Of a stretch of DNA of 64,000 bases, positions 1 through 64,000 are shown piece after piece (position 1 is the stretch's first letter; each line of letters starts with the position of its first letter). The stretch is from contig NZ_JAICZA010000003.1 in NCBI RefSeq assembly GCF_025933915.1, positions 4,504-68,503 of the forward strand, given 5' to 3'. Both the position numbers and the translations under genes were made by a program. Below the pieces are notes generated by a model. That model saw only the letters and a list, made by a program, of their open reading frames with translations. It was not told the DNA's origin and searched no databases. The DNA is from Mycobacterium sp. GTDB taxonomy: Bacteria; Actinomycetota; Actinomycetes; Mycobacteriales; Mycobacteriaceae.

Positions 1-1
1 C

Positions 2-73
2 ATCATCGTCGTGCTGGGTATCCGCATCTTCGGCAACGCCGCGGCACTGCGCCGCCGGCTCTTCGGGGCGTAG
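2..73 (+). CDS. 3' end of small basic family (DUF1290/Sbp, Rv1824-like) membrane protein, partial
   Basis: Frame 2 reads IIVVLGIRIFGNAAALRRRLFGA*, the typical C-terminus; lies directly upstream of the DUF881 gene as in M. tuberculosis. Confidence 0.8.
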   Translation: MIVVLGIRIFGNAAALRRRLFGA

Positions 74-127
74 TCGCGCGCCGGCGACGATGCAGAGCGA
101 AGCGATGAGGAGGAGTGGCGCCATGAC
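74..127 (+). repeat. Single MIRU-like intergenic unit
   Basis: cgccggcgacgatgcagagcgaagcgatgaggaggagtggcgccatgac resembles the mycobacterial MIRU core (GACGATGCAGAGCG..GCGATGAGGAGGAGTGGCGC..ATGAC) and lies between two co-oriented genes. Confidence 0.8.
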
Positions 128-142
128 CCCCTTGAGGTCAAC

Positions 143-1024
143 GTGAGCCAGGATCCAGCAGATCGCACCGCCGGCCAAAGTGGTGATGGGCCGGCCCGGT
201 CGGCTCACCCCGACGCCGATACGACGCCGGATCAGACCGCACCGCGCGGGCGCCACGAACTGCCGGGGAAAGGTCCCCGGCCCGGGATCGGGCCGGTCCG
301 CCGTACCGGCTTGTCCGCGATGCTGCGCGGTGGTCGCTCCCGGCTGGGTTTCGGGACGCTGGCCGTCCTGTTGTGTCTACTTCTCGGCGTCGCCATCGTC
401 ACGCAGGTCCGTCAGACCGAATCCGGCGATTCGCTGGACACGGCCCGTCCCGCCGACCTGTTGGTGTTGCTGGACTCGTTGCGGCAGCGCGAAGGCACGC
501 TCCGCAGCGAGGTGAATGAGCTGGAGAACACGCTGAATTCGTTACAGGCGTCCGGCAACAACGACCAGGCCGCCATCCAGTCCGCCCAGTCCCGGCTGGC
601 GGCGCTGTCGATCCTGGTCGGCGCGGTGGGCGCCACCGGGCCGGGCGTCACCGTCACGATCGAGGACCCGGGGCCAGGGGTTTCCCCTGAGGCGATGCTC
701 GACGTGATCAACGAGTTGCGTGCCGCCGGGGCCGAGGCGATCGAAGTCAACGATGCACACCAGTCCGTGCGGGTGGGCGTCGACACCTGGGTCGCGGGCA
801 TGCCCGGCTCGCTGACGATCGACTCTAAAACGCTGTCGCCCGCTTATTCGATTCTGGCGATTGGAGATCCACCCACGCTGGCCGCGGCCATGAACATTCC
901 CGGTGGCGCACAGGACACGGTCAAGCGCGTCGGTGCGCGAATGTCCGTCCAGCAGGGTGACCGGGTGGACGTGACCACCTTGCGGCAACCAAAACCGCAC
1001 CAATACGCTCAGCCCGTCAAGTGA
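143..1024 (+). CDS. DUF881 family protein (Rv1825-like), one TM helix plus coiled coil
   Basis: 293 aa; LLGVAIVTQVR TM segment, GPGVTVTIED, INELRAAGAEAIEVND and AIGDPPTL motifs; synteny. Confidence 0.9.
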   Translation: MSQDPADRTAGQSGDGPARSAHPDADTTPDQTAPRGRHELPGKGPRPGIGPVRRTGLSAMLRGGRSRLGFGTLAVLLCLLLGVAIVTQVRQTESGDSLDTARPADLLVLLDSLRQREGTLRSEVNELENTLNSLQASGNNDQAAIQSAQSRLAALSILVGAVGATGPGVTVTIEDPGPGVSPEAMLDVINELRAAGAEAIEVNDAHQSVRVGVDTWVAGMPGSLTIDSKTLSPAYSILAIGDPPTLAAAMNIPGGAQDTVKRVGARMSVQQGDRVDVTTLRQPKPHQYAQPVK

Positions 1025-1051
1025 GCAATTTCCGAACAGACAGGATCACTC

Positions 1052-1450
1052 GTGAGCGACATCCCGCCCGATCTGCACTACACCGCCGAACATGAATGGG
1101 TTCGTCGAAGTGGTGATGACACCGTGCGGGTGGGAATCACCGACTTTGCGCAGTCGGCGTTGGGCGATGTCGTTTTCGTTCAGCTGCCCGACGTGGGCGC
1201 CGAACTGACCGCGGGTGAATCCTTCGGCGAAGTCGAATCCACAAAATCGGTGTCGGACTTGTACGCCCCGCTGTCGGGCAAAGTGTCGGCCGTCAACACC
1301 GATCTGGAAGGCAGCCCGCAATTGGTGAACTCCGACCCGTATGGAGCCGGCTGGTTGCTGGATGTGCAGGTATCCGACGTCGCCGCAGCGGAGTCCGCCA
1401 TTTCGTCGCTGCTCGACGCGGAGGCCTACCGCGGAACGCTGACCGAATGA
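1052..1450 (+). CDS. gcvH: Glycine cleavage system H protein
   Basis: [27 protein letters not shown] lipoyl-lysine motif, NSDPYGAGW. Confidence 0.98.
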
Positions 1451-1678
1451 CGGTTGCTAATGTCCACGCAGCCCCGCGCGGCCGGGCGGGCGGTGCAACC
1501 GGCATATGGGGGGTCGAAGTTTCGGATCGTCAGGTGGTGGGCGCATTGCAGGCAGGTGCGCGGTACCGTCGACACATCTACCTTTTGAAGACCGGCATAC
1601 CGGGCAACACGACCTGGTGCGGAAGCCCGCCGAGCGTCCCGGACAGACAACGCCACAGCGGCCAGTGAGGAGCAGCGC

Positions 1679-2161
1679 GTGACGGACATGGACTCAGGAA
1701 GTCAGCAAGACCAGAATTCGGACGAAGTCACGGTAGAGACGACTTCTGTCTTCCGTGCCGACTTCCTCAACGAGCTGGACGCCCCCGCACAGGCGGGGAC
1801 GGAGAGCGCGGTATCCGGGGTCGAAGGGCTCCCGGCGGGTTCGGCGTTGCTGGTCGTCAAACGGGGCCCCAACGCGGGATCGCGGTTCTTGCTCGACCAG
1901 CCCACCACGTCGGCCGGCCGGCACCCCGACAGCGACATCTTTCTCGACGACGTGACCGTCAGCCGCCGCCACGCCGAATTCAGGTTGGAAAACAACGAAT
2001 TCAGCGTGGTCGACGTTGGTAGTCTCAACGGCACTTACGTCAACCGTGAGCCCGTGGATTCAGCGGTGCTCGCCAACGGTGACGAGGTGCAGATCGGCAA
2101 GTTCCGCTTGGTGTTTCTGACCGGACCCAAGCAGGGTGAGGACGGAGGATCTTCGGGCTAG
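1679..2161 (+). CDS. garA: FHA-domain metabolic regulator GarA (Cfp17/OdhI family)
   Basis: [11 protein letters not shown] phosphorylation motif; FHA signatures [20 protein letters not shown] and SLNGTYVN. Confidence 0.97.
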
Positions 2162-2928
2162 TGAGCGCACCCGATAGCTCGGCACTGGCCGGGATGTCGA
2201 TCGGGGCGGTCTTGGAATTGTTGAGGCCGGACTTCCCCGATGTCACCATCTCCAAGATTCGCTTCTTGGAGGCCGAGGGGCTGGTGACGCCGCAACGGGC
2301 TGCGTCGGGGTATCGAAGGTTCACCGCGTATGACTGCGCGCGCTTGCGCTTCATCCTTACCGCGCAGCGCGATCACTATCTGCCGCTGAAGGTCATCCGG
2401 GCGCAGCTGGACGCCCAGCCGGACGGCGAGCTACCGCCCTTTAAGACCTCCTATACCGTCCCGCGCCTGGTGTCGGTGGCGGGGACAGGCGACGCCGGTG
2501 ACGGAGCGGACGCGGACTTCGGGCCGGGCTCCGACACCTCGGCGGTGGCGCCCACGCACGTCCGGCTCAGCCGTGAAGAGCTGCTGGAGCGCGCGGGTGT
2601 GGATGACGAGCTGCTGACCGCGTTGCTCAAAGCCGGCGTCATCACCACCGGCCCCGCCGGTTTCTTCGACGAACACGCCGTCGTCATCCTGCAATGCGCA
2701 CGGGCGCTGTCGGATTACGGTGTCGAGCCGCGGCATTTGCGCGCATTCCGATCGGCGGCCGATCGGCAGTCGGACCTGATCTCCCAAATCGCCGGGCCGG
2801 TAGTCAAAGCCGGCAAGGCCGGTGCCCGCGATCGCGCGGACGACTTGGCGCGTGAAGTTGCGGCGCTGGCCATCACGTTGCACACGTCGTTGATCAAATC
2901 CGCCGTTCGCGACGTTCTGGATCGCTGA
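2161..2928 (+). CDS. MerR-family transcriptional regulator (Rv1828-like)
   Basis: MSIGAVL...[26 protein letters not shown] MerR HTH; start overlaps the garA stop. Confidence 0.92.
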
Positions 2929-3039
2929 GGACTAGACTTCGGTCGACAACTTGGTTTCGGCGGTAGGGCGGATTTTTGGCCTCGCCGTCGCTCCGAATAC
3001 GAATCCAACCGGCGCCACGAATGCGGAGGGCAGACACAA

Positions 3040-3534
3040 ATGGGAGAGGTTCGTGTTGTCGGCATTCGCGTGGAGCAGCCGCAAAACCAGCCGGTGTTGT
3101 TGCTGCGCGAAACCGACGGTGACCGTTACCTGCCAATCTGGATCGGTCAGTCGGAGGCTGCCGCCATCGCCCTCGAGCAGCAGGGCGTTGAGCCGCCTCG
3201 CCCGTTGACGCACGACTTGATCAGGGATGTCATTGCCGCGCTTGGGCATTCGCTGAAAGAGGTGCGGATCGTCGATCTGCAGGAAGGGACTTTCTACGCC
3301 GACCTGGTGTTCGACCGCAACATCACCGTGTCGGCCCGTCCCTCGGATTCGGTGGCGATAGCACTGCGCGTCGGTGTTCCCATCTATGTCGAGGAGCCCG
3401 TGCTTGCCCAGGCCGGGCTGCTGATCCCCGACGAGACCGACGAAGAGGGTGGCACCGCCGTCCGCGAGGACGAGGTGGAGAAGTTCAAAGAATTTCTCGA
3501 CAGCGTGTCTCCCGACGATTTCAAGGCCACCTAG
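3040..3534 (+). CDS. Bifunctional nuclease family protein (DUF151, Rv1829-like)
   Basis: LPIWIGQSEA, RPLTHDL, GTFYADL and ARPSDSVAIALR motifs. Confidence 0.93.
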   Translation: MGEVRVVGIRVEQPQNQPVLLLRETDGDRYLPIWIGQSEAAAIALEQQGVEPPRPLTHDLIRDVIAALGHSLKEVRIVDLQEGTFYADLVFDRNITVSARPSDSVAIALRVGVPIYVEEPVLAQAGLLIPDETDEEGGTAVREDEVEKFKEFLDSVSPDDFKAT

Positions 3535-3643
3535 CCCGTCGACGATGCAGCCCGCGTAGCGGGGTGTTGAGGAGAGGGGCGATCGGGCTGAGCCCGTCGA
3601 CGATGCAGCCCGCGTAGCGGGGTTGAGGAGAGGGGCGATCGGG
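3533..3643 (+). repeat. Two-copy ~58-bp MIRU-like tandem repeat (VNTR candidate)
   Basis: agcccgtcgacgatgcagcccgcgtagcgggg(tg)ttgaggagaggggcgatcggg begins at 3533 and 3591; the second copy lacks 2 nt. Confidence 0.9.
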
Positions 3644-3921
3644 TCCCGCCGGCCTACCACCAGCGGTTAGGAAGGACGGGTGTGGCTGGACTAGCCTGGG
3701 TGCGGACATCACGGATGCATCTCAACTAGCGACGTGATGTCGACACGCTGGCGGATAGGTCGCCCAGTTGGCCCCGAGGCGGCCATACTTTGATCACGAC
3801 TTCAGGCCCGGCGGCTATCGGAAAGCGTAAGCTCACTAGCACTCGGGTCTGAGCAGACGTGGCTGCGGTGCAGCCAGAGACGCAGCTAACGACGAGAGCG
3901 CGATCGCGGAGAGGAACCACC

Positions 3922-4551
3922 GTGAGCGAGCAGCCACGCCAAGAGCAGCTCAACCTAGCTGAGCAGGGTAACGCAGCGAGCAGTGACCGCTGCGTCACCG
4001 CGGCCAGCGCACCCGTGCAGCCCGGACTTTTCCCGGACGACTCCGTGCCCGACGAACTGGTCGGCTACCGCGGACCGAGTGCGTGCCAGATTGCCGGTAT
4101 CACCTACCGGCAACTGGATTACTGGGCGCGCACCTCGCTGGTCGTCCCGTCGATCCGCAGCGCGGCGGGCTCCGGAAGCCAGCGGCTCTACTCGTTCAAG
4201 GACATCCTGGTTCTCAAGATCGTCAAGCGGTTGCTCGACACCGGCATCTCGTTGCACAACATCCGCGTCGCGGTCGACCACCTGCGCCAGCGCGGTGTTC
4301 AGGATCTGGCCAACATCACCCTGTTCTCCGACGGCACTACAGTTTACGAGTGCACGTCCGCCGAAGAGGTCGTTGACCTGCTGCAGGGTGGGCAGGGCGT
4401 ATTCGGCATCGCCGTGTCGGGCGCCATGCGCGAGCTGACCGGCGTCATCGCGGACTTCCCGGGCGAGCGGGCCGACGGCGGTGAGTCAATCGCCGAGCCG
4501 GAAGACGAGCTGGCGTCCCGGCGCAAGCACCGCGACCGCAAGATCGGCTGA
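3922..4551 (+). CDS. MerR-family regulator (Rv1830/McdR-like)
   Basis: GYRGPSACQIAGITYRQLDYWART and QRLYSFKDILVLKIVKRLLD; GTG at 3922 follows GGAGAGG; 209 aa. Confidence 0.92.
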   Translation: MSEQPRQEQLNLAEQGNAASSDRCVTAASAPVQPGLFPDDSVPDELVGYRGPSACQIAGITYRQLDYWARTSLVVPSIRSAAGSGSQRLYSFKDILVLKIVKRLLDTGISLHNIRVAVDHLRQRGVQDLANITLFSDGTTVYECTSAEEVVDLLQGGQGVFGIAVSGAMRELTGVIADFPGERADGGESIAEPEDELASRRKHRDRKIG

Positions 4552-4557
4552 CTGTTT

Positions 4558-4623
4558 CGGCGCGACGGTGCGCAGAATGCCACGCTTCACGGCGTGTCGG
4601 CGTACAGACACGCACGCTCGCCG
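4558..4623. repeat. Mycobacterial REP-like palindromic element
   Basis: Imperfect inverted repeat cggcgcgacggtgcg...cgcacgctcgccg around a cggcgtgtcg core, just after the 4551 stop. Confidence 0.6.
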
Positions 4624-4657
4624 CGGGTTCGCACACGCGCCCGAGTAAGCGCCCGAG

Positions 4658-4663
4658 TAAACT
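4658..4663 (+). promoter_or_regulatory. Candidate -10 element for the riboswitch/gcvP transcript
   Basis: TAAACT (TANNNT) ~20 nt upstream of aptamer 1; preceded by a direct repeat gcccgagtaa at 4639 and 4651. Confidence 0.45.
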
Positions 4664-4677
4664 GGGCCGCGCATCGT

Positions 4678-4903
4678 ATTCGAGCGGGAGAGTTCCGTGG
4701 CTGCCAGTCACGGACGCCGAAGGAGCAACACCTCTCCGTCAACCTCTCAGGCACCCGGACCGCGCGAAACAATGATGCCTCTGGAAAGCGGTGGAGATCC
4801 CTGGAGATTCCAGCGGTCGACACCCGCCGATGGGGAAAGGCGCTTCGGACAAGCATCCGGCGCCGAATCTCTCAGGTGCCCGGCGAATGGGTGAAGACAG
4901 AGG
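4678..4903 (+). ncRNA. Tandem glycine riboswitch
   Basis: Aptamer 1: GCGGGAGAG...CGCCGAAGGAGCAA...CTCTCAGGCAC..GGACCGC. Aptamer 2: CCTCTGGAAAG...CGCCGATGGG...ATCTCTCAGG...GACAGAGG. Directly upstream of gcvP. Confidence 0.93.
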
Positions 4904-4962
4904 GAGAGGGCCGTTCGTCCTCTGCCTTGATCTGTCTTTGTCCGCCTACTCAGGAGTTTCCA

Positions 4963-7791
4963 GTGCCCGACCAATCCACTTTCGCAGCTCGGCACATCGG
5001 CCCGGACGGCCAGGCCGTCGCGGCCATGCTCACCGTCATCGGTGTCGACTCCCTGGGCGAGCTGGCGTCCAAGGCGGTTCCGGCGGGCATCCTGGACAGG
5101 CTCACCGACGGCGGTGCCGCGCCGGGCCTCGACCGGCTGCCGGCACCCGCCAGTGAAACCGAGGCGCTGACCGAGTTGCGGGCGTTGGCCGAGGCCAACA
5201 CGGTGGCCGTGTCCATGATCGGTCAGGGCTACTACGACACGCTCACGCCCCCGGTGTTGCTGCGTAACATCTTGGAGAACCCGGCCTGGTACACCGCCTA
5301 TACGCCTTACCAGCCGGAGATCAGCCAGGGCCGGCTCGAGGCGCTGCTGAATTTTCAGACGATGGTGGCCGACCTGACCGGCCTCGAGGTCGCCAACGCC
5401 TCCATGCTCGACGAGGGCACCGCGGCCGCCGAGGCCATGACGTTGATGCACCGCGCGGCCCGCGCCAAGACCAACCGGCTGGCCGTGGACGCCGACGTCT
5501 TCGCCCAGACCGCGGCCATCGTGGCCACCAGGGCAAAGCCGCTGGGCATCGAGATCGTCACGGCCGACCTGCGCCAAGGGCTGCCGGACGGAGAGTTCTT
5601 CGGCGTCATCACACAGCTGCCCGGGGCCAGCGGACAGGTCACCGACTGGGCGGCCCTGGTTCGGCAGGCGCACGACCGCGGCGCGCTGATCGCCATCGGC
5701 GCCGACCTGCTCGCCATGACTCTGGTCACGCCCCCCGGGGAGATCGGCGCCGACGTCGCTTTCGGCAGCACCCAAAGATTCGGTGTGCCAATGGGATTCG
5801 GCGGCCCGCACGCCGGTTACCTGGCAGTGCACGCCAGCCACGCCCGTCAGCTGCCCGGCCGCCTGGTGGGCGTGTCGCTGGACGCCGACGGCTCGCCGGC
5901 CTACCGGCTGGCGCTGCAGACCCGCGAGCAACACATCCGTCGCGACAAGGCGACCAGCAACATCTGCACCGCGCAGGTGCTGCTGGCGGTGATGGCCGCG
6001 ATGTACGGCAGCTACCACGGCGCCGAGGGGCTGACCGCGATCGCGCGCCGCGTCCACGGTCACGCCGAGGCGATCGCCGCGGGCATCGGCGATGCGCTGG
6101 TGCACGAGAAGTACTTCGACACCGTGCTGGCCCGGGTGCCGGGCCGTGCCGACGAGGTGCTCGCCGCGGCGAAAGCCAACGGCATCAACCTGTGGCGTGT
6201 CGACGACGACCACGTGTCGGTGGCCTGCGACGAGGCCACCACCGACGAGCACGTTGCCGCGGTGCTCGAGGCCTTCGGCGCGCAGGCCGGGCAGGTGGGG
6301 CCCGGTGCCGGCATCATCACCCGCACATCGGAGTTCCTGACCCATCCCGCTTTCACCCAGTACCGCACCGAGACGGCGATGATGCGCTACCTGCGCACGC
6401 TGGCGGACAAAGATATCGCGTTGGACCGCAGCATGATTCCACTCGGGTCGTGCACCATGAAACTCAATGCGGCCGCCGAGATGGAACCGATCACCTGGCC
6501 GGAATTCGCCCGTCAGCATCCATTTGCACCGGCGGCCGACACCCCGGGCCTGCGGCGCCTGATCGCCGACCTGGAGACCTGGTTGGTGCAGATCACCGGT
6601 TATGACGCCGTCTCGCTGCAGCCCAACGCGGGGTCGCAAGGCGAGTACGCCGGGCTGTTGGCGATCCACGACTATCACGCCAGCCGCGGCGAAGCGCACC
6701 GCGACATCTGCCTCATTCCGTCGAGCGCGCACGGCACCAACGCGGCGTCGGCCGCCCTGGCCGGGATGCGGGTCGTGGTGGTGGGCTGCCACGACAACGG
6801 CGACGTGGACCTCGATGATTTGCGCGCCAAAGTCGGCGAGCACGGTGATCGGCTGTCGACGCTGATGATCACCTACCCGTCGACACACGGTGTCTACGAG
6901 CACGACATCGCCGAGATCTGTGCGGCCACCCACGACGCGGGGGGCCAGGTGTACGTGGATGGCGCCAACCTCAATGCGCTGGTCGGCCTGGCGCGGCCGG
7001 GAAAGTTCGGTGGTGACGTCAGCCACCTGAACCTGCACAAGACGTTCTGTATTCCGCACGGGGGCGGAGGACCGGGGGTCGGGCCGGTGGCGGTGCGTTC
7101 TCATCTGGCGCCGTTCCTTCCGGGACACCCGCATGCCCCCGAATTGCCCCAGGGGCATCCGGTGTCGTCGGCGCCGTACGGGTCCGCCTCGATCCTGCCG
7201 ATCAGCTGGGCCTACATCCGGATGATGGGAGCCGAAGGCTTACGCGCGGCGTCGCTGACCGCGATCGCGTCGGCCAACTACATCGCCCGCCGCCTCGACG
7301 AGTACTTCCCGGTGCTGTATACGGGCGAGAACGGCATGGTGGCTCACGAATGCATCCTGGACCTGCGGGGCATCACCAAGTCCACCGGCGTGACTGTCGA
7401 CGATGTCGCAAAACGGCTGGCGGACTACGGCTTTCACGCGCCAACCATGAGTTTCCCGGTGGCCGGCACGCTGATGGTGGAGCCCACCGAGAGCGAGAGC
7501 CTGACCGAAGTCGATGCCTTCTGCGACGCCATGATCGCCATCCGCGCCGAGATCGACCGGGTGGGCGCGGGGGAGTGGCCGGTTGACGACAACCCGCTGC
7601 GGGGCGCCCCGCACACGGCCGAATGCCTGGTGATCGGCGACTGGGACCACGCGTACACCCGGGAAGAAGCCGCCTATCCGCTGGGCAAGGGCTTCCGGCC
7701 CAAGGTGTGGCCGCCGGTGCGTCGCATCGACGGCGCTTACGGCGACCGCAATCTGGTCTGCTCGTGCCCGCCGGTGGAGGCGTTCGCCTGA
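4963..7791 (+). CDS. gcvP: Glycine dehydrogenase (decarboxylating), single-chain P protein
   Basis: [43 protein letters not shown]-lysine motif, GDRNLVCSC; GTG at 4963 follows AGGAG; 942 aa. Confidence 0.98.
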
Positions 7792-7795
7792 CGGA

Positions 7796-8440
7796 TCACC
7801 CCGGTGTCGACGCGGGGGCCTGCACCGCCAGTGGCACCAGGTACCGGCGGGCGAAGTCGCGGGCCTCGTTCAGGTTGTAGATCGGGATGACGGACTTGGG
7901 CGTCTTGATCAGCGAGATGATCAGCCGTCCGATCATCTCGCCGACGACCTCGGTGTCGAGGTCGGCAGCCAGTTCGCCGCGCTCCTGCCAGCGGCGCAGC
8001 CAGGTCGCGATGTAGCTGCGGGTCATGGCGATCAGGTTCTCGTCGGTCAGGTAGGCGGACAGTTCCCCGGCGGCGGGCGATTCGCGGATGCTTCGGGTCA
8101 GAAGCTTGGGGGCGGAGGCCTCGTGAACGAATGCGGCGAAGACTTCGGCGATCCCTTCTTCCGGGGTTGCCGCGCGCCCCGCGACCTCGGAGACCAGCGT
8201 GCTCAACCGTAGTGATTCGTCCATGATGGTCAGCCGCACCAGGTTTCGCTTGTGCCGGAAACGGCGGTAGACCGTGGCGACGCCGACGCCGGCGGTGTCG
8301 GCGATGTCTTGCATGGTGGTGTTGGAGAATCCGCGCTCGGTGAAGCAGGTGCGTGCCGCGGTGACGATCGCGCGGGCGGTCGGATCGAGACTGGCCAAAC
8401 CGTCGGGCAGCAAGCCCAGCAGCATCGCGGAGTCGACCAT
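7796..8440 (-). CDS. TetR/AcrR-family transcriptional regulator
   Basis: AARTCFTERGFSNTTMQDIADTAGVGVATVYRRFRHK HTH; ATG at 8440 preceded by GGAGGG; 214 aa. Confidence 0.93.
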   Translation of the reverse strand: MVDSAMLLGLLPDGLASLDPTARAIVTAARTCFTERGFSNTTMQDIADTAGVGVATVYRRFRHKRNLVRLTIMDESLRLSTLVSEVAGRAATPEEGIAEVFAAFVHEASAPKLLTRSIRESPAAGELSAYLTDENLIAMTRSYIATWLRRWQERGELAADLDTEVVGEMIGRLIISLIKTPKSVIPIYNLNEARDFARRYLVPLAVQAPASTPG

Positions 8441-8505
8441 CTGCCCTCCAGCCGGGTGGGGTATCACGTCGTATCGCGTTGCGGTCGCTTCGGCGTCGTG
8501 CCGAA

Positions 8506-9489
8506 TCAGGTCTGGCCTGGCACCGCGAACGAATCCAGCAATACCGAACGGTAGCGGTCGCGAAGCCGCTCGTATTGGTAGCGGTTGTACGCGAGGGGTT
8601 CCAGTGTGAGCCGGCGCGGCAACCATCGCCAGCCCATCTGCAAAGCGGCGACGTAGACGGCGAACTCGACTTGCTCGCGGGTGCCCCACCGCACGCCGAG
8701 CAGCCGGCGCATGGTGGGATGCGCGACCGCGGCCGAACACACGACCACCGGACGTGATGCGAGCGCGGTCATCACCGGCCAGACCAATCGCAGCATGGGC
8801 CGAATCTGCCGGGAAACCAACAACTTCGGGATCGGCGGGGCGACGAAGCTGCGGTTGGCGAATTGCAGAAATTCGTTGTCGGCCAAGTCGCTTGCCGCAA
8901 CGGCGTCATAGCGCCGAAGCATGTCGTGCAGGGTCGCCGGGAGTTTCCCCTGCTTGCTGGGCAGTTCGAGAAACTGCAGTTCCGAGCGCAGCGTCTGATA
9001 GACGACTTCCTTTTCGGCCGGGGTGAGGCGACGGCCACACACCCGCAGGTAACCCTGATACAAAAGGTTGAGACCGCTCACGGCCACCCAGGTCCACACC
9101 TCGGGGTTCAGCGCGCTGTAGCGGGTGTCGCTGAAGGAGTCCTTTCCCGTGCCGCGCACGTCGCGGTGCAATCGTTTGAGGTCGGCCCGCGATGCCTGCA
9201 CGTCCGAACTGTCGCCGAATGCCGCCAGCGCCGTGAATGCGGCGCTGCGGATCCCACGGTCGGTGAAGTTGTCGGCGAATCGTCCGCTGCGATCCACTGC
9301 GGCCGCGATTTCCCGGTGCGCGACCTGGTCGAGGGCCAGACGGCCGAACGCCGCGGCCAACGGTGATCCCGCGAACCACCTGACATCGTCGGCCAACGCC
9401 CGATGCGCGGAATCCAATTCCGGTTCCGTGGGGGCGATTGCCGCCCCGGAATCGTTGCCACGTCGTTTAATTCGGCTTGTCGTCGTCAT
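8506..9489 (-). CDS. DUF2236 / oxygenase MpaB-family protein (copy B)
   Basis: ALDQVAHREIAAAVDRSG...DRGIRS...LKRLHRDVRG...YSALNPEVWTWV pattern; SD AAGGAGG before ATG 9489; 327 aa. Confidence 0.85.
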   Translation of the reverse strand: MTTTSRIKRRGNDSGAAIAPTEPELDSAHRALADDVRWFAGSPLAAAFGRLALDQVAHREIAAAVDRSGRFADNFTDRGIRSAAFTALAAFGDSSDVQASRADLKRLHRDVRGTGKDSFSDTRYSALNPEVWTWVAVSGLNLLYQGYLRVCGRRLTPAEKEVVYQTLRSELQFLELPSKQGKLPATLHDMLRRYDAVAASDLADNEFLQFANRSFVAPPIPKLLVSRQIRPMLRLVWPVMTALASRPVVVCSAAVAHPTMRRLLGVRWGTREQVEFAVYVAALQMGWRWLPRRLTLEPLAYNRYQYERLRDRYRSVLLDSFAVPGQT

Positions 9490-9520
9490 AGCGTTCCTCC
9501 TTGTGCGCGTCGGCGCGTCG

Positions 9521-10411
9521 TCACACGACGGTTGCCCCGATTCGGTGGCGCAAACGCATGTCCCACACCACCGCCTGCACACCCAGGCGTGTCAAGAACC
9601 GCGGCGTGAACAGGTCTAACACCCCGAAAACACGCTGCCAGCGGTCGAATCGGCGTTGCTGCGCGCCCGACCAGCGGAACCCGAGTTTTTCGCGCAGCTG
9701 CGGCGGCAGGTACCCCAGCGTCATGAAAAGATTCCATCCGCCGAACAGTGCCGAAATGGGGGCGGGCAGAAACGTCAGCCGCGCGATTCCGATCAGATAG
9801 CTGCGCATGCGCTCGTCGAAGTCGAGTCGATCGAGTTGCTCCTGCCAGTACCGGTCAGCGGCTGCCCGGTCGGCGGGCCACATTTCGGGCGGTACCTGCA
9901 ACGTGGTGGCGAACACCGACGCGGCCCGGTGCACGGTTTCGGGGTCGTGTCGGGATCGGCCGCCCCGCAGCTTGCGGGTGTCCTCGAAGACCGCGGCCAT
10001 GCAGGAGGCAACCCAGAGTTGTAACGCGGGGTCGAATGCGTTGTAGCGCACCGGGCTTTGTGGGCCGGAGCGCACCTGCACGTGTGCGGCGTTGACCGCA
10101 TCCCGATACACCCGGCGATCCTGCGCGTTGCCGGCGATGGTCACCGCGATGTAGGTGAAGGTGGTGCGGGCCCGTTTGAAGGGATGCTTGTACAGGTTGC
10201 CGCTGTCGACCTTGCTTTCCATCACGCCATAGGCCACACCCGGATTGGCCAGCTGCATCACGACATTCGCCGCGCCGTAAGCGGGGGACAACCAGGGCGA
10301 GATCTCCTCGGCCAGAAACGATGTGTCGGCCGAATCCGTGTACGCCCGCTGGGCGCGCCGATCGGGGCGGACCGATGCGTCCTCCGGATCCGAGGGCAAG
10401 GGTTGGGCCAT
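9521..10411 (-). CDS. DUF2236 / oxygenase MpaB-family protein (copy A)
   Basis: ANVVMQLANPGVAYGV...HPFKRARTTFTY...VNAAHVQV...YNAFDPALQLWVA...TTLQVPPEMWPAD; SD AGGAAGG; 296 aa. Confidence 0.9.
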   Translation of the reverse strand: MAQPLPSDPEDASVRPDRRAQRAYTDSADTSFLAEEISPWLSPAYGAANVVMQLANPGVAYGVMESKVDSGNLYKHPFKRARTTFTYIAVTIAGNAQDRRVYRDAVNAAHVQVRSGPQSPVRYNAFDPALQLWVASCMAAVFEDTRKLRGGRSRHDPETVHRAASVFATTLQVPPEMWPADRAAADRYWQEQLDRLDFDERMRSYLIGIARLTFLPAPISALFGGWNLFMTLGYLPPQLREKLGFRWSGAQQRRFDRWQRVFGVLDLFTPRFLTRLGVQAVVWDMRLRHRIGATVV

Positions 10412-10460
10412 GGCGCGCCTTCCTGGGTGGGCTAGCGGACATCTTCCCAAGCCCAAGCAT

Positions 10461-10487
10461 TGATAGAAATGATGGCGACTTCTATCA
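10461..10487. promoter_or_regulatory. Perfect inverted repeat TGATAGAA-N11-TTCTATCA, candidate TetR operator
   Basis: 8-bp arms 50 nt upstream of the first gene of the DUF2236-DUF2236-tetR unit; a degenerate copy TGATAGAC-N11-TTCTCCG lies at 10515-10540. Confidence 0.65.
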
Positions 10488-10586
10488 GCCAGTCTGGCAC
10501 AGCCGATCGCCTTTTGATAGACGCATGCGAAATTTCTCCGCTGTAGCTGCAGGCGCCGAGCCACCGATCGCTGGCCGGCCGGCCCG

Positions 10587-12632
10587 TTAGCTCAAGAAGG
10601 CGTTGAGCGCCGTCGCGAGATCGGGGGATGCGGACGTCGCAAGGTTCTTATAGCTGCCGCCACTGAGCTGCGCGATCGCTTCCCACGTCGGTCGGTCCGG
10701 ATCGGCACCGAAATTGATGACGTTCACCGCGATCGGCTTGGCCGGGTCGGCGCTCTTGCGGATGAAATCCTGTAGCCCCGGTCCGTCCAAGCTTTGGTCG
10801 GTGTGCGGTCCGGTGGTGATCACCAGGAGCGAATTGGTTTGGCCCGCGCGATAGTTGGCCTGCATGTCTTGGTAGATCATTCGCAGCGTGGTGAACGACA
10901 CGGCACCACCGCCCGACGAGTACTGCTTGTCCAGCGCAGCCGACAGTGCCGCCGAGCGCGGCTGGCCACTGGGGGCGCCGACAGGGTCCGCCAGCGGCCC
11001 GCTTGCCACCTCGGAGCGGCCCTCGTGACCGTCGAAGGTCCACAGGCCCACGACAGCGGTGGGGGGTAGCGCTTTGATCCTGTCCTGAAGCGCACCAATC
11101 ACGTTCGCCAGACGGGACTTCGCGCCTTCCTGGCCGGGCATCGACTGGTCAAGCATGATGGTCGTGGCCTGCCCGCCCGACGGGGCGGCCATGGCCTCGG
11201 CAAGTGTGGCGCGCATCGGGTCGTCGCCCACCGACAGCGTGGACGGGAGCGCCGGGAACGTCGTCACCGGGCTGCTGGGTGTTGTGACCCCGGTGACCCG
11301 GAAGCCCACCTTCGCCAGCTTGGCCAGCTGGTCGGGCTTGCGCATGAAACGGGAGAACTCGCTGGCCGCCGTGGCCTGTTCCCGGGTCAGCCACGACCCG
11401 CTGAGCAGCACGGTGGGGTAGTCGGCCACCGCCGCAGGCCCCGGCGGAAGCCAGGAAGCCAAGGCGCTCTTGGCGTTCGGCAGCGATTGGCCGCGGGCGA
11501 ACAGCTGCTGTTCGGTGGTGATCACCGCGTGTACCGGTGCGGTCGCCGGGTCACCGGGCTTCAGCAGCGTGTTCATCGCCTCGGTCAGCGAGTTGTCGGC
11601 CAGTTTGGGTTGCGCGCTCAACAGGGTGTGCACCGCGCCAGTGCCCTGCGCCACCGGGGCCCCGGGGGGTACCGACGCGGCCGCGACCGCCTCGCCGGCG
11701 AGAAACGATGCGTCCCCGTTGCCATTCATCGGCAGCGCCAAACGCAGCGACCCCCACGCGGGTAAATTTAAGCCGGCCAACGCATTCGGGTTGGTTTGCA
11801 GCCCCGGCAGTGCCGCCCAATTCTGCTTGGAAAGGGCCGGTACCAGTTCGGGGCGCGCACCAAGCACCACCGGTGAGCTGACCAACGAATGACTCTCGCT
11901 GATTGTTTTCTGTGCCGTGGCGCCCGCCAGGCGTGCGGCGGAAATCGAGCTGCCCGGGATCCATAGCGCCGGTTGGCCACCCAGGTCGGCGGGCCACTTG
12001 CCGATGAAACCGTTGAGCACGGCGTCCGAGCCGGCGGGCTTGACGCTGACTACCATGCAGCGATCGCCGATCGGCCCGGCCCTTTTGTTGTAGCTTTCCG
12101 CGAATTCCTGAACGGAATCGGCGATCGACGGGTCGGCGACGACGGCGACGGTCTCTTGGCCGCCCACGCAGCGGCCGGCCGCCTTGTGTGAGCGCTTGGA
12201 CAGCGCGTCGCCGAAGAAGCTCCACAGGATCACCGAACCCACCACGACGACGACGGCGACCAGCGCCACGATCACGCCGATGCTGACACCCCGGCGACCG
12301 CCCTCGCTGCGATGACCGCCGCGCCAATCGGCTAGCCCGCGATGACCACCCCGGAACAGCGACGGCGATGAGGCCGGGGGCTCCGAGCTCGACGGGCCGC
12401 CCTGCCGCGGCGGAAACTCCGGATACTCGTCGGCCGTGCTGTCCGTGAACGCGTCGCCCGCCGCGTAGGGCCCGTCGTCGGCATAGGGCTCGTCATCGGA
12501 ATAGTCACGTTCGTCCGCGTAGTACTCCTGGTCCGCATGGTCATCGTCACCTCGGGACGGCTCGTCGACCACGTCGTCGCGAGGTGGCTCCTCGCGCGAG
12601 TCATCAGGGTCGGGCGCACTGTGCCTACCCAT
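10587..12632 (-). CDS. Membrane-anchored substrate-binding-fold + VWA-domain protein (Rv1836c-like)
   Basis: Acidic N-terminus starting MGRHS, one TM helix (VIVALVAVVVVVGSVILW), SBP-like middle, C-terminal IMLDQS / VGLWTFD / LVITTGPHTD VWA-like region. Confidence 0.88.
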   Translation of the reverse strand: MGRHSAPDPDDSREEPPRDDVVDEPSRGDDDHADQEYYADERDYSDDEPYADDGPYAAGDAFTDSTADEYPEFPPRQGGPSSSEPPASSPSLFRGGHRGLADWRGGHRSEGGRRGVSIGVIVALVAVVVVVGSVILWSFFGDALSKRSHKAAGRCVGGQETVAVVADPSIADSVQEFAESYNKRAGPIGDRCMVVSVKPAGSDAVLNGFIGKWPADLGGQPALWIPGSSISAARLAGATAQKTISESHSLVSSPVVLGARPELVPALSKQNWAALPGLQTNPNALAGLNLPAWGSLRLALPMNGNGDASFLAGEAVAAASVPPGAPVAQGTGAVHTLLSAQPKLADNSLTEAMNTLLKPGDPATAPVHAVITTEQQLFARGQSLPNAKSALASWLPPGPAAVADYPTVLLSGSWLTREQATAASEFSRFMRKPDQLAKLAKVGFRVTGVTTPSSPVTTFPALPSTLSVGDDPMRATLAEAMAAPSGGQATTIMLDQSMPGQEGAKSRLANVIGALQDRIKALPPTAVVGLWTFDGHEGRSEVASGPLADPVGAPSGQPRSAALSAALDKQYSSGGGAVSFTTLRMIYQDMQANYRAGQTNSLLVITTGPHTDQSLDGPGLQDFIRKSADPAKPIAVNVINFGADPDRPTWEAIAQLSGGSYKNLATSASPDLATALNAFLS

Positions 12633-12735
12633 AGCAGTGCCCGCGGCCTTTCCGTCGATCCATCCGAATGAACTCGCCGCCGATCTTAGTCATCCGCGGC
12701 ACTATTACACGTGCGAACCCGATTTGAGCGCAGGC

Positions 12736-14940
12736 TCAATTCGACTGCGCGGCGCGCGCCTTGGCCTCGCGCCGACGGCGATGCAGGATCGGCTCGGTGT
12801 AGCCGTTGGGCTGCTGCGTCCCGGTCAGGATCAGGTCCTGCGCCGCCAGGAAGGCCAGGCTGTCGTCGAAGTTGGGCGCCATCGGCAAATACGCCGCATC
12901 CTTGGCGTTCTGCGCGTCCACCAGCGGCGCCATCCGCTCCAGGCTGGCCCGCACGTCCTCCTCGGTGATCACGCCGTGGCGCAGCCAGTTAGCCAGCAGC
13001 TGGCTCGAGATCCGCAGCGTCGCACGGTCTTCCATGAGCGCCACGTCGTGAATGTCGGGCACCTTCGAGCAGCCGACGCCCTGCGCGACCCAGCGCACCA
13101 CGTAACCGAGGATGGACTGGCAGTTGTTGTCGACCTCCTCGCGGATCTCCTCGGGAGCCCAGGCCAGTTCCTTGGCCAACGGGATGGTCAGCAACTCGTC
13201 GATGTTGGTGCGTTTCTTGCCCGCCAGCTCCTCCTGCACGGCGCCCACGTCGACGTAGTGGTAGTGCATGGCGTGCAGGGTGGCCGCCGTCGGCGACGGC
13301 ACCCACGCGGTCGTCGCGCCGGCCTTCGGCTGTCCGATCTTCTGCTCGACCATGTCGGCCATCAATTCGGTCATCGCCCACATGCCCTTACCGATCTGCG
13401 CCTTGCCCTTGAAGCCGGCGGCCAGGCCGATGTCGACATTGGCGTCCTCGTAGGCCTTAATCCACGTGGTGCCCTTCATCGCACCCTTGCGGATCATCGG
13501 ACCGGCCTCCATCGAGGTGTGGATCTCGTCGCCGGTGCGGTCCAGGAAGCCGGTGTTGATGAACACCACCCGGTCGGCCGCGGCCTTGATGCAGGCCTTG
13601 AGGTTGACGGTGGTGCGCCGTTCCTCGTCCATGATGCCGACCTTGAGGGTGCCCTGCGGCACACCGAGGACGTCTTCGACCCGGCTGAACAGCTCGCAGG
13701 TGAACGCGACCTCGTCGGGCCCGTGCATCTTGGGCTTGACGATGTAGATGGACCCGGTGCGGCTGTTGGCCAGCGGTCCGTTCGCGTCGTTCGTCTTGAG
13801 CCCATGGATCGCGGTCAGGCCGGTGAACAGCGCATCCATGATGCCCTCGAACACCTCTTTTTCTTCGTCGCCGTCGCCCCACACGATGGCGTCGTTGGTC
13901 ATCAGATGTCCGACATTGCGGACGAACAGCAGGCTGCGGCCCGGCAGGGTCAGCTCACCCTCGCCGTCGGGCGTGGAGTAGGTGCGGTCCTGGTTGAGCA
14001 CTCGAGTGAAGGTCTTGCCGCCTTTGTCGACATCTTCGGACAGGTCGCCCTTGTTCAGGCCGAGCCAGTTGCGGTAGCCGAGCACCTTGTCGTCGGCGTC
14101 GACGGCCGCCACCGAGTCCTCGAAGTCCATGATCGTGGTGATCGCCGATTCCAGGATCACGTCCTTGATGCTCGCGGCGTCGGTCTTGCCGATCGGCGAG
14201 TCCGGGTCGATGAGGATCTCGATGTGCAGGCCGTGGTTGACCAGCAACACCGACCAGTTGGGGGAGCCGAGCTCGCCGGTGTAGCCGGCGAACTTCTCCG
14301 GGCCGGCCAGGCCGACGGAGCCGTCGGCGGTCGCGACCTTCAACTGGCCGTCCTCGACGGACAGGCCGGTCGCGTCGGCCCATGACCCGGATTCCAGCGG
14401 CGCCGCCTGGTCCAGGAATTCGCGCGCGTAGGCGATCACCTTGTCGCCACGAACCTTGTTGTAGCTCGACCCCTTTTCGGCGCCATCGCTCTCGGGAATG
14501 ACGTCGGTTCCGTACAGGGCGTCGTAGAGCGAACCCCACCGGGCGTTGGCGGCGTTCAGCGCGAACCGGGCGTTGAGCACCGGCACCACCAGCTGGGGGC
14601 CCGCGGTGGTGGTGATCTCGTCGTCAACACCGGAGGTGGTGATCGTGAAGTCCGCGGGTTCGGGCAGCAGGTAACCGATTTCGGTGAGGAACTCGCGGTA
14701 CGCCTCGATATCGAGCGGCTCGATGACGCGCTGCCGGTGCCACTTGTCGATCTGGGCCTGCAGCTCGTCACGCCGGCGCAGCAGATCCTGGTTCTTGGGG
14801 GTGAGGTCGGTGACGACTTTGTCGACACCCGCCCAGAAGCTGTCCGGGTCGATATCGGTGCCGGGCAAGGCCTCTTCGTTTACGAAGTCGTACAGCACTC
14901 GGGCGACGCGCAAGTTCCCCGCCGACACGCGATCAGTCAT
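12736..14940 (-). CDS. glcB: Malate synthase G
   Basis: [61 protein letters not shown]. Confidence 0.99.
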
Positions 14941-15262
14941 GATTCTCCTCCGTCATGGGCCGCCCTGGACCACCATCGGGCCGTCCATGGGCCGGAAAGG
15001 CCCAGGTTGGCACTGTCATCAGCCTACCGAGCGCAGCCTGGCGAGCATTATCCGCCCGAACCCGCCACAGCAGGTCAGGCCACGCTGACAGGCCCACGAA
15101 CGACGCTGCGGCGAACACCGGGATTGATTTCCAGCAACGCACGTTTCGCGCGCAGGCGGCGCGGTGCCCTCGCGAGCCCCTAGCGCCCTCCAGCACTTTC
15201 TTAACTGGAAGCCGTGAAGGATCATACGGGCTGCGCGCAGCCCTGCCCGCCGCCCAGTATCG

Positions 15263-16303
15263 CTACGCCTCGCGCATCGTCCCGACGAAGTCTTCGACCA
15301 GGTCTTCCATCGCCACCATCGCCACCACGGCGCCGCTTTCGTCGATCACCAATGCCAGATGGCTATTGCTGCGACGCAGCCGCGACAAGGCGTCGGCCAG
15401 CGGTAGCGACCGCGGCAGCCCCGGCAGGGGCCGCACCTTCGCCAGATCGATCACCGTCTGTGGATCACCGCCGAGTGTCAGCACGTCCTTGATGTGCAGA
15501 TAGCCGATGAAACTGCCGTCGACGTTTGCCACGGGGAAGCGGGAGTAACCGCTCTGGGCCAAGGCGTCCTCGACCGCTCCCACCGTCGGGCCCTTGCCCG
15601 CCGCGACCACCGGCACCGCGTGCACCCCGGCGAGAGGCACCGCCACATCGCCGACCACCCGGTGGCGGATTTGCAGCGCCCGAGCCAGCCGGGTGCCTTC
15701 CTCCTGGTCCAGCAACCCTTCCGACGCGGATTCGGCGATCATCTCGCTCAGCTCGACGGGAGAGACGGTCATCTCCAGTTCCTCCTTGCGCTCGACGCCG
15801 AGCGCGCGCACCACCAGGCTGGCGCACTTGTCGTAGAACACGATGAACGGCCGGGCCGCGCGCACGTAGGCCAGATAGGGCGGGACGAGCAGCATCGCCG
15901 TGCGCTCCGGACCGGCCAGCGCGATGTTCTTGGGCACCATCTCGCCCAACAGCACGTGCAGCGTCACCACGATTGCCAGCGCGATCGCGAACGACAACGT
16001 GTGCAGCAGCGCCGGGTGAATCGCGGTCAGCCCGAGCGCCGTTTGCAGCAGGTCGGAGACGGCGGCCTCGCCGATCCGGCCGAGCAGCAGCGAGGCCGCC
16101 GTGACGCCCAACTGCGCGCCGGCCAGCATGGACGGCAGCTGCTCACCGGCGCGGATCACCGTGACGGCGGCCGCTTTGCCCTGTTCGGCCAGCGCTTCGA
16201 GGCGGTCGCGCCGCGCCGAGATGAGCGCAAACTCCGCCCCGACGAAGAACGCGTTCACCACGATCAGCAGGCACGCCAGCAGCAGGCCCATGGTGTCGTT
16301 CAT
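15263..16303 (-). CDS. Hemolysin/CorB-CNNM family protein (DUF21 + CBS pair), Rv1841c-like
   Basis: [47 protein letters not shown]; start overlaps the upstream gene's stop. Confidence 0.92.
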
Positions 16304-17670
16304 CGGTGTCCCCCCGCCGCGGGGATTTCGTCGTGACCACTGAGTTCAGTCAATTCGAGCAGGTCGATCCGGCGGCCGTCCATCCGGATGACCCGCGCCT
16401 GCCAGCGCGTCACCGCGTCCAGCAGCCCATCCGCGTCCAAGCCGGGCAGCGGCACCGTTTCGCCGGCGGCCGGGATGTGACCGATCTCGCGCAGCACCAG
16501 GCCGCCGATCGTCTCGTAGGGACCTTCGGGTGCGCGAAAGCCGGTGGCGGTGGCCACCTCGTCGATGCGTAACAGGCCCGACACCCGCCAGCCGTTGCCG
16601 GCGGGCACCACATCCGGGGTGGCGTCGTCGTGCTCATCGCGGACATCGCCCACGATCTCTTCGATCAAGTCCTCGAGGGTCACCATGCCCGCGGTGCCGC
16701 CGTATTCGTCGACGACCAGTGCGGTTTGCAGGCTGTTGGCCCGGATCTCGGCCATCACCGCATCACCGTCCAGCGTTGACGGCACCACCGCAACGGGTTG
16801 GGCCACCGTGGTCAGCAGCGTGCGCGCGCGGTCGGCCCGCGGGATCGCGAACACCTGCTTGACGTGCACGATGCCGACGGTCTCGTCGAGGTCGCCCTCG
16901 ACGATGGGGAAACGGGAAAACCCGGACTCGGCGGCCGCGGCCACCAGGTCGGCGACCGTGTCGTCGGTCTGCAGCGCCAGGATCTTGGACCGCGGCGTCA
17001 TCAACTCCTCGGCGCTTAGGGTTCCGAACTTCAGCGATCGCCGCACCAGGCCCGCTGTCGCGGCGTCCAGTGCACCGCTGCGCGCGGACGAGCGCACCAG
17101 TGACAACAACTCTTGCGGTGACCGCGCGGACCGCAGCTCCTCGGCCGGCTCGATGCCCAGCCGGCGCACGATCCAGTTCGCCGCGCCGTTGGTCAATCTG
17201 ATCGCCGGGGTCAGCAGCAGCGAGAACAACAGCTGAGCACCCACGACGGCGCGGGCGGTCGAGAGGGGTCGCGCCACCGCCAGGTACTTGGGGACGAGCT
17301 CGCCAAACACCATCGACACCGACGTCACGATCACCAGCACGAGGACGGTCATGATCGCGTCGCCAACCTTGTCGGGGATGTCGATCGTGTCCAGCCACGG
17401 GTGCGGCAAGTCCGCCACCATTGGATCGGTCAGGTAGCCGGCCGCCAGCGTGGTGACGGAGATCCCGAGCTGGGCGCCCGACAATTGAAACGACAGCCGG
17501 TGGTGCGCGCGACGGATCCAGCGGTCGCGGCGGCCACCGCCGCGGGCGTTTGCCTCCACGGCGCTGCGGTCCAGGGTGGTCAGCGAGAATTCGGCGGCGA
17601 CGAACACTGCGTTGCCGAAGATCAGCACCGTGATCGCCACAACGCTGATCACGGCGACGGTGACGTTCAT
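16300..17670 (-). CDS. Hemolysin/CorB-CNNM family protein (DUF21 + CBS + CorC_HlyC), Rv1842c-like
   Basis: [68 protein letters not shown]. Confidence 0.94.
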
Positions 17671-17804
17671 GAACTACGCCGCCCGCTGGTCGAGGGTGGT
17701 GGCCCGGGGACCGAGACAGGCGCCGGAGGAGGCTCCGCATCGGGCGGCTCGTTCGACGGCCCGTGCGCCGGCAAGCCGATGGCCTGCACGGGTGCCTGCG
17801 GCAC
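17667..17804 (-). CDS. Unannotated 45-aa proline-rich leader ORF ([45 protein letters not shown])
   Basis: GAAAGGA SD 5 nt before GTG 17804; its TGA overlaps the ATG of the next gene (ATGA); candidate -10 TAGCAT at 17870-17865; 14 of 45 residues are Pro. Confidence 0.6.
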
Positions 17805-17952
17805 GTCGATCCTTTCGCTGCCTGGTAACCGAGCGGACGCGGTTGCTTCCGTCTTTGCTGCCTTATGCTAGCCCGGGTGAAGGCCGTGCCGCGCCGGTCA
17901 TTCGGGGTCATCCCGGTGCCGCCGCCGGATCACACCGGAGACCCGGGGCAAC

Positions 17953-17971
17953 TTCGGTATGCCTACCCTTA
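17953..17971. promoter_or_regulatory. IdeR box upstream of mbtK
   Basis: TTCGGTATGCCTACCCTTA matches 16/19 positions of TWAGGTWAGSCTWACCTWA; candidate -10 TACGCT at 17978-17983. Confidence 0.75.
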
Positions 17972-17992
17972 CTCAGGTACGCTCTGCGCACT

Positions 17993-18616
17993 ATGCCCGA
18001 CGCCCCAACGGAAACGTCGTCCGTTCAGATCCTGCCGCGCCAACGCTTCGATATCGCCGACGCGGTCGCGCAGATTCCCCGGCCACCCGTGCCCTCCCTG
18101 GATCGGCCCTTCGGGCTGCGCGTCGCGCGGCTCGCCGACGCGGACATGGTGGCCGAGTGGATGAACCGTCCGCATCTGGCCGAGGCGTGGGAGTACGACT
18201 GGCCGACGCCGCGGTGGCGGCAGCACTTGGACGCCCAACTCGAGGGCACCTACTCCCTGCCGTTGATCGGAAGCGTGCGCGGCGAAGATTGTGCTTATCT
18301 CGAACTCTATTGGGGTGCAAAAGACCTGATCTCGCGACATTATGACGCCGAGCCTTACGATCTGGGGCTGCACGCCGCCATCGCCGATCTGAAACTGGTG
18401 AACCGCGGCTTGGGGCCGATGCTGTTGCCCCGCATCGTGGCCAGCGTCTTTTCGTTGGAACCGCGTTGTCGCCGGATCATGTTCGACCCCGATCACCGCA
18501 ACGCCACCGCGCGCAGGGTGTGCGAGTACAGCGGATGCGCGTTCCTCGGCGAGCACGACGCGACGAACCGGCGCATGGCGCTCTACGCGCTAAAAGCCCC
18601 GACCACGGACGCGTAA
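17993..18616 (+). CDS. mbtK: Mycobactin lysine N-acyltransferase (GNAT, Rv1347c-like)
   Basis: [57 protein letters not shown] closely follow MbtK; 207 aa. Confidence 0.9.
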
Positions 18617-18664
18617 CCGCTGTCATCGGGCGCCATCCCGGCGGCGACCAGCTCCCTGCGCGTG

Positions 18665-20107
<1,443 letters not shown>

Positions 20108-20140
20108 TCAAGCCCCCTTACGCCCTCCAGTGTGGCCGGG

Positions 20141-21610
20141 CTACGCCGGCACTTCGGTGCGATCGCCGCTCCACAACGTGTGGAAGCGCTTGTCGGGGTC
20201 GTCATCGATGCGGCCGTAGGTGTGCGCGCCGAAGAAGTCCCGCAACCCCTGGGTCAGCGCCGCGGGCAACCGCTCGGTGCGCAGCGCGTCGTAGTAGGAC
20301 AGCGCCGAGGAGAAGCCGGGGATCGGAATGCCCAGCTGGGTGGCGGTCACCACGACACGGCGCCAACCGTCGACGGCGGCCTCGATGGCGCTGCGGAAGT
20401 AGGGCGCGACGATCAGTGTCGGCAGGTCCGGGTCTTCGTCGAAGGCGTCCTTGATCCGGTTGAGGAACTTCGCCCGGATGATGCAGCCGCCACGCCAGAT
20501 GGTGGCCAGGTCGCCGGGGGAGACGCCCCAATCGTATTCGGCGCTGCCGGCCTGAATCTGGTTGAAGCCCTGCGCGTACGCGATGATCTTGGACGCATAG
20601 AGCGCCTGCCGGATGTCCTCGGTGAACTGCCTTGCATCGGTGGCCTTTTCACCCAGCTCACCCGAGGCCAGCCCGGTGGTGGCCCTGCGCTGGGTCACAG
20701 ACCCCGACAATGCGCGCGCGAACACCGCCTCGGCGATGCCGGTGACCGGTACGCCGAGGTCCAGGGCCGACTTGACCGTCCAGCGGCCGGTGCCCTTTTG
20801 TTCGGCTTCGTCGAGGATCAGGTCGACGAGCGGCTTCCCCGTCTTGGCGTCGGTCTGGCGCAAGACCTGCGCGGTGATTTCGACGAGGAAGCTGTCCAGG
20901 TCGCCCGTGTTCCACTCGTCGAACACGTCGGCGATCTCACCGGCGGTCTTGCCGAGCCCGTCGCGCAGCAGTTGATAGGCCTCGCCGATCAGCTGCATGT
21001 CGGAGTATTCGATGCCGTTGTGCACCATCTTGACGAAGTGCCCGGCGCCGTCGGGACCGATGTGGGTGCAGCACGGCACCTCGTCCACGTGCGCGGAGAT
21101 CTCCTCGAGAAGGGGGCCCAGCGACTTGTACGACTCGGCCGGGCCGCCGGGCATGATCGACGGGCCGTTGAGCGCGCCCTCCTCACCGCCGGAGATGCCG
21201 GCGCCGACGAAGTGCAGGCCGCGCTCGCGCATCGCCCTTTCCCGGCGGATGGTGTCGGTGTAGAGGGCGTTGCCGCCGTCGATGATGATGTCGCCTTCCT
21301 CCATGGCGTCGGCGAGTTCGTTGATCACGGCGTCCGTCGGGTCGCCTGCCTTGACCATGATCAGCACCCGGCGCGGCTTTTCCAGCGCGTCGAGGAATTC
21401 CGCGATGGTCTCCGAACGCACGAACTTGCCGTCGTCGCCGTGTTCTTTGAGCAGCGCATCGGTTTTGGCGATCGACCGATTGTGCAGCGCCACGGTGTAA
21501 CCGTGGCGGGCGAAATTGCGGGCGATGTTCGACCCCATCACGGCCAGGCCCGTGACGCCGATCTGCGCGGTGCCGGTTTTGGAACCCGCCTGGGTGTCCG
21601 ACGAACTCAT
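20141..21610 (-). CDS. gnd: NADP-dependent 6-phosphogluconate dehydrogenase
   Basis: IGVTGLAVMG, IDGGN, KMVHNGIEY, WRGGCIIRA, RDFFGAHTY; 489 aa from ATG 21610. Confidence 0.98.
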   Translation of the reverse strand: MSSSDTQAGSKTGTAQIGVTGLAVMGSNIARNFARHGYTVALHNRSIAKTDALLKEHGDDGKFVRSETIAEFLDALEKPRRVLIMVKAGDPTDAVINELADAMEEGDIIIDGGNALYTDTIRRERAMRERGLHFVGAGISGGEEGALNGPSIMPGGPAESYKSLGPLLEEISAHVDEVPCCTHIGPDGAGHFVKMVHNGIEYSDMQLIGEAYQLLRDGLGKTAGEIADVFDEWNTGDLDSFLVEITAQVLRQTDAKTGKPLVDLILDEAEQKGTGRWTVKSALDLGVPVTGIAEAVFARALSGSVTQRRATTGLASGELGEKATDARQFTEDIRQALYASKIIAYAQGFNQIQAGSAEYDWGVSPGDLATIWRGGCIIRAKFLNRIKDAFDEDPDLPTLIVAPYFRSAIEAAVDGWRRVVVTATQLGIPIPGFSSALSYYDALRTERLPAALTQGLRDFFGAHTYGRIDDDPDKRFHTLWSGDRTEVPA

Positions 21611-21710
21611 GTCTTCGCCTCTCAATCGGGAGAACTTCTCGGCAAAAGCTTTCGTGACACTGTGGCACAGCGCATGGACATGTGTCCGGGGTGATCGGCC
21701 GTCGGCGGCC

Positions 21711-22661
21711 TCAGAGGTTGAACAGGCGTTCCAGCTCGGTGAGCCACGGCACGGCGAGCGCGACGGTGGGCACCACGAATACCGCCGCCGCGGCAAGGTA
21801 CGCGGCCGCCGACAACACGGCGCTGTTGCCACGCCCGCCCAGCCGGCGCACACGCAGCACCGTGCTGGGACCGCCCGCCGCGAGCGCGCCGGACGGCGCC
21901 CGCCCCGACGCGCAGGCGACCAGCGCCCGGGCCAGGGGACCGCGGCCGGCGGCGCGCACCGCCGCGTCGTCGGCGAGCAGTTCGACCAGAAGCTGGACGG
22001 CGCCCAGCGCGTTGGCGCTGCGGACCAGCCGCGGGAAGGCCGCGTGCACGGCGGTGAAGGCCTCCAGCACCAGGTCGTGACGGGCCCGGAGGTGAGCCCG
22101 CTCGTGGGTGAGGATGGCCGCGACTTCGGCGTCGGCGAGCGCGCTGAGCGCTCCTTCGCTGACCACCACCCGGCTGCGCACCCCCGGCAGGCAGTAGGCC
22201 AGCGGTTGCGGGACATCCAACACGCGAAGATCGCGCGTTCGGGTGCACGTCTGGGAGAGCGCCGAGTCGTGGCCGACCCCGACCAGGTCGACGACCATGC
22301 GGTGATGGGCACGGCGCCTCCGATTCGCGACCGCGACCTGGGCGATGGCGACCATCAATCGGGCGCCGACGAGCACCGTCAGCGCGAAGACGCCGATGTA
22401 TGCCGTCCATAGCGGCCACCCGAGCCGGCCGGCGGCGCCGACGATGCTGGCCGTGGGCCGTCCGTCGGGACCGGGCATGAGCAGCCGGGTGGCGATCGCG
22501 ATGCCGGCGCTGAATGCCGACAGGACCGCGGCCAGCGCGACGGCTTGCCACAGCACCATCGCGGCGCGGGGGGCGCGCAGCGGCCAGCGCGCGCGTGCCA
22601 ACATGGCCGGCACCGGGCCGGTCAGCAGCACCGCGAGAATGGTGAAAGCCAGCGCGGACAC
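21711..22661 (-). CDS. blaR: BlaR-type M56 zinc metallopeptidase sensor (Rv1845c-like)
   Basis: TM N-terminus, LTHERAH HExxH motif, ELLADD; co-transcribed with blaI. Confidence 0.9.
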   Translation of the reverse strand: MSALAFTILAVLLTGPVPAMLARARWPLRAPRAAMVLWQAVALAAVLSAFSAGIAIATRLLMPGPDGRPTASIVGAAGRLGWPLWTAYIGVFALTVLVGARLMVAIAQVAVANRRRRAHHRMVVDLVGVGHDSALSQTCTRTRDLRVLDVPQPLAYCLPGVRSRVVVSEGALSALADAEVAAILTHERAHLRARHDLVLEAFTAVHAAFPRLVRSANALGAVQLLVELLADDAAVRAAGRGPLARALVACASGRAPSGALAAGGPSTVLRVRRLGGRGNSAVLSAAAYLAAAAVFVVPTVALAVPWLTELERLFNL

Positions 22662-22675
22662 ACCGCTAGTGTCCC

Positions 22676-23095
22676 TCAGCCCTCCGGGCCAGCGCCAGCA
22701 GATGGTGAGTTATTGCGTTGATTGGCTTCCAACTCGGCCAGTGCGCGCCGAAGCGCCTCTGCCTCGTCGGCGCCGACGCGCTCGACGAAGTGCACCAGGG
22801 CGGCCTGTCGGCCACCGGAATCCTCGGCCTGGGATAGCGCGTCCACCATCAGGCCGGCGACCAGCTCGTCGCGGCCGTGCACGGGGGCGTACCGGTGTGC
22901 CCGGTCGTCGCGGATCTGGGAGACCAGGTTCTTCTTGGCCAACCGCTGCAGCACGGTCATGATCGTGGTGTAGGCGAGGTCGCGCTGAGCCGACAACGCC
23001 TCATGGACCTGGCGAACGGTCTGCGGCTCGGCCGTGGACCACAGATGGTCCATGACGGCCCGTTCGAGGTCCCCCAGCCGTGTCAGTTTGGCCAT
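22676..23095 (-). CDS. blaI: BlaI/MecI/CopY-family repressor (Rv1846c-like)
   Basis: LGDLERAVMDHLW, LAYTTIMTVLQRLAKK, RAHRY winged helix. Confidence 0.96.
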   Translation of the reverse strand: MAKLTRLGDLERAVMDHLWSTAEPQTVRQVHEALSAQRDLAYTTIMTVLQRLAKKNLVSQIRDDRAHRYAPVHGRDELVAGLMVDALSQAEDSGGRQAALVHFVERVGADEAEALRRALAELEANQRNNSPSAGAGPEG

Positions 23096-23137
23096 ATTCG
23101 TTCATCTCCTGAGCGTCGAATCCAGACTACTCCCGCT

Positions 23138-23154
23138 TACTACCGGCGGTCGTA
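23138..23154. promoter_or_regulatory. BlaI operator
   Basis: TACTAC-CGGCG-GTCGTA fits the mycobacterial BlaI motif TAC(G/T)AC-N5-GT(A/C)GTA, 43 nt upstream of blaI. Confidence 0.8.
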
Positions 23155-23224
23155 CGGAAAGCTGACAAATCGCTGGGTTGGCCGGCGTACGCGTCGCCGC
23201 CGCGGACAAGTTGAACGATACCCC

Positions 23225-23254
23225 TTGCAAAGTTAGGGCAGCCTTCCCTATGCT
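23225..23254 (+). promoter_or_regulatory. sigma70-type promoter with overlapping IdeR box (23233-23251) driving the sRNA
   Basis: -35 TTGCAA, 18-nt spacer, -10 TATGCT; TTAGGGCAGCCTTCCCTAT matches 15/19 positions of the IdeR consensus. Confidence 0.75.
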
Positions 23255-23260
23255 AATCGA

Positions 23261-23364
23261 GTCGAGCGATAACGGACCGTGTGAGAGTCCTGAGGGCTGC
23301 AGTGACCCCCGGTCTTACTCGATCGGCGAGCCCCGTGCCTTGTGCACGGGGCTCAGCCGTTTTT
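23261..23364 (+). ncRNA. mrsI: Iron-responsive sRNA, MrsI (ncRv11846) homologue, ~104 nt
   Basis: Lies between blaI and the PaaI thioesterase, as MrsI does in M. tuberculosis; IdeR-boxed promoter; 5' stem-loop (TCGAG/CTCGA, GACCG/CGGTC, GTC-CTG/CAG-GAC) with apical AGGGCTG; ends in an intrinsic terminator. Ends are estimated. Confidence 0.8.
23324..23364 (+). terminator. Intrinsic terminator
   Basis: Perfect 11-bp stem GAGCCCCGTGC-cttgt-GCACGGGGCTC, extended by CGGC/GCCG and followed by TTTTT. Confidence 0.85.
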
Positions 23365-23435
23365 GGGGGACGTTCTCCGGGCCGGTTGTTCTGCCGCGAG
23401 AGCCTTCCCGCAAGCGATGGTGTAAACACAGGGAC

Positions 23436-23858
23436 GTGCCAGAGCCGCAGGAAACGATCATTCCGCCCCATTTCTCCGCGCCATTCGACCGCGAGATCGG
23501 CTTGCAGTTCACCGAACTCAGCCCCGACGGTGCCCGCGCCCAACTCGAGGTGACCCCCAAACTGTTGCAGCCGATGGGTCTCGTGCACGGCGGCGTTTAC
23601 TGCTCGATGATCGAAAGCATGGCCAGCGTGGCCGCCTACACCTGGCTGGCCAGCCGGGGTGGCGGGAATGTCGTGGGAGTCAACAACAACACCGATTTTC
23701 TGCGTTCCATCGGTTCGGGCATGGTGTACGGCACCGTCGCACCGATACACCGCGGCCGGCGCCAGCAATTGTGGTTGGTCACCATCACCGACGACGACGA
23801 TCGCGTGGTCGCCCGGGGCCAGGTGCGGCTGCAGAATCTCGAACTCCGCGACGACTGA
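23436..23858 (+). CDS. PaaI-family hotdog thioesterase (Rv1847-like)
   Basis: LLQPMGLVHGGVYCSMIE, VVGVNNNTDFLR, IHRGRRQQLW; 140 aa from GTG 23436. Confidence 0.93.
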   Translation: MPEPQETIIPPHFSAPFDREIGLQFTELSPDGARAQLEVTPKLLQPMGLVHGGVYCSMIESMASVAAYTWLASRGGGNVVGVNNNTDFLRSIGSGMVYGTVAPIHRGRRQQLWLVTITDDDDRVVARGQVRLQNLELRDD

Positions 23859-23938
23859 TCAAAGGGCGCACGATTCACGTGCCCCGATCATCGAATACCC
23901 CAGTCCGGGAACAGGATTCGCAAACCGGCCGGCCCCGG

Positions 23939-25333
23939 CTAGCTGGCCCGTCTGGCGGCACTTGCTGCGGGGCGCTTGGTCTCCGCAGCGAGTACCGCCA
24001 GCTGTTCGAGCCGGGTTCGGGCGAACGCCTGCTGCTCGGTGATGGTGAGTTGGCCCCGTCGGGTACTCAGGAACGTCACCGTCCATGACAGCAGCGTGCT
24101 GACCTTGGTCTTGAACCCGACCAGGTAGACCAGGTGCAGGACCAGCCACGCGAACCAGGCGAACAGGCCGCTGAATTCGGCCGGACCGATCTTGGCCACC
24201 GCGGAAAATCGCGACACCGTGGCCATGGAGCCTTTGTCGAAGTACTGGAACGGTTCCCGCTCGGCCGGATCGGCTCCGTCGAGTTCGGCCTTGATCGTGT
24301 TGGCGACGTACTTGGCGCCCTGGATCGCACCCTGGGCTACGCCGGGTACGCCTTCGACGGCGGCGAGGTCGCCGACGACGAACACGTCGGGATGGCCGGG
24401 GATGGACAGGTCAGGCAGCACCTTGACCCGCCCGGCCCGGTCGAGTTCCACCGTCGATTGGTCGGCGAGGTCGCGGCCCAGCGGGCTGGCTGCCACGCCG
24501 GCGGACCATACCTTGCAAGCGGATTCGATGCGCCGGACGGTGCCGTCGGAGTCCTTGACGGTGATGCCGTTGCGGTCGACGTCGATGACCATGGCGCCCA
24601 GCTGAATCTCCACGCCCATTTTTTCCAGCCGATCGGCGGCCCGCCGACCCAGCTTGTCGCCGAAGGGCGGCAGCACGGCGGGGGCGGCGTCGAGCAGGAT
24701 CACGCGCGCCTTGGTGGAGTCGATGTGGCGGAAGGAGCCTTTCAGCGTGTAGGTCGCCAATTCCGCGATCTGCCCGGCCATTTCGACACCCGTGGGGCCG
24801 GCCCCGATCACGGTGAACGTGAGCAGCTTGGCCCGTCGTTCCGGATCACGAGACCGCTCGGCCTGTTCGAACGCGCTCAGGATGCGCCCGCGCACCTCGA
24901 GGGCGTCGTCGATCGACTTCATGCCCGGGGCGAACTCGGCGAAATGGTCGTTCCCGAAATACGACTGCCCGGCCCCGGCGGCGACAATCAAGCTGTCGTA
25001 AGGGGTTTCGTAGGTGTGGCCGAGCAGATCCGATACGACGAACTTGCCGGCCAAGTCGATGTGCGTGACGTCACCGAGCAATACCTGGACGTTGCGCTGC
25101 CGGCGCAAGACGACCCGGGTGGGCGGGGCGATGTCGCCTTCGGACACGATGCCCGTCGCCACTTGGTAGAGCAACGGCTGGAAGAGGTGGTGCGTGGTGC
25201 GGGCGATCAGTTTGATATCAACGTTGGCGTGCTTGAGTTTCTTTGCGGCGTTGAGCCCGCCGAAGCCTGAGCCGATGATGACGACTCGATGGCGACGCTC
25301 CGGTCCAGCTGTCGTTCCTGGCTGGGGGCTCAT
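23939..25333 (-). CDS. ndh: Type II NADH dehydrogenase
   Basis: IIGSGFGG, HLFQPLLYQVATG, VIGAGPTGVEMAGQIAE, FQYFDKGSMATVSR; 464 aa. Confidence 0.97.
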   Translation of the reverse strand: MSPQPGTTAGPERRHRVVIIGSGFGGLNAAKKLKHANVDIKLIARTTHHLFQPLLYQVATGIVSEGDIAPPTRVVLRRQRNVQVLLGDVTHIDLAGKFVVSDLLGHTYETPYDSLIVAAGAGQSYFGNDHFAEFAPGMKSIDDALEVRGRILSAFEQAERSRDPERRAKLLTFTVIGAGPTGVEMAGQIAELATYTLKGSFRHIDSTKARVILLDAAPAVLPPFGDKLGRRAADRLEKMGVEIQLGAMVIDVDRNGITVKDSDGTVRRIESACKVWSAGVAASPLGRDLADQSTVELDRAGRVKVLPDLSIPGHPDVFVVGDLAAVEGVPGVAQGAIQGAKYVANTIKAELDGADPAEREPFQYFDKGSMATVSRFSAVAKIGPAEFSGLFAWFAWLVLHLVYLVGFKTKVSTLLSWTVTFLSTRRGQLTITEQQAFARTRLEQLAVLAAETKRPAASAARRAS

Positions 25334-25426
25334 GTTTCCGCTGCTCCTGACGGGCGCTTTTGGGCACGCGACTGCGCTTACCAACCACGCTAGTCAGGCG
25401 GATACCCCGAAACCTAACTCACAACA

Positions 25427-25442
25427 TGTGTAATCAACCACA
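25427..25442. promoter_or_regulatory. Possible CRP-type site upstream of ndh
   Basis: TGTGT-AATCAA-CCACA matches 8/10 of TGTGA-N6-TCACA, ~95 nt upstream of ndh. Confidence 0.35.
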
Positions 25443-25524
25443 CCGCCAGTATCACGCCTGGTCGTCGACGGGCGCTGTGGCGTAGCTATCAGACCCGCGA
25501 ATCACGCCGTTGTTATTGGGGCCG

Positions 25525-25905
25525 TCATTGGGGAGAACCTTCTCCCGCGCAGTGGTCGTGGCCTTCCTGGATCATTCCGCCGGGTGCGCGCGCCAGCGCC
25601 GCCGCCTCCGCTTCTTCGCGTGTCGGGCCCCAGCCTCCGAAGTATCTGGATTTGGCGGCGTTCAAGACGAGGGCTATGCAGCCACCCTGGCCGCTGGCCA
25701 GCAGACGACAGTCGCTGATGCTCTTGCGGCACGTATCCATGACCGCCTTCTCGGCCGCGCCCTGGTTGGCTGCGCCGTCGGTGATGCTGATGTGCCCGGT
25801 GGAGTCCGATATCGCCATCGCGATCCAATTGTTGTCGGCATGCGCGACGGGGGCCGGGGCGAACGCCACGCCAACAGCGATCGCCGCCCACGCTCGATTC
25901 TTCAT
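25525..25905 (-). CDS. Secreted DUF4189-family protein
   Basis: Signal peptide ending in AHA; W-I-A-M-A-I-S, AEKAVMDTC, C..GGCIALV, GWGPTREEAE; four Cys; 126 aa. Confidence 0.8.
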   Translation of the reverse strand: MKNRAWAAIAVGVAFAPAPVAHADNNWIAMAISDSTGHISITDGAANQGAAEKAVMDTCRKSISDCRLLASGQGGCIALVLNAAKSRYFGGWGPTREEAEAAALARAPGGMIQEGHDHCAGEGSPQ

Positions 25906-26017
25906 GGACTTCCCGGACCTTTTCTTCTGCGCTGCGCGGTCGTGGCGCAGGTAAACGCTGGTACACAGAAGTATTACCGCGGCCCGACGAATCCGCGACC
26001 GCACGCGAGCGAAGGCT

Positions 26018-26935
26018 TTACAGTCCGACGAGCGGGCGCAGCGCTTCACCGGCCGCCTGGACGACGCCCGGCGTGTAGAACGGCAGGTTGATGATCACGC
26101 CGTCGATTCCCGCGTCGACCACCTTGGTCTTGATCTGATCGGCGACCGAGTCCGGGGTGCCGACCACCATCCGCTGTTTCATCTCGGCGGGAATCTGGTC
26201 GAGGTTCGCGTTTTCGTCGATCAGCACAGTGGTCAGCGTGCTGGTTTCCAGGCTGGCGGGGTCACGGCCCACCTCCTCGCAAGAGCGGCGCACCACCTCC
26301 AACTTGCCGGGCAGTTCGTCGAAGCCCGCGATCACGTTGAGGTGGTCGAAATGCCGTGCGGCGAGCGGGATTGTCTTCTTTTCGCCGCTGCCGCCGATCA
26401 TCAGCGGAATGTGGTCTCGGAAGCGAGGATTGGCGAACGCCTCGCTGGAGCGGTACCACTTGCCCGAGAAGCTTGCCTGCTCGCCCTTGATCATCGGCAG
26501 GATGATCTCCAGCGCCTCGTCGAGCCGGTTGAACCTGTCGGTGAACGTCCCGAATTCAAAACCCAACTGGTCATGCTCAAGCTGGAACCAGCCCGTACCG
26601 ATCCCCAGAATCGCGCGGCCCTGGCTCACCACGTCCAGCGTGGTGATGATTTTCGCCAGCAGCGTGGGGTTTCGATACGTATTGCCGGTCACCAGGGTGC
26701 CGAGCTGTACCCGTTCGGTGGCGGTGGCCAGCGCCCCCAGGGCGGTATAGGCCTCCAGCATGGGTTGATCGGGCGATCCCAACATCGGCAGTTGGTAGAA
26801 ATGGTCCATCACGAAAACCGAGTCGAATCCAGCGGATTCGGCCTCGCGGGCTTGAGCGATGACGGTGGGGAAGAGTTCGTCCACGCCGGTACCGTAAGAA
26901 AAGTTGGGAATCTGCAGACCAAGTCGAATAGCCAC
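26018..26935 (-). CDS. LLM-class F420-dependent oxidoreductase (Rv1855c-like)
   Basis: GFDSVFVMDHFYQ, LGTLVTGNTYRNPTLLAK, LMIGGSGEKKT. Confidence 0.92.
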   Translation of the reverse strand: MAIRLGLQIPNFSYGTGVDELFPTVIAQAREAESAGFDSVFVMDHFYQLPMLGSPDQPMLEAYTALGALATATERVQLGTLVTGNTYRNPTLLAKIITTLDVVSQGRAILGIGTGWFQLEHDQLGFEFGTFTDRFNRLDEALEIILPMIKGEQASFSGKWYRSSEAFANPRFRDHIPLMIGGSGEKKTIPLAARHFDHLNVIAGFDELPGKLEVVRRSCEEVGRDPASLETSTLTTVLIDENANLDQIPAEMKQRMVVGTPDSVADQIKTKVVDAGIDGVIINLPFYTPGVVQAAGEALRPLVGL

Positions 26936-26998
26936 GGTGATCACCGTAGCGATCGGCCGGGCATGGGAGAAGGGTTTGCGAAGGGCGCGCGTTACGCC

Positions 26999-27676
26999 TC
27001 AGGCGAACTGAGCGAGCGCACCATGGCTCACGTGCAAGGTCTGACCGGTGATGTGGCGCGCCGCCGACGTGGTCAAGAACAGTGCCAAGCGGGCGACCTC
27101 CGCGGCCACCGGCGCGGGCGTGCGTGAGAGGCCGTCGTAGCCGGCCTGAGCGCTGCGCCCACTCGCGACGGCGTTGACGGTGATTCCGCGCGTGCCGAAA
27201 ACGCCTGCCTGTCCGGCGGTCCAATTGGTCAGCGCCGCTTTGATTGCGGCGTCGGCGCTGCCCGCCGGCGGATTTTCGGGTACCACGCTGATGATGGATC
27301 CGCCCGAGCGCAGGTGATCACCCACGGTTTGGACCGTCAGCACCGCCGAAAGCACCGTCGCGTCAAGGGCATTGCGCCAGGCGTTGGCCGTATCGGCGAT
27401 CGAGTAGGTGCGCGGATCACCGGCCTCCCAGGTGGGTGCCGGCACGTTGACGATGGTGTCCAGGTGATGGGGGAACAGCGGGCGGGCATCTTCGAGGCTG
27501 GCCGGGTCGGTGGTGTCGCAGACGATCCCCTCGACCTCCAGTTCCTTGGCGGCGATCTCCAGATCGCTCTTGCGCGCACCCACGAGGGTCACGTTGTGGC
27601 CGTCATCGCGGAAGCCCTCGGCCACCGTGCGACCCAGCTCCGTGTCTCCGCCGGTAACCAGTACCTCCACTGCCAT
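26999..27676 (-). CDS. Short-chain dehydrogenase-like protein (Rv1856c-like)
   Basis: VLVTGGDTELG, GSIISV, RGITVNAVASG, HITGQTLHVSHG. Confidence 0.9.
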   Translation of the reverse strand: MAVEVLVTGGDTELGRTVAEGFRDDGHNVTLVGARKSDLEIAAKELEVEGIVCDTTDPASLEDARPLFPHHLDTIVNVPAPTWEAGDPRTYSIADTANAWRNALDATVLSAVLTVQTVGDHLRSGGSIISVVPENPPAGSADAAIKAALTNWTAGQAGVFGTRGITVNAVASGRSAQAGYDGLSRTPAPVAAEVARLALFLTTSAARHITGQTLHVSHGALAQFA

Positions 27677-27862
27677 GACCTCCTCTGCCTGGGATTTCAG
27701 CGCGTTATGGCGTCCATCCCCGTACATGTTACTGGACAGTAGCTACCTGCGGAAATTTTTGCGCCGCGACGCGCGGATCATTTGGATAACTATTGGTGCG
27801 TCACTTTCTTGCGGCGATTCGCCGCCACGCGGGCCGCATCATCGGCGGGTTATGGTTCATCC

Positions 27863-28639
27863 ATGCATCGGATCGGGATCCTGGCCGGTTTGGTTTCGAC
27901 GATGCTGGTAGCGGGCCTGGTCGGGTGTGGTTCCAAAGCGCCGCCCGCGCAGTCCTCCCAGGCATCCGGGAAAGTCATGGTCTTTGCCGCCGCGTCGCTC
28001 AAACCGGCGTTCACCCAGATCAGCCAGCAATTCGAGGCCGAAAACCCGGGCGTCGGAGTCGAATTCCAGTTCGCGGGCTCGTCCGAGCTGGCGACCCAGT
28101 TGACGCAGGGCGCGACGGCCGACGTCTTCGCGTCGGCCGACACCGCGCAGATGGACACGGTCAGCAAGGCGGGTCTGCTGACCGGCGACCCGACGAACTT
28201 CGCGTCGAACACGTTGGTCATCGTCACCGCACCGGGCAATCCGAAAAAGGTCGGTTCCTTCGCCGACCTGGCCCGGCCCGGGCTCAACGTGGTGATCTGT
28301 CAGCAGCCGGTGCCGTGCGGTGTGGCCACGCGTCGTGTCGAGGACAGCATCGGTGTGCGTCTCAACCCGGTCAGCGAGGAACTCAGCGTGACGGACGCGC
28401 TCAACAAGGTGACCAGCGGCCAGGCCGACGCCGCGCTGGTCTACGTCACCGACGCCCAAACCGCCGGAACCAGGGTCGCGACCGTGACCTTCCCGGAGGC
28501 CGCCGGCGTGGTGAACGTCTATCCCATCGCCGTGCTGAAGAAGGCGCCGCTGCCCACCCGGGCGCGGAAATTCGTCGACCTCGTGACCTCCCCGACTGGG
28601 CAGCAGATCCTGGCCCAGGCCGGCTTCGCCAAACCCTGA
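27863..28639 (+). CDS. modA: Molybdate ABC transporter substrate-binding lipoprotein
   Basis: Lipobox [43 protein letters not shown]. Confidence 0.96.
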
Positions 28640-28647
28640 CCCCGACC

Positions 28648-29442
28648 GTGCACCGGCCTACGGATCTGCCGCGGTGGGTGTATCTCCCCGCGGCCGTCGG
28701 GACGACCTTCGTGGTGCTTCCCTTGCTGGCCATCGCGGTCAAGGTCGATTGGCCGCATTTCTGGTCGCTGATCACGAGCTCCTCGTCGAGGGCGGCGCTG
28801 GTGCTCAGCCTTCAGACCGCCACCGCCAGCACGATGCTGTGCGTGGCGCTCGGCGTGCCGATGGGGCTGGTGCTGGCCCGCAGCACGGCACGGCTCGTGT
28901 GGTTGCTGCGGCCGTTGATCCTGTTGCCGTTGGTGCTGCCGCCGGTCGTGGGCGGGATCGCGTTGTTGTACGCGTTCGGGCGGCTCGGATTGCTCGGCCA
29001 ATACCTGGAGGCTGCCGGTATCAGCATCGCCTTCAGCACCACCGCCGTGGTGCTGGCGCAGACCTTCGTCTCGCTGCCGTTCCTGGTGATTTCCCTCGAA
29101 GGTGCCGCGCGTACTGCGGGAGCCGATTTCGAGGTGGTGGCCGCGACGCTGGGGGCGCGCCCCAGCGCGGTCTGGTGGCGCGTCACGCTGCCGCTGCTGG
29201 TGCCCGGCCTCGTTTCGGGCGCGGTGCTGGCGTTCGCCCGCTCGCTGGGCGAATTCGGCGCAACTTTGACCTTCGCCGGCTCGCGGCAGGGGGTCACCCG
29301 CACGCTGCCGCTGGAGATCTATTTGCAGCGGGTGACAGACGCCGACGCGGCCGTGGCGTTGTCCATCCTGCTGGTGGTGGTAGCGGCCATGGTGGTGCTG
29401 GGGCTCGGCACGCGCCGGCTGACCGGGACCGACGTCAGGTAG
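28648..29442 (+). CDS. modB: Molybdate ABC transporter permease
   Basis: [31 protein letters not shown]; GTG at 28648 within the longer track ORF. Confidence 0.95.
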
Positions 29443-29451
29443 GGCCGGACC

Positions 29452-30555
29452 ATGAGCGAATTGCAGTTGCGCGCGGTCGTCTCCGAGCGCCATCTGGATG
29501 TGGAGTTCTCCGTGGCCGTGGGGGAGGTGCTCGCGGTGTTGGGTCCCAATGGCGCGGGCAAATCGACTGTCCTGCATGTCATCGCGGGTCTCCTTCGACC
29601 CGACCACGGGGTGGTGCGGCTGGGGGACCGGGTCTTGACGGACACCACGGCCGGGATAAACGTCCCCACCCACGACCGCCGGGTCGGGCTGCTGCTGCAA
29701 GACGCATTGTTGTTCCCGCACATGAGTGTTGCCGCCAACGTCGCTTTTGGACCGCACAGTCGTCGCGCGTGGCTGCGCTCGGCGCGCGCGGCGCAGAAGG
29801 CGACGGCTTTGGGCTGGTTGCGGGAGGTGGACGCCGAGCGCTTTGCCGACCGAAAGCCGCGGCAGCTCTCCGGCGGGCAAGCTCAGCGGGTCGCGATCGC
29901 GCGGGCGCTGGCAGCCGAACCCGACGTGCTGTTGCTCGATGAGCCCCTGGCCGGCCTTGACGTCGCCGCGGCGGCAGCGATCCGCGCGGTGCTGCGCAAG
30001 GTCGTCACCCGCATCGGCTGCGCGGCGATCCTCGTCACCCACGACCTGCTCGACGTGCTTACGTTGGCCGATCGGGTGCTGGTACTCGAGTCCGGGACGG
30101 TCGCCGAAATCGGCCCGGTGCCCGATGTGCTCACCGCGCCCCGCAGCCATTTCGCGGCCCGCATCGCGGGTGTCAATTTGGTCAATGGAACGGTCGACCG
30201 CGACGGCTCGCTGGTCGCGCGCTCCGGCGACCGCTGGTATGCGGCCCCACGAGAACGAGGCGACCTGGTTTCGCCCGAGCAGCATGCGATCGCGGTTTTC
30301 CCGCCGACGGTGGTGGCCGTCTATCGCGATCAGCCACACGGCAGCCCCCGCAACGCCGTTGAGGTCACCGTGGCCGAGATGGACATCCGCGGGTCCGCGG
30401 TGTTGGTGCGTGGCGCTCAGCAACCCGATGGGGCCCCCGGGCTCGCCGCGGAGATCACCGCCGACGCCGCTTCGGAGTTGCGGTTGGCGCCGGGGGACCG
30501 GGTGTGGTTCTCCGTGAAAGCCCATGAGGTGGCGCTGTATCCGGCCGCGCACTGA
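29452..30555 (+). CDS. modC: Molybdate ABC transporter ATP-binding protein with TOBE domain
   Basis: GPNGAGKST, LSGGQAQRVA, LLLDEP, VTHD, VWFSVKA. Confidence 0.95.
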   Translation: MSELQLRAVVSERHLDVEFSVAVGEVLAVLGPNGAGKSTVLHVIAGLLRPDHGVVRLGDRVLTDTTAGINVPTHDRRVGLLLQDALLFPHMSVAANVAFGPHSRRAWLRSARAAQKATALGWLREVDAERFADRKPRQLSGGQAQRVAIARALAAEPDVLLLDEPLAGLDVAAAAAIRAVLRKVVTRIGCAAILVTHDLLDVLTLADRVLVLESGTVAEIGPVPDVLTAPRSHFAARIAGVNLVNGTVDRDGSLVARSGDRWYAAPRERGDLVSPEQHAIAVFPPTVVAVYRDQPHGSPRNAVEVTVAEMDIRGSAVLVRGAQQPDGAPGLAAEITADAASELRLAPGDRVWFSVKAHEVALYPAAH

Positions 30556-30687
30556 GCGCCGCCGGCGGAGTGTCCGGGCGACGCGGGGGCACCCGGCAGG
30601 TTGCACATTGGCAACATCGGCACATCTGCGCTGCATTAGTCCGCAAAGCTCCTTGCGTCACAGCGGTAACACGGTAGGTTCGTCGCC

Positions 30688-31701
30688 ATGGAGCAGGTGG
30701 AACCGACCTCGACCCGTCGCAAAGGACTGTGGACGACGCTGGCGATCACCACGGTGAGCGGTGCCAGCGCACTCGCCATCGCGATGCCGGCGACCTCGAC
30801 TGCCGATCCCGAGGTCCCGACCCCCGTCCCGCCGAGCACGGCCACGGCCCCGCCCGCGGCACCGGCGCCGAATGGGCAACCGGCACCGGTGGATCCCAAC
30901 GCGGCCCCGCCAGCACCCCTCGCGCCGAACGGGGCGCCGCCACCGGTTGACCCCAATGCGCCTCCACCGCCGCCCGTCGACCCGAACGCGCCCCCGCCGC
31001 CGCCGGTTGACCCGAACGCCGGGCGGATCAACAACGCCGTCGGCGGATTCAGCTACGTCCTGCCCGCCGGCTGGGTGGAATCCGACGCGTCCCATCTGGA
31101 CTACGGCTCGGCACTGCTGAGCAAGGTGACGGGTCCGCCACCGATGCCCGACCAGCCGCCGCTGGTTGCAAACGACACCCGCATCGTGATGGGCCGCCTC
31201 GACCAAAAGCTTTACGCCAGCGCGGAAGCCGACAACGCCAAGGCCGCGGTGCGGCTGGGTTCAGACATGGGCGAGTTCTTCATGCCCTATCCCGGTACTC
31301 GCATCAACCAGGACAGCACCCCGCTCACCGGCGCCAATGGAAGCACCGGAAGCGGGTCGTACTACGAAGTCAAGTTCAGCGATGCCTCCAAGCCGAACGG
31401 CCAGATCTGGACGGGCGTCATCGGCTCGGCCAATGGCGGGAACGCGCAACGCTGGTTCGTGGTGTGGCTCGGAACCTCCAACAACCCGGTGGACAGGGGC
31501 GCGGCCAAGGCGCTCACCGAGTCGATCCAGGCTTGGACGCCGCCGACAGCTCCGCCACCGCCTCCGGGAGCCCCGCCGGCACCAGGCGCGCCGGCGCCCG
31601 CGGCTCCGGGAGCACCATCACCGGTTCCGGGCCAGGCGCCGGCCCTAGAGGTCACTCCCACCGCCCCGACACCGGCGCCGCAGCAGACCCTCTCGGCCTA
31701 A
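30688..31701 (+). CDS. apa: Alanine/proline-rich secreted fibronectin-attachment protein (Apa/FAP/ModD)
   Basis: Signal peptide, four PVDPNA repeats, [20 protein letters not shown] motif; -10 TAGGTT 7 nt before the ATG suggests a leaderless mRNA. Confidence 0.96.
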
Positions 31702-31848
31702 CTGTCTCGATATCGCACAGAGGGCTACACCAAACCGATTGGTCAACCGTCTCCAATTCGACGCTGATTTCGTGACCCAAACTGGGTATACCGAAGTGAC
31801 GGCCCAGCAAAGCGCTGGGCTTTGCCAGCGATTGCAAGGAGACCCGCG

Positions 31849-32148
31849 ATGGACATCATGGCAGCTACCGAATACCTCGCTCGATCAAGCACACTCACCA
31901 GCGTCGGCTGGATCGGTTACATCATCATCGGCGGCATCGCCGGTGCGATTGCCAGCAAGATCATCCGCGGTAGCGGAGCCGGCATCTTGATGGACATCGT
32001 GATCGGCATTGTCGGCGCGTTGGTCGGCGGCTTCATCCTGAGCTTCTTCGTCGACACCGCGAGTGGTGGCTACTTCTTCACCTTCTTCACCGCGCTTCTC
32101 GGCTCGGTGATCTTGCTCTGGATCGTCGGCATGGTGCGCAGAACATAG
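31849..32148 (+). CDS. GlsB/YeaQ/YmgE stress-response membrane protein (Rv1861-like)
   Basis: [18 protein letters not shown]...[13 protein letters not shown]; SD AAGGAG. Confidence 0.9.
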
Positions 32149-32194
32149 CAACTTAACCCGTTGCGGCCGTGGTGGTCAGCGGCATGATGGTGTG

Positions 32195-33223
32195 ATGGCT
32201 TCACCGGTGACCACCACGGAAATGCGCGCCTGGCGCGTGCGTCGACCCGGGCCGATGGACACCGGCCCGCTCGAGCAGGTCACCACGGAGGTGCCGCGGC
32301 CCGGGCCGTCCGAACTGCTGGTGGCCGTGCGCGCGTGCGGGGTTTGCCGCACCGACCTGCACGTCACCGAAGGCGACCTTCCCGTCCACCGCGACCGGGT
32401 CACACCCGGGCACGAGGTGGTTGGCGAGGTCATCGAAATAGGTTCCGAGGCCGGTGACGAGTTTCGGGTGGGGGACCGGGTCGGCATCGCCTGGCTGCGA
32501 CACACCTGCGGCGCGTGCAAATACTGCCGTCAAGGCAACGAGAACCTGTGCCCGGAGTCGCGCTACACGGGCTGGGACACCGACGGCGGATACGCCGAAT
32601 TTGCCACCGTCCCAGCCGCTTTCGCGCACCCCCTGCCCAGTGGTTACAGCGACAGCGAACTCGCCCCGTTATTGTGTGCGGGCATCATCGGTTACCGCTC
32701 GCTACTTCGCGCCGAACTGCCGCCTGGTGGACGGCTGGGTCTCTACGGTTTCGGCGGCAGCGCGCACATCACCGCGCAGGTCGCCCTGGCGCAAGGGGCC
32801 GAGGTACACGTGATGACCCGCGGATCTCGGGCCCGCGAGCTGGCATTGGAACTTGGCGCCGCATCCGCACAAGGCGCGGCGGAACCGCCGCCCGTGCCCC
32901 TGGACGCCGCGATCCTGTTTGCTCCGGTCGGCGATCTGGTCCTGCCCGCGCTGGAGGCGCTGGATCGCGGTGGCACCCTGGCGATCGCCGGGATCCACCT
33001 GTCGGACATCCCGACGCTGAACTACCAGCGCCACCTGTTTCAGGAACGCCAGGTCCGATCGGTCACCTCCAACACCAGGGCCGACGCGCGGGCCTTCCTC
33101 GACTTCGCGGGTGAGCATCACATCCAGGTAACCACGCCGGAATATCCTCTCGGACAAGCAGATCGGGCGTTGGCAGATCTGAGCGCCGGTCGCATCGCGG
33201 GCGCGGCTGTGCTGCTGGTGTGA
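32195..33223 (+). CDS. adhA: Zinc-binding alcohol dehydrogenase (Rv1862-like)
   Basis: [22 protein letters not shown]...[10 protein letters not shown]. Confidence 0.88.
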
Positions 33224-33229
33224 TTGCCG

Positions 33230-33991
33230 TCAGGTGGACAGATGCCACACGAACGCGGCCGCGAGCGCACCGAGCCCATTCAGTGACCAGTGCAGTGCGA
33301 TCGGCGCGATCAGGCTGCCGCTGCGCCGGCGCAGCCAGCTGAAGACGAAGCCCGCTGCTCCCGTCACCAACACGGCACCGGTCACCCCCGTCAGCATTCC
33401 CACGATTCCGCCGCCGAACAGCCTGGTGAAACCCACATTGCTGCTGGTCAATCCGAACGACGTGGCGACGTGCCACAGACCGAACAGCAGCGAGCCCGCG
33501 AGCGCCACCCCGCGGAAGCCCCAGGCCCGGTTGAGCGCACCATGCAGGACCCCCCGAAAAGCCAGCTCCTCGGGGATGACGGTCTGCAGCGGGATGATGA
33601 CCATCGAGGCGACCATCGCCCCCGAGATGGTGGCGTAGCGATTGTTCATGAACATCGGCCTGGTCGCCGGTAGCAGCACACCGACCGCGATCACCGCCGC
33701 CACGACGGCCACGGCCACCAGCGCATAGCCCAGTCCGGGCTTCCAGTGCTCGCGGCCCAGGCCGAGGTCCGCCCAGCCCAAACCGCGGCACCGCATCAAG
33801 ATGACCAGCCCCACGGCGGCCGCCGGGACGGTGGCGATGCTGGCCCACGGGGTGGTGAAGTGCGCGACCAGGTCGGTCAGCACGAGAACCACCACGACGA
33901 CGGCGATGTCGAGATGAAGGTGGAACCGGTGCGGCGCCGAAGGCTGGGACACCGGTGGGTGAACGTCGGCTGCCCCGGTGGCCTCAAGCAT
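33230..33991 (-). CDS. CPBP/Abi-family intramembrane metalloprotease (Rv1863c-like)
   Basis: EELAFRGVL, FGLWH and HWSLN motifs; start codon uncertain. Confidence 0.88.
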   Translation of the reverse strand: MLEATGAADVHPPVSQPSAPHRFHLHLDIAVVVVVLVLTDLVAHFTTPWASIATVPAAAVGLVILMRCRGLGWADLGLGREHWKPGLGYALVAVAVVAAVIAVGVLLPATRPMFMNNRYATISGAMVASMVIIPLQTVIPEELAFRGVLHGALNRAWGFRGVALAGSLLFGLWHVATSFGLTSSNVGFTRLFGGGIVGMLTGVTGAVLVTGAAGFVFSWLRRRSGSLIAPIALHWSLNGLGALAAAFVWHLST

Positions 33992-34063
33992 CCCACCAGT
34001 CTACCGGTGACGCCGCGCGCCGACAGGACAACGAGATCGCCGTGACGGCAACCTCGACATCGA

Positions 34064-34203
34064 CTCGCTCGCCTCCCGGGGTCGGATGGGTCGACTCGCT
34101 CGCATCACTCACTACGCTCGTTCTGCTCGCTCGCCTCCCAGGGTCGGATGGGTCGACTCGCTCGCATCACTCACTACGCTCGTTCTGCTCGCTCGCCTCC
34201 CCA
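34064..34203. repeat. 62-bp tandem repeat, ~2.2 copies
   Basis: gggtcggatgggtcgactcgctcgcatcactcactacgctcgttctgctcgctcgcctccc at 34079 and 34141, plus a partial copy from 34064; no spacers. Confidence 0.95.
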
Positions 34204-36573
34204 GGTCCACCCTGAGATCGCCGGGTCGTCCTCGCCGTGCTCGCGGGTGTACATCCGCGCGGCGAGACGGGCGTCGACCATGCGCTGCCGCAGCATGGCG
34301 GCGCGACTGGCCAATCCGTCGACTCGGTCGATGACGTCGATGACCAGGTGGAAGCGGTCGAGATCGTTGAGCATCACCATGTCGAAGGGCGTCGTGGTGG
34401 TGCCGCGTTCCTTGAAGCCCCGCACGTGCATATGCGCGTGATTGGTGCGGCGGTAGGTGAGTCGATGGATCAGCCACGGATAGCCGTGGTAGGCGAAGAT
34501 GACCGGCCGGTCGGGGGTGAACAGCGCGTCGAACTCGCGGTCCGGCAGGCCGTGCGGGTGCTCCGAATCCGGCTGCAATCGCATCAGGTCGACGATGTTG
34601 ACCACCCGCACGGCCAGCTCCGGCAGCTCGGACCGCAGGATGTCGGCGGCGGCCAGCGTCTCCAGCGTTGGGATGTCCCCGGCGCACGCCAGCACCACGT
34701 CGGGTTCGTGGGTCGCCGTGCTCGCCCATTCCCAGATGCCCAGGCCGCGGGTGCAGTGCGCGATGGCTTGGTCCATGTCGAGATACGCCAGCGCGGGCTG
34801 CTTGCCGGCGACGATGACGTTGATGTAGTCGCGGCTGCGCAGGCAGTGATCGGCCACCGACAGCAGCGTGTTGCCGTCCGGCGGCAGGTACACCCGGGTC
34901 AACTCGGGTCGCTTGTTGGCGACGAGATCGATGAAGCCCGGGTCCTGGTGGGACGCGCCGTTGTGGTCCTGCCGCCACACGTGCGAGCTCAGCAGGTAGT
35001 TCAGCGACGCGATCGGCCGCCGCCACGGCAGTTCGCGGCTGGTCGCAAGCCATTTCGCGTGCTGGTTCATCATCGAGTCGACGATGTGCACAAACGCTTC
35101 GTAGCAGTTGAACAGCCCGTGCCGCCCGGTCAGCAGGTAACCTTCCAGCCAGCCTTGGCACAGGTGCTCGGACAGCACCTCCATCACGCGGCCGTCGGGT
35201 GCCAGGTGCTCGTCGTCGGGCTCGATCTCGGACAGCCATACCTTGTCGGTCGATCCGTAGACGGCGTCGAGCCGGTTGGAGGCGGTTTCGTCGGGACCCA
35301 TGAGCCGGAATCGGTCCCGGTTGCGGGCGATCACGTCGCGCAGGAAGGTGCCGAGCACCCGGGTGGCCTCGTGGGTGACGGCCGCCGGTCGCTCGACCGC
35401 CACGGCGTAGTCGCGGAAGTCCGGCAGGTCCAGGTCGTGCAGCAACAGCCCGCCGTTGGCGTGCGGGTTGGCGCTCATCCGCCGATCACCGGTGGGCGCC
35501 AGCGCCCGCAGCTCGGGCCGCAGCCTGCCGTCATCGTCGAAAAGCTGCTCGGGCCGATAGCTGCGCAGCCACTCTTCGAGCTGGGCGCGGTGGCCGGGAT
35601 TGTCGTGCGTCTCCGATAGAGGGACCTGATGCGAGCGCCAGGTGCCCTCAACCTTCTTGCCGTCCACCATCTTTGGCCCGGTCCAGCCCTTGGGCGTGCG
35701 CAGCACGATCATCGGCCACACCGGCCGCTCCACCTGATGGCCGCCGCGGGCCGCGCTCTGGATGGCCGCGATCTCGTCGAAGGCGTCGTCGAGGGCGGCG
35801 GCCAGTTGCTGGTGCACGACGGCCGGATCGTCCCCGGCGACCGTGATCGGCCGGTAACCGTAGCCGCGCAGCAGCGATTCGAGTTCGGCCTGCGGGATGC
35901 GGGCCAGCACCGTCGGGTTGGCGATCTTGTAGCCGTTGAGCGCGAGGATGGGCAGCACGGCGCCGTCGGTGACCGGGTTGAGGAACTTGTTGGAGTGCCA
36001 GCTGGCGGCCAGGGGCCCCGTTTCGGCCTCGCCGTCACCGACGACGCAGGCCACCACCAGATAGGGGTTGTCCAGGGCGGCGCCGTAGGCGTGCACCAGC
36101 GCGTAGCCGAGCTCACCGCCCTCGTGAATGGATCCGGGTGTCTGGGCTGCGACGTGGCTGGGGATGCCGCCGGGGAACGAGAACTGCCGGAATAGCTTGC
36201 GCAGGCCTTCGGTGTCCTCCTCGATGCCGGTGTACACCTCGCTGTAGGTGCCTTCGAGGTACGCGTTGGCGACCAGCCCGGGGCCGCCATGACCCGGCCC
36301 GGTCACGTAGATGACGTGGGCGTCGCGGTTGCGGATGATCCGGTTCAGGTGCGCGTAGACAAGGTTGAGCCCGGGGGTGGTGCCCCAGTGCCCCAGCAAC
36401 CGCGGTTTGACGTGGTCGGTGGTCAGCGGCTCGGCGAGCAGGGGGTTGTCCAGCAAATAGATCTGCCCGACCGACAAATAGTTGGCGGCGCGCCAATACT
36501 TGTCGATCAGGACCAATTCGTCGTCGGAGAGCGGAGATCCGGAGGGCGCGGTGGTTCGGGTTTCTAGGCTCAC
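34174..36573 (-). CDS. xfp: Phosphoketolase (XFP family)
   Basis: [59 protein letters not shown]; 799 aa from GTG 36573. Confidence 0.97.
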
Positions 36574-36617
36574 CTCGCCGATTGTGCGCGCCTCGGATGA
36601 ACAATGCTCGTGCGCGG

Positions 36618-37466
36618 CTACTCTTCGCCGCGGGCGCGGGCTTCGTATGCGTGGCGCTTTTCGGCGTCGACGTCGTCGGTGAAGACGTGGTCGCCGCCCA
36701 GCATCCGGTTGAGCCCCTCGGCGATCCGGCGTGGCCAGAACTTCTGGGACACCACCATCGCGCCGGCCGCCTTGGTGATCCGCACCCGGGGCTTCGGGTG
36801 GGCCACCAGCTTGACGATCGCGTCGGCGATCTCGGCGGGTTCCGCGTTGCGGAAGCCCTTCATCCCGGGCGTCCCGGCGACCAGTTCGGTGTTGACGAAC
36901 GTGGGCAACACCATGGAGAAGTTCACCCCGGCCGAGCGGTACTCCAGGCGGGCCGAGTCGGTGAACGCGATCACCGCGTGCTTGCTGGCGCAATAGGTGG
37001 CCAAACCGACGATGTAGAGCTCACCGGCCAGCGACGCGACGTTGATGACATGCCCCTTGCCGCGGGGCACCATGCGTTGGGCAGCCAGCTTGCTGCCCAG
37101 CATCACGCCGTAGACGTTGATGTCGAGAATCCGCCGGGTGACCGCGTCCGGCTCGTCGACGATGCGGCCGACCGGCATGATGCCGGCGTTGTTGATCAGC
37201 ACGTCGATCGGGCCGAGCTGGCGTTCGACCTCGTCCAGGAAGTCCGAGAAGGAGTGCTGGTCGGTGACGTCGAGTTTCCCGTAGACGTCGAGGCCCAGGT
37301 CGGCGCCGGACTCCTTCACCCGCACCTCGTCGACGTCCCCGATCGCGACCTTGGCGCCCAGCTTGTGCAGCGCGGTCGCGGTGGCCAGCCCGATTCCCCG
37401 GGCGCCGCCGGTGATGACGATGACCTTTCCGCGGACCTTGAGGCCGATGGAAGCCGTGTCTGCCAT
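36618..37466 (-). CDS. Short-chain dehydrogenase/reductase (Rv1865c-like)
   Basis: [27 protein letters not shown]. Confidence 0.94.
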
Positions 37467-37606
37467 TTTCGGTCCCTCTCGATTCTTGACGGGTGTCAAC
37501 TAGACAACCCGGTAAGCACAGCACTCGAAGCCGCACTGCGCAACAACCCCGGTGGCCACCGCTCCCGCGGAACGCCCCGCCGGGCCCAGGCCCGGCGTGA
37601 CACCGT

Positions 37607-38530
37607 TCAGCGCACGGCCAGCCACACCAGGCTGGCGCCACCGGCCAGGGCGCAGTAGATCGCGAACGGGGTCAGCGTCCGGGTCTGGAAGTACCGGGTG
37701 AGGAAACGCACGGCGAGGTAGGCGCAGACGAACGAGGCGACGCTGCCGGCCAGCACCTGGCCACCGATGCCGGCGCCCAGCGGCCCGAAGAGTTCGGGGA
37801 TCTTGTAGACCCCGGCAGCCAGGATGATCGGTGTCGCGAGCAAGAAGGAGAAGCGGGCGGCGTCCTCGTGCGACAGGCCGCGCCACAGGCCGGCCACGAT
37901 GGTGATCCCCGACCGGCTGATCCCGGGAAACAGGGCAAGGATCTGCGCGGCGCCGATGACCACGCCGCGCGGCAGTGGGAGTTGGGCGAGCCGAAGATCC
38001 GAGGCCTCGTCACCGTGTTCGAGTTCCTCGTCGCTCGTCGCGGGCTGACCCGGCCCGGCCGCGGGCGCGATGCGGCGACGGAGCCTCTCGCCCACGTACA
38101 GGGCGATGCCGTTGAGCAACAGGAACGTCGCCGCCGGGACGGGTTTGCCGAGTGTGGTGCGAAACAGCTGCTCGAGCGCCAGGCCGGCCAGGCCGACCGG
38201 GATGGTGCCTGCCACGATCAGCCAGGCCAGCCGCTCGCCGGGCGTCTGGATTCGGCGATACCGCAGCGAGGAGAAGAACCCGGCCAGGATGCGTATCCAG
38301 TCCCGCCAGAAGAAGAGCAGCAGGGCGGCGGCGGTGGCCACATGAAGGCCGACGATGAACGCCAGATAGGGCGAGTGAGGGGCCGAGACACTGAGATCCT
38401 GAGCCCATCGCCCGCCGGCGAGCGCCGGCACCAACACCGCGTGTCCCAAGCTCGAGACCGGGAACAGTTCGGTGACGCCTTGGAGCGCGCCGACCACCAC
38501 GGCCTCGACGTAGCTCAGGTGCGCGGTCAT
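37607..38530 (-). CDS. uppP: Undecaprenyl-diphosphate phosphatase (BacA family)
   Basis: QGVTELFPVSSLGH, ALFPGISRSG, ARFSFLL; 307 aa. Confidence 0.94.
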   Translation of the reverse strand: MTAHLSYVEAVVVGALQGVTELFPVSSLGHAVLVPALAGGRWAQDLSVSAPHSPYLAFIVGLHVATAAALLLFFWRDWIRILAGFFSSLRYRRIQTPGERLAWLIVAGTIPVGLAGLALEQLFRTTLGKPVPAATFLLLNGIALYVGERLRRRIAPAAGPGQPATSDEELEHGDEASDLRLAQLPLPRGVVIGAAQILALFPGISRSGITIVAGLWRGLSHEDAARFSFLLATPIILAAGVYKIPELFGPLGAGIGGQVLAGSVASFVCAYLAVRFLTRYFQTRTLTPFAIYCALAGGASLVWLAVR

Positions 38531-38735
38531 AGTGGATGCCTCCATGGGACGACAGGTCGTGGTCGGCCTGTGACGATAGCCCACGCGGCGCCGGCGCGGG
38601 TGCCCGACTGAGCGTTCGGTCCGAGCCGAGCGGGAAGGCGCCGAATCCGCTTGCCCACCTGGCATTTTGGCCGCCGCCCGCCCGGTCTTTGGGGTGAACG
38701 CCCGCCATGCAGCGGCCTGACCAGGCAGGTACGGT

Positions 38736-41144
38736 GTGCAGATGGTTGACGGGTTGCTCGATGCCGTGCGCGTCCTCGACTTGTCGAGCGGCGTCGCCGA
38801 CGCGGTGACCCGGCTGTTCGCCGACCTGGGTGCCGACGTCCTGAAGGTGGAACCGCCGGGCGGCTGCCTCGGGCGCGATGCGCTGCCGACGCTGCGCGGC
38901 GCCAGCATCCCGTTCGCCGTGCACAACGCCAACAAGCGCAGCGCGATACTCGATCCGTTCGACGACGAGGACTGCGCCCGCTTCCTCGACCTGGCCGCGG
39001 AGGCCGACATCGTCGTGGATACCGGCGCCGACGAGCGCGGCGCCATGTTCGGGACTTCCGGCGAGGAGCTGGCCGCCCGCTACCCGCACCTGGTGGTGCT
39101 CTCGATCACCGACTTCGGCGCGACGGGCCCGCGGTCCTCGTGGCGCGCCACGGATCCGGTGCTCTACGCGATGTGTGGCGCGCTGTCGCGGTCCGGCCCC
39201 GCCACCGGCACCCCGGTATTACCGCCGGACGGCATCGCTTCGGCCACCGCGGCCGTCCAGGCGGCGTGGGCCGCACTCGCCGCATATTACAATCGATTAC
39301 GTTGCGGCACAGGCGACTACATCGACTTCTCCTGGTTTGATGCCGTCATCATGGCCCTCGACCCGGCCTTCGGTGCGCACGGGCAGGCCGCCGCGGGCAT
39401 CCGGCGCACCGGGCGGTGGCGGGGTCGCCCGAAGAACCAGGATGCCTACCCGATCTATCCGTGCCGGGACGGCTACGTCCGGCTGTGCGTGATGGCGCCC
39501 CGACAGTGGCGCGGTTTGCGGCGCTGGCTGGGGGAGCCGGAGGACTTTCAAGACCCGAAATACGATGTGATCGGCGCGCGGTTTGCGGTATGGCCGCAGA
39601 TCAGCGAGCGTCTGCAGACGCTCTTCGCAGGGCAGACCATGAAGGATCTGGTGGCCGCCGGTCAGGCGCACGGGGTGCCCATCGCCGCGGTGCTGACGCC
39701 GTCGCGGATCCTGGGGTCCGAACATTTCCAGGCGGTGGGCGCGATCACCGAGGCCGAGCTCGCGCCCGGCGTGCGCACCAGCGTGCCGACCGGATATTTC
39801 GTGGTCGACGGCCGGCGCGCCGGTTTTCGCGCACCGGTGCCCGCGGCGGGGCACGACGAAGCGTGCTGGCGGGGCAATCCCTCGGTGGTGCCGTCGGCCT
39901 CGGGTCGGCTCGGCGACTATCCCTTTGCGGGGCTGCGGATTTTGGATCTGGGCATCATCGTCGCCGGCGGCGAGCTGAGCCGGCTGTTCGCCGACCTGGG
40001 CGCCGACGTGATCAAAGTCGAAAGCGCCGAATACCCCGACGGACTGCGGCAGGCCCGCGTCGGCGAGGCCATGAGCGAGTCCTTCGCCTGGACGCACCGC
40101 AACAATCGGGGATTGGGGCTGGACCTGCGCAGCGCGGAGGGCAAGAAGATCTTCGGCCGGATGGTTGCCGAGGCCGACGCGGTTTTCGCCAACTTCAAGC
40201 CGGGAACCCTTGCCGCACTGGGGTTTTCCTACGATGAGCTACGCGCCGTCAACCCGCGGATCGTGCTCGCCGAAAGCAGCGCTTTCGGGGACGCGGGGCC
40301 GTGGAGCGCGCGGTTGGGCTACGGCCCGCTGGTGCGCGCCACGACCGGCGTCACCCGGCTCTGGACCTCCGACCACCCGGACGACGAGGTCGACGGGGCC
40401 AGGCACGCGTTTTACGACGCGACGACGGTGTTCCCCGACCACGTGGTGGGCCGGGTCACCGCGATCGCGGCGCTCGCCGCGCTGATCCACCGCAACCGGG
40501 CCGGCAGGGGGGCCCATGTCCACGTCTCGCAGGCCGAAGTCGTGGTCAATCAGCTCGACACGCTCTATGTCACGCAAGCCGCCCTGGCCGCGGGCATCGC
40601 CCAAGTCCGCGAGGACACCAGCCTGCACGCCGTCTACCCCTGTGCCGGTGACGACGAATGGTGCGTCATCTCGATCCGGACGGACGACGAATGGCGGCGT
40701 GCCGCATCGGTTTTCGACCATCTCGACTGGGCGGACAACCCGCGTTTCGCCACCGGCGACGCGCGATTGGCCAACCGAAGCGAGTTGGTGGGGCTGGTCT
40801 CCGCCTGGACCCGCACCCGCACCCCGCTGCGGGCCGCGGAACTGTTGCAGTCGGCCGGGGTTCCGGCCGGGCCGATGAACCGTCCGCCGGACATCCTCGA
40901 GGACCCGCAGCTGATCGCGCGCAACGTGTACCGCCCCATGGCTCATCCGCTGATCGAGAATCCGCTGCCGGCCGAGACGGGACCGGCGCCGTACCGCCAC
41001 ATTCCGTCGGCCCGGCAGGCCCCGGCGCCTCTGCCCGGGCAGAACACCGTCGAGATCTGCCGAAACATGCTGGGAATGAACACCGCCGACATCCGGCGGC
41101 TGATCGACGACCGTGTGCTCTTCGACTCTGCCGACAGCGCCTGA
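38736..41144 (+). CDS. Double-domain CaiB/BaiF family III CoA-transferase (Rv1866-like)
   Basis: Two repeats: RVLDLS...ADLGADVLKVEPP and RILDLG...ADLGADVIKVES. Confidence 0.92.
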   Translation: MQMVDGLLDAVRVLDLSSGVADAVTRLFADLGADVLKVEPPGGCLGRDALPTLRGASIPFAVHNANKRSAILDPFDDEDCARFLDLAAEADIVVDTGADERGAMFGTSGEELAARYPHLVVLSITDFGATGPRSSWRATDPVLYAMCGALSRSGPATGTPVLPPDGIASATAAVQAAWAALAAYYNRLRCGTGDYIDFSWFDAVIMALDPAFGAHGQAAAGIRRTGRWRGRPKNQDAYPIYPCRDGYVRLCVMAPRQWRGLRRWLGEPEDFQDPKYDVIGARFAVWPQISERLQTLFAGQTMKDLVAAGQAHGVPIAAVLTPSRILGSEHFQAVGAITEAELAPGVRTSVPTGYFVVDGRRAGFRAPVPAAGHDEACWRGNPSVVPSASGRLGDYPFAGLRILDLGIIVAGGELSRLFADLGADVIKVESAEYPDGLRQARVGEAMSESFAWTHRNNRGLGLDLRSAEGKKIFGRMVAEADAVFANFKPGTLAALGFSYDELRAVNPRIVLAESSAFGDAGPWSARLGYGPLVRATTGVTRLWTSDHPDDEVDGARHAFYDATTVFPDHVVGRVTAIAALAALIHRNRAGRGAHVHVSQAEVVVNQLDTLYVTQAALAAGIAQVREDTSLHAVYPCAGDDEWCVISIRTDDEWRRAASVFDHLDWADNPRFATGDARLANRSELVGLVSAWTRTRTPLRAAELLQSAGVPAGPMNRPPDILEDPQLIARNVYRPMAHPLIENPLPAETGPAPYRHIPSARQAPAPLPGQNTVEICRNMLGMNTADIRRLIDDRVLFDSADSA

Positions 41145-41160
41145 GCCACCGCCCCATCGC

Positions 41161-41220
41161 CCGAATGCGTAGCCAGCCGCACGCTCCCACCCGAATGTGC
41201 GGCAGGCCGCACATTCGGGA
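41161..41220. repeat. Pair of 30-bp REP-like units; the second is a perfect hairpin
   Basis: CCCGAATGTGCGGC-AG-GCCGCACATTCGGG at 41191-41220, with a degenerate copy at 41161. Confidence 0.75.
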
Positions 41221-41237
41221 TCCGATACGTTCGTCGT

Positions 41238-42722
41238 ATGACCGTTGACCCCAGGACCCCGGTTTTGATCGGCTATGGCCAGGTCAACCATCGCGACGAC
41301 ATCGATCCGGCGAAGCGGTCCGTCGAGCCCGTCGACCTGATGGCGGCCGCGGTCGAGCGGGCCGCCGCCGCGGCGGTGATCGAGGCGGTCGACTCGATCC
41401 GCGTGGTCAACATCCTGTCGGCCCAGTATCGGGATCCCGGCCTGTTGCTCGGCCAGCGAATCGGCGCCTCCGACTTCACCACGCTCTACAGCCCGGTCGG
41501 CGGCAATGTGCCGCAATCGCTGCTCAACCAGGCATGCCTGGACATCCAGCGCGGACACGCGGGCGTCGTGCTGCTGGCCGGCGCCGAAACCTGGCGCACC
41601 CGAAGGGGCCTGCGGGCCAAGGGCGCCAAGCTGGTGTGGACGGAGCAGGATCGCTGCGTCCCGATGGCCGAGGTCAGCGGCGCCGACGTCCCGATGGCCG
41701 GTGACGCCGAGATCAGGATCCAGCTCGACCGGCCCGCCTACGTCTACCCGCTGTTCGAGCAGGCGCTGCGGGTGGCGAACGACGAGTCGATCGACGATCA
41801 CCTCGAGCGCGTCGGCGAGCTGTGGGCACGGTTCAACGCCGTGGCGGTGCACAACCCGCACGCATGGATCCGCAAGCGGTCGACCGCCGACGACATCCGC
41901 CACGCCGGCCCGCAGAACCGGATGATCAGCTGGCCCTACACCAAGCTGATGAACTCCAACAACATGGTCGACCAGGGCGCGGCGCTCGTCCTGACCTCGG
42001 TCGAGCAGGCGAGAAGGTTGAAGATCCCGGCGCAGCGGTGGGTGTACCCGCATGCGGGCACCGACGCGCACGACACACCGTCCATCGCCGAGCGGCACGA
42101 ACTGCACCGGTCCGCGGCGATCCGGATCGCCGGTGCGCGCGTGCTCGAGCTGGCCGGCCTGGGCATCGACGACGTCGATTACGTGGACCTGTACTCGTGC
42201 TTTCCCTCCGCGGTCCAAGTGGCGGCGGCCGAACTCGGATTGAGGGTCGACGACCCCGCCCGGCCGCTGACCGTGACCGGCGGGCTGACGTTCGCGGGCG
42301 GCCCGTGGAGCAACTACGTGATGCATTCGATTGCCACCATGGCGGAGTTGCTGGCGGCCAATCCGGGCCGGTACGGTCTGGTCACCGCCAACGGGGGCTA
42401 CCTGACCAAGCACAGCTTTGGCGTGTACAGCACCGAGCCGCCGGCCGAATTTCGTTGGGAGGACACGCAACCGGCCGTCGATCGGGAGCCTACGACCGAG
42501 GCGGTGGTCGGGTGGGAAGGCGTTGGCACCGTCGAAGCCTGGACGACACCGTACGACCGCGAGGGACAGCCGGAGAAGGCCTTTCTGGCCGTGCGCACAC
42601 CCGATGGGTCGCGCGCCCTGGCGGTGGTCACCGACGCCGCCGCGGCGCGGGAATCGGTGCGGGAAGATATCGGTGGCGCCAAGGTTGCCGTCGCCGCGGA
42701 CGGCCGCGCGACGCTGCAGTAG
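41238..42722 (+). CDS. Thiolase-like acetyl-CoA acetyltransferase (Rv1867-like)
   Basis: PVLIGYGQ, GGNVPQ, DLYSCFPSAV, TVTGGLTFAGGP, ANGGYLTKH. Confidence 0.9.
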   Translation: MTVDPRTPVLIGYGQVNHRDDIDPAKRSVEPVDLMAAAVERAAAAAVIEAVDSIRVVNILSAQYRDPGLLLGQRIGASDFTTLYSPVGGNVPQSLLNQACLDIQRGHAGVVLLAGAETWRTRRGLRAKGAKLVWTEQDRCVPMAEVSGADVPMAGDAEIRIQLDRPAYVYPLFEQALRVANDESIDDHLERVGELWARFNAVAVHNPHAWIRKRSTADDIRHAGPQNRMISWPYTKLMNSNNMVDQGAALVLTSVEQARRLKIPAQRWVYPHAGTDAHDTPSIAERHELHRSAAIRIAGARVLELAGLGIDDVDYVDLYSCFPSAVQVAAAELGLRVDDPARPLTVTGGLTFAGGPWSNYVMHSIATMAELLAANPGRYGLVTANGGYLTKHSFGVYSTEPPAEFRWEDTQPAVDREPTTEAVVGWEGVGTVEAWTTPYDREGQPEKAFLAVRTPDGSRALAVVTDAAAARESVREDIGGAKVAVAADGRATLQ

Positions 42723-42835
42723 TCCGGTCCCCGGACACGACGCCCGGCCGGTGCGCCGATCGTGAGGTAACGGTCGCGTAGCCCAGGTCAACGTGCCTAT
42801 TGTTGAGTCCTGAGGGTTGGGGGAGGTGAGGCCAG

Positions 42836-44992
42836 GTGCACATCCTGGTTACCGACGCCACCGGCGCACTCGGGCGGCTGGTCGCTGGGCAGCTCATCGC
42901 TGCCGGGCACACGGTCAGCGGCATTGCTGCGCTCCCGCACGCCTGCCTGGACGGCAACGTCGAGTTTATTTGCGCATCGCTGCGCGACCCCGTCTTGCGG
43001 GAGCTCACCGACGAGGCCGATGCGGTCATCCACCTGGCCCCCATCGATCCCACCGCGCCCGGTAGCGCGGGCATGGACGGGCTTGCGCGGGTGACCGATG
43101 CCGCGGCCCGCGCCGGTTCCCGTCTGTTGTTCGTGTCGCAGGCCGCCGGCCGGCCCGAGCTGTATCGACCGGCCGAGGATCTGGTGTCCTCGAGTTGGGG
43201 GCCCACCGCGGTCATCCGGATCGCACCGCCGGTCGGTCGCCAACTCGACTGGATGGTCTGCCGTACCGTGGCCACGTTGTTGCGCACCAAGGTCTCGGCG
43301 CAACCCATGCGAGTGCTACACCTCGACGACCTGATGCGCTTTTTGGTCGTGGCGCTGAACACCGACCGCACCGGTGTGGTGGACCTCGCCAGTCCGGACA
43401 CCGTCAACATGGTCACCGCCTGGCGGGTCTTGCGCGCCGCCGACCCCCGTTCCCGGCTGCACCGGGTTCGCAGTTGGTCGCAGCTGATCCCGGAATTCGA
43501 TATTGCCGCAGCACAAGAGGATTGGATGTTCGAGTACGGCTGGCACGCGCTTGACGCGGTCGCCGACACCGCGCGTGGGCTCGTCGGCCGCCGGCTCGAT
43601 GGCCCCGGCGCGATCAACCACGGCGGTCAGCTCGCGCTGCCCGTCGAGGTGCTGCCGCACCTCCGGCGGACGACCGGCGACGTGCACACCGCCGCACCGG
43701 ACGGCATGGAAGGCGAATTCGACGACCAGATCGATCCGCGGTTCCCGGTCTTCAGCGGCACCGCCCTGGCCGACGCGCTGCCCGGACCGCTCACCCCGAT
43801 CACGCTGGACGTCCAATTGAGCGGACTGCGCACTGCGAGCCGGGTGTTGGGACAGGTGCTCGCGCTTGGCGGCGCGGCCGACGCCGAATGGAGCAGCAGG
43901 GCCATCGCGGTGTTCGGCCACCGCCCCTACGTCGGGGTATCGGTCAACATGGTCGCGGCCAGTCAGCTGCCCGGCTGGGACCAGGACGCCGTCAGCCGCG
44001 ATGCGCTTGTCGGCCAGCCTCAGATCGGGGATCCGCTGCCGTTCGGCGAGCCGGCATTGACGGCGGGAGCGCTCGGTTCGGTCGCCAAGGCGGTCGCCGC
44101 GGGACGATCGGTCGCCCTCTTGCGTCACCTGCGGGCGGACACCCGGGCGTATTGCGCGGCGGTCGGCGCGGAGCACGTTGACGCCGGTCAACTGGCGTCG
44201 CTGCCGGAAGCCGCTCTGGAAGTTCGGCTCCGGCTGTTGCGCGACCGCATTCACCAAGGCTGGATCCTCAACGCGCTCTGGTTGATTGACACCGGTGTCG
44301 CGGCCGCGGCGCTGATCCGCAGCCATGCGGCGCGCAGCGTGCCCGGGCTGGGCATGATCACCGAGAGCGGGTTCGTCGCGGCGGAGACCGCAGAGTTGGC
44401 GTCGGTGTTGCGGGCCGACCCACCGTTGTGCGCGCTGGCCGCCGAGGGCAATCTCGCGAGCATTCGTGCGCTGTCCCCGAAGACCGCTGCCGCCGTGGAT
44501 GCCGTCGTCGCGCGGATCGGACACCGCGGCCCGGGCGAGGCCGAGCTGGCCAGCAAGACATTCGCCGACGACCCGACGATGTTGCTGACCGCTGCCGCCG
44601 CGGCCGCGACCCAAGAACCCGCACCGGTCACGCTGGCCGGACGGCTGACCGCCACCGCCCGCGGTACACGGGAACTGGCCCACGACACCACGATGCGGTT
44701 CACGCACGAGATGCGAATGACGTTGCGCGCATTGGGATCTCTGCGGGTCGAGGCGGACCTGATCGACGCCGTCGACGACATGCACTACTTGACCTGCAAT
44801 GAATTGGTCACCATGCCCGGCGATGCGCGGCTGCGGATCAAACGCCGCCGCACCGAACGCGAACGCTTGCAGGCGCAACGACCACCGGACGTCATCGACG
44901 GGGCGTGGGCGCCCATTCCGCACGGCGCTGACGGCTCAGATGCCGAGCCCACCGCCGGCGACGGCTCAGCCGAGCAGCTCAGCCAGGGGTGA
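42836..44992 (+). CDS. NAD-dependent epimerase domain fused to a PEP-utiliser-like region (Rv1868-like)
   Basis: ILVTDATGALG Rossmann-like start; EALPGP-type motif DALPGPLTP; IGHRGPGEAEL. Confidence 0.8.
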   Translation: MHILVTDATGALGRLVAGQLIAAGHTVSGIAALPHACLDGNVEFICASLRDPVLRELTDEADAVIHLAPIDPTAPGSAGMDGLARVTDAAARAGSRLLFVSQAAGRPELYRPAEDLVSSSWGPTAVIRIAPPVGRQLDWMVCRTVATLLRTKVSAQPMRVLHLDDLMRFLVVALNTDRTGVVDLASPDTVNMVTAWRVLRAADPRSRLHRVRSWSQLIPEFDIAAAQEDWMFEYGWHALDAVADTARGLVGRRLDGPGAINHGGQLALPVEVLPHLRRTTGDVHTAAPDGMEGEFDDQIDPRFPVFSGTALADALPGPLTPITLDVQLSGLRTASRVLGQVLALGGAADAEWSSRAIAVFGHRPYVGVSVNMVAASQLPGWDQDAVSRDALVGQPQIGDPLPFGEPALTAGALGSVAKAVAAGRSVALLRHLRADTRAYCAAVGAEHVDAGQLASLPEAALEVRLRLLRDRIHQGWILNALWLIDTGVAAAALIRSHAARSVPGLGMITESGFVAAETAELASVLRADPPLCALAAEGNLASIRALSPKTAAAVDAVVARIGHRGPGEAELASKTFADDPTMLLTAAAAAATQEPAPVTLAGRLTATARGTRELAHDTTMRFTHEMRMTLRALGSLRVEADLIDAVDDMHYLTCNELVTMPGDARLRIKRRRTERERLQAQRPPDVIDGAWAPIPHGADGSDAEPTAGDGSAEQLSQG

Positions 44993-46198
44993 TTGCGGGT
45001 CGGCCAGTTTGTCGGCGTCGACGGGAGCCCTGGACTTGATCAGCGCTTTGACGTCGTCGAGCACGTCCCAGATGTTGACGTTCATTCCGGCCAGCACCCG
45101 GTTGTCGCCGTCGAGCCAGAACGCGACGAATTCGCGGCCGGCGACGTCGCCGCGAAACACCACTCGCTCGAAGCTGGGGGCGTGGCCGACGTATTCCATG
45201 CCGAGGTCGTATTGGTCGGTGAAGAAATAGGGAAGCTCCGTGTATTCGCCTGGCGTGCCCAGCATCCCAGCCACCGCCACGGCTGGCTGCTTGAGCGCGT
45301 TGGCCCAGTGCTCGGTGCGGATCCGGGTACCGAACAGCGGGTGTTCGGCGGCGGCGATGTCGCCGACCGCATAGATATCGGGATCGCTGGTGCGCAACGA
45401 CGCGTCGACCAGGACCCCGCCGTCACCCAGGGACAACCCGGCCTGGTCGGCGAGTTCGATGTTCGGCTTGGCCCCGACGGCCACCAGCACGGCGTCGGCG
45501 CTGATCGTCGCCCCGTCCCGGGTCCGCACGCCGGTCGCCGAGCCATCGGCCCGGGTGATCTCCTCGACCTGCGTCTCGAGCCGCAGATCCACCCCGTGCT
45601 CGCGATGCAGGGTGGCGAACACCTCGCCGACGGTCTCACCCAGCGCGGCCATCAGTGGTTGTTTGGCGGCTTCCACCACGGTGACGTTCACGCCCCGCTG
45701 ACGGGCCCCCGCGGCTACTTCCAGCCCGATCCACCCGCCGCCCACGACCGCCAGCGAAGCTCCCTCGGTCAGAACAGCATTCAACGCCGCGGCGTCTTCA
45801 TAGGTGCGCAGGTAATGCACGCCGCCGGAGTCCGATCCCGGTATCGGTGGCCGCCGCGAAGCCGATCCCGTCGCCAGCAGCAGCTTGTTGTACGAGACGG
45901 TGGTGCCGTCCTGCAGGCCCACGGTGTGGCCTGCGGCATCCAGGGTGGTCACCCGCGTGTTGAGCCGTAAGTCGACGTTGTTGTCCCGATACCAGTCGGA
46001 GTTCTGCACGGTGAAATCGGTCAATGACTTCTTACCGGCCAGATACTCCTTGGACAGCGGGGGCCGCTCGTAGGGCAGATGCTCCTCGTCGGCGAACACA
46101 GTGATGTGTCCATCAAATTTATTGTCGCGCAATGCCTCTACGGCTTTGGCTGCCGCGAGTCCGCCGCCGATGATGACGAAACTGGTCGAGCTGGCCAT
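44966..46198 (-). CDS. Ferredoxin reductase-type FAD/NAD oxidoreductase (Rv1869c-like)
   Basis: IIGGGLAA, YERPPLSK, VGGGWIGLEVA, IYAVGDIA, PYFFTDQY. Confidence 0.94.
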   Translation of the reverse strand: MASSTSFVIIGGGLAAAKAVEALRDNKFDGHITVFADEEHLPYERPPLSKEYLAGKKSLTDFTVQNSDWYRDNNVDLRLNTRVTTLDAAGHTVGLQDGTTVSYNKLLLATGSASRRPPIPGSDSGGVHYLRTYEDAAALNAVLTEGASLAVVGGGWIGLEVAAGARQRGVNVTVVEAAKQPLMAALGETVGEVFATLHREHGVDLRLETQVEEITRADGSATGVRTRDGATISADAVLVAVGAKPNIELADQAGLSLGDGGVLVDASLRTSDPDIYAVGDIAAAEHPLFGTRIRTEHWANALKQPAVAVAGMLGTPGEYTELPYFFTDQYDLGMEYVGHAPSFERVVFRGDVAGREFVAFWLDGDNRVLAGMNVNIWDVLDDVKALIKSRAPVDADKLADPQSPLAELLG

Positions 46199-46241
46199 GG
46201 TGGGTGCTCCGTTCTGTCGAACTTCCAGCCTACTTGAGCGC

Positions 46242-46967
46242 TCAACTCAACAGCTCGCGCAGGTCGAGCGCGTTGCGGACCGCGTGGCCACCCAGGTCGT
46301 TGTTGAAATACATCCACACGGCTTTTCCTTCCGCGTCCCATTGGGCGATCCGATCGGCCCAGCACCGCAAGTCGTCGGCCGAGTAGGAGCCGGCGTAGTT
46401 CGCGTCCGGATCCGGGCCGTGCATCCGGATGTACACCAAGTCCGTCGTCGCCCGGGGGACGCAGTGCAGCCCGAGGCCGCTCATCACCACATACGCGGCG
46501 CGATGGCGCTCCAACAACTCGAACACCGCGGGGTCATTCCACGACGGATGACGGAGTTCGACGGCGACGCGGATCGACCCGGGCATGCGCTCGAGGAACG
46601 AATCCAGGCGCGTGTCATCGCGCTGTTGTTCGGGGTGCAACTGCACCAGCAACACCCCGCGGCGATCACCCAGGAGTTGCCAACAGCGCTCGAATCGTTC
46701 GACCCACGGTTCGGGTGAGGCCAGCCGGCGGTAGTGCGTCAAGCCGCGATGCGCCTTGACCGACATGGTGAAGCCGTCCGGCAGTTGATCGCGCCAGCCC
46801 TCGAACGTCGAATCCTTCGGCCACCGGTAGAAACTGGCGTTCAGTTCGACCGTGTCGAACACCTCGGCGTAGCGGGCAAGCCGGCGCGCCGACGGGGTTC
46901 CCGGCGGATACAGCACGTTGATCCAGTGGTTGTACGACCACCCCGAGGTACCGATTCGTATGGACAC
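46242..46967 (-). CDS. DUF72 family protein
   Basis: IRIGTSGWSY, FDTVELNASFY, AVELRHPSW, YIRMHG, MYFNND, AVRNA. Confidence 0.93.
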   Translation of the reverse strand: MSIRIGTSGWSYNHWINVLYPPGTPSARRLARYAEVFDTVELNASFYRWPKDSTFEGWRDQLPDGFTMSVKAHRGLTHYRRLASPEPWVERFERCWQLLGDRRGVLLVQLHPEQQRDDTRLDSFLERMPGSIRVAVELRHPSWNDPAVFELLERHRAAYVVMSGLGLHCVPRATTDLVYIRMHGPDPDANYAGSYSADDLRCWADRIAQWDAEGKAVWMYFNNDLGGHAVRNALDLRELLS

Positions 46968-46974
46968 TGGGCGC

Positions 46975-47610
46975 TCAGCCGGTCACCTGCTGACGCACAT
47001 CGTCGTCCAGCGACGCCCTGACGAGGGCCGCGGCCGGCCGCGCATTGGCCTGCGGCGCAAGAGTTCCCAACTTCGCCGGGTCGCCGGGCAGACCCAAGCG
47101 CTTGGCGGTGCCGGTGGCCCGGTCATCGAAGTAGGGCCGCACCCACGTCCACACGTCCTGGACCTCGCGGAGGTAGATGTCGGCGCCGGTGTCGCCGATT
47201 CCCTTGAACTGCTTGAGCATCCGTTTGGCCGCTGCCACGTCATGCCCGCTGCGATCGGCCAATTCACGCAGATCACCGGAGTAGTCGTCACGAAGGCGTT
47301 CGGCTATATCGGTGAGCCGGGTGGCCGAACTCTCGTCGTAACGAACGTAGTGCGCGCGCCCGAAGGCGTCGATCATGGTTTGTCGATCCGATGCCAGAAC
47401 GGCTTTGGGAGTCCGCAAGCCCGCCGTGAAGAGTTCGCGCGCCGCGCCCATGGCGATGGCCGCATCGATCGGCTTGCTGGCAAGCATGCACAGCACCAGA
47501 AGCTGGAACAGCGGCATCGGCTTGTCGCTCATCGTGATGCGCGCCTGCGCCGCATACGTCGTGCCGGCAACGTCGAGCAGTCGTCGCACCCGTCGGTCGC
47601 GCTTGTCCAT
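46975..47610 (-). CDS. HhH-containing putative endonuclease (Rv1870c-like)
   Basis: FKGIGDTGADIYLREVQ HhH-like motif, YVRYDES; 211 aa. Confidence 0.85.
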   Translation of the reverse strand: MDKRDRRVRRLLDVAGTTYAAQARITMSDKPMPLFQLLVLCMLASKPIDAAIAMGAARELFTAGLRTPKAVLASDRQTMIDAFGRAHYVRYDESSATRLTDIAERLRDDYSGDLRELADRSGHDVAAAKRMLKQFKGIGDTGADIYLREVQDVWTWVRPYFDDRATGTAKRLGLPGDPAKLGTLAPQANARPAAALVRASLDDDVRQQVTG

Positions 47611-47621
47611 AGCGCACCGCG

Positions 47622-47646
47622 TACCCCCACGATGTGGGGGCAAACC
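47622..47646 (-). promoter_or_regulatory. SigF-type promoter
   Basis: GGTTT-N15-GGGTA ending 11 nt before ATG 47610. Confidence 0.75.
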
Positions 47647-47662
47647 GCAGCCGTTATTCGGG

Positions 47663-47995
47663 CTATTTGGGCGGCAGGCCGCGCGCGTGGTCGACCCCGC
47701 GGGTGACCCAACTGCGCAGCTGGCGTTTGGTTTGCACCCCGGCCGCCTCGACGCGCAACCAGCCCCGGGCTTCCCGCCCGGCCATCACCATGGGGCCGAC
47801 ATGGGCGCGCCCGCTGAGTTTTTCGGTGTCCTCCTGCGGCACCCGCACCAACAGCCCGCCCTGGCCGCTGACGGCCACCGACATGTTGCCGTTGACCAGA
47901 AACGCCAGACCGCCGAACATCCGCTTTTCGTCGATGCCCGGCTGGGATCCCAGGAGTTCGCGGATCCGGTTGGCCAGGTCTTCGTCGTAGGCCAT
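47663..47995 (-). CDS. TfoX N-terminal-domain protein
   Basis: MAYDEDLANRIR, EKRMFGGLAFLVNGNM, GWLRV, WVTRG. Confidence 0.9.
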   Translation of the reverse strand: MAYDEDLANRIRELLGSQPGIDEKRMFGGLAFLVNGNMSVAVSGQGGLLVRVPQEDTEKLSGRAHVGPMVMAGREARGWLRVEAAGVQTKRQLRSWVTRGVDHARGLPPK

Positions 47996-48003
47996 GCGCC
48001 GGG

Positions 48004-48393
48004 TCAGTCCAGATCGACACGCACGGTCAGCAGGTCGCTGCCCATCAGGCGCACCATCGCGCTGTTCAGACGCGGCAGCCCGCCCAGCCGCTGCACCGCG
48101 TCATCGTCGGGCAGGAGGTGGGCGGTGCCGTGCCGCCATTGCCCGCCGACGCGCACCCGCACGGCGGGATTGGCTTTGATATTGCGGACGTAATCCGAGT
48201 GCTCCCCGTGTTCGGAAACCATCCAGAATTGGTTGTCCACGACGCGCCCGCCCACCGCGGTGCGCCGAGGCAGCCCGCTTTTGCGTCCCGTGGTTTCGAG
48301 CATGGTCATCGGCAGCTGCCGACCCACCGGATTGACCAGGAGCCGTTGAACCCGATGGACGACTTGCCGTTTCAGAGCCTGGATGTCGGTCAT
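48004..48393 (-). CDS. F420H2-dependent nitroreductase (Ddn/FDOR) family protein (Rv1871c-like)
   Basis: LETTGRKSGLPRRT, SDYVRNIKANPAVRV. Confidence 0.9.
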   Translation of the reverse strand: MTDIQALKRQVVHRVQRLLVNPVGRQLPMTMLETTGRKSGLPRRTAVGGRVVDNQFWMVSEHGEHSDYVRNIKANPAVRVRVGGQWRHGTAHLLPDDDAVQRLGGLPRLNSAMVRLMGSDLLTVRVDLD

Positions 48394-48460
48394 ATCGTGG
48401 AATTCTGCCTCACCCGAGAGACAGCCGCCGCAGGCGAGCGGCGGCTGTCTCGTCGAGCCG

Positions 48461-48898
48461 TTACGTCGCGTATGCGACGAATTGACCGCCGGGCAGGAAA
48501 ACGCCCCACTGGTTTACGGCCGGGTTAAATACGACTGGATAGTCGCCTGGTTGACCCGGCGGCATCCAATGCGCCGGCAGCCCGTAGCCGATCGGGTCGT
48601 TGTACTGGCCCGGTGGCGGGAATCCGTTCTGCCCGGGCGGCAGCGGGGTGCCGGGACCATTGCAGTTGACGCCGGGTCCGGCGTTACAAATGGGCATCCC
48701 CTGCCCCGGCAGCGGCCCCGGTCCCGGCACATTCTGGCCAGGTATCGGCCCCGGTCCCGGCACATTCGGGCCTGGCACCGGTCCCGGCACATTCGGGCCA
48801 TTCGGATCGGCTTGCGCCAAGCCGGCACCAATTCCCAGCGCACCGGACGTCAGAGCACCTGCAACGACGGCGCCAGCGGCAATTCTGTTCAACCTCAT
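48461..48898 (-). CDS. Secreted Gly/Pro-rich repeat protein of unknown function
   Basis: SD AAGGAG; signal peptide ending AQA-D; (G/Q)NVPGPG repeats; a C-x7-C pair; C-terminal VVFNPAVNQWGVF; 145 aa. Confidence 0.75.
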   Translation of the reverse strand: MRLNRIAAGAVVAGALTSGALGIGAGLAQADPNGPNVPGPVPGPNVPGPGPIPGQNVPGPGPLPGQGMPICNAGPGVNCNGPGTPLPPGQNGFPPPGQYNDPIGYGLPAHWMPPGQPGDYPVVFNPAVNQWGVFLPGGQFVAYAT

Positions 48899-49033
48899 GA
48901 TGAACTCCTTATCGATTCGCTCGGCTGCCCTCCGGCGGCCGCGCGGCGGTGATTTGTTGTTCGTCACCCGCGCCTTTTTGACGTCGGATAGAGGTCATCC
49001 CCCCTCGGCCGGTCTTCCCTCTGCGCTAACGCG

Positions 49034-49059
49034 TACCCGTCCCCGGGGGCGGCCAAAAC
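49034..49059 (-). promoter_or_regulatory. SigF-type promoter
   Basis: GTTT-N17-GGGTA about 135 nt upstream of the Gly/Pro-rich gene. Confidence 0.6.
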
Positions 49060-49140
49060 TTCTCGCCGTCCCCAGGGCATCGCGTCAGGCGTGACTCGAC
49101 AGGGGTTTCAATAGTGCGCGCTGTCAGCCGCCCCGCGGCG

Positions 49141-51486
49141 TCAGGCGGCCACCGTGGCGGCCTCGACCGCAGGCACCAGAGCCTGGGTCACGATGTCGGC
49201 GACGTCGGTCATCGGCCGCACGTCCAGCGCCTCGAGCACCTCGGCGGGCACGTCATCGAGATCCGGCTCGTTGCGTGACGGAATGAAAACCGTTGACAGC
49301 CCGGCACGTTGGGCTGCGAGCAGCTTCTGCTTCACACCGCCAATGGGCAACACCCGACCGTTCAGCGTGACCTCGCCGGTCATGCCGACGTCGGAGCGGA
49401 CCTGTCGTCCGGTGGCCATGGATACCAGGGCGGTCACCATGGTGACACCGGCAGACGGGCCGTCCTTGGGCACCGCGCCGGCGGGCACGTGCACGTGGAT
49501 GCGACGATCCAGCGCCTCGGGGTCCACGCCGAGTTCGGAAGCGTGTGACCGCACGTAGGACAGCGCGATCTGCGCCGACTCCTTCATCACGTCGCCCAGT
49601 TGCCCGGTCAGCTGTAAGGACCCATCGCCTGGCTTATCAGTTCCAGCCGCGCCGGCCTCGATGTACAGGACGTCACCGCCCAGGCCCGTCACGGCCAGGC
49701 CGGTCGCCACACCCGGCACCGCCGTGCGTTCGGCCGACTCCGGCATGAACCGCGGACGGCCCAGGTAATCAACCAGATCCGGCTCGTCGATCCGCAGCGG
49801 TCCGGGATCCCCATTCGTTTCCGAGGCCAGCTTGGTGGCCGCCTTGCGCAGCGCCTTGGCCAGCAGCCGTTCGAACTGTCGCACGCCGGGCTCGCGCGTG
49901 TAGTCGGCGGCGACCTTGCGCAACGCCGCGTCGGTGACGGTGACCTCGCCGTCGGTCAGCGCCGCCCGCTCCCGCTGCCGGGGCAGCAGGTAGTCCCGCG
50001 CGATGGCGACCTTGTCGTCCTCGGTGTAGCCGTCGATAGCCACCAGCTCCATGCGGTCCAGCAGGGCCGACGGGATGTTTTCGATCACGTTGGCGGTGGC
50101 CAAAAACACCACATCGGACAAGTCCAGGTCCAGATCCAGGTAGTGGTCGCGGAAGGTGTGGTTCTGCGCCGGGTCGAGCACCTCGAGCAGCGCCGCGCTC
50201 GGGTCGCCGCGGTAGTCGGAACCGACCTTGTCGATTTCATCCAGCAGCACAACGGGATTCATCGATCCCGCCTCGCCGATCGCGCGCACGATCCGGCCCG
50301 GCAACGCGCCCACATAGGTGCGACGGTGCCCGCGGACCTCTGCCTCGTCGCGCACACCGCCCAGGGCGACGCGCACGAACTTTCGGCCCAACGCGCGTGC
50401 CACACTTTCCCCCAGCGACGTCTTGCCGACGCCGGGGGGACCGGCCAGCACCATCACCGCGCCGGAGCCGCGGCCGCCGACCACCTGCAGGCCGCGCCGG
50501 GCGCGACGGGCCCGCACGGCCAGGTATTCGACGATGCGGTCCTTGACGTCGTCGAGCCCGTGGTGATCGGCGTCCAGGATCTCCCGCGCCGCCTTCAGGT
50601 CGGTGGAGTCCTCGGTCTTGACGTTCCAGGGCAGGTCGAGCACGGTGTCCAGCCAGGTGCGGATCCAGCCGCTTTCCGGGCTCTGGTCGCTGGAGCGTTC
50701 CAGCTTGCCGACCTCGCGCAGCGCCGCCTCGCGCACCGTCTCGGGCAGTTCGGCCGACTCGACGCGGGCCCGGTAATCATCAGAACCGTCGGGTTCGCCC
50801 TCGCCCAATTCCTTGCGGATGGCGGCCAGCTGTTGGCGCAGCAGGAATTCCTTCTGCGTCTTCTCCATGCCCTCGCGCACGTCTTCGGCGATCTTGTCGC
50901 TGACCTCGACTTCGGCGAGGTGGTCGCTGGTCCACTCGATCAGTGCGCGCAGCCGCTCGGTGACATCGACGGTCTCCAGCAGTTGCCACTTCTGCGCATT
51001 GGTCAGGTAGGACGCGTATCCGGAGGTGTCCGCCAGCGCCGACGGATCGGTCAGCCTGTTGACGTAATCGATGATCTCCCAGGCTTCGCGCCGCTGCAGC
51101 ATGGCCAGCAGCAGCTTCTTGTACTCCGCTGTCAGCGCTTTGATCTCGTCGGTCGCCTCGATCTCGGGGACCTCGGTCACCTCGACCCACAGCGCCGCTC
51201 CGGGACCGGATGCCCCCGCCCCGATCTGGGCCCTGCGCTCACCGCGCACCACCGCGGCGGTGCCACCACCGGCGATGCGTCCTACCTGCAGCACCTTCGC
51301 GATCACGCCGTGTGATGGGTAGCGGTCCTCGATGCGGGGGGCGATCAGCAGCTGTCCCGATTCACTGGCCTGAGCGGCATCGATCGCCGCGCGGGCGGCG
51401 TCGTCCAATGCGATCGGCACCACCATTCCGGGCAGCACGATGGTGTCAGTGACAAACAGCACCGGCACCGACTTGGCGTCAGCCAT
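49141..51486 (-). CDS. lon: ATP-dependent Lon protease
   Basis: GPPGVGKTS, RRTYVG, PKDGPSAG catalytic Ser, GGVKQKLLAA; 781 aa. Confidence 0.98.
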   Translation of the reverse strand: MADAKSVPVLFVTDTIVLPGMVVPIALDDAARAAIDAAQASESGQLLIAPRIEDRYPSHGVIAKVLQVGRIAGGGTAAVVRGERRAQIGAGASGPGAALWVEVTEVPEIEATDEIKALTAEYKKLLLAMLQRREAWEIIDYVNRLTDPSALADTSGYASYLTNAQKWQLLETVDVTERLRALIEWTSDHLAEVEVSDKIAEDVREGMEKTQKEFLLRQQLAAIRKELGEGEPDGSDDYRARVESAELPETVREAALREVGKLERSSDQSPESGWIRTWLDTVLDLPWNVKTEDSTDLKAAREILDADHHGLDDVKDRIVEYLAVRARRARRGLQVVGGRGSGAVMVLAGPPGVGKTSLGESVARALGRKFVRVALGGVRDEAEVRGHRRTYVGALPGRIVRAIGEAGSMNPVVLLDEIDKVGSDYRGDPSAALLEVLDPAQNHTFRDHYLDLDLDLSDVVFLATANVIENIPSALLDRMELVAIDGYTEDDKVAIARDYLLPRQRERAALTDGEVTVTDAALRKVAADYTREPGVRQFERLLAKALRKAATKLASETNGDPGPLRIDEPDLVDYLGRPRFMPESAERTAVPGVATGLAVTGLGGDVLYIEAGAAGTDKPGDGSLQLTGQLGDVMKESAQIALSYVRSHASELGVDPEALDRRIHVHVPAGAVPKDGPSAGVTMVTALVSMATGRQVRSDVGMTGEVTLNGRVLPIGGVKQKLLAAQRAGLSTVFIPSRNEPDLDDVPAEVLEALDVRPMTDVADIVTQALVPAVEAATVAA

Positions 51487-51500
51487 CAATTCCTCCAAAA

Positions 51501-51545
51501 GTTGAGTCTGATGCGCTTAACCCAGCGGGACGCCGGTTTGTTCCC
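51501..51545 (-). promoter_or_regulatory. SigH/SigE-type promoter overlapped by a HAIR-like (HspR) site
   Basis: GGAAC-N18-GTT on the minus strand; GTTAAGC-N7-ACTCAAC (51521-51501) against HAIR CTTGAGT-N7-ACTCAAG. Confidence 0.7.
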
Positions 51546-51561
51546 GGGGGCCCGGCCGTGA

Positions 51562-51621
51562 CGAGTGTGCGGCCAGCCTCACACCGGGCAGCGAGTGTGC
51601 GGCCAGCTTCACACCGGCAGC
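51562..51621. repeat. Two-copy 30-bp REP-like repeat
   Basis: cgagtgtgcggccagc(c/t)tcacaccgg(g)cag at 51562 and 51592. Confidence 0.85.
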
Positions 51622-52871
51622 TAAACGGGGCGGAGTCGCTTGAGCTGTGTGACGTGCTTGGGGGACAGTTCCTCGAGGCAGGTGGCACCGAGCAGGCGCA
51701 TCGTGCGGGTCACGCCCTCGCGCAGAATGTCGATCGCCCGGCTCACGCCCGCCTCACCGCCGGCCATCAGGCCGTACAGGTAGGCCCGCCCGACCAGCGT
51801 GCAGCGGGCTCCGAGCGCGATCGCCGCGACGATGTCGGCGCCCGACATGATGCCGGTGTCCACCAGGATCTCGGTGTGCTGACCCAGCTCGCGGGCCACC
51901 GTCGGCAGCAGGTGGAAGGGCACCGGGGCCCGGTCCAGTTGGCGCCCGCCGTGATTGGACAACACGATGCCGTCGACGCCGCGGTCGACGACGGCGCGGG
52001 CATCGTCAAGCGTCTGGATCCCTTTCACGACGAGCTTGCCGGGCCATTGCTCCTTGATCCACTCCAGGTCATCGAAGGTCAGGCTCGGGTCGAACATCGT
52101 GCTCAGGTAGTCGGCGACGGTGCCGGGCCAGCGGTCCAGCGACGCGAACGCCAGCGGCTCGGTGGTCAACAGGTCAAACCACCACTTGGGGTGGGGCACC
52201 GCGTCCAGCACGGTTCGCAGCGTCAGCGTGGGCGGGATCGTCATCCCGTTGCGGTTGTCGCGCAGCCGCGCACCGGAGACCGGGACGTCGACGGTGGCAA
52301 GCAGGGTGTCGAAGCCGGCGTCGGCGGCCCGTTTCACCAGCGCCATCGAGCGTTCGCGGTCGCGCCACATGTAGAGCTGAAACCACTTGCGGCCCTGCGG
52401 GACGGCGGTGACGAGATCCTCGATGGCGCAGGTGCCCAGCGTGGACAGGGAAAACGGAATCCCCGCCCGGGCCGCCGCGTGCGCGCCGGCGATCTCGCCC
52501 TCGGTGTGCATCAGCCGGGTGAATCCGGTCGGCGCGATCGCGAACGGCAGGACGACCGGCTGGCCGAGCACATTCCATCCGGCGGTCACATTGCTGACGT
52601 CGCGCAGGATCGTCGGATGAAATTCGATGTCGCGGAAGGCTTGTCGGGCGCGCTCGAGGGACAGCTCGTCATCGGCGGCGCCGTCGGTGTAGTCGAACGC
52701 CGCCTTCGGAGTGCGCCGCTTCGCGATCCGCCGCAGGTCCTCGATGGTGTACGCGGCGGCGAGGCGCCGCTTGGTCGCGTTGAGCTCGGGTCGCTTGAAT
52801 TGCATGAGCGGGACGAGGTCGCGCACTTTGGGCACTCGTCGTTGGACGGCCTTTCGTCTTTCGAGTTCCAT
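51621..52871 (-). CDS. lldD2: FMN-dependent L-lactate dehydrogenase (start uncertain: ATG 52871 or GTG 52835)
   Basis: [39 protein letters not shown]. Confidence 0.95.
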
Positions 52872-52890
52872 AATGTGCAACCGTAGTCAG

Positions 52891-53328
52891 ATGGACTCGG
52901 CAGGCGACCCGTTCGATCTCAAGCGTTTTGTGGACGCGCAGGCTCCGGTCTACGGCAACGTCGTCGGCGAACTCCGCGACGGATGCAAGCGCAGTCACTG
53001 GATGTGGTTTGTCTTCCCGCAGTTGCGCGGCCTCGGAGGCAGCCCGACCGCGCTCCATTACGGCATTTCCTCGCTGGACGAAGCTCGCGCGTACCTGCGC
53101 CATGCCCCGCTGGGGCCGCGGTTGCACGAGTGCGCCCGGCTGGTCACAGCGGTGCAAGGGCGATCGATCGGCCAGATTTTCGGTTCGCCCGACGACCTCA
53201 AGCTGTGCTCGTCGATGACGCTGTTCGCCCGCGCCACCGAGGACAACGAGGACTTCGTCGCGGTGCTCGAGAAGTATTACGACGGCCGCCAGGACGAGCT
53301 GACCCTGCGGCGGCTGCCCGCGCCATAG
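52891..53328 (+). CDS. DUF1810 family protein (Rv1873-like)
   Basis: FDLKRFVDAQ, KRSHWMWFVFPQLRGLG, DDLKLCSSMTLF. Confidence 0.93.
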   Translation: MDSAGDPFDLKRFVDAQAPVYGNVVGELRDGCKRSHWMWFVFPQLRGLGGSPTALHYGISSLDEARAYLRHAPLGPRLHECARLVTAVQGRSIGQIFGSPDDLKLCSSMTLFARATEDNEDFVAVLEKYYDGRQDELTLRRLPAP

Positions 53329-53348
53329 AAGGGGCCCTGAAACCGGCC

Positions 53349-54677
53349 CTAGACCGGGCTCAGTATCCGCCAGCCCCGCGCCTCGACGGCAACGCTGTCG
53401 ACGGCCTCTGGTGGCGGCACCTCCGACCCGCCGATGACCTGTGCACGCCCCTTGCCCAGCTCTGACAACGAAACATGCAGCGGTTCGTCGTCGATGTTGA
53501 GCACCACCAGCAGGGTATCGTCGCCGTTACGCGTCTCATAGACGTAGTGCCGGTTCTCCAGCCGTAACGCGGTGGTGGATGCCGTGTGCAGCCACGGGTG
53601 GCGCCGACGCAACCCGACCAGGTACTGGTGCAACGCCCAGACCTCGATGCCGAAGTCATCTAATTGCAGTGGGGGAGGGCCGAATTCGGGGCGTACCGCA
53701 TCGTCACCGCCGAACCGTTCTTCCTTGACGCCGTGAAACCCGAGCTCGTCGCCGGCGTAGATGCTGGGCACCCCGCCGATGGTGAGCAGGAGCACCAGCG
53801 CGTGGGCAACATGCGCGGGGTTTCCCAGCCTGCTGGCGATGCGGGTGACGTCGTGATTGCCGATGAATGTCAGCGGCGCGAAGCGGTTCAGAAAGTCGTT
53901 GTGGCGCTGCAGCGCCCAGTCCAGTTCGAAGAAGTTGCCGTCGTTGAGGCTGCTCCAGATCGCCTTCCACAACTCGTATTGGGTGGCCGAGTCGAACGTG
54001 GCGGCTTCGACAACGGCGGCGTAGTCGCCGTGGATGAGTTCGCCGACGAACCAGGCCTCCGGATACCGCTCGCGCACCCGTGGCAACGTTGACGCCCAGA
54101 AGTGTTGGGGGACGGCATAAGCCGCGTCGAGACGCCAGCCGTCGGCGCCGCGCGCCAACCAGTGCGCCATCACCTCGACGGTGTAGTCCACGACTTCGGG
54201 GTTGTCGTGGTTGAGGGTGATCAGCCCGTCGTGGCCTTCGAACGTGTGAAAGTGTCCCGGACGTCCGCGGAACCACCGCGCGGCGGCGGCGTCGTCGGGC
54301 GCCTCCCGGTAGCGCGGGAAATCCACCCCGACATGGTTGAATACGCCGTCGAGCAGCACGCACAGGCCGCGGCGGTGCGCTTCGTCGACGAGGCGGTCGA
54401 AGTCGGCGTCATCACCGAGGCGGGGATCGATGCGGTAGTGGTCGGTGGTGTCGTAACCGTGTGTGCGCGAGGCGAAGATCGGGCCCAGCGCTATACCGGA
54501 TGCACCGAGTTCGATGGCGTGGTCGAACCAGTCGACGAGCCGCAGCAACCGGTGTTCCGCTGGTTGCTGCGGCTCGTTTGACCGCGGTACGGGGAACGCG
54601 CCCACGAACCCCAGGGGGTAGACCTGCCACCAGATCGCGTGCCGGACCCAGCTGGGTCCCGACGCGGCACTGGTCAC
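53349..54677 (-). CDS. GH13 alpha-amylase-family glycoside hydrolase
   Basis: THGYDTTDH, LDGVFNH, DGWRLDAAY (nucleophile Asp), VGELIH, FIGNHDVTR, YAGDELG; 442 aa. Confidence 0.92.
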   Translation of the reverse strand: MTSAASGPSWVRHAIWWQVYPLGFVGAFPVPRSNEPQQPAEHRLLRLVDWFDHAIELGASGIALGPIFASRTHGYDTTDHYRIDPRLGDDADFDRLVDEAHRRGLCVLLDGVFNHVGVDFPRYREAPDDAAAARWFRGRPGHFHTFEGHDGLITLNHDNPEVVDYTVEVMAHWLARGADGWRLDAAYAVPQHFWASTLPRVRERYPEAWFVGELIHGDYAAVVEAATFDSATQYELWKAIWSSLNDGNFFELDWALQRHNDFLNRFAPLTFIGNHDVTRIASRLGNPAHVAHALVLLLTIGGVPSIYAGDELGFHGVKEERFGGDDAVRPEFGPPPLQLDDFGIEVWALHQYLVGLRRRHPWLHTASTTALRLENRHYVYETRNGDDTLLVVLNIDDEPLHVSLSELGKGRAQVIGGSEVPPPEAVDSVAVEARGWRILSPV

Positions 54678-54687
54678 GACGACACGA

Positions 54688-55224
54688 TCAGCCGACGGTC
54701 GCCAGCGTCTGGGAAGCGACAATCGCCTGGGCCACGCCGGAAATGATCGCCGCGGCCTTCAGTGCCTCCTGGATGGTTTCCCGGCTGACACCGGCTTCCC
54801 GCAGCGTGTGTTCATGCGCGGCCACGCAATCCGGGCATCCGTTGATCGACGACACCGCGAAGCACCACAGCTCGAAGTTCGCCTTCTCCACGCCGGGATT
54901 GGCGATGATGTTCATCCGCAATCCCGCGCGCAGGTCGTCGTACTTGCCGTCGAGAAAGCCCCGGCCACGGTAGAACACGTTGTTCATGGCCATGACCGAT
55001 GCGGCTCCCAGCGCCGCGTTGTATGCCTCGGCGGACAGGGTGTCGGCCGCCTCGGTGCCTATCTCGTTGAGCACCTGCGTGTTCCGGGTAGCCGCGGCGC
55101 TCGCCAACAGCGTGCCCCACAGCTGCTCCTCGTTGAGCTCGGTCGTGCGAGTAATCGAGCCGAGGTTGAGCTTGAGGTCCTTGGCGTACTCCGGCAGCGC
55201 TTCTTTGAGGTTTTCTACGCTCAT
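54688..55224 (-). CDS. ahpD: Alkyl hydroperoxidase AhpD
   Basis: [34 protein letters not shown] CxxC motif. Confidence 0.98.
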
Positions 55225-55262
55225 CTCGCCTCCTCATGAGACCTTATGCGATCGGGTCTAAA

Positions 55263-55850
55263 TCAGGCCGACTTCTTGAGCAGCTCGGTGGCGTCCAGCG
55301 TCGGGTCACCCTTGCGCCAGTTGCAAGCGCACAGTTCGTCGGATTGCAGGGCGTCCAGGACGCGCAGCACTTCCTCGACGTTGCGGCCCACGGAACCCGC
55401 GGTGACCGAAACGAACTGGATCTCGTTGTTCGGGTCGACGAGGAAGGTCGCTCGGTCGGCCACTCCCTCGGCGTTGAGCACGCCGGTGCTCAGGCTCAGC
55501 TCCCGCTTGATGTCCGAGAGCATCGGGAAGGGCAACTTCTTGAGGTCCTCGTGCTGCGCACGCCAGTTGAAGTGCACGAACTCGCTGTCGATGGACACGC
55601 CCAGAACCTGGGCGTCGCGGTCCTCGAACTCGTCGTTGAGCTTGCCGAAGGCGGCAATCTCAGTCGGGCACACGAAGGTGAAGTCCTTCGGCCAGAAGAA
55701 CACCACGCGCCACTTGCCGGCGTGGTCCTCGCTGGTGATGGTAGTGAAGTAGTCGTCAGGCTGCTTGGCGTCGACCTTGGACAGGTCGCCCGCGATCAGC
55801 GCAGTGAGCTCGTAGGCGGGGAACTGGTCGCCGATGGTTAGCAGAGGCAT
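55263..55850 (-). CDS. ahpC: Peroxiredoxin AhpC
   Basis: FFWPKDFTFVCPTE, DELCACNW; SD AAGGAG. Confidence 0.99.
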   Translation of the reverse strand: MPLLTIGDQFPAYELTALIAGDLSKVDAKQPDDYFTTITSEDHAGKWRVVFFWPKDFTFVCPTEIAAFGKLNDEFEDRDAQVLGVSIDSEFVHFNWRAQHEDLKKLPFPMLSDIKRELSLSTGVLNAEGVADRATFLVDPNNEIQFVSVTAGSVGRNVEEVLRVLDALQSDELCACNWRKGDPTLDATELLKKSA

Positions 55851-55938
55851 GTCGCTCCTTATTTGGATTAATTCAAGATTAGCTTCTTTCCACCATATTG
55901 CCCTGTACTCTTCTTGAAGTAAAGGTGATACTTCCCAC

Positions 55939-55951
55939 TATACTTATAGGT
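55939..55951 (+). promoter_or_regulatory. Leaderless oxyR promoter in an AT-rich ahpC/oxyR intergenic region
   Basis: TATACT -10 followed by 7 nt and then ATG 55952; nearby GATA-N7-CTAT and ATAG-N7-CGAT resemble OxyR half-site pairs. Confidence 0.6.
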
Positions 55952-56887
55952 ATGACCGATAAGATTTATCAGCCGACGCTCGCCGGTCTTCGTGCGTTCG
56001 TCGCGGTGGCCGAAAGGCGTCAATTCAGCGGTGCGGCAGTCGCTCTCGGTGTCAGTCAGTCGACCTTGTCGCAGGCCCTCTCGGGGCTCGAGGCGGGCCT
56101 GGGCACCCGGCTCGTCGAACGCTCGACACGGCGTGTCTTCTTGACACCCGAAGGCGCGGAACTGCTGCCGCGCGCGCAGGCCGTCGTCGAGGCGACCGAC
56201 GCGTTCACCGCGGCCGCGGCGGGCACCTCGGATCCGTTGCGGGCCGGCATGCGGCTGGGGCTGATTCCCACCGTGGCGCCCTACGTGCTGCCGACCGTGC
56301 TGGCCGGGGTCGCCGAGCAATTGCCGGGGCTGACGTTGCGGGTGACGGAAGACCAGACCGAGCGGTTATTGGCGGTCTTGCGTGAGGGGGCACTGGACGC
56401 GGCATTGATCGCCCTGCCCGCCGAGACCGCCGGGGTCAGCGCGATCCCGATCTACGACGAGGATTTCGTTCTCGCCCTGCCTCCCGGCCATCCGCTGGCG
56501 GGCAAGCGCCGGGTACCGGCGACGGCGCTTGCCGACCTGCCGTTGCTGCTGCTGGACGAGGGGCACTGCCTGCGCGACCAGGCGCTGGAGGTCTGCCACA
56601 AGGCGGGGGTGCGAGCGGAGCTGGCCAACACCAGGGCGGCGTCACTGGCGACCGCGGTCCAGTGCGTGACAGGCGGTTTGGGTGTGACGCTGATTCCGCA
56701 GAGCGCGGTGCCGGTCGAGGCCTCGAGAAGCCGCCTGGGCCTTGCGCAGTTCGCGGCGCCGCGCCCGGGCCGGCGGATCGGCTTGGTCTACCGCTCGTCG
56801 AGTGGCCGCGACGAGGCCTACCGCCAGCTGGCCGAGCTCATCGGGAAGTTGATCAGCAGCCAACACCAAGTGCGGCTGGTGAAGTAG
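55952..56887 (+). CDS. oxyR: Intact LysR-type peroxide sensor OxyR
   Basis: LysR HTH; [18 protein letters not shown] containing the two conserved Cys; divergent from ahpC; 311 aa with no frameshift. Confidence 0.95.
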
Positions 56888-56921
56888 ACCTGTCGACGCC
56901 CGCCGACGGTAGGTTCGGCCT

Positions 56922-57623
56922 ATGGAAAAGGTAATCGCGGTGCTCATGCGCGCCGAGTCCGAGGACGACTGGTGCGCTCGGCAGCGGGGGCCGGTCGCCG
57001 AGGCGCTGCTGGAGCTGGGCGTGCTCGGACTGTCGGTCAATGTCCGTGACGACGCCGTGCGCCAGTCGTTGATGACTCTCACGACGCTGGACCCGCCCGT
57101 CGCCGCGGTGGTGAGCATGTGGACCCAGCAGTGCTACGGCGAGCAGCTGACGGTGGCGCTCGACCTGCTCGCCCAGGAGTGTGACCAGCTCGCCGCGTAT
57201 CTGGTGACCGAATCGGTCCCACTGAGTGCCCCCGCTGTCGAATTCGGAGCCCGCACACCGGGTTTGGCCAATATCGCGTTGCTGCGCCGGCCCGCCGACA
57301 TGGACCAGGCGACGTGGCTGACCCGTTGGCAACGCGACCACACGCCGGTGGCCATCGACACGCAGTCGACGTTCGGCTACACCCAGAACTGGGTGGTGCG
57401 CACGCTCACCCCGGACGCACCGGGGATCGCCGGCATCGTCGAGGAGTTGTTCCCCGCTGAGGCAATCACCGACCTTCGGGCGTTCTTCGGGGCCGCCGAC
57501 GACGGCGATCTACAACATCGGCTGGGGCGAATGGTGGCCAGCACGACGGCGTTTGGCGCCAACGAGAACATCGACACCGTGCCGACGAGCCGCTACGTCA
57601 TCACCACGCCGTTCACGGAATGA
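56922..57623 (+). CDS. EthD-domain protein (Rv1874-like)
   Basis: WQRDHTPVA...FGYTQNWV...GIVEELFP; synteny. Confidence 0.8.
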   Translation: MEKVIAVLMRAESEDDWCARQRGPVAEALLELGVLGLSVNVRDDAVRQSLMTLTTLDPPVAAVVSMWTQQCYGEQLTVALDLLAQECDQLAAYLVTESVPLSAPAVEFGARTPGLANIALLRRPADMDQATWLTRWQRDHTPVAIDTQSTFGYTQNWVVRTLTPDAPGIAGIVEELFPAEAITDLRAFFGAADDGDLQHRLGRMVASTTAFGANENIDTVPTSRYVITTPFTE

Positions 57624-57632
57624 GGAGTTGAG

Positions 57633-58076
57633 ATGACAACGCTGCGCGACGCCGTGGCATTGGCCGCGGGGGAAAGCGGACTGGCGGTGGTATCGACCGT
57701 TCGCGGTGACGGGACGGTGCAGGCATCGCTGGTCAACGTGGGCCTGCTGTCGCACCCGGCGAATGGTCAACCGGTTCTGGGGTTTACCACCTACGGCAGA
57801 GTCAAGCTGGCCAACCTGCGTGCCCGGCCGCAGTTGGCCATCACCTTTCGCAACGGGTGGCAGTGGGCGACCGTCGAGGGGCGCGCGGAGCTGGCCGGGC
57901 CCGACGACACCCAGCCCTGGCTGACGGATGCCGATCGGTTGCGGTTGCTGCTGCGCGACGTGTTCACCGCGGCGGGCGGCAGCCACGACGACTGGGACGA
58001 ATACGACCGGGTGATGGCGCGGGAGCATCGCGCCGTGGTGCTGATCGCCCCAACCCGCGTCTACAGCAACGGTTGA
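57633..58076 (+). CDS. PPOX-class F420-dependent oxidoreductase (Rv1875-like)
   Basis: AVVSTVRGDG, KLANLRARP, WATVEG, YDRVMAREHRAVV. Confidence 0.9.
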   Translation: MTTLRDAVALAAGESGLAVVSTVRGDGTVQASLVNVGLLSHPANGQPVLGFTTYGRVKLANLRARPQLAITFRNGWQWATVEGRAELAGPDDTQPWLTDADRLRLLLRDVFTAAGGSHDDWDEYDRVMAREHRAVVLIAPTRVYSNG

Positions 58077-58095
58077 GCGGGCTTAGGCTGCGGGG

Positions 58096-58845
58096 GTGAC
58101 GCTGCAGATCGATGACGACGAGCGGGTACGCACCCTCACGCTGAACCGGCCGGAGGCGCTCAACGCCTTCAACGAAGCCCTTTACGACGCCACCGCCGAG
58201 GCGCTGCTGGCCGCCGCCGACGATCCCGAAGTCGCCGTCGTCCTGCTAACCGGTGCGGGTCGCGGATTCAGCGCCGGTACCGACCTGGGCGAGATGCAGG
58301 CCCGTATCACCGACCCGGACTTCACCCCGGGCAAGCATGGCTTCATCGGACTCATCAACGCGCTCAGCGCGTTTCCCAAGCCACTGATCTGCGCGGTGAA
58401 CGGCGTCGGGGTGGGGATTGGTGCCACGATTCTGGGCTATGCCGATCTGACATTCATGTCGTCGACGGCCCGCTTGAAGTGCCCGTTCACCAGCCTGGGC
58501 GTAGCGCCGGAAGCGGCGTCGTCATATCTGCTGCCGCAGCTGGTGGGCCGCCAGAATGCCGCCTGGCTGTTGATGTCCTCCGAATGGGTCGACGCCGACG
58601 AGGCGTTGCGGATGGGTCTGGTCTGGCGTGTCTGCGAACCGGACGAGTTGCTGCCGCAGGCCCGTCACCATGCCGAAATCCTTGCCTCACGGCCCATCTC
58701 GAGTTTGATGGCGGTCAAGCACACGATGATGGAACCGGTCCGTCCCGAGATCGCGGCGGCCACAGCGCGGGAAAACGCGCACTTCGCCGAGCTGATGGGA
58801 GCGCAAGCCAACGCGGCGGCGCTGGCTGATTTCAATAAAGGCTGA
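58096..58845 (+). CDS. Enoyl-CoA hydratase/isomerase family protein
   Basis: LNRPEALNAF, FSAGTD, CAVNGVGVGIG, LGVAPEAASS; only one catalytic Glu is evident, which suggests an isomerase. Confidence 0.9.
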   Translation: MTLQIDDDERVRTLTLNRPEALNAFNEALYDATAEALLAAADDPEVAVVLLTGAGRGFSAGTDLGEMQARITDPDFTPGKHGFIGLINALSAFPKPLICAVNGVGVGIGATILGYADLTFMSSTARLKCPFTSLGVAPEAASSYLLPQLVGRQNAAWLLMSSEWVDADEALRMGLVWRVCEPDELLPQARHHAEILASRPISSLMAVKHTMMEPVRPEIAAATARENAHFAELMGAQANAAALADFNKG

Positions 58846-58879
58846 CGCGTTTCGATAGAGGCCGAAGCGTCGTCCCGGA

Positions 58880-59065
58880 TTAGGCCGACGGCGCTGCCTC
58901 TAGTTTCGCCGAGTCGGCGAGGATCGCCCGCAATGTGCGCCGGCAGCGACCGCAGTCACCGCCCGCCCCGCACGCCGCGGCGATTTCTTTGGATGTCGAC
59001 GCACCCTGCGCGACGACATCGCACACGGTCTGGCTGGTAGCCCCGACGCACAGGCACACGTACAT
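58880..59065 (-). CDS. bfd: Bacterioferritin-associated [2Fe-2S] ferredoxin
   Basis: MYVCLC...CGRC Bfd signature; divergent from bfr. Confidence 0.93.
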   Translation of the reverse strand: MYVCLCVGATSQTVCDVVAQGASTSKEIAAACGAGGDCGRCRRTLRAILADSAKLEAAPSA

Positions 59066-59194
59066 CAGCGCACCGCCTGCATGTTGGCATCCCCTTCATC
59101 GAAGATCCGGCCTAGCCACCGCATGTCAGCCCCGCGCCTAGACTCCGGGGTGCTTGAGCGCCCCGGCGACGGTACCGAACAAACATGCCGCATA

Positions 59195-59237
59195 TTAGTT
59201 GAGTCTAACCTAACTTGCTTAGTGAAGTCTAACCTAA
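59195..59237. promoter_or_regulatory. Tandem IdeR boxes between bfd and bfr
   Basis: TTAGTTGAGTCTAACCTAA (59195-59213) and TTAGTGAAGTCTAACCTAA (59219-59237), each 16/19 to the consensus, 24 bp apart. Confidence 0.9.
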
Positions 59238-59405
59238 TAAAGGGTTGCCTAGGTCACTTCGGCGCCGCACTGAGTGCAGCCAAACCTTGCTAGAACATTT
59301 GCGGCGGTCGTGGCAAAGTGCTGGTACAGCCCAGGTTTGTGCGTTCCAGCCCAGCGCACCGAACTGCGGCCGAACATGACACCCGCAGCCACCGTAGGAG
59401 TGAAA

Positions 59406-59885
59406 ATGCAAGGGGATCCGGACGTTTTGCGTCTGCTCAACGAGCAGTTGACCAGCGAGCTCACCGCGATCAACCAATACTTCCTGCACTCCAAGATGCA
59501 GGACAACTGGGGTTTCACCGAGTTAGCTGAGCACACCCGCGCCGAGTCCTTCGACGAGATGCGACACGCCGAGTCGATCACCGACCGCATCCTGCTGCTC
59601 GACGGGTTACCGAACTACCAGCGCCTCTTCTCGCTGCGCATCGGCCAGACGTTGCGCGAGCAGTTCGAGGCCGACCTGGCCATCGAATACGAGGTGATGG
59701 ACCGGCTCAAGCCGGCCATCGTCCTGTGCCGGGAAAAGCAGGATTCCACCACCGCCACCCTCTTCGAGGACATCGTGGCCGACGAGGAAAAGCACATCGA
59801 CTACCTGGAGACGCAGCTGGAGTTGATGGACAAGCTGGGCGTGGAGCTGTACTCGGCGCAGTGCGTCTCCCGGCCACCCAGCTGA
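59406..59885 (+). CDS. bfrA: Bacterioferritin
   Basis: ELTAINQYFLH, DEMRHA, EEKHIDYLETQL; SD AGGAG; 159 aa. Confidence 0.99.
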   Translation: MQGDPDVLRLLNEQLTSELTAINQYFLHSKMQDNWGFTELAEHTRAESFDEMRHAESITDRILLLDGLPNYQRLFSLRIGQTLREQFEADLAIEYEVMDRLKPAIVLCREKQDSTTATLFEDIVADEEKHIDYLETQLELMDKLGVELYSAQCVSRPPS

Positions 59886-59921
59886 CCTGGGCCGCGCCGA
59901 ACTAGGTACCGTCGGGCTGGC

Positions 59922-61994
59922 ATGACGAGCCCGAGAGCAGCGGTAAACCAGGCGACCCCGGCGGCGGATTCCGCGGCCAGCGGCGAGCTGATCAGTCCGC
60001 GACGGCGCAACCTGATCTTCGTCGCGGTCGTGCTCGGCATGCTGCTCGCGGCGCTGGACCAGACCATCGTCGCGACGGCGCTGCCGACGATCGTCGCCGA
60101 CTTGGGTGATGCCGGCCATCAGTCCTGGGTCGTCACCAGCTATCTGCTCGCATCGACCGTCGTCACCGCGCTGGCCGGCAAGCTCGGGGATTTGTACGGG
60201 CGCAAGCGGGTGTTCCAGGCGGCCATCGTTTTCTTCGTCATCGGATCGGCGTTGTGCGGGCTGTCCCAGTCGATGGTCATGCTGGTGGGATCGCGTGCCC
60301 TGCAAGGGATCGGCGGTGGCGCGATCACCGTCACCGCCAGCGCGCTGATCGGCGAGGTCGTTCCCCTGCGGGAGCGGGGCCGATACCAGGGCATCCTCGG
60401 AGCGGTCTTCGGCGTCACGACCGTCATCGGTCCATTGCTGGGCGGCTACTTCACCGACTACCTGACGTGGCGGTGGGCGTTCTGGGTCAACGTGCCGATC
60501 TCGGTGGTCGTGATCTTCGTTGCCGCCGCGGCGATTCCGGCGCTGACCGCGTCCGCCAAGCCGGTCGTCGACTACTCCGGAATAGCGTTCGTCGGCCTCG
60601 GCGCCGCCGCCCTGACGCTGGCGACCAGCTGGGGCGGCGCGCTGTATCCGTGGGGGTCGCCGGCGATCATCGGCTTATTCGTCGGCGCCACGCTGGCGCT
60701 GGGCGTTTTCGTAGTGGTGGAACGTCGCGCCACCGAGCCGATCTTGCCCATCCGGTTGTTCGCCAGTCCGGTGTTCACGGTGTGTTGCGTGCTGTCCTTC
60801 GTTGTGGGCTTTGCGATGTTGGGTGCGCTGACGTTCCTGCCCACCTATATGCAGTATGTCAACGGTGTTTCGGCGACCACCTCGGGTCTGCGCACGTTGC
60901 CGATGGTGGTGGGGATGCTGATCACCTCGACCGGCAGCGGCACCCTGGTCGGCCGGACCGGCCGCTACAAGGTATTTCCGGTGACCGGTACCGCGCTGAT
61001 GGCGCTGGCGTTTCTTCTGATGTCACGGATGGAGCCGTCCACGCCCACCCTGATCCAGTCGCTGTACCTGCTCATCCTGGGCGCCGGCATCGGGTTGTCC
61101 ATGCAGGTGCTGGTTCTCATCGTGCAAAACACGTCGAACTTCGAAGACCTCGGTGTCGCCACATCGGGGGTGACGTTCTTCCGCACCATCGGAAGTTCGT
61201 TCGGCGCGGCGATATTCGGCTCGCTGTTCGTGAACTTCCTCAACGGCAGAATCGGGCCGGCCCTGGCGGCCAGCGGCGCCCCGCCCAGCGCGGTCAGTTC
61301 GCCCGGGGCCCTGCACCGGCAGCCACATGACGTGGCCGCGCCCATCGTGGCGGCCTACGCCGAGTCTCTCACCGCGGTTTTCTTCTGGGCCGCGCCGGTC
61401 GCCCTGGTCGGTTTCGTGCTGGCGCTGTTTCTGCGCGAGGTTCCGCTCAGGGATATTCACGACAGCACAATGGATCTCGGTGACGCGTTCGGCATGCCGA
61501 CCACCGAGACGCCGGAACAGATGCTGGAGAACGCGATCGCGCGGATGTTGCGCGGCGAAACCGGCATGCGGTTGCGCAGCATCGCCATGCGACCCGATTG
61601 CCGGCTCGACGTCGCCGGGCTGTGGGGAGTATTGCGCATCAATCGCTACACGCAGATGTACGGGGCCGCTCGTCTCACCGACATTGCCGACTATCTCCGG
61701 ATACCGTTCGAGGTTCTCGAGCCCACCTTCTCTCACCTGGCGGCTGACGGCTACGCGCAGGGTGACGGCGAACGGATGTGGCTCACCCCGGTAGGGGCTC
61801 AGCAAGTTGCCTACGTGCACTCGCTTCTGGTGGCCTGGCTCGTCGACAAGCTGGCCCGCTCACCGGGCTTCGAGGGCCGGCCAGATCGCCGCGCGGTGCA
61901 GGCCGCGCTCGAACGCGTCGCGCATCGAGTTCTCGCCCAACGAGATTGGCATGATGAAACGCCAACCACGGCTATCAACGCGGGCGTTCGCTAA
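59922..61994 (+). CDS. DHA2-type MFS transporter with a C-terminal MarR-like domain (Rv1877-like)
   Basis: LAALDQTIVATALP, GKLGDLYGRK, 14-TM pattern, soluble C-terminal ~170 aa. Confidence 0.92.
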   Translation: MTSPRAAVNQATPAADSAASGELISPRRRNLIFVAVVLGMLLAALDQTIVATALPTIVADLGDAGHQSWVVTSYLLASTVVTALAGKLGDLYGRKRVFQAAIVFFVIGSALCGLSQSMVMLVGSRALQGIGGGAITVTASALIGEVVPLRERGRYQGILGAVFGVTTVIGPLLGGYFTDYLTWRWAFWVNVPISVVVIFVAAAAIPALTASAKPVVDYSGIAFVGLGAAALTLATSWGGALYPWGSPAIIGLFVGATLALGVFVVVERRATEPILPIRLFASPVFTVCCVLSFVVGFAMLGALTFLPTYMQYVNGVSATTSGLRTLPMVVGMLITSTGSGTLVGRTGRYKVFPVTGTALMALAFLLMSRMEPSTPTLIQSLYLLILGAGIGLSMQVLVLIVQNTSNFEDLGVATSGVTFFRTIGSSFGAAIFGSLFVNFLNGRIGPALAASGAPPSAVSSPGALHRQPHDVAAPIVAAYAESLTAVFFWAAPVALVGFVLALFLREVPLRDIHDSTMDLGDAFGMPTTETPEQMLENAIARMLRGETGMRLRSIAMRPDCRLDVAGLWGVLRINRYTQMYGAARLTDIADYLRIPFEVLEPTFSHLAADGYAQGDGERMWLTPVGAQQVAYVHSLLVAWLVDKLARSPGFEGRPDRRAVQAALERVAHRVLAQRDWHDETPTTAINAGVR

Positions 61995-62059
61995 CCGGTG
62001 GCGGTGCCCGTTTCCCGACAACCGCGACCGCGGCCAGGCGGCGGGCGTACCATCACGCC

Positions 62060-62554
62060 ATGAGCCGAATCGGAACTTTTGCTGATGACGACCTGGCCGG
62101 CTGGTTCGCGAAGTCCCCGGACATCGGCGGCGCACTCGGCGCCTTCAGCCAGGCGGTGTACACGAAAAACCGGTTGCCGTTGCGCACTCGCGAATTGGCG
62201 CGCGCCGTGATCGCTCACCGCAACGAATGCGTCGTCTGCGTCAACACTCGCGACGAAGACGGGCCCGCCGCGGGCGTCGACGAAGAGCTCTACGACCACG
62301 TCCACGAGTGGCGCACCTGGTCCGGCTACAGCGACCAGGAGCGGCTGGCGGCCGAGTTTGCCGACCGCTTCGCCACCGACCACACCGCGCTGCGCGACGA
62401 CGAAGACTTCTGGAGCCGCTGCGCCGAGCACTTCTCCGATGAGTTACTCGCCGACCTGGCGCTGTCCTGCGCGTTGTGGGTGGGCATGGGCCGAGTGTTG
62501 CGGACCCTCGACATCGGCCAGGCGTGCAAGCTGACCATACCCAGCCGCGTGTAG
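62060..62554 (+). CDS. Carboxymuconolactone decarboxylase/AhpD-like protein
   Basis: RELARAVIAHRNECVVC CxxC motif; TACCAT -10 6 nt before the ATG (leaderless). Confidence 0.85.
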   Translation: MSRIGTFADDDLAGWFAKSPDIGGALGAFSQAVYTKNRLPLRTRELARAVIAHRNECVVCVNTRDEDGPAAGVDEELYDHVHEWRTWSGYSDQERLAAEFADRFATDHTALRDDEDFWSRCAEHFSDELLADLALSCALWVGMGRVLRTLDIGQACKLTIPSRV

Positions 62555-62658
62555 CCGCCCACCACTTTCCGGGCGACCGGCGATGACGCGCGCGTCGGGC
62601 ACAACTGGCGGCGCCACGCTGTTGCGCTACTGGTGAGACAACGCAGAGGGAGGCGCCG

Positions 62659-63540
62659 GTGAAAGTTCGTTTCGGCGTCGGGCTGGGTGCGGACACCGCT
62701 CCGAGTCAGCTGGCCGCCATCGTCGATCATCTCGAGGCCAACGGAGTGGACTCGCTGTGGTTTTCCGAGCTGGTGTACTCACCGGCGGTCGATCCAATGG
62801 TCGGGATGGCCTATGCGCTCGCCCGGACGACCCGGTTGAAGGTGGGGACCTCGGTGGCCGTGCTGCCGGGGCGGCATCCGGTGCTGGTGGCCAAGCAGTT
62901 GGCATCGTTGGCGGCCGTCGCACCGAAGCGGGTCCTGCCGGTGTTCGGTTTGCGTTCGGCGATCCCGGCCGAGCGCGCGGTGTTCGTGGTTCCCGACGGC
63001 CAGCGGGCGGCGGTCTTCGACGAGTCGCTGCGGGTGCTGCGCTCGGCGTTGGAAGAGGATTCGGCCTCGTTCACGGGCCACTACTTCACCGTCACCGGTG
63101 CGGCGGTCGCGCCGAGGCCGACACCGCCGCTGGAAATCTGGTTGGGCGGGTCGGCACCGGCGGCGTTCAGACGCATCGGCGCGCTGGGCGACGGCTGGCT
63201 GGGCAGCTTCCTCACCCCGGCGGAGGCCAAGGCCGGGCGCGAGGCGATCGAGCGGGCCGCGGCGCAGGCCGGCCGGCGGATCGAACCCGACCACTTCGGC
63301 ATCTCGTTGGCCGTCTCCGACGGCGACCTGCCCGCGGAATTGGCCGCGGCGGCCCGCCGGCGCCGACCGGACCTCGACCCCGATGAGCTGATCGCCGCCG
63401 GGTGGGATCGGCTGCACCGCCAGCTGGACGCCTACCTCGAGGCGGGGTTGACGAAGTTCGTCATCCGGCCGGCCGGCAGTGCACCCGTGGACAGTTTCCT
63501 CGATCGATTCGTCTCCGAGCTCGTCGGCCGCCAGAACTGA
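62659..63540 (+). CDS. LLM-class F420-dependent oxidoreductase
   Basis: GVDSLWFSE, VAVLPGRHP, EIWLGG, LGDGWL. Confidence 0.88.
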   Translation: MKVRFGVGLGADTAPSQLAAIVDHLEANGVDSLWFSELVYSPAVDPMVGMAYALARTTRLKVGTSVAVLPGRHPVLVAKQLASLAAVAPKRVLPVFGLRSAIPAERAVFVVPDGQRAAVFDESLRVLRSALEEDSASFTGHYFTVTGAAVAPRPTPPLEIWLGGSAPAAFRRIGALGDGWLGSFLTPAEAKAGREAIERAAAQAGRRIEPDHFGISLAVSDGDLPAELAAAARRRRPDLDPDELIAAGWDRLHRQLDAYLEAGLTKFVIRPAGSAPVDSFLDRFVSELVGRQN

Positions 63541-63596
63541 TCCGCGGTGCCGACGACGACACGGTTTGCCATACCGGGCCGCCTCGAGGTTGCAGA

Positions 63597-64000
63597 ATGA
63601 CTGCCATGACCGGTACACCGCTTGCGGCCGCGGCGATTGCCCAGCTGGAGGCCGAGGGCGTCGACACGGTCATCGGCACCGTCGTCAATCCCGCCGGCCT
63701 CACCCTGGCCAAGGCGGTTCCGATCCGGCAGACCAACACGTTCGCGGATCCCGGTCTGGGGGCGAGCCCTTCCTGGCACGTCTTCACCATCGACCAGACC
63801 GGCATCGCCTTCACCGCCGACGTGGGGGTGGTGGGGGATCAACGTCTTCGTATCGACCTGTCGGCGTTGCGCATCGCGGGCGACGGCCTGGCGTGGGCGC
63901 CCGCCGAGTTTTTCGAGCAGGACGGCACGCCCGTACGCACGTGCGGTCGGGGAACCCTGCGACGAATCCAGTCCGCGCTCGCCGAAGCCGGCATCGAGGC
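63597..64000 (+). CDS. glnA3: Glutamine synthetase-like GlnA3 (Rv1878-like), 5' partial; start at ATG 63597 or 63606
   Basis: TPLAAAAIAQLEAEGVDTVIGTVVNPAG...VVGDQRLRIDLSALR; runs off the window end. Confidence 0.9.
   Translation, partial: MTAMTGTPLAAAAIAQLEAEGVDTVIGTVVNPAGLTLAKAVPIRQTNTFADPGLGASPSWHVFTIDQTGIAFTADVGVVGDQRLRIDLSALRIAGDGLAWAPAEFFEQDGTPVRTCGRGTLRRIQSALAEAGIE

Follow-up and report, generated by a model that had tools for sequence, protein, structure and literature searches.

A conserved leader ORF upstream of a mycobacterial CNNM operon most probably supplies its transporter gene with ribosomes, possibly according to magnesium level

Results

A leader ORF overlaps the first gene of a CNNM operon

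The window analysed here, a 64,000-nucleotide stretch of Mycobacterium sp. DNA (contig NZ_JAICZA010000003.1), carries on its minus strand two genes of the CNNM family that are preceded by a short open reading frame (Table 1). Proteins of the CNNM/CorB type are candidates for the export of Mg2+ or polyamines. The NCBIfam similarities of gene 1, all below cut-off, were to the polyamine exporter PaeA, to CorC and to GldE. The original prediction had named a −10 hexamer, a strong Shine-Dalgarno (SD) sequence and a 45-codon ORF with 14 prolines, including two PPP runs and one PP, and all of these were present, as were the two ATGA overlaps that chain the leader to gene 1 and gene 1 to gene 2. Proline makes up 31% of the 45 leader codons, with PPP at codons 25–27 and 35–37 and PP at codons 20–21, and no basic residue occurs before codon 42. 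A Pfam search with the window leader peptide gave no match, and among 5.8 billion clusters the peptide is annotated once, as a hypothetical protein of Rhodococcus. On sequence evidence, we take this stretch to be an unannotated cistron that opens the CNNM operon mRNA.

Table 1. Features of the CNNM operon and its leader in the window
Feature	Position	Strand	Description
−10-like hexamer TAGCAT	17865..17870	minus	TANNNT type; aligns with GCTAnCAT of relatives
Shine-Dalgarno GAAAGGA of leader ORF	17810..17816	minus	5 nt before GTG
Leader ORF (uORF)	17667..17804	minus	GTG 17804-17802, TGA 17669-17667; 45 codons plus TGA
Start-codon hairpin GUGCC-GCA-GGCAC	17792..17804	minus	5 bp, 3-nt loop; MFE −5.6 kcal/mol, z = −2.3
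D/E/P-dense segment, codons 19–29	17718..17750	minus	includes first PPP (17724-17732); counterpart of conserved CU-rich block
Second PPP run, codons 35–37	17694..17702	minus	at site of the GCCGGG-N7-CCCGGC inverted repeat of other species, here degenerate
ATGA overlap, leader TGA / gene 1 ATG	17667..17670	minus	sequence reading
CNNM gene 1	16300..17670	minus	456 aa; CNNM transmembrane domain, CBS pair and CorC_HlyC (Pfam); Rv1842c orthologue
ATGA overlap, gene 1 TGA / gene 2 ATG	16300..16303	minus	sequence reading
CNNM gene 2	15263..16303	minus	346 aa; CNNM and CBS, without CorC_HlyC domain (Pfam)

A GCTAnCAT block is conserved 40–70 nt before the uORF start in an alignment of 33 Mycobacterium loci, and other genera carry TANNNT hexamers at a similar distance. 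The predicted transcription start lies at about 17857–17859; a generic sigma-70 promoter scan found nothing. Downstream of the conserved −10, and within an annotated gene's 5′ leader, the uORF has its own start and its own SD, with a predicted pairing to the 16S 3′ end of −9.6 kcal/mol. The 18 nt before gene 1 reach −5.8 kcal/mol. As random windows average −3.1 kcal/mol with a 5th percentile of −7.6, the SD of gene 1 is weak at most; the original claim that gene 1 has no SD of its own is thus supported in the sense of a poor SD or none. Across 96 Mycobacterium loci, the uORF SD pairs at −9.1 ± 0.6 kcal/mol versus an average of −4.5 for gene 1. Gene 2 has its own SD-like GGGGGGA (−10.3 kcal/mol).

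The leader cistron is conserved across the family

The SD, the GTG and a 13-mer core, GTGCC-NNN-GGCAC, were found together in 96 of 110 Mycobacterium loci, and the window leader likewise has an SD and a GUG inside the GUGCC-NNN-GGCAC hairpin (17792–17816). Of the 96 loci, 82 have a GTG-to-gene 1 distance of 2 mod 3, and the same phase is seen for 19 of the 26 distinct lengths, while the leader itself varies from 8 to 52 codons in Mycobacterium. A 4-nt stop/start overlap is present in 62 of these 96 loci, and most of the others end 2–17 nt upstream of the gene 1 start. Beyond Mycobacterium, at least 15 genera of the family carry the leader, at least 13 of them as judged by direct inspection. 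All 36 leaders that have a downstream block (see below), with 19 distinct lengths among them, keep GTG and block at a spacing of 2 mod 3. Before CNNM homologues of other families in the order, the leader motif was absent in all 26 loci. These comparisons bear out the original view of a genuine ORF joined to an SD-poor gene 1, and argue that the leader is a real, conserved cistron with its own SD. The SD, frame and ATGA overlap, all expected to be kept in relatives, were indeed kept in most loci; the polyproline was not (PPP in 18 of 93 distinct Mycobacterium leaders).

Conservation of the frame did not extend to most residues. In the close clade, diversity at codon positions 1, 2 and 3 of the leader body was 0.30, 0.25 and 0.27, and in gene 1 it was 0.04, 0.05 and 0.22; the lack of a third-position excess in the leader body indicates that most of its residues are not individually constrained. 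Many species that retain the transporters have a scrambled peptide or none.

The leader's existence is not new, as its orthologue has already been catalogued in M. tuberculosis. In strain H37Rv, a uORF before Rv1842c is listed as translated with a Ribo-seq score of 548 (D'Halluin et al., bioRxiv 10.1101/2022.06.01.494293, Suppl. Table 6). Its transcription start (2092222) lies 48 nt before the GTG in a 137-nt leader, the SD GAAAGGGA stands 5 nt before the GTG, and the uORF end at 2092082 overlaps the gene start at 2092085 by 4 nt; for such stop/start overlaps, the authors propose termination-reinitiation (bioRxiv 10.1101/2022.06.01.494293). Like the window leader, this uORF sits between guaB1 and the first CNNM gene, with the same SD, spacing, GTG, V-P-x-A-P N-terminus and 4-nt overlap. 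Unlike it, the M. tuberculosis uORF is 30 codons long and encodes five Arg, only two acidic residues and no PPP. The catalogue gives it as one of hundreds, without analysis of conservation or function (bioRxiv 10.1101/2022.06.01.494293). Among the papers searched, no main text mentions Rv1842c, and the searched supplements of Smith et al. 2022 (PMC9094748) and of PMC11133741 have no entry for its uORF. The original statement that this leader was undescribed at the locus thus needs correcting, although the catalogue entry came without analysis. New here are the family-wide conservation, the start codon in an invariant 5-bp hairpin and the frame-specific acidic, basic-poor peptide.

Acidic composition is frame-specific and polyproline is lineage-specific

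As a background for chance, we collected 337 stop-to-stop segments of 35–60 aa from the six frames of the window. The leader's Pro fraction (0.31) exceeded that of every segment (mean 0.118, s.d. 0.057); two or more PPP runs occurred in 3 of the 337, and eight D/E/P within ten residues in none. Read in the uORF frame, the leaders have 12–24% D+E and 1–9% K+R; when their DNA is read in either of the other frames, D+E do not exceed 3.6% and K+R amount to 15–35%. An E-P-P-D-A-E-P motif is retained through synonymous changes between the window's clade and distant mycobacteria. Leaders of a large slow-grower group that includes M. tuberculosis are non-acidic, so any Mg2+ gate would be lineage-dependent.

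The original prediction gave weight to the polyproline runs, but the comparison did not bear out polyproline as the conserved property: in addition to the low PPP count, PP occurs in only 48 of the 93 distinct Mycobacterium leaders, PPP in none of the 23 motif-carrying leaders listed for other genera, and Pro-2 and Pro-5 are the only conserved proline positions. The first PPP of the window is an in-frame reading of a conserved CU-rich stretch that reads P-S-S or G-S-S elsewhere. By these alignments, the PPP runs are lineage-specific. A programmed frameshift at the CU-rich stretch and hairpin was also considered and rejected; no X XXY YYZ heptamer was seen, and by eye the off-frame UAG was not universal.

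The composition nonetheless makes a link of the leader to Mg2+, EF-P or proline plausible, by analogy with sequences that cause intrinsic ribosome destabilisation (IRD). IRD arises in N-proximal D/E/P-rich chains with small residues, is stronger at low Mg2+ and weakens as the chain lengthens (Chadani et al. 2021). With more than three D/E/P in ten residues, small neighbours and a place near the ORF N-terminus as the criterion (Chadani et al. 2021), the window leader qualifies in sequence, with eight D/E/P in ten at residues 19–28, a position that is borderline since the effect fades with 20–30 preceding residues.

Conservation is strong at the nucleotide level

The start-codon hairpin spans the GUG start, codons 1–4 and the first base of codon 5 (V-P-Q-A-P). 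Its stem bases are invariant across genera, whereas the loop varies (GCA, TGA, CGA, CGC, CAC or TGC). All 88 leaders compared use GCA for Ala at codon 4, whereas GCA makes up 11.5% of their other Ala codons; codon 3 is invariably NNG though the encoded amino acid varies, and the rare codons GCA, UCU and AAA are fixed. The idea that GTGCC-N3-GGCAC is a regulon operator was dropped, as it has 25 genomic sites versus 17 for a reversed control; a 16-mer searched in this connection occurs once in the genome, and its exact matches in other genera lie inside unrelated genes.

Further downstream, leaders of relatives carry a 62-nt block that reads E-x-S-S-x-x-P-G-x-x-P-G and contains the GCCGGG-N7-CCCGGC inverted repeat. 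A covariance model of this block (R1), run on 100 sampled genomes, matched a single site in each of 43 of them, and all 30 matches retrieved lay 9–109 nt upstream of a CNNM orthologue. The genome of the window itself gave no match to the model; this clade has a degenerate block, of which only the upstream half (GAUGCGGAGCCUCCUCC) is recognisable in the window leader. CCG, CCC and GGC are fixed across both arms, and one pair alternates between C-G and U-A. Since the stems never vary, there is almost no covariation, and RNAalifold kept only the invariant 6-bp stem. Additional helices upstream of the inverted repeat were rejected by eye, as their register differs between Mycobacterium and other genera and base changes disrupt pairs instead of compensating for one another.

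Folding of the whole leader was no more stable than that of shuffled sequences (z = −0.5). Sequestration of the SD by the CU-rich block was not supported; duplex ranking was inconsistent, pairing probability was 0.10 versus 0.05 with a shuffled block, and by partition function it exceeded the shuffled control in only 16 of 50 leaders. Rfam 15, including the M-box, had no match near the leader when the window was searched down to E = 10, with chance-level matches elsewhere, and no match at gathering score in ten related leader loci. The single-copy 62-nt block, absent from Rfam, is new here.

Discussion

Relation to known leader systems

MgtL controls an importer induced at low Mg2+, and does so through alternative RNA structures and termination of transcription. 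The window leader resembles Salmonella MgtL (mgtA) and MgtP (mgtCBR) in being a short Pro-rich and acidic ORF before a cation-transport operon. However, its ORF ends on the gene start with no spacer for alternative stem-loops and a terminator, its Pro codons are not conserved, and no intrinsic-terminator-like site was found. By comparison with MgtL, the logic of the window leader would be one of direct coupling, probably of opposite sign. In MgtL, an EPDP sequence triggers Mg2+-sensitive abortion of translation, and IRD has been proposed to raise CorC/YbeX output at high Mg2+ (Chadani et al. 2021). CorC/YbeX, a CorC-family Mg2+/Co2+ efflux factor, has an acidic stretch rich in small residues that is similar to the window candidate, but this is the protein's own N-terminus, whereas the candidate here is a separate upstream cistron coupled by reinitiation.

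Another likeness in arrangement is YoaL of E. coli and Salmonella, whose leader overlaps mgpA (yoaE) and is needed for its full translation, with mgpA rising at high Mg2+ (PMC12421838). In both cases the short ORF extends across the upstream end of a gene whose membrane protein product has CBS and CorC domains, and loss of the YoaL start codon lowers downstream translation; the membrane domain of MgpA is TerC rather than CNNM. In M. tuberculosis, B12 riboswitches are reported to act on metE and ppe2 through uORF translation (PMC11260477). These are also structured mycobacterial leaders in which uORF translation relays a signal downstream, but no aptamer or Rfam family was recognised in the window leader.

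A completion-gated leader and its alternatives

We favour a model, with a probability of roughly 60%, in which the window leader is the first cistron of the CNNM operon, gene 1 is reached by termination-reinitiation and the leader serves as a completion gate. Transcription from the TAGCAT promoter would yield a leader RNA with roughly 54 nt before the GUG, where ribosomes loaded at the strong SD would start inside the small conserved hairpin and make a 45-codon acidic, Pro-rich peptide whose UGA shares bases with the gene 1 AUG. Because gene 1 has little SD of its own, its translation would depend chiefly on ribosomes reinitiating after they complete the leader, and gene 2 would be coupled to gene 1 through the second AUGA. 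The sequence and its comparison with relatives support this part of the model; translation of the window uORF itself is a prediction, the ribosome footprints being those of its M. tuberculosis orthologue. The fraction of ribosomes completing the D/E/P-rich chain would then set transporter output. Such chains would abort more at low Mg2+ through IRD, so that, through the gate, synthesis of the presumed cation exporter would go up at high Mg2+ and down at low Mg2+. In the window's clade, polyproline would make the chain EF-P-dependent, and the start-codon hairpin would add control at initiation. Against the gate speaks the location of the D/E/P cluster at residues 19–29, because IRD weakens with chain length. 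The strongest conservation is moreover largely nucleotide-level, in rare codons and invariant inverted repeats, which hints at an RNA-based mechanism outside the gate model. Overall, bringing ribosomes to the transporter gene is the most likely role of the leader, and magnesium may modulate it.

One alternative is constitutive coupling, in which the leader only loads ribosomes and passes them to an SD-poor membrane-protein gene, possibly shielding the 5′ end from Rho, with no sensing and an incidental composition. The frame and stop position are kept while most residues drift, M. tuberculosis-type leaders are neither acidic nor polyproline and yet keep SD, GTG, hairpin and overlap, and M. tuberculosis has many NUGA overlaps, which go with reduced Rho-dependent termination. 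We nevertheless regard this as rather unlikely, as it leaves unexplained the frame-specific acidic, basic-poor composition across genera, the invariant start hairpin and the single-copy block. Alternatively, the leader may be an RNA regulator with the uORF as its expression platform, where the start hairpin, the CU-rich stretch and the GCCGGG-N7-CCCGGC hairpin would sense a ligand, ion, protein or sRNA to control GUG initiation or transcription and the peptide would be secondary. Invariant stems with free loops, the fixed rare codons and block arms with their one C-G to U-A exchange, the single R1 site per matched genome, upstream of a CNNM orthologue in all 30 matches retrieved, and the B12 riboswitch-uORF precedent (PMC11260477) all agree with such a regulator. 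It is rendered doubtful by the near absence of covariation, the unremarkable folding of the whole leader, the unsupported pairing of SD and CU-rich block, the degenerate block in the window's clade and the lack of an Rfam match.

That the product acts in trans as a small acidic protein, with transporter CBS or CorC domains as possible targets, would account for the conserved, frame-specific acidity and for co-transcription with its presumed targets. We consider it very improbable: the peptide ranges from 8 to 70 residues with a highly variable sequence and a composition suggesting disorder, codon positions in the close clade give no sign of purifying selection, and many species that keep the transporters have lost or scrambled it. 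A chance open frame in GC-rich intergenic DNA might have been expected, as base frequencies give an estimated 40% or so for 45 open codons at this composition and CCN codons are common there, with Pro arising from C-rich composition. The comparative data refute this, leaving it next to no credence; the frame is kept across many indels, the SD and start are conserved, the stop falls on the gene start in most species, M. tuberculosis offers Ribo-seq support and the Pro fraction lies above all background ORFs.

A wider reading is more tentative. The window leader may be a local, partly decayed copy of an ancient CNNM cis-regulator in which ribosome processivity on an acidic or proline-rich chain is read by reinitiation, together with the start hairpin and the single-copy RNA block. 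Mirroring MgtL, it would turn on translation of a cation exporter when Mg2+ or another cation is high, and would belong to an undescribed family shared by mycobacteria, Rhodococcus-type and other genera.

Implications

What look like 'peptide motifs' or polyproline runs in a GC-rich leader can come from conserved nucleotide elements that are read in frame. As mutable handles for finding the signal, the leader offers its GUG, hairpin, acidic codons and stop position. Retention of the leader through the whole history of the family marks the CNNM genes as tightly controlled. If completion-gated coupling is true, nascent-chain Mg2+ sensing would extend from the enterobacterial attenuators to a simpler, terminator-free design, and it would account for the conservation of this uORF, one of hundreds in the M. 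tuberculosis catalogue.

A conserved, probably translated leader ahead of two CNNM genes

On the minus strand of the window, the −10-like hexamer TAGCAT, the Shine-Dalgarno (SD) sequence GAAAGGA, a 45-codon upstream ORF (uORF) and the ATGA overlaps that chain this leader to gene 1 and gene 1 to gene 2 were all confirmed as originally predicted; ∼54 nt of leader follow TAGCAT. Translation of the frame also bore out its 14 prolines, including two PPP runs and one PP, and placed the first basic residue at codon 42. As the NCBIfam similarities of the CNNM proteins all fell below cut-off and included the polyamine exporter PaeA as well as CorC, 'metal transporter' is a family-level guess. The GNAT gene, probably starting at an ATG at 17993 and encoding 207 aa, is placed between the leader and guaB1. 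A 195-aa ORF at 17969-18556 (minus) was rejected as the antisense shadow of this gene (GC at codon positions 1/2/3 of 0.81/0.48/0.68 versus 0.68/0.48/0.80 in the plus frame). Rfam's flpD RNA model matched weakly inside the GNAT gene (18083-18130, minus; 21.9 bits against a gathering score of 40, E = 0.037), which was taken as chance. The stretch with the GNAT gene was found in 16 of the 30 closest loci examined, and in most of 33 aligned species the guaB1 stop lies no more than ∼120 nt upstream of the leader −10 box.

Features of the leader locus in the window
Feature	Position	Strand	Remarks
−10-like hexamer TAGCAT	17870-17865	−	read from sequence
SD GAAAGGA	17816-17810	−	five bases, then GTG at 17804
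uORF	GTG 17804, TGA 17669-17667	−	45 codons; TGA shares three bases with gene-1 ATG
Gene 1	ATG at 17670	−	456 aa; CNNM, CBS, CorC_HlyC domains
Gene 2	ATG overlapped by gene-1 TGA at 16303-16300	−	346 aa; CNNM, CBS domains
GNAT acetyltransferase gene	17993-18616	+	divergent, upstream of leader; PF13523, E = 2e-42
guaB1-like IMP dehydrogenase gene	18665-20101	−	beyond GNAT gene, upstream of leader

The uORF features exceed chance within the window: its Pro fraction (0.31) is above that of all 337 comparably long stop-to-stop segments (mean 0.118), only three of which contain two PPP runs and none eight D/E/P in ten residues. Gene 1 had been thought to lack an SD of its own. Pairing with the 16S 3′ end was −9.6 kcal/mol for the uORF SD. 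The sequence preceding gene 1 gave −5.8 and random windows averaged −3.1, which makes gene 1 SD-poor. Gene 2, unlike gene 1, is preceded by an SD-like GGGGGGA (−10.3 kcal/mol) within 16304-16323 (minus), inside the end of gene 1, so the second ATGA junction may not rely on coupling alone.

Conservation within and beyond Mycobacterium

We compared 110 orthologous loci, 80 found via the gene-1 protein, 29 from an even sample of the genus, and the window. The 13-mer GTGCCGCAGGCAC (one mismatch allowed) follows GAAAGG(G) upstream of gene 1 in 96 of them, and the region 40-70 nt ahead of the GTG contains a conserved −10-like GCTAnCAT. ORFs starting at the GTG of the 13-mer are highly variable in sequence and span 8-52 codons; the distance from GTG to gene start is nonetheless 2 mod 3 in 82/96 loci and in 19 of 26 distinct lengths. 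The uORF stop overlaps the gene-1 start (ATGA or GTGA) in 62/96 loci, and most remaining stops lie 2-17 nt upstream. Indels that keep to one frame, together with a stop fixed at the following start, are typical of a translated and coupled ORF. Two Mycobacterium genomes (L106, L107) have lost the whole leader; their guaB1 stop (…GGTTGGTGA) is 9 nt ahead of the gene-1 ATG, and the two CNNM genes thus seem to have joined the transcription unit of guaB1. The 13-nt core is also missing in M. asiaticum loci (L073, L075), in L074 and in several metagenome-assembled loci.

Most loci sampled from other genera of the same GTDB family share this arrangement: SD GAAAGGA(A), a GTG within GUGCC-NNN-GGCA(C) read V-P-[E/A/T]-A-P, 34-70 codons, often a C-terminal Arg run, and a stop at −3, +1 or +4 from the gene start. 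Their near-invariant stretch reads S-E-G-S-S-[T/I/S]-E-P-G-[D/E]-[K/R]-P-G. A covariance model (R1) of the underlying 62-nt block matched a single site in each of 43 of the 100 genomes sampled (16 of 34 genera), and all 30 matches fetched lie within a same-frame ORF, 9-109 nt ahead of a CNNM orthologue. From GTG to block, the spacing is 2 mod 3 in all 36 block-bearing leaders, which have 19 distinct lengths. A search ahead of CNNM homologues at 26 loci in other families of this order did not turn up the motif, no Rfam family matches the leader, and only one annotated protein resembling the peptide was present among 5.8 billion clusters. In one other genus (g24; L136, L142, L182, L184, L186, L199) the leader begins with TTG, reads L-S-P-A-S-E and retains the SD, the block and a stop adjoining the gene start without the start-codon hairpin, which is thus dispensable in at least one lineage.

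Nucleotide-level and peptide-level signals

The leader carries traces at both the nucleotide and the peptide level. Ala-4 is GCA in 88/88 leaders versus 11.5% of their remaining Ala codons, codon 3 is always NNG while its residue varies (Q, E, A, T), and codon 2 is unconstrained at its third base, which falls in the loop. This pattern fits a GUGCC/GGCAC hairpin that encloses the start codon (−5.6 kcal/mol, z = −2.3). In the 62-nt block, CCG, CCC and GGC show no variation, and UCU and AAA, both rare codons, predominate; 'P-G-x-x-P-G' is the in-frame reading of the inverted repeat GCCGGG-N7-CCCGGC, which varies in loop bases only. Because the stems never vary, covariation cannot prove them; one pair alternates C-G/U-A, and RNAalifold retains only the 6-bp stem. 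Directly upstream of the repeat, UCCUCUA is near-invariant (columns 26-32 of the block alignment A1, L112-L153), with rare Ser UCU in 19/23 versions and Lys AAA in 11/23, and none of the tests run explains it. SD pairing with the CU block, an operator regulon and known RNA families (Rfam) were tested and unsupported.

At the peptide level, the segment from V-P-x-A-P to the block contains 12-24% D+E and 1-9% K+R in the uORF frame, versus ≤3.6% and 15-35% when the same DNA is read in either other frame. The window's clade and distant mycobacteria share E-P-P-D-A-E-P despite synonymous differences in its codons. Within the close clade, diversity per codon position is 0.30/0.25/0.27 in the uORF versus 0.04/0.05/0.22 in gene 1, and this evenness indicates that most uORF residues drift.

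The window's leader is a derived copy. Promoter, SD and start hairpin persist in it, as do the acidic body free of basic residues, the Arg pair at the end and the ATGA overlap; its inverted repeat is degenerate, and R1 found no match in its genome. As the first PPP (CCU CCU CCG) corresponds to a conserved CU-rich stretch that reads P-S-S or G-S-S in other species, polyproline is a lineage-specific reading. Of the conservation expected upstream of gene 1, the SD/GTG core, frame and overlap held, and PPP runs occur in only 18/93 leaders.

Function of the leader

These data strongly imply that the uORF is a translated first cistron supplying ribosomes to the SD-poor gene 1 via reinitiation. For the M. 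tuberculosis orthologue, Rv1842(c), D'Halluin et al. (bioRxiv 10.1101/2022.06.01.494293, Suppl. Table 6) list a TSS at 2092222, SD GAAAGGGA five bases ahead of a GTG, and a 30-codon uORF (2092174-2092082, N-terminus V-P-R-A-P, Ribo-seq score 548) overlapping the gene start (2092085) by 4 nt. They propose termination-reinitiation at NUGA overlaps and tie these to reduced Rho-dependent termination. The name Rv1842c was not found in the main text of the literature searched, so this uORF is catalogued, not studied; the claim that the locus was undescribed is therefore only partly right.

The original interpretation as a whole is partly supported. N-proximal D/E/P-rich nascent chains with small residues destabilize the ribosome, more strongly at low Mg2+, which was proposed to cause CorC/YbeX output to rise with Mg2+ (Chadani et al. 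2021); YoaL overlaps mgpA, which requires it for full translation and is up at high Mg2+ (PMC12421838). By analogy with both systems, the leader might gate gene 1, its completion becoming easier at high Mg2+ and switching on the presumed exporter, and in the window's clade completion may additionally require EF-P. Against such a gate, the D/E/P cluster lies at residues 19-29, M. tuberculosis-type leaders are non-acidic, and the fixed nucleotide elements are left unexplained. Coupled uORFs or leader peptides preceding cation transporter genes are a known kind of element, and the M. tuberculosis orthologue of this leader is listed; new, as far as our searches show, is a previously undescribed family-wide leader with a start-codon hairpin, a charge-selected peptide and a single-copy block.
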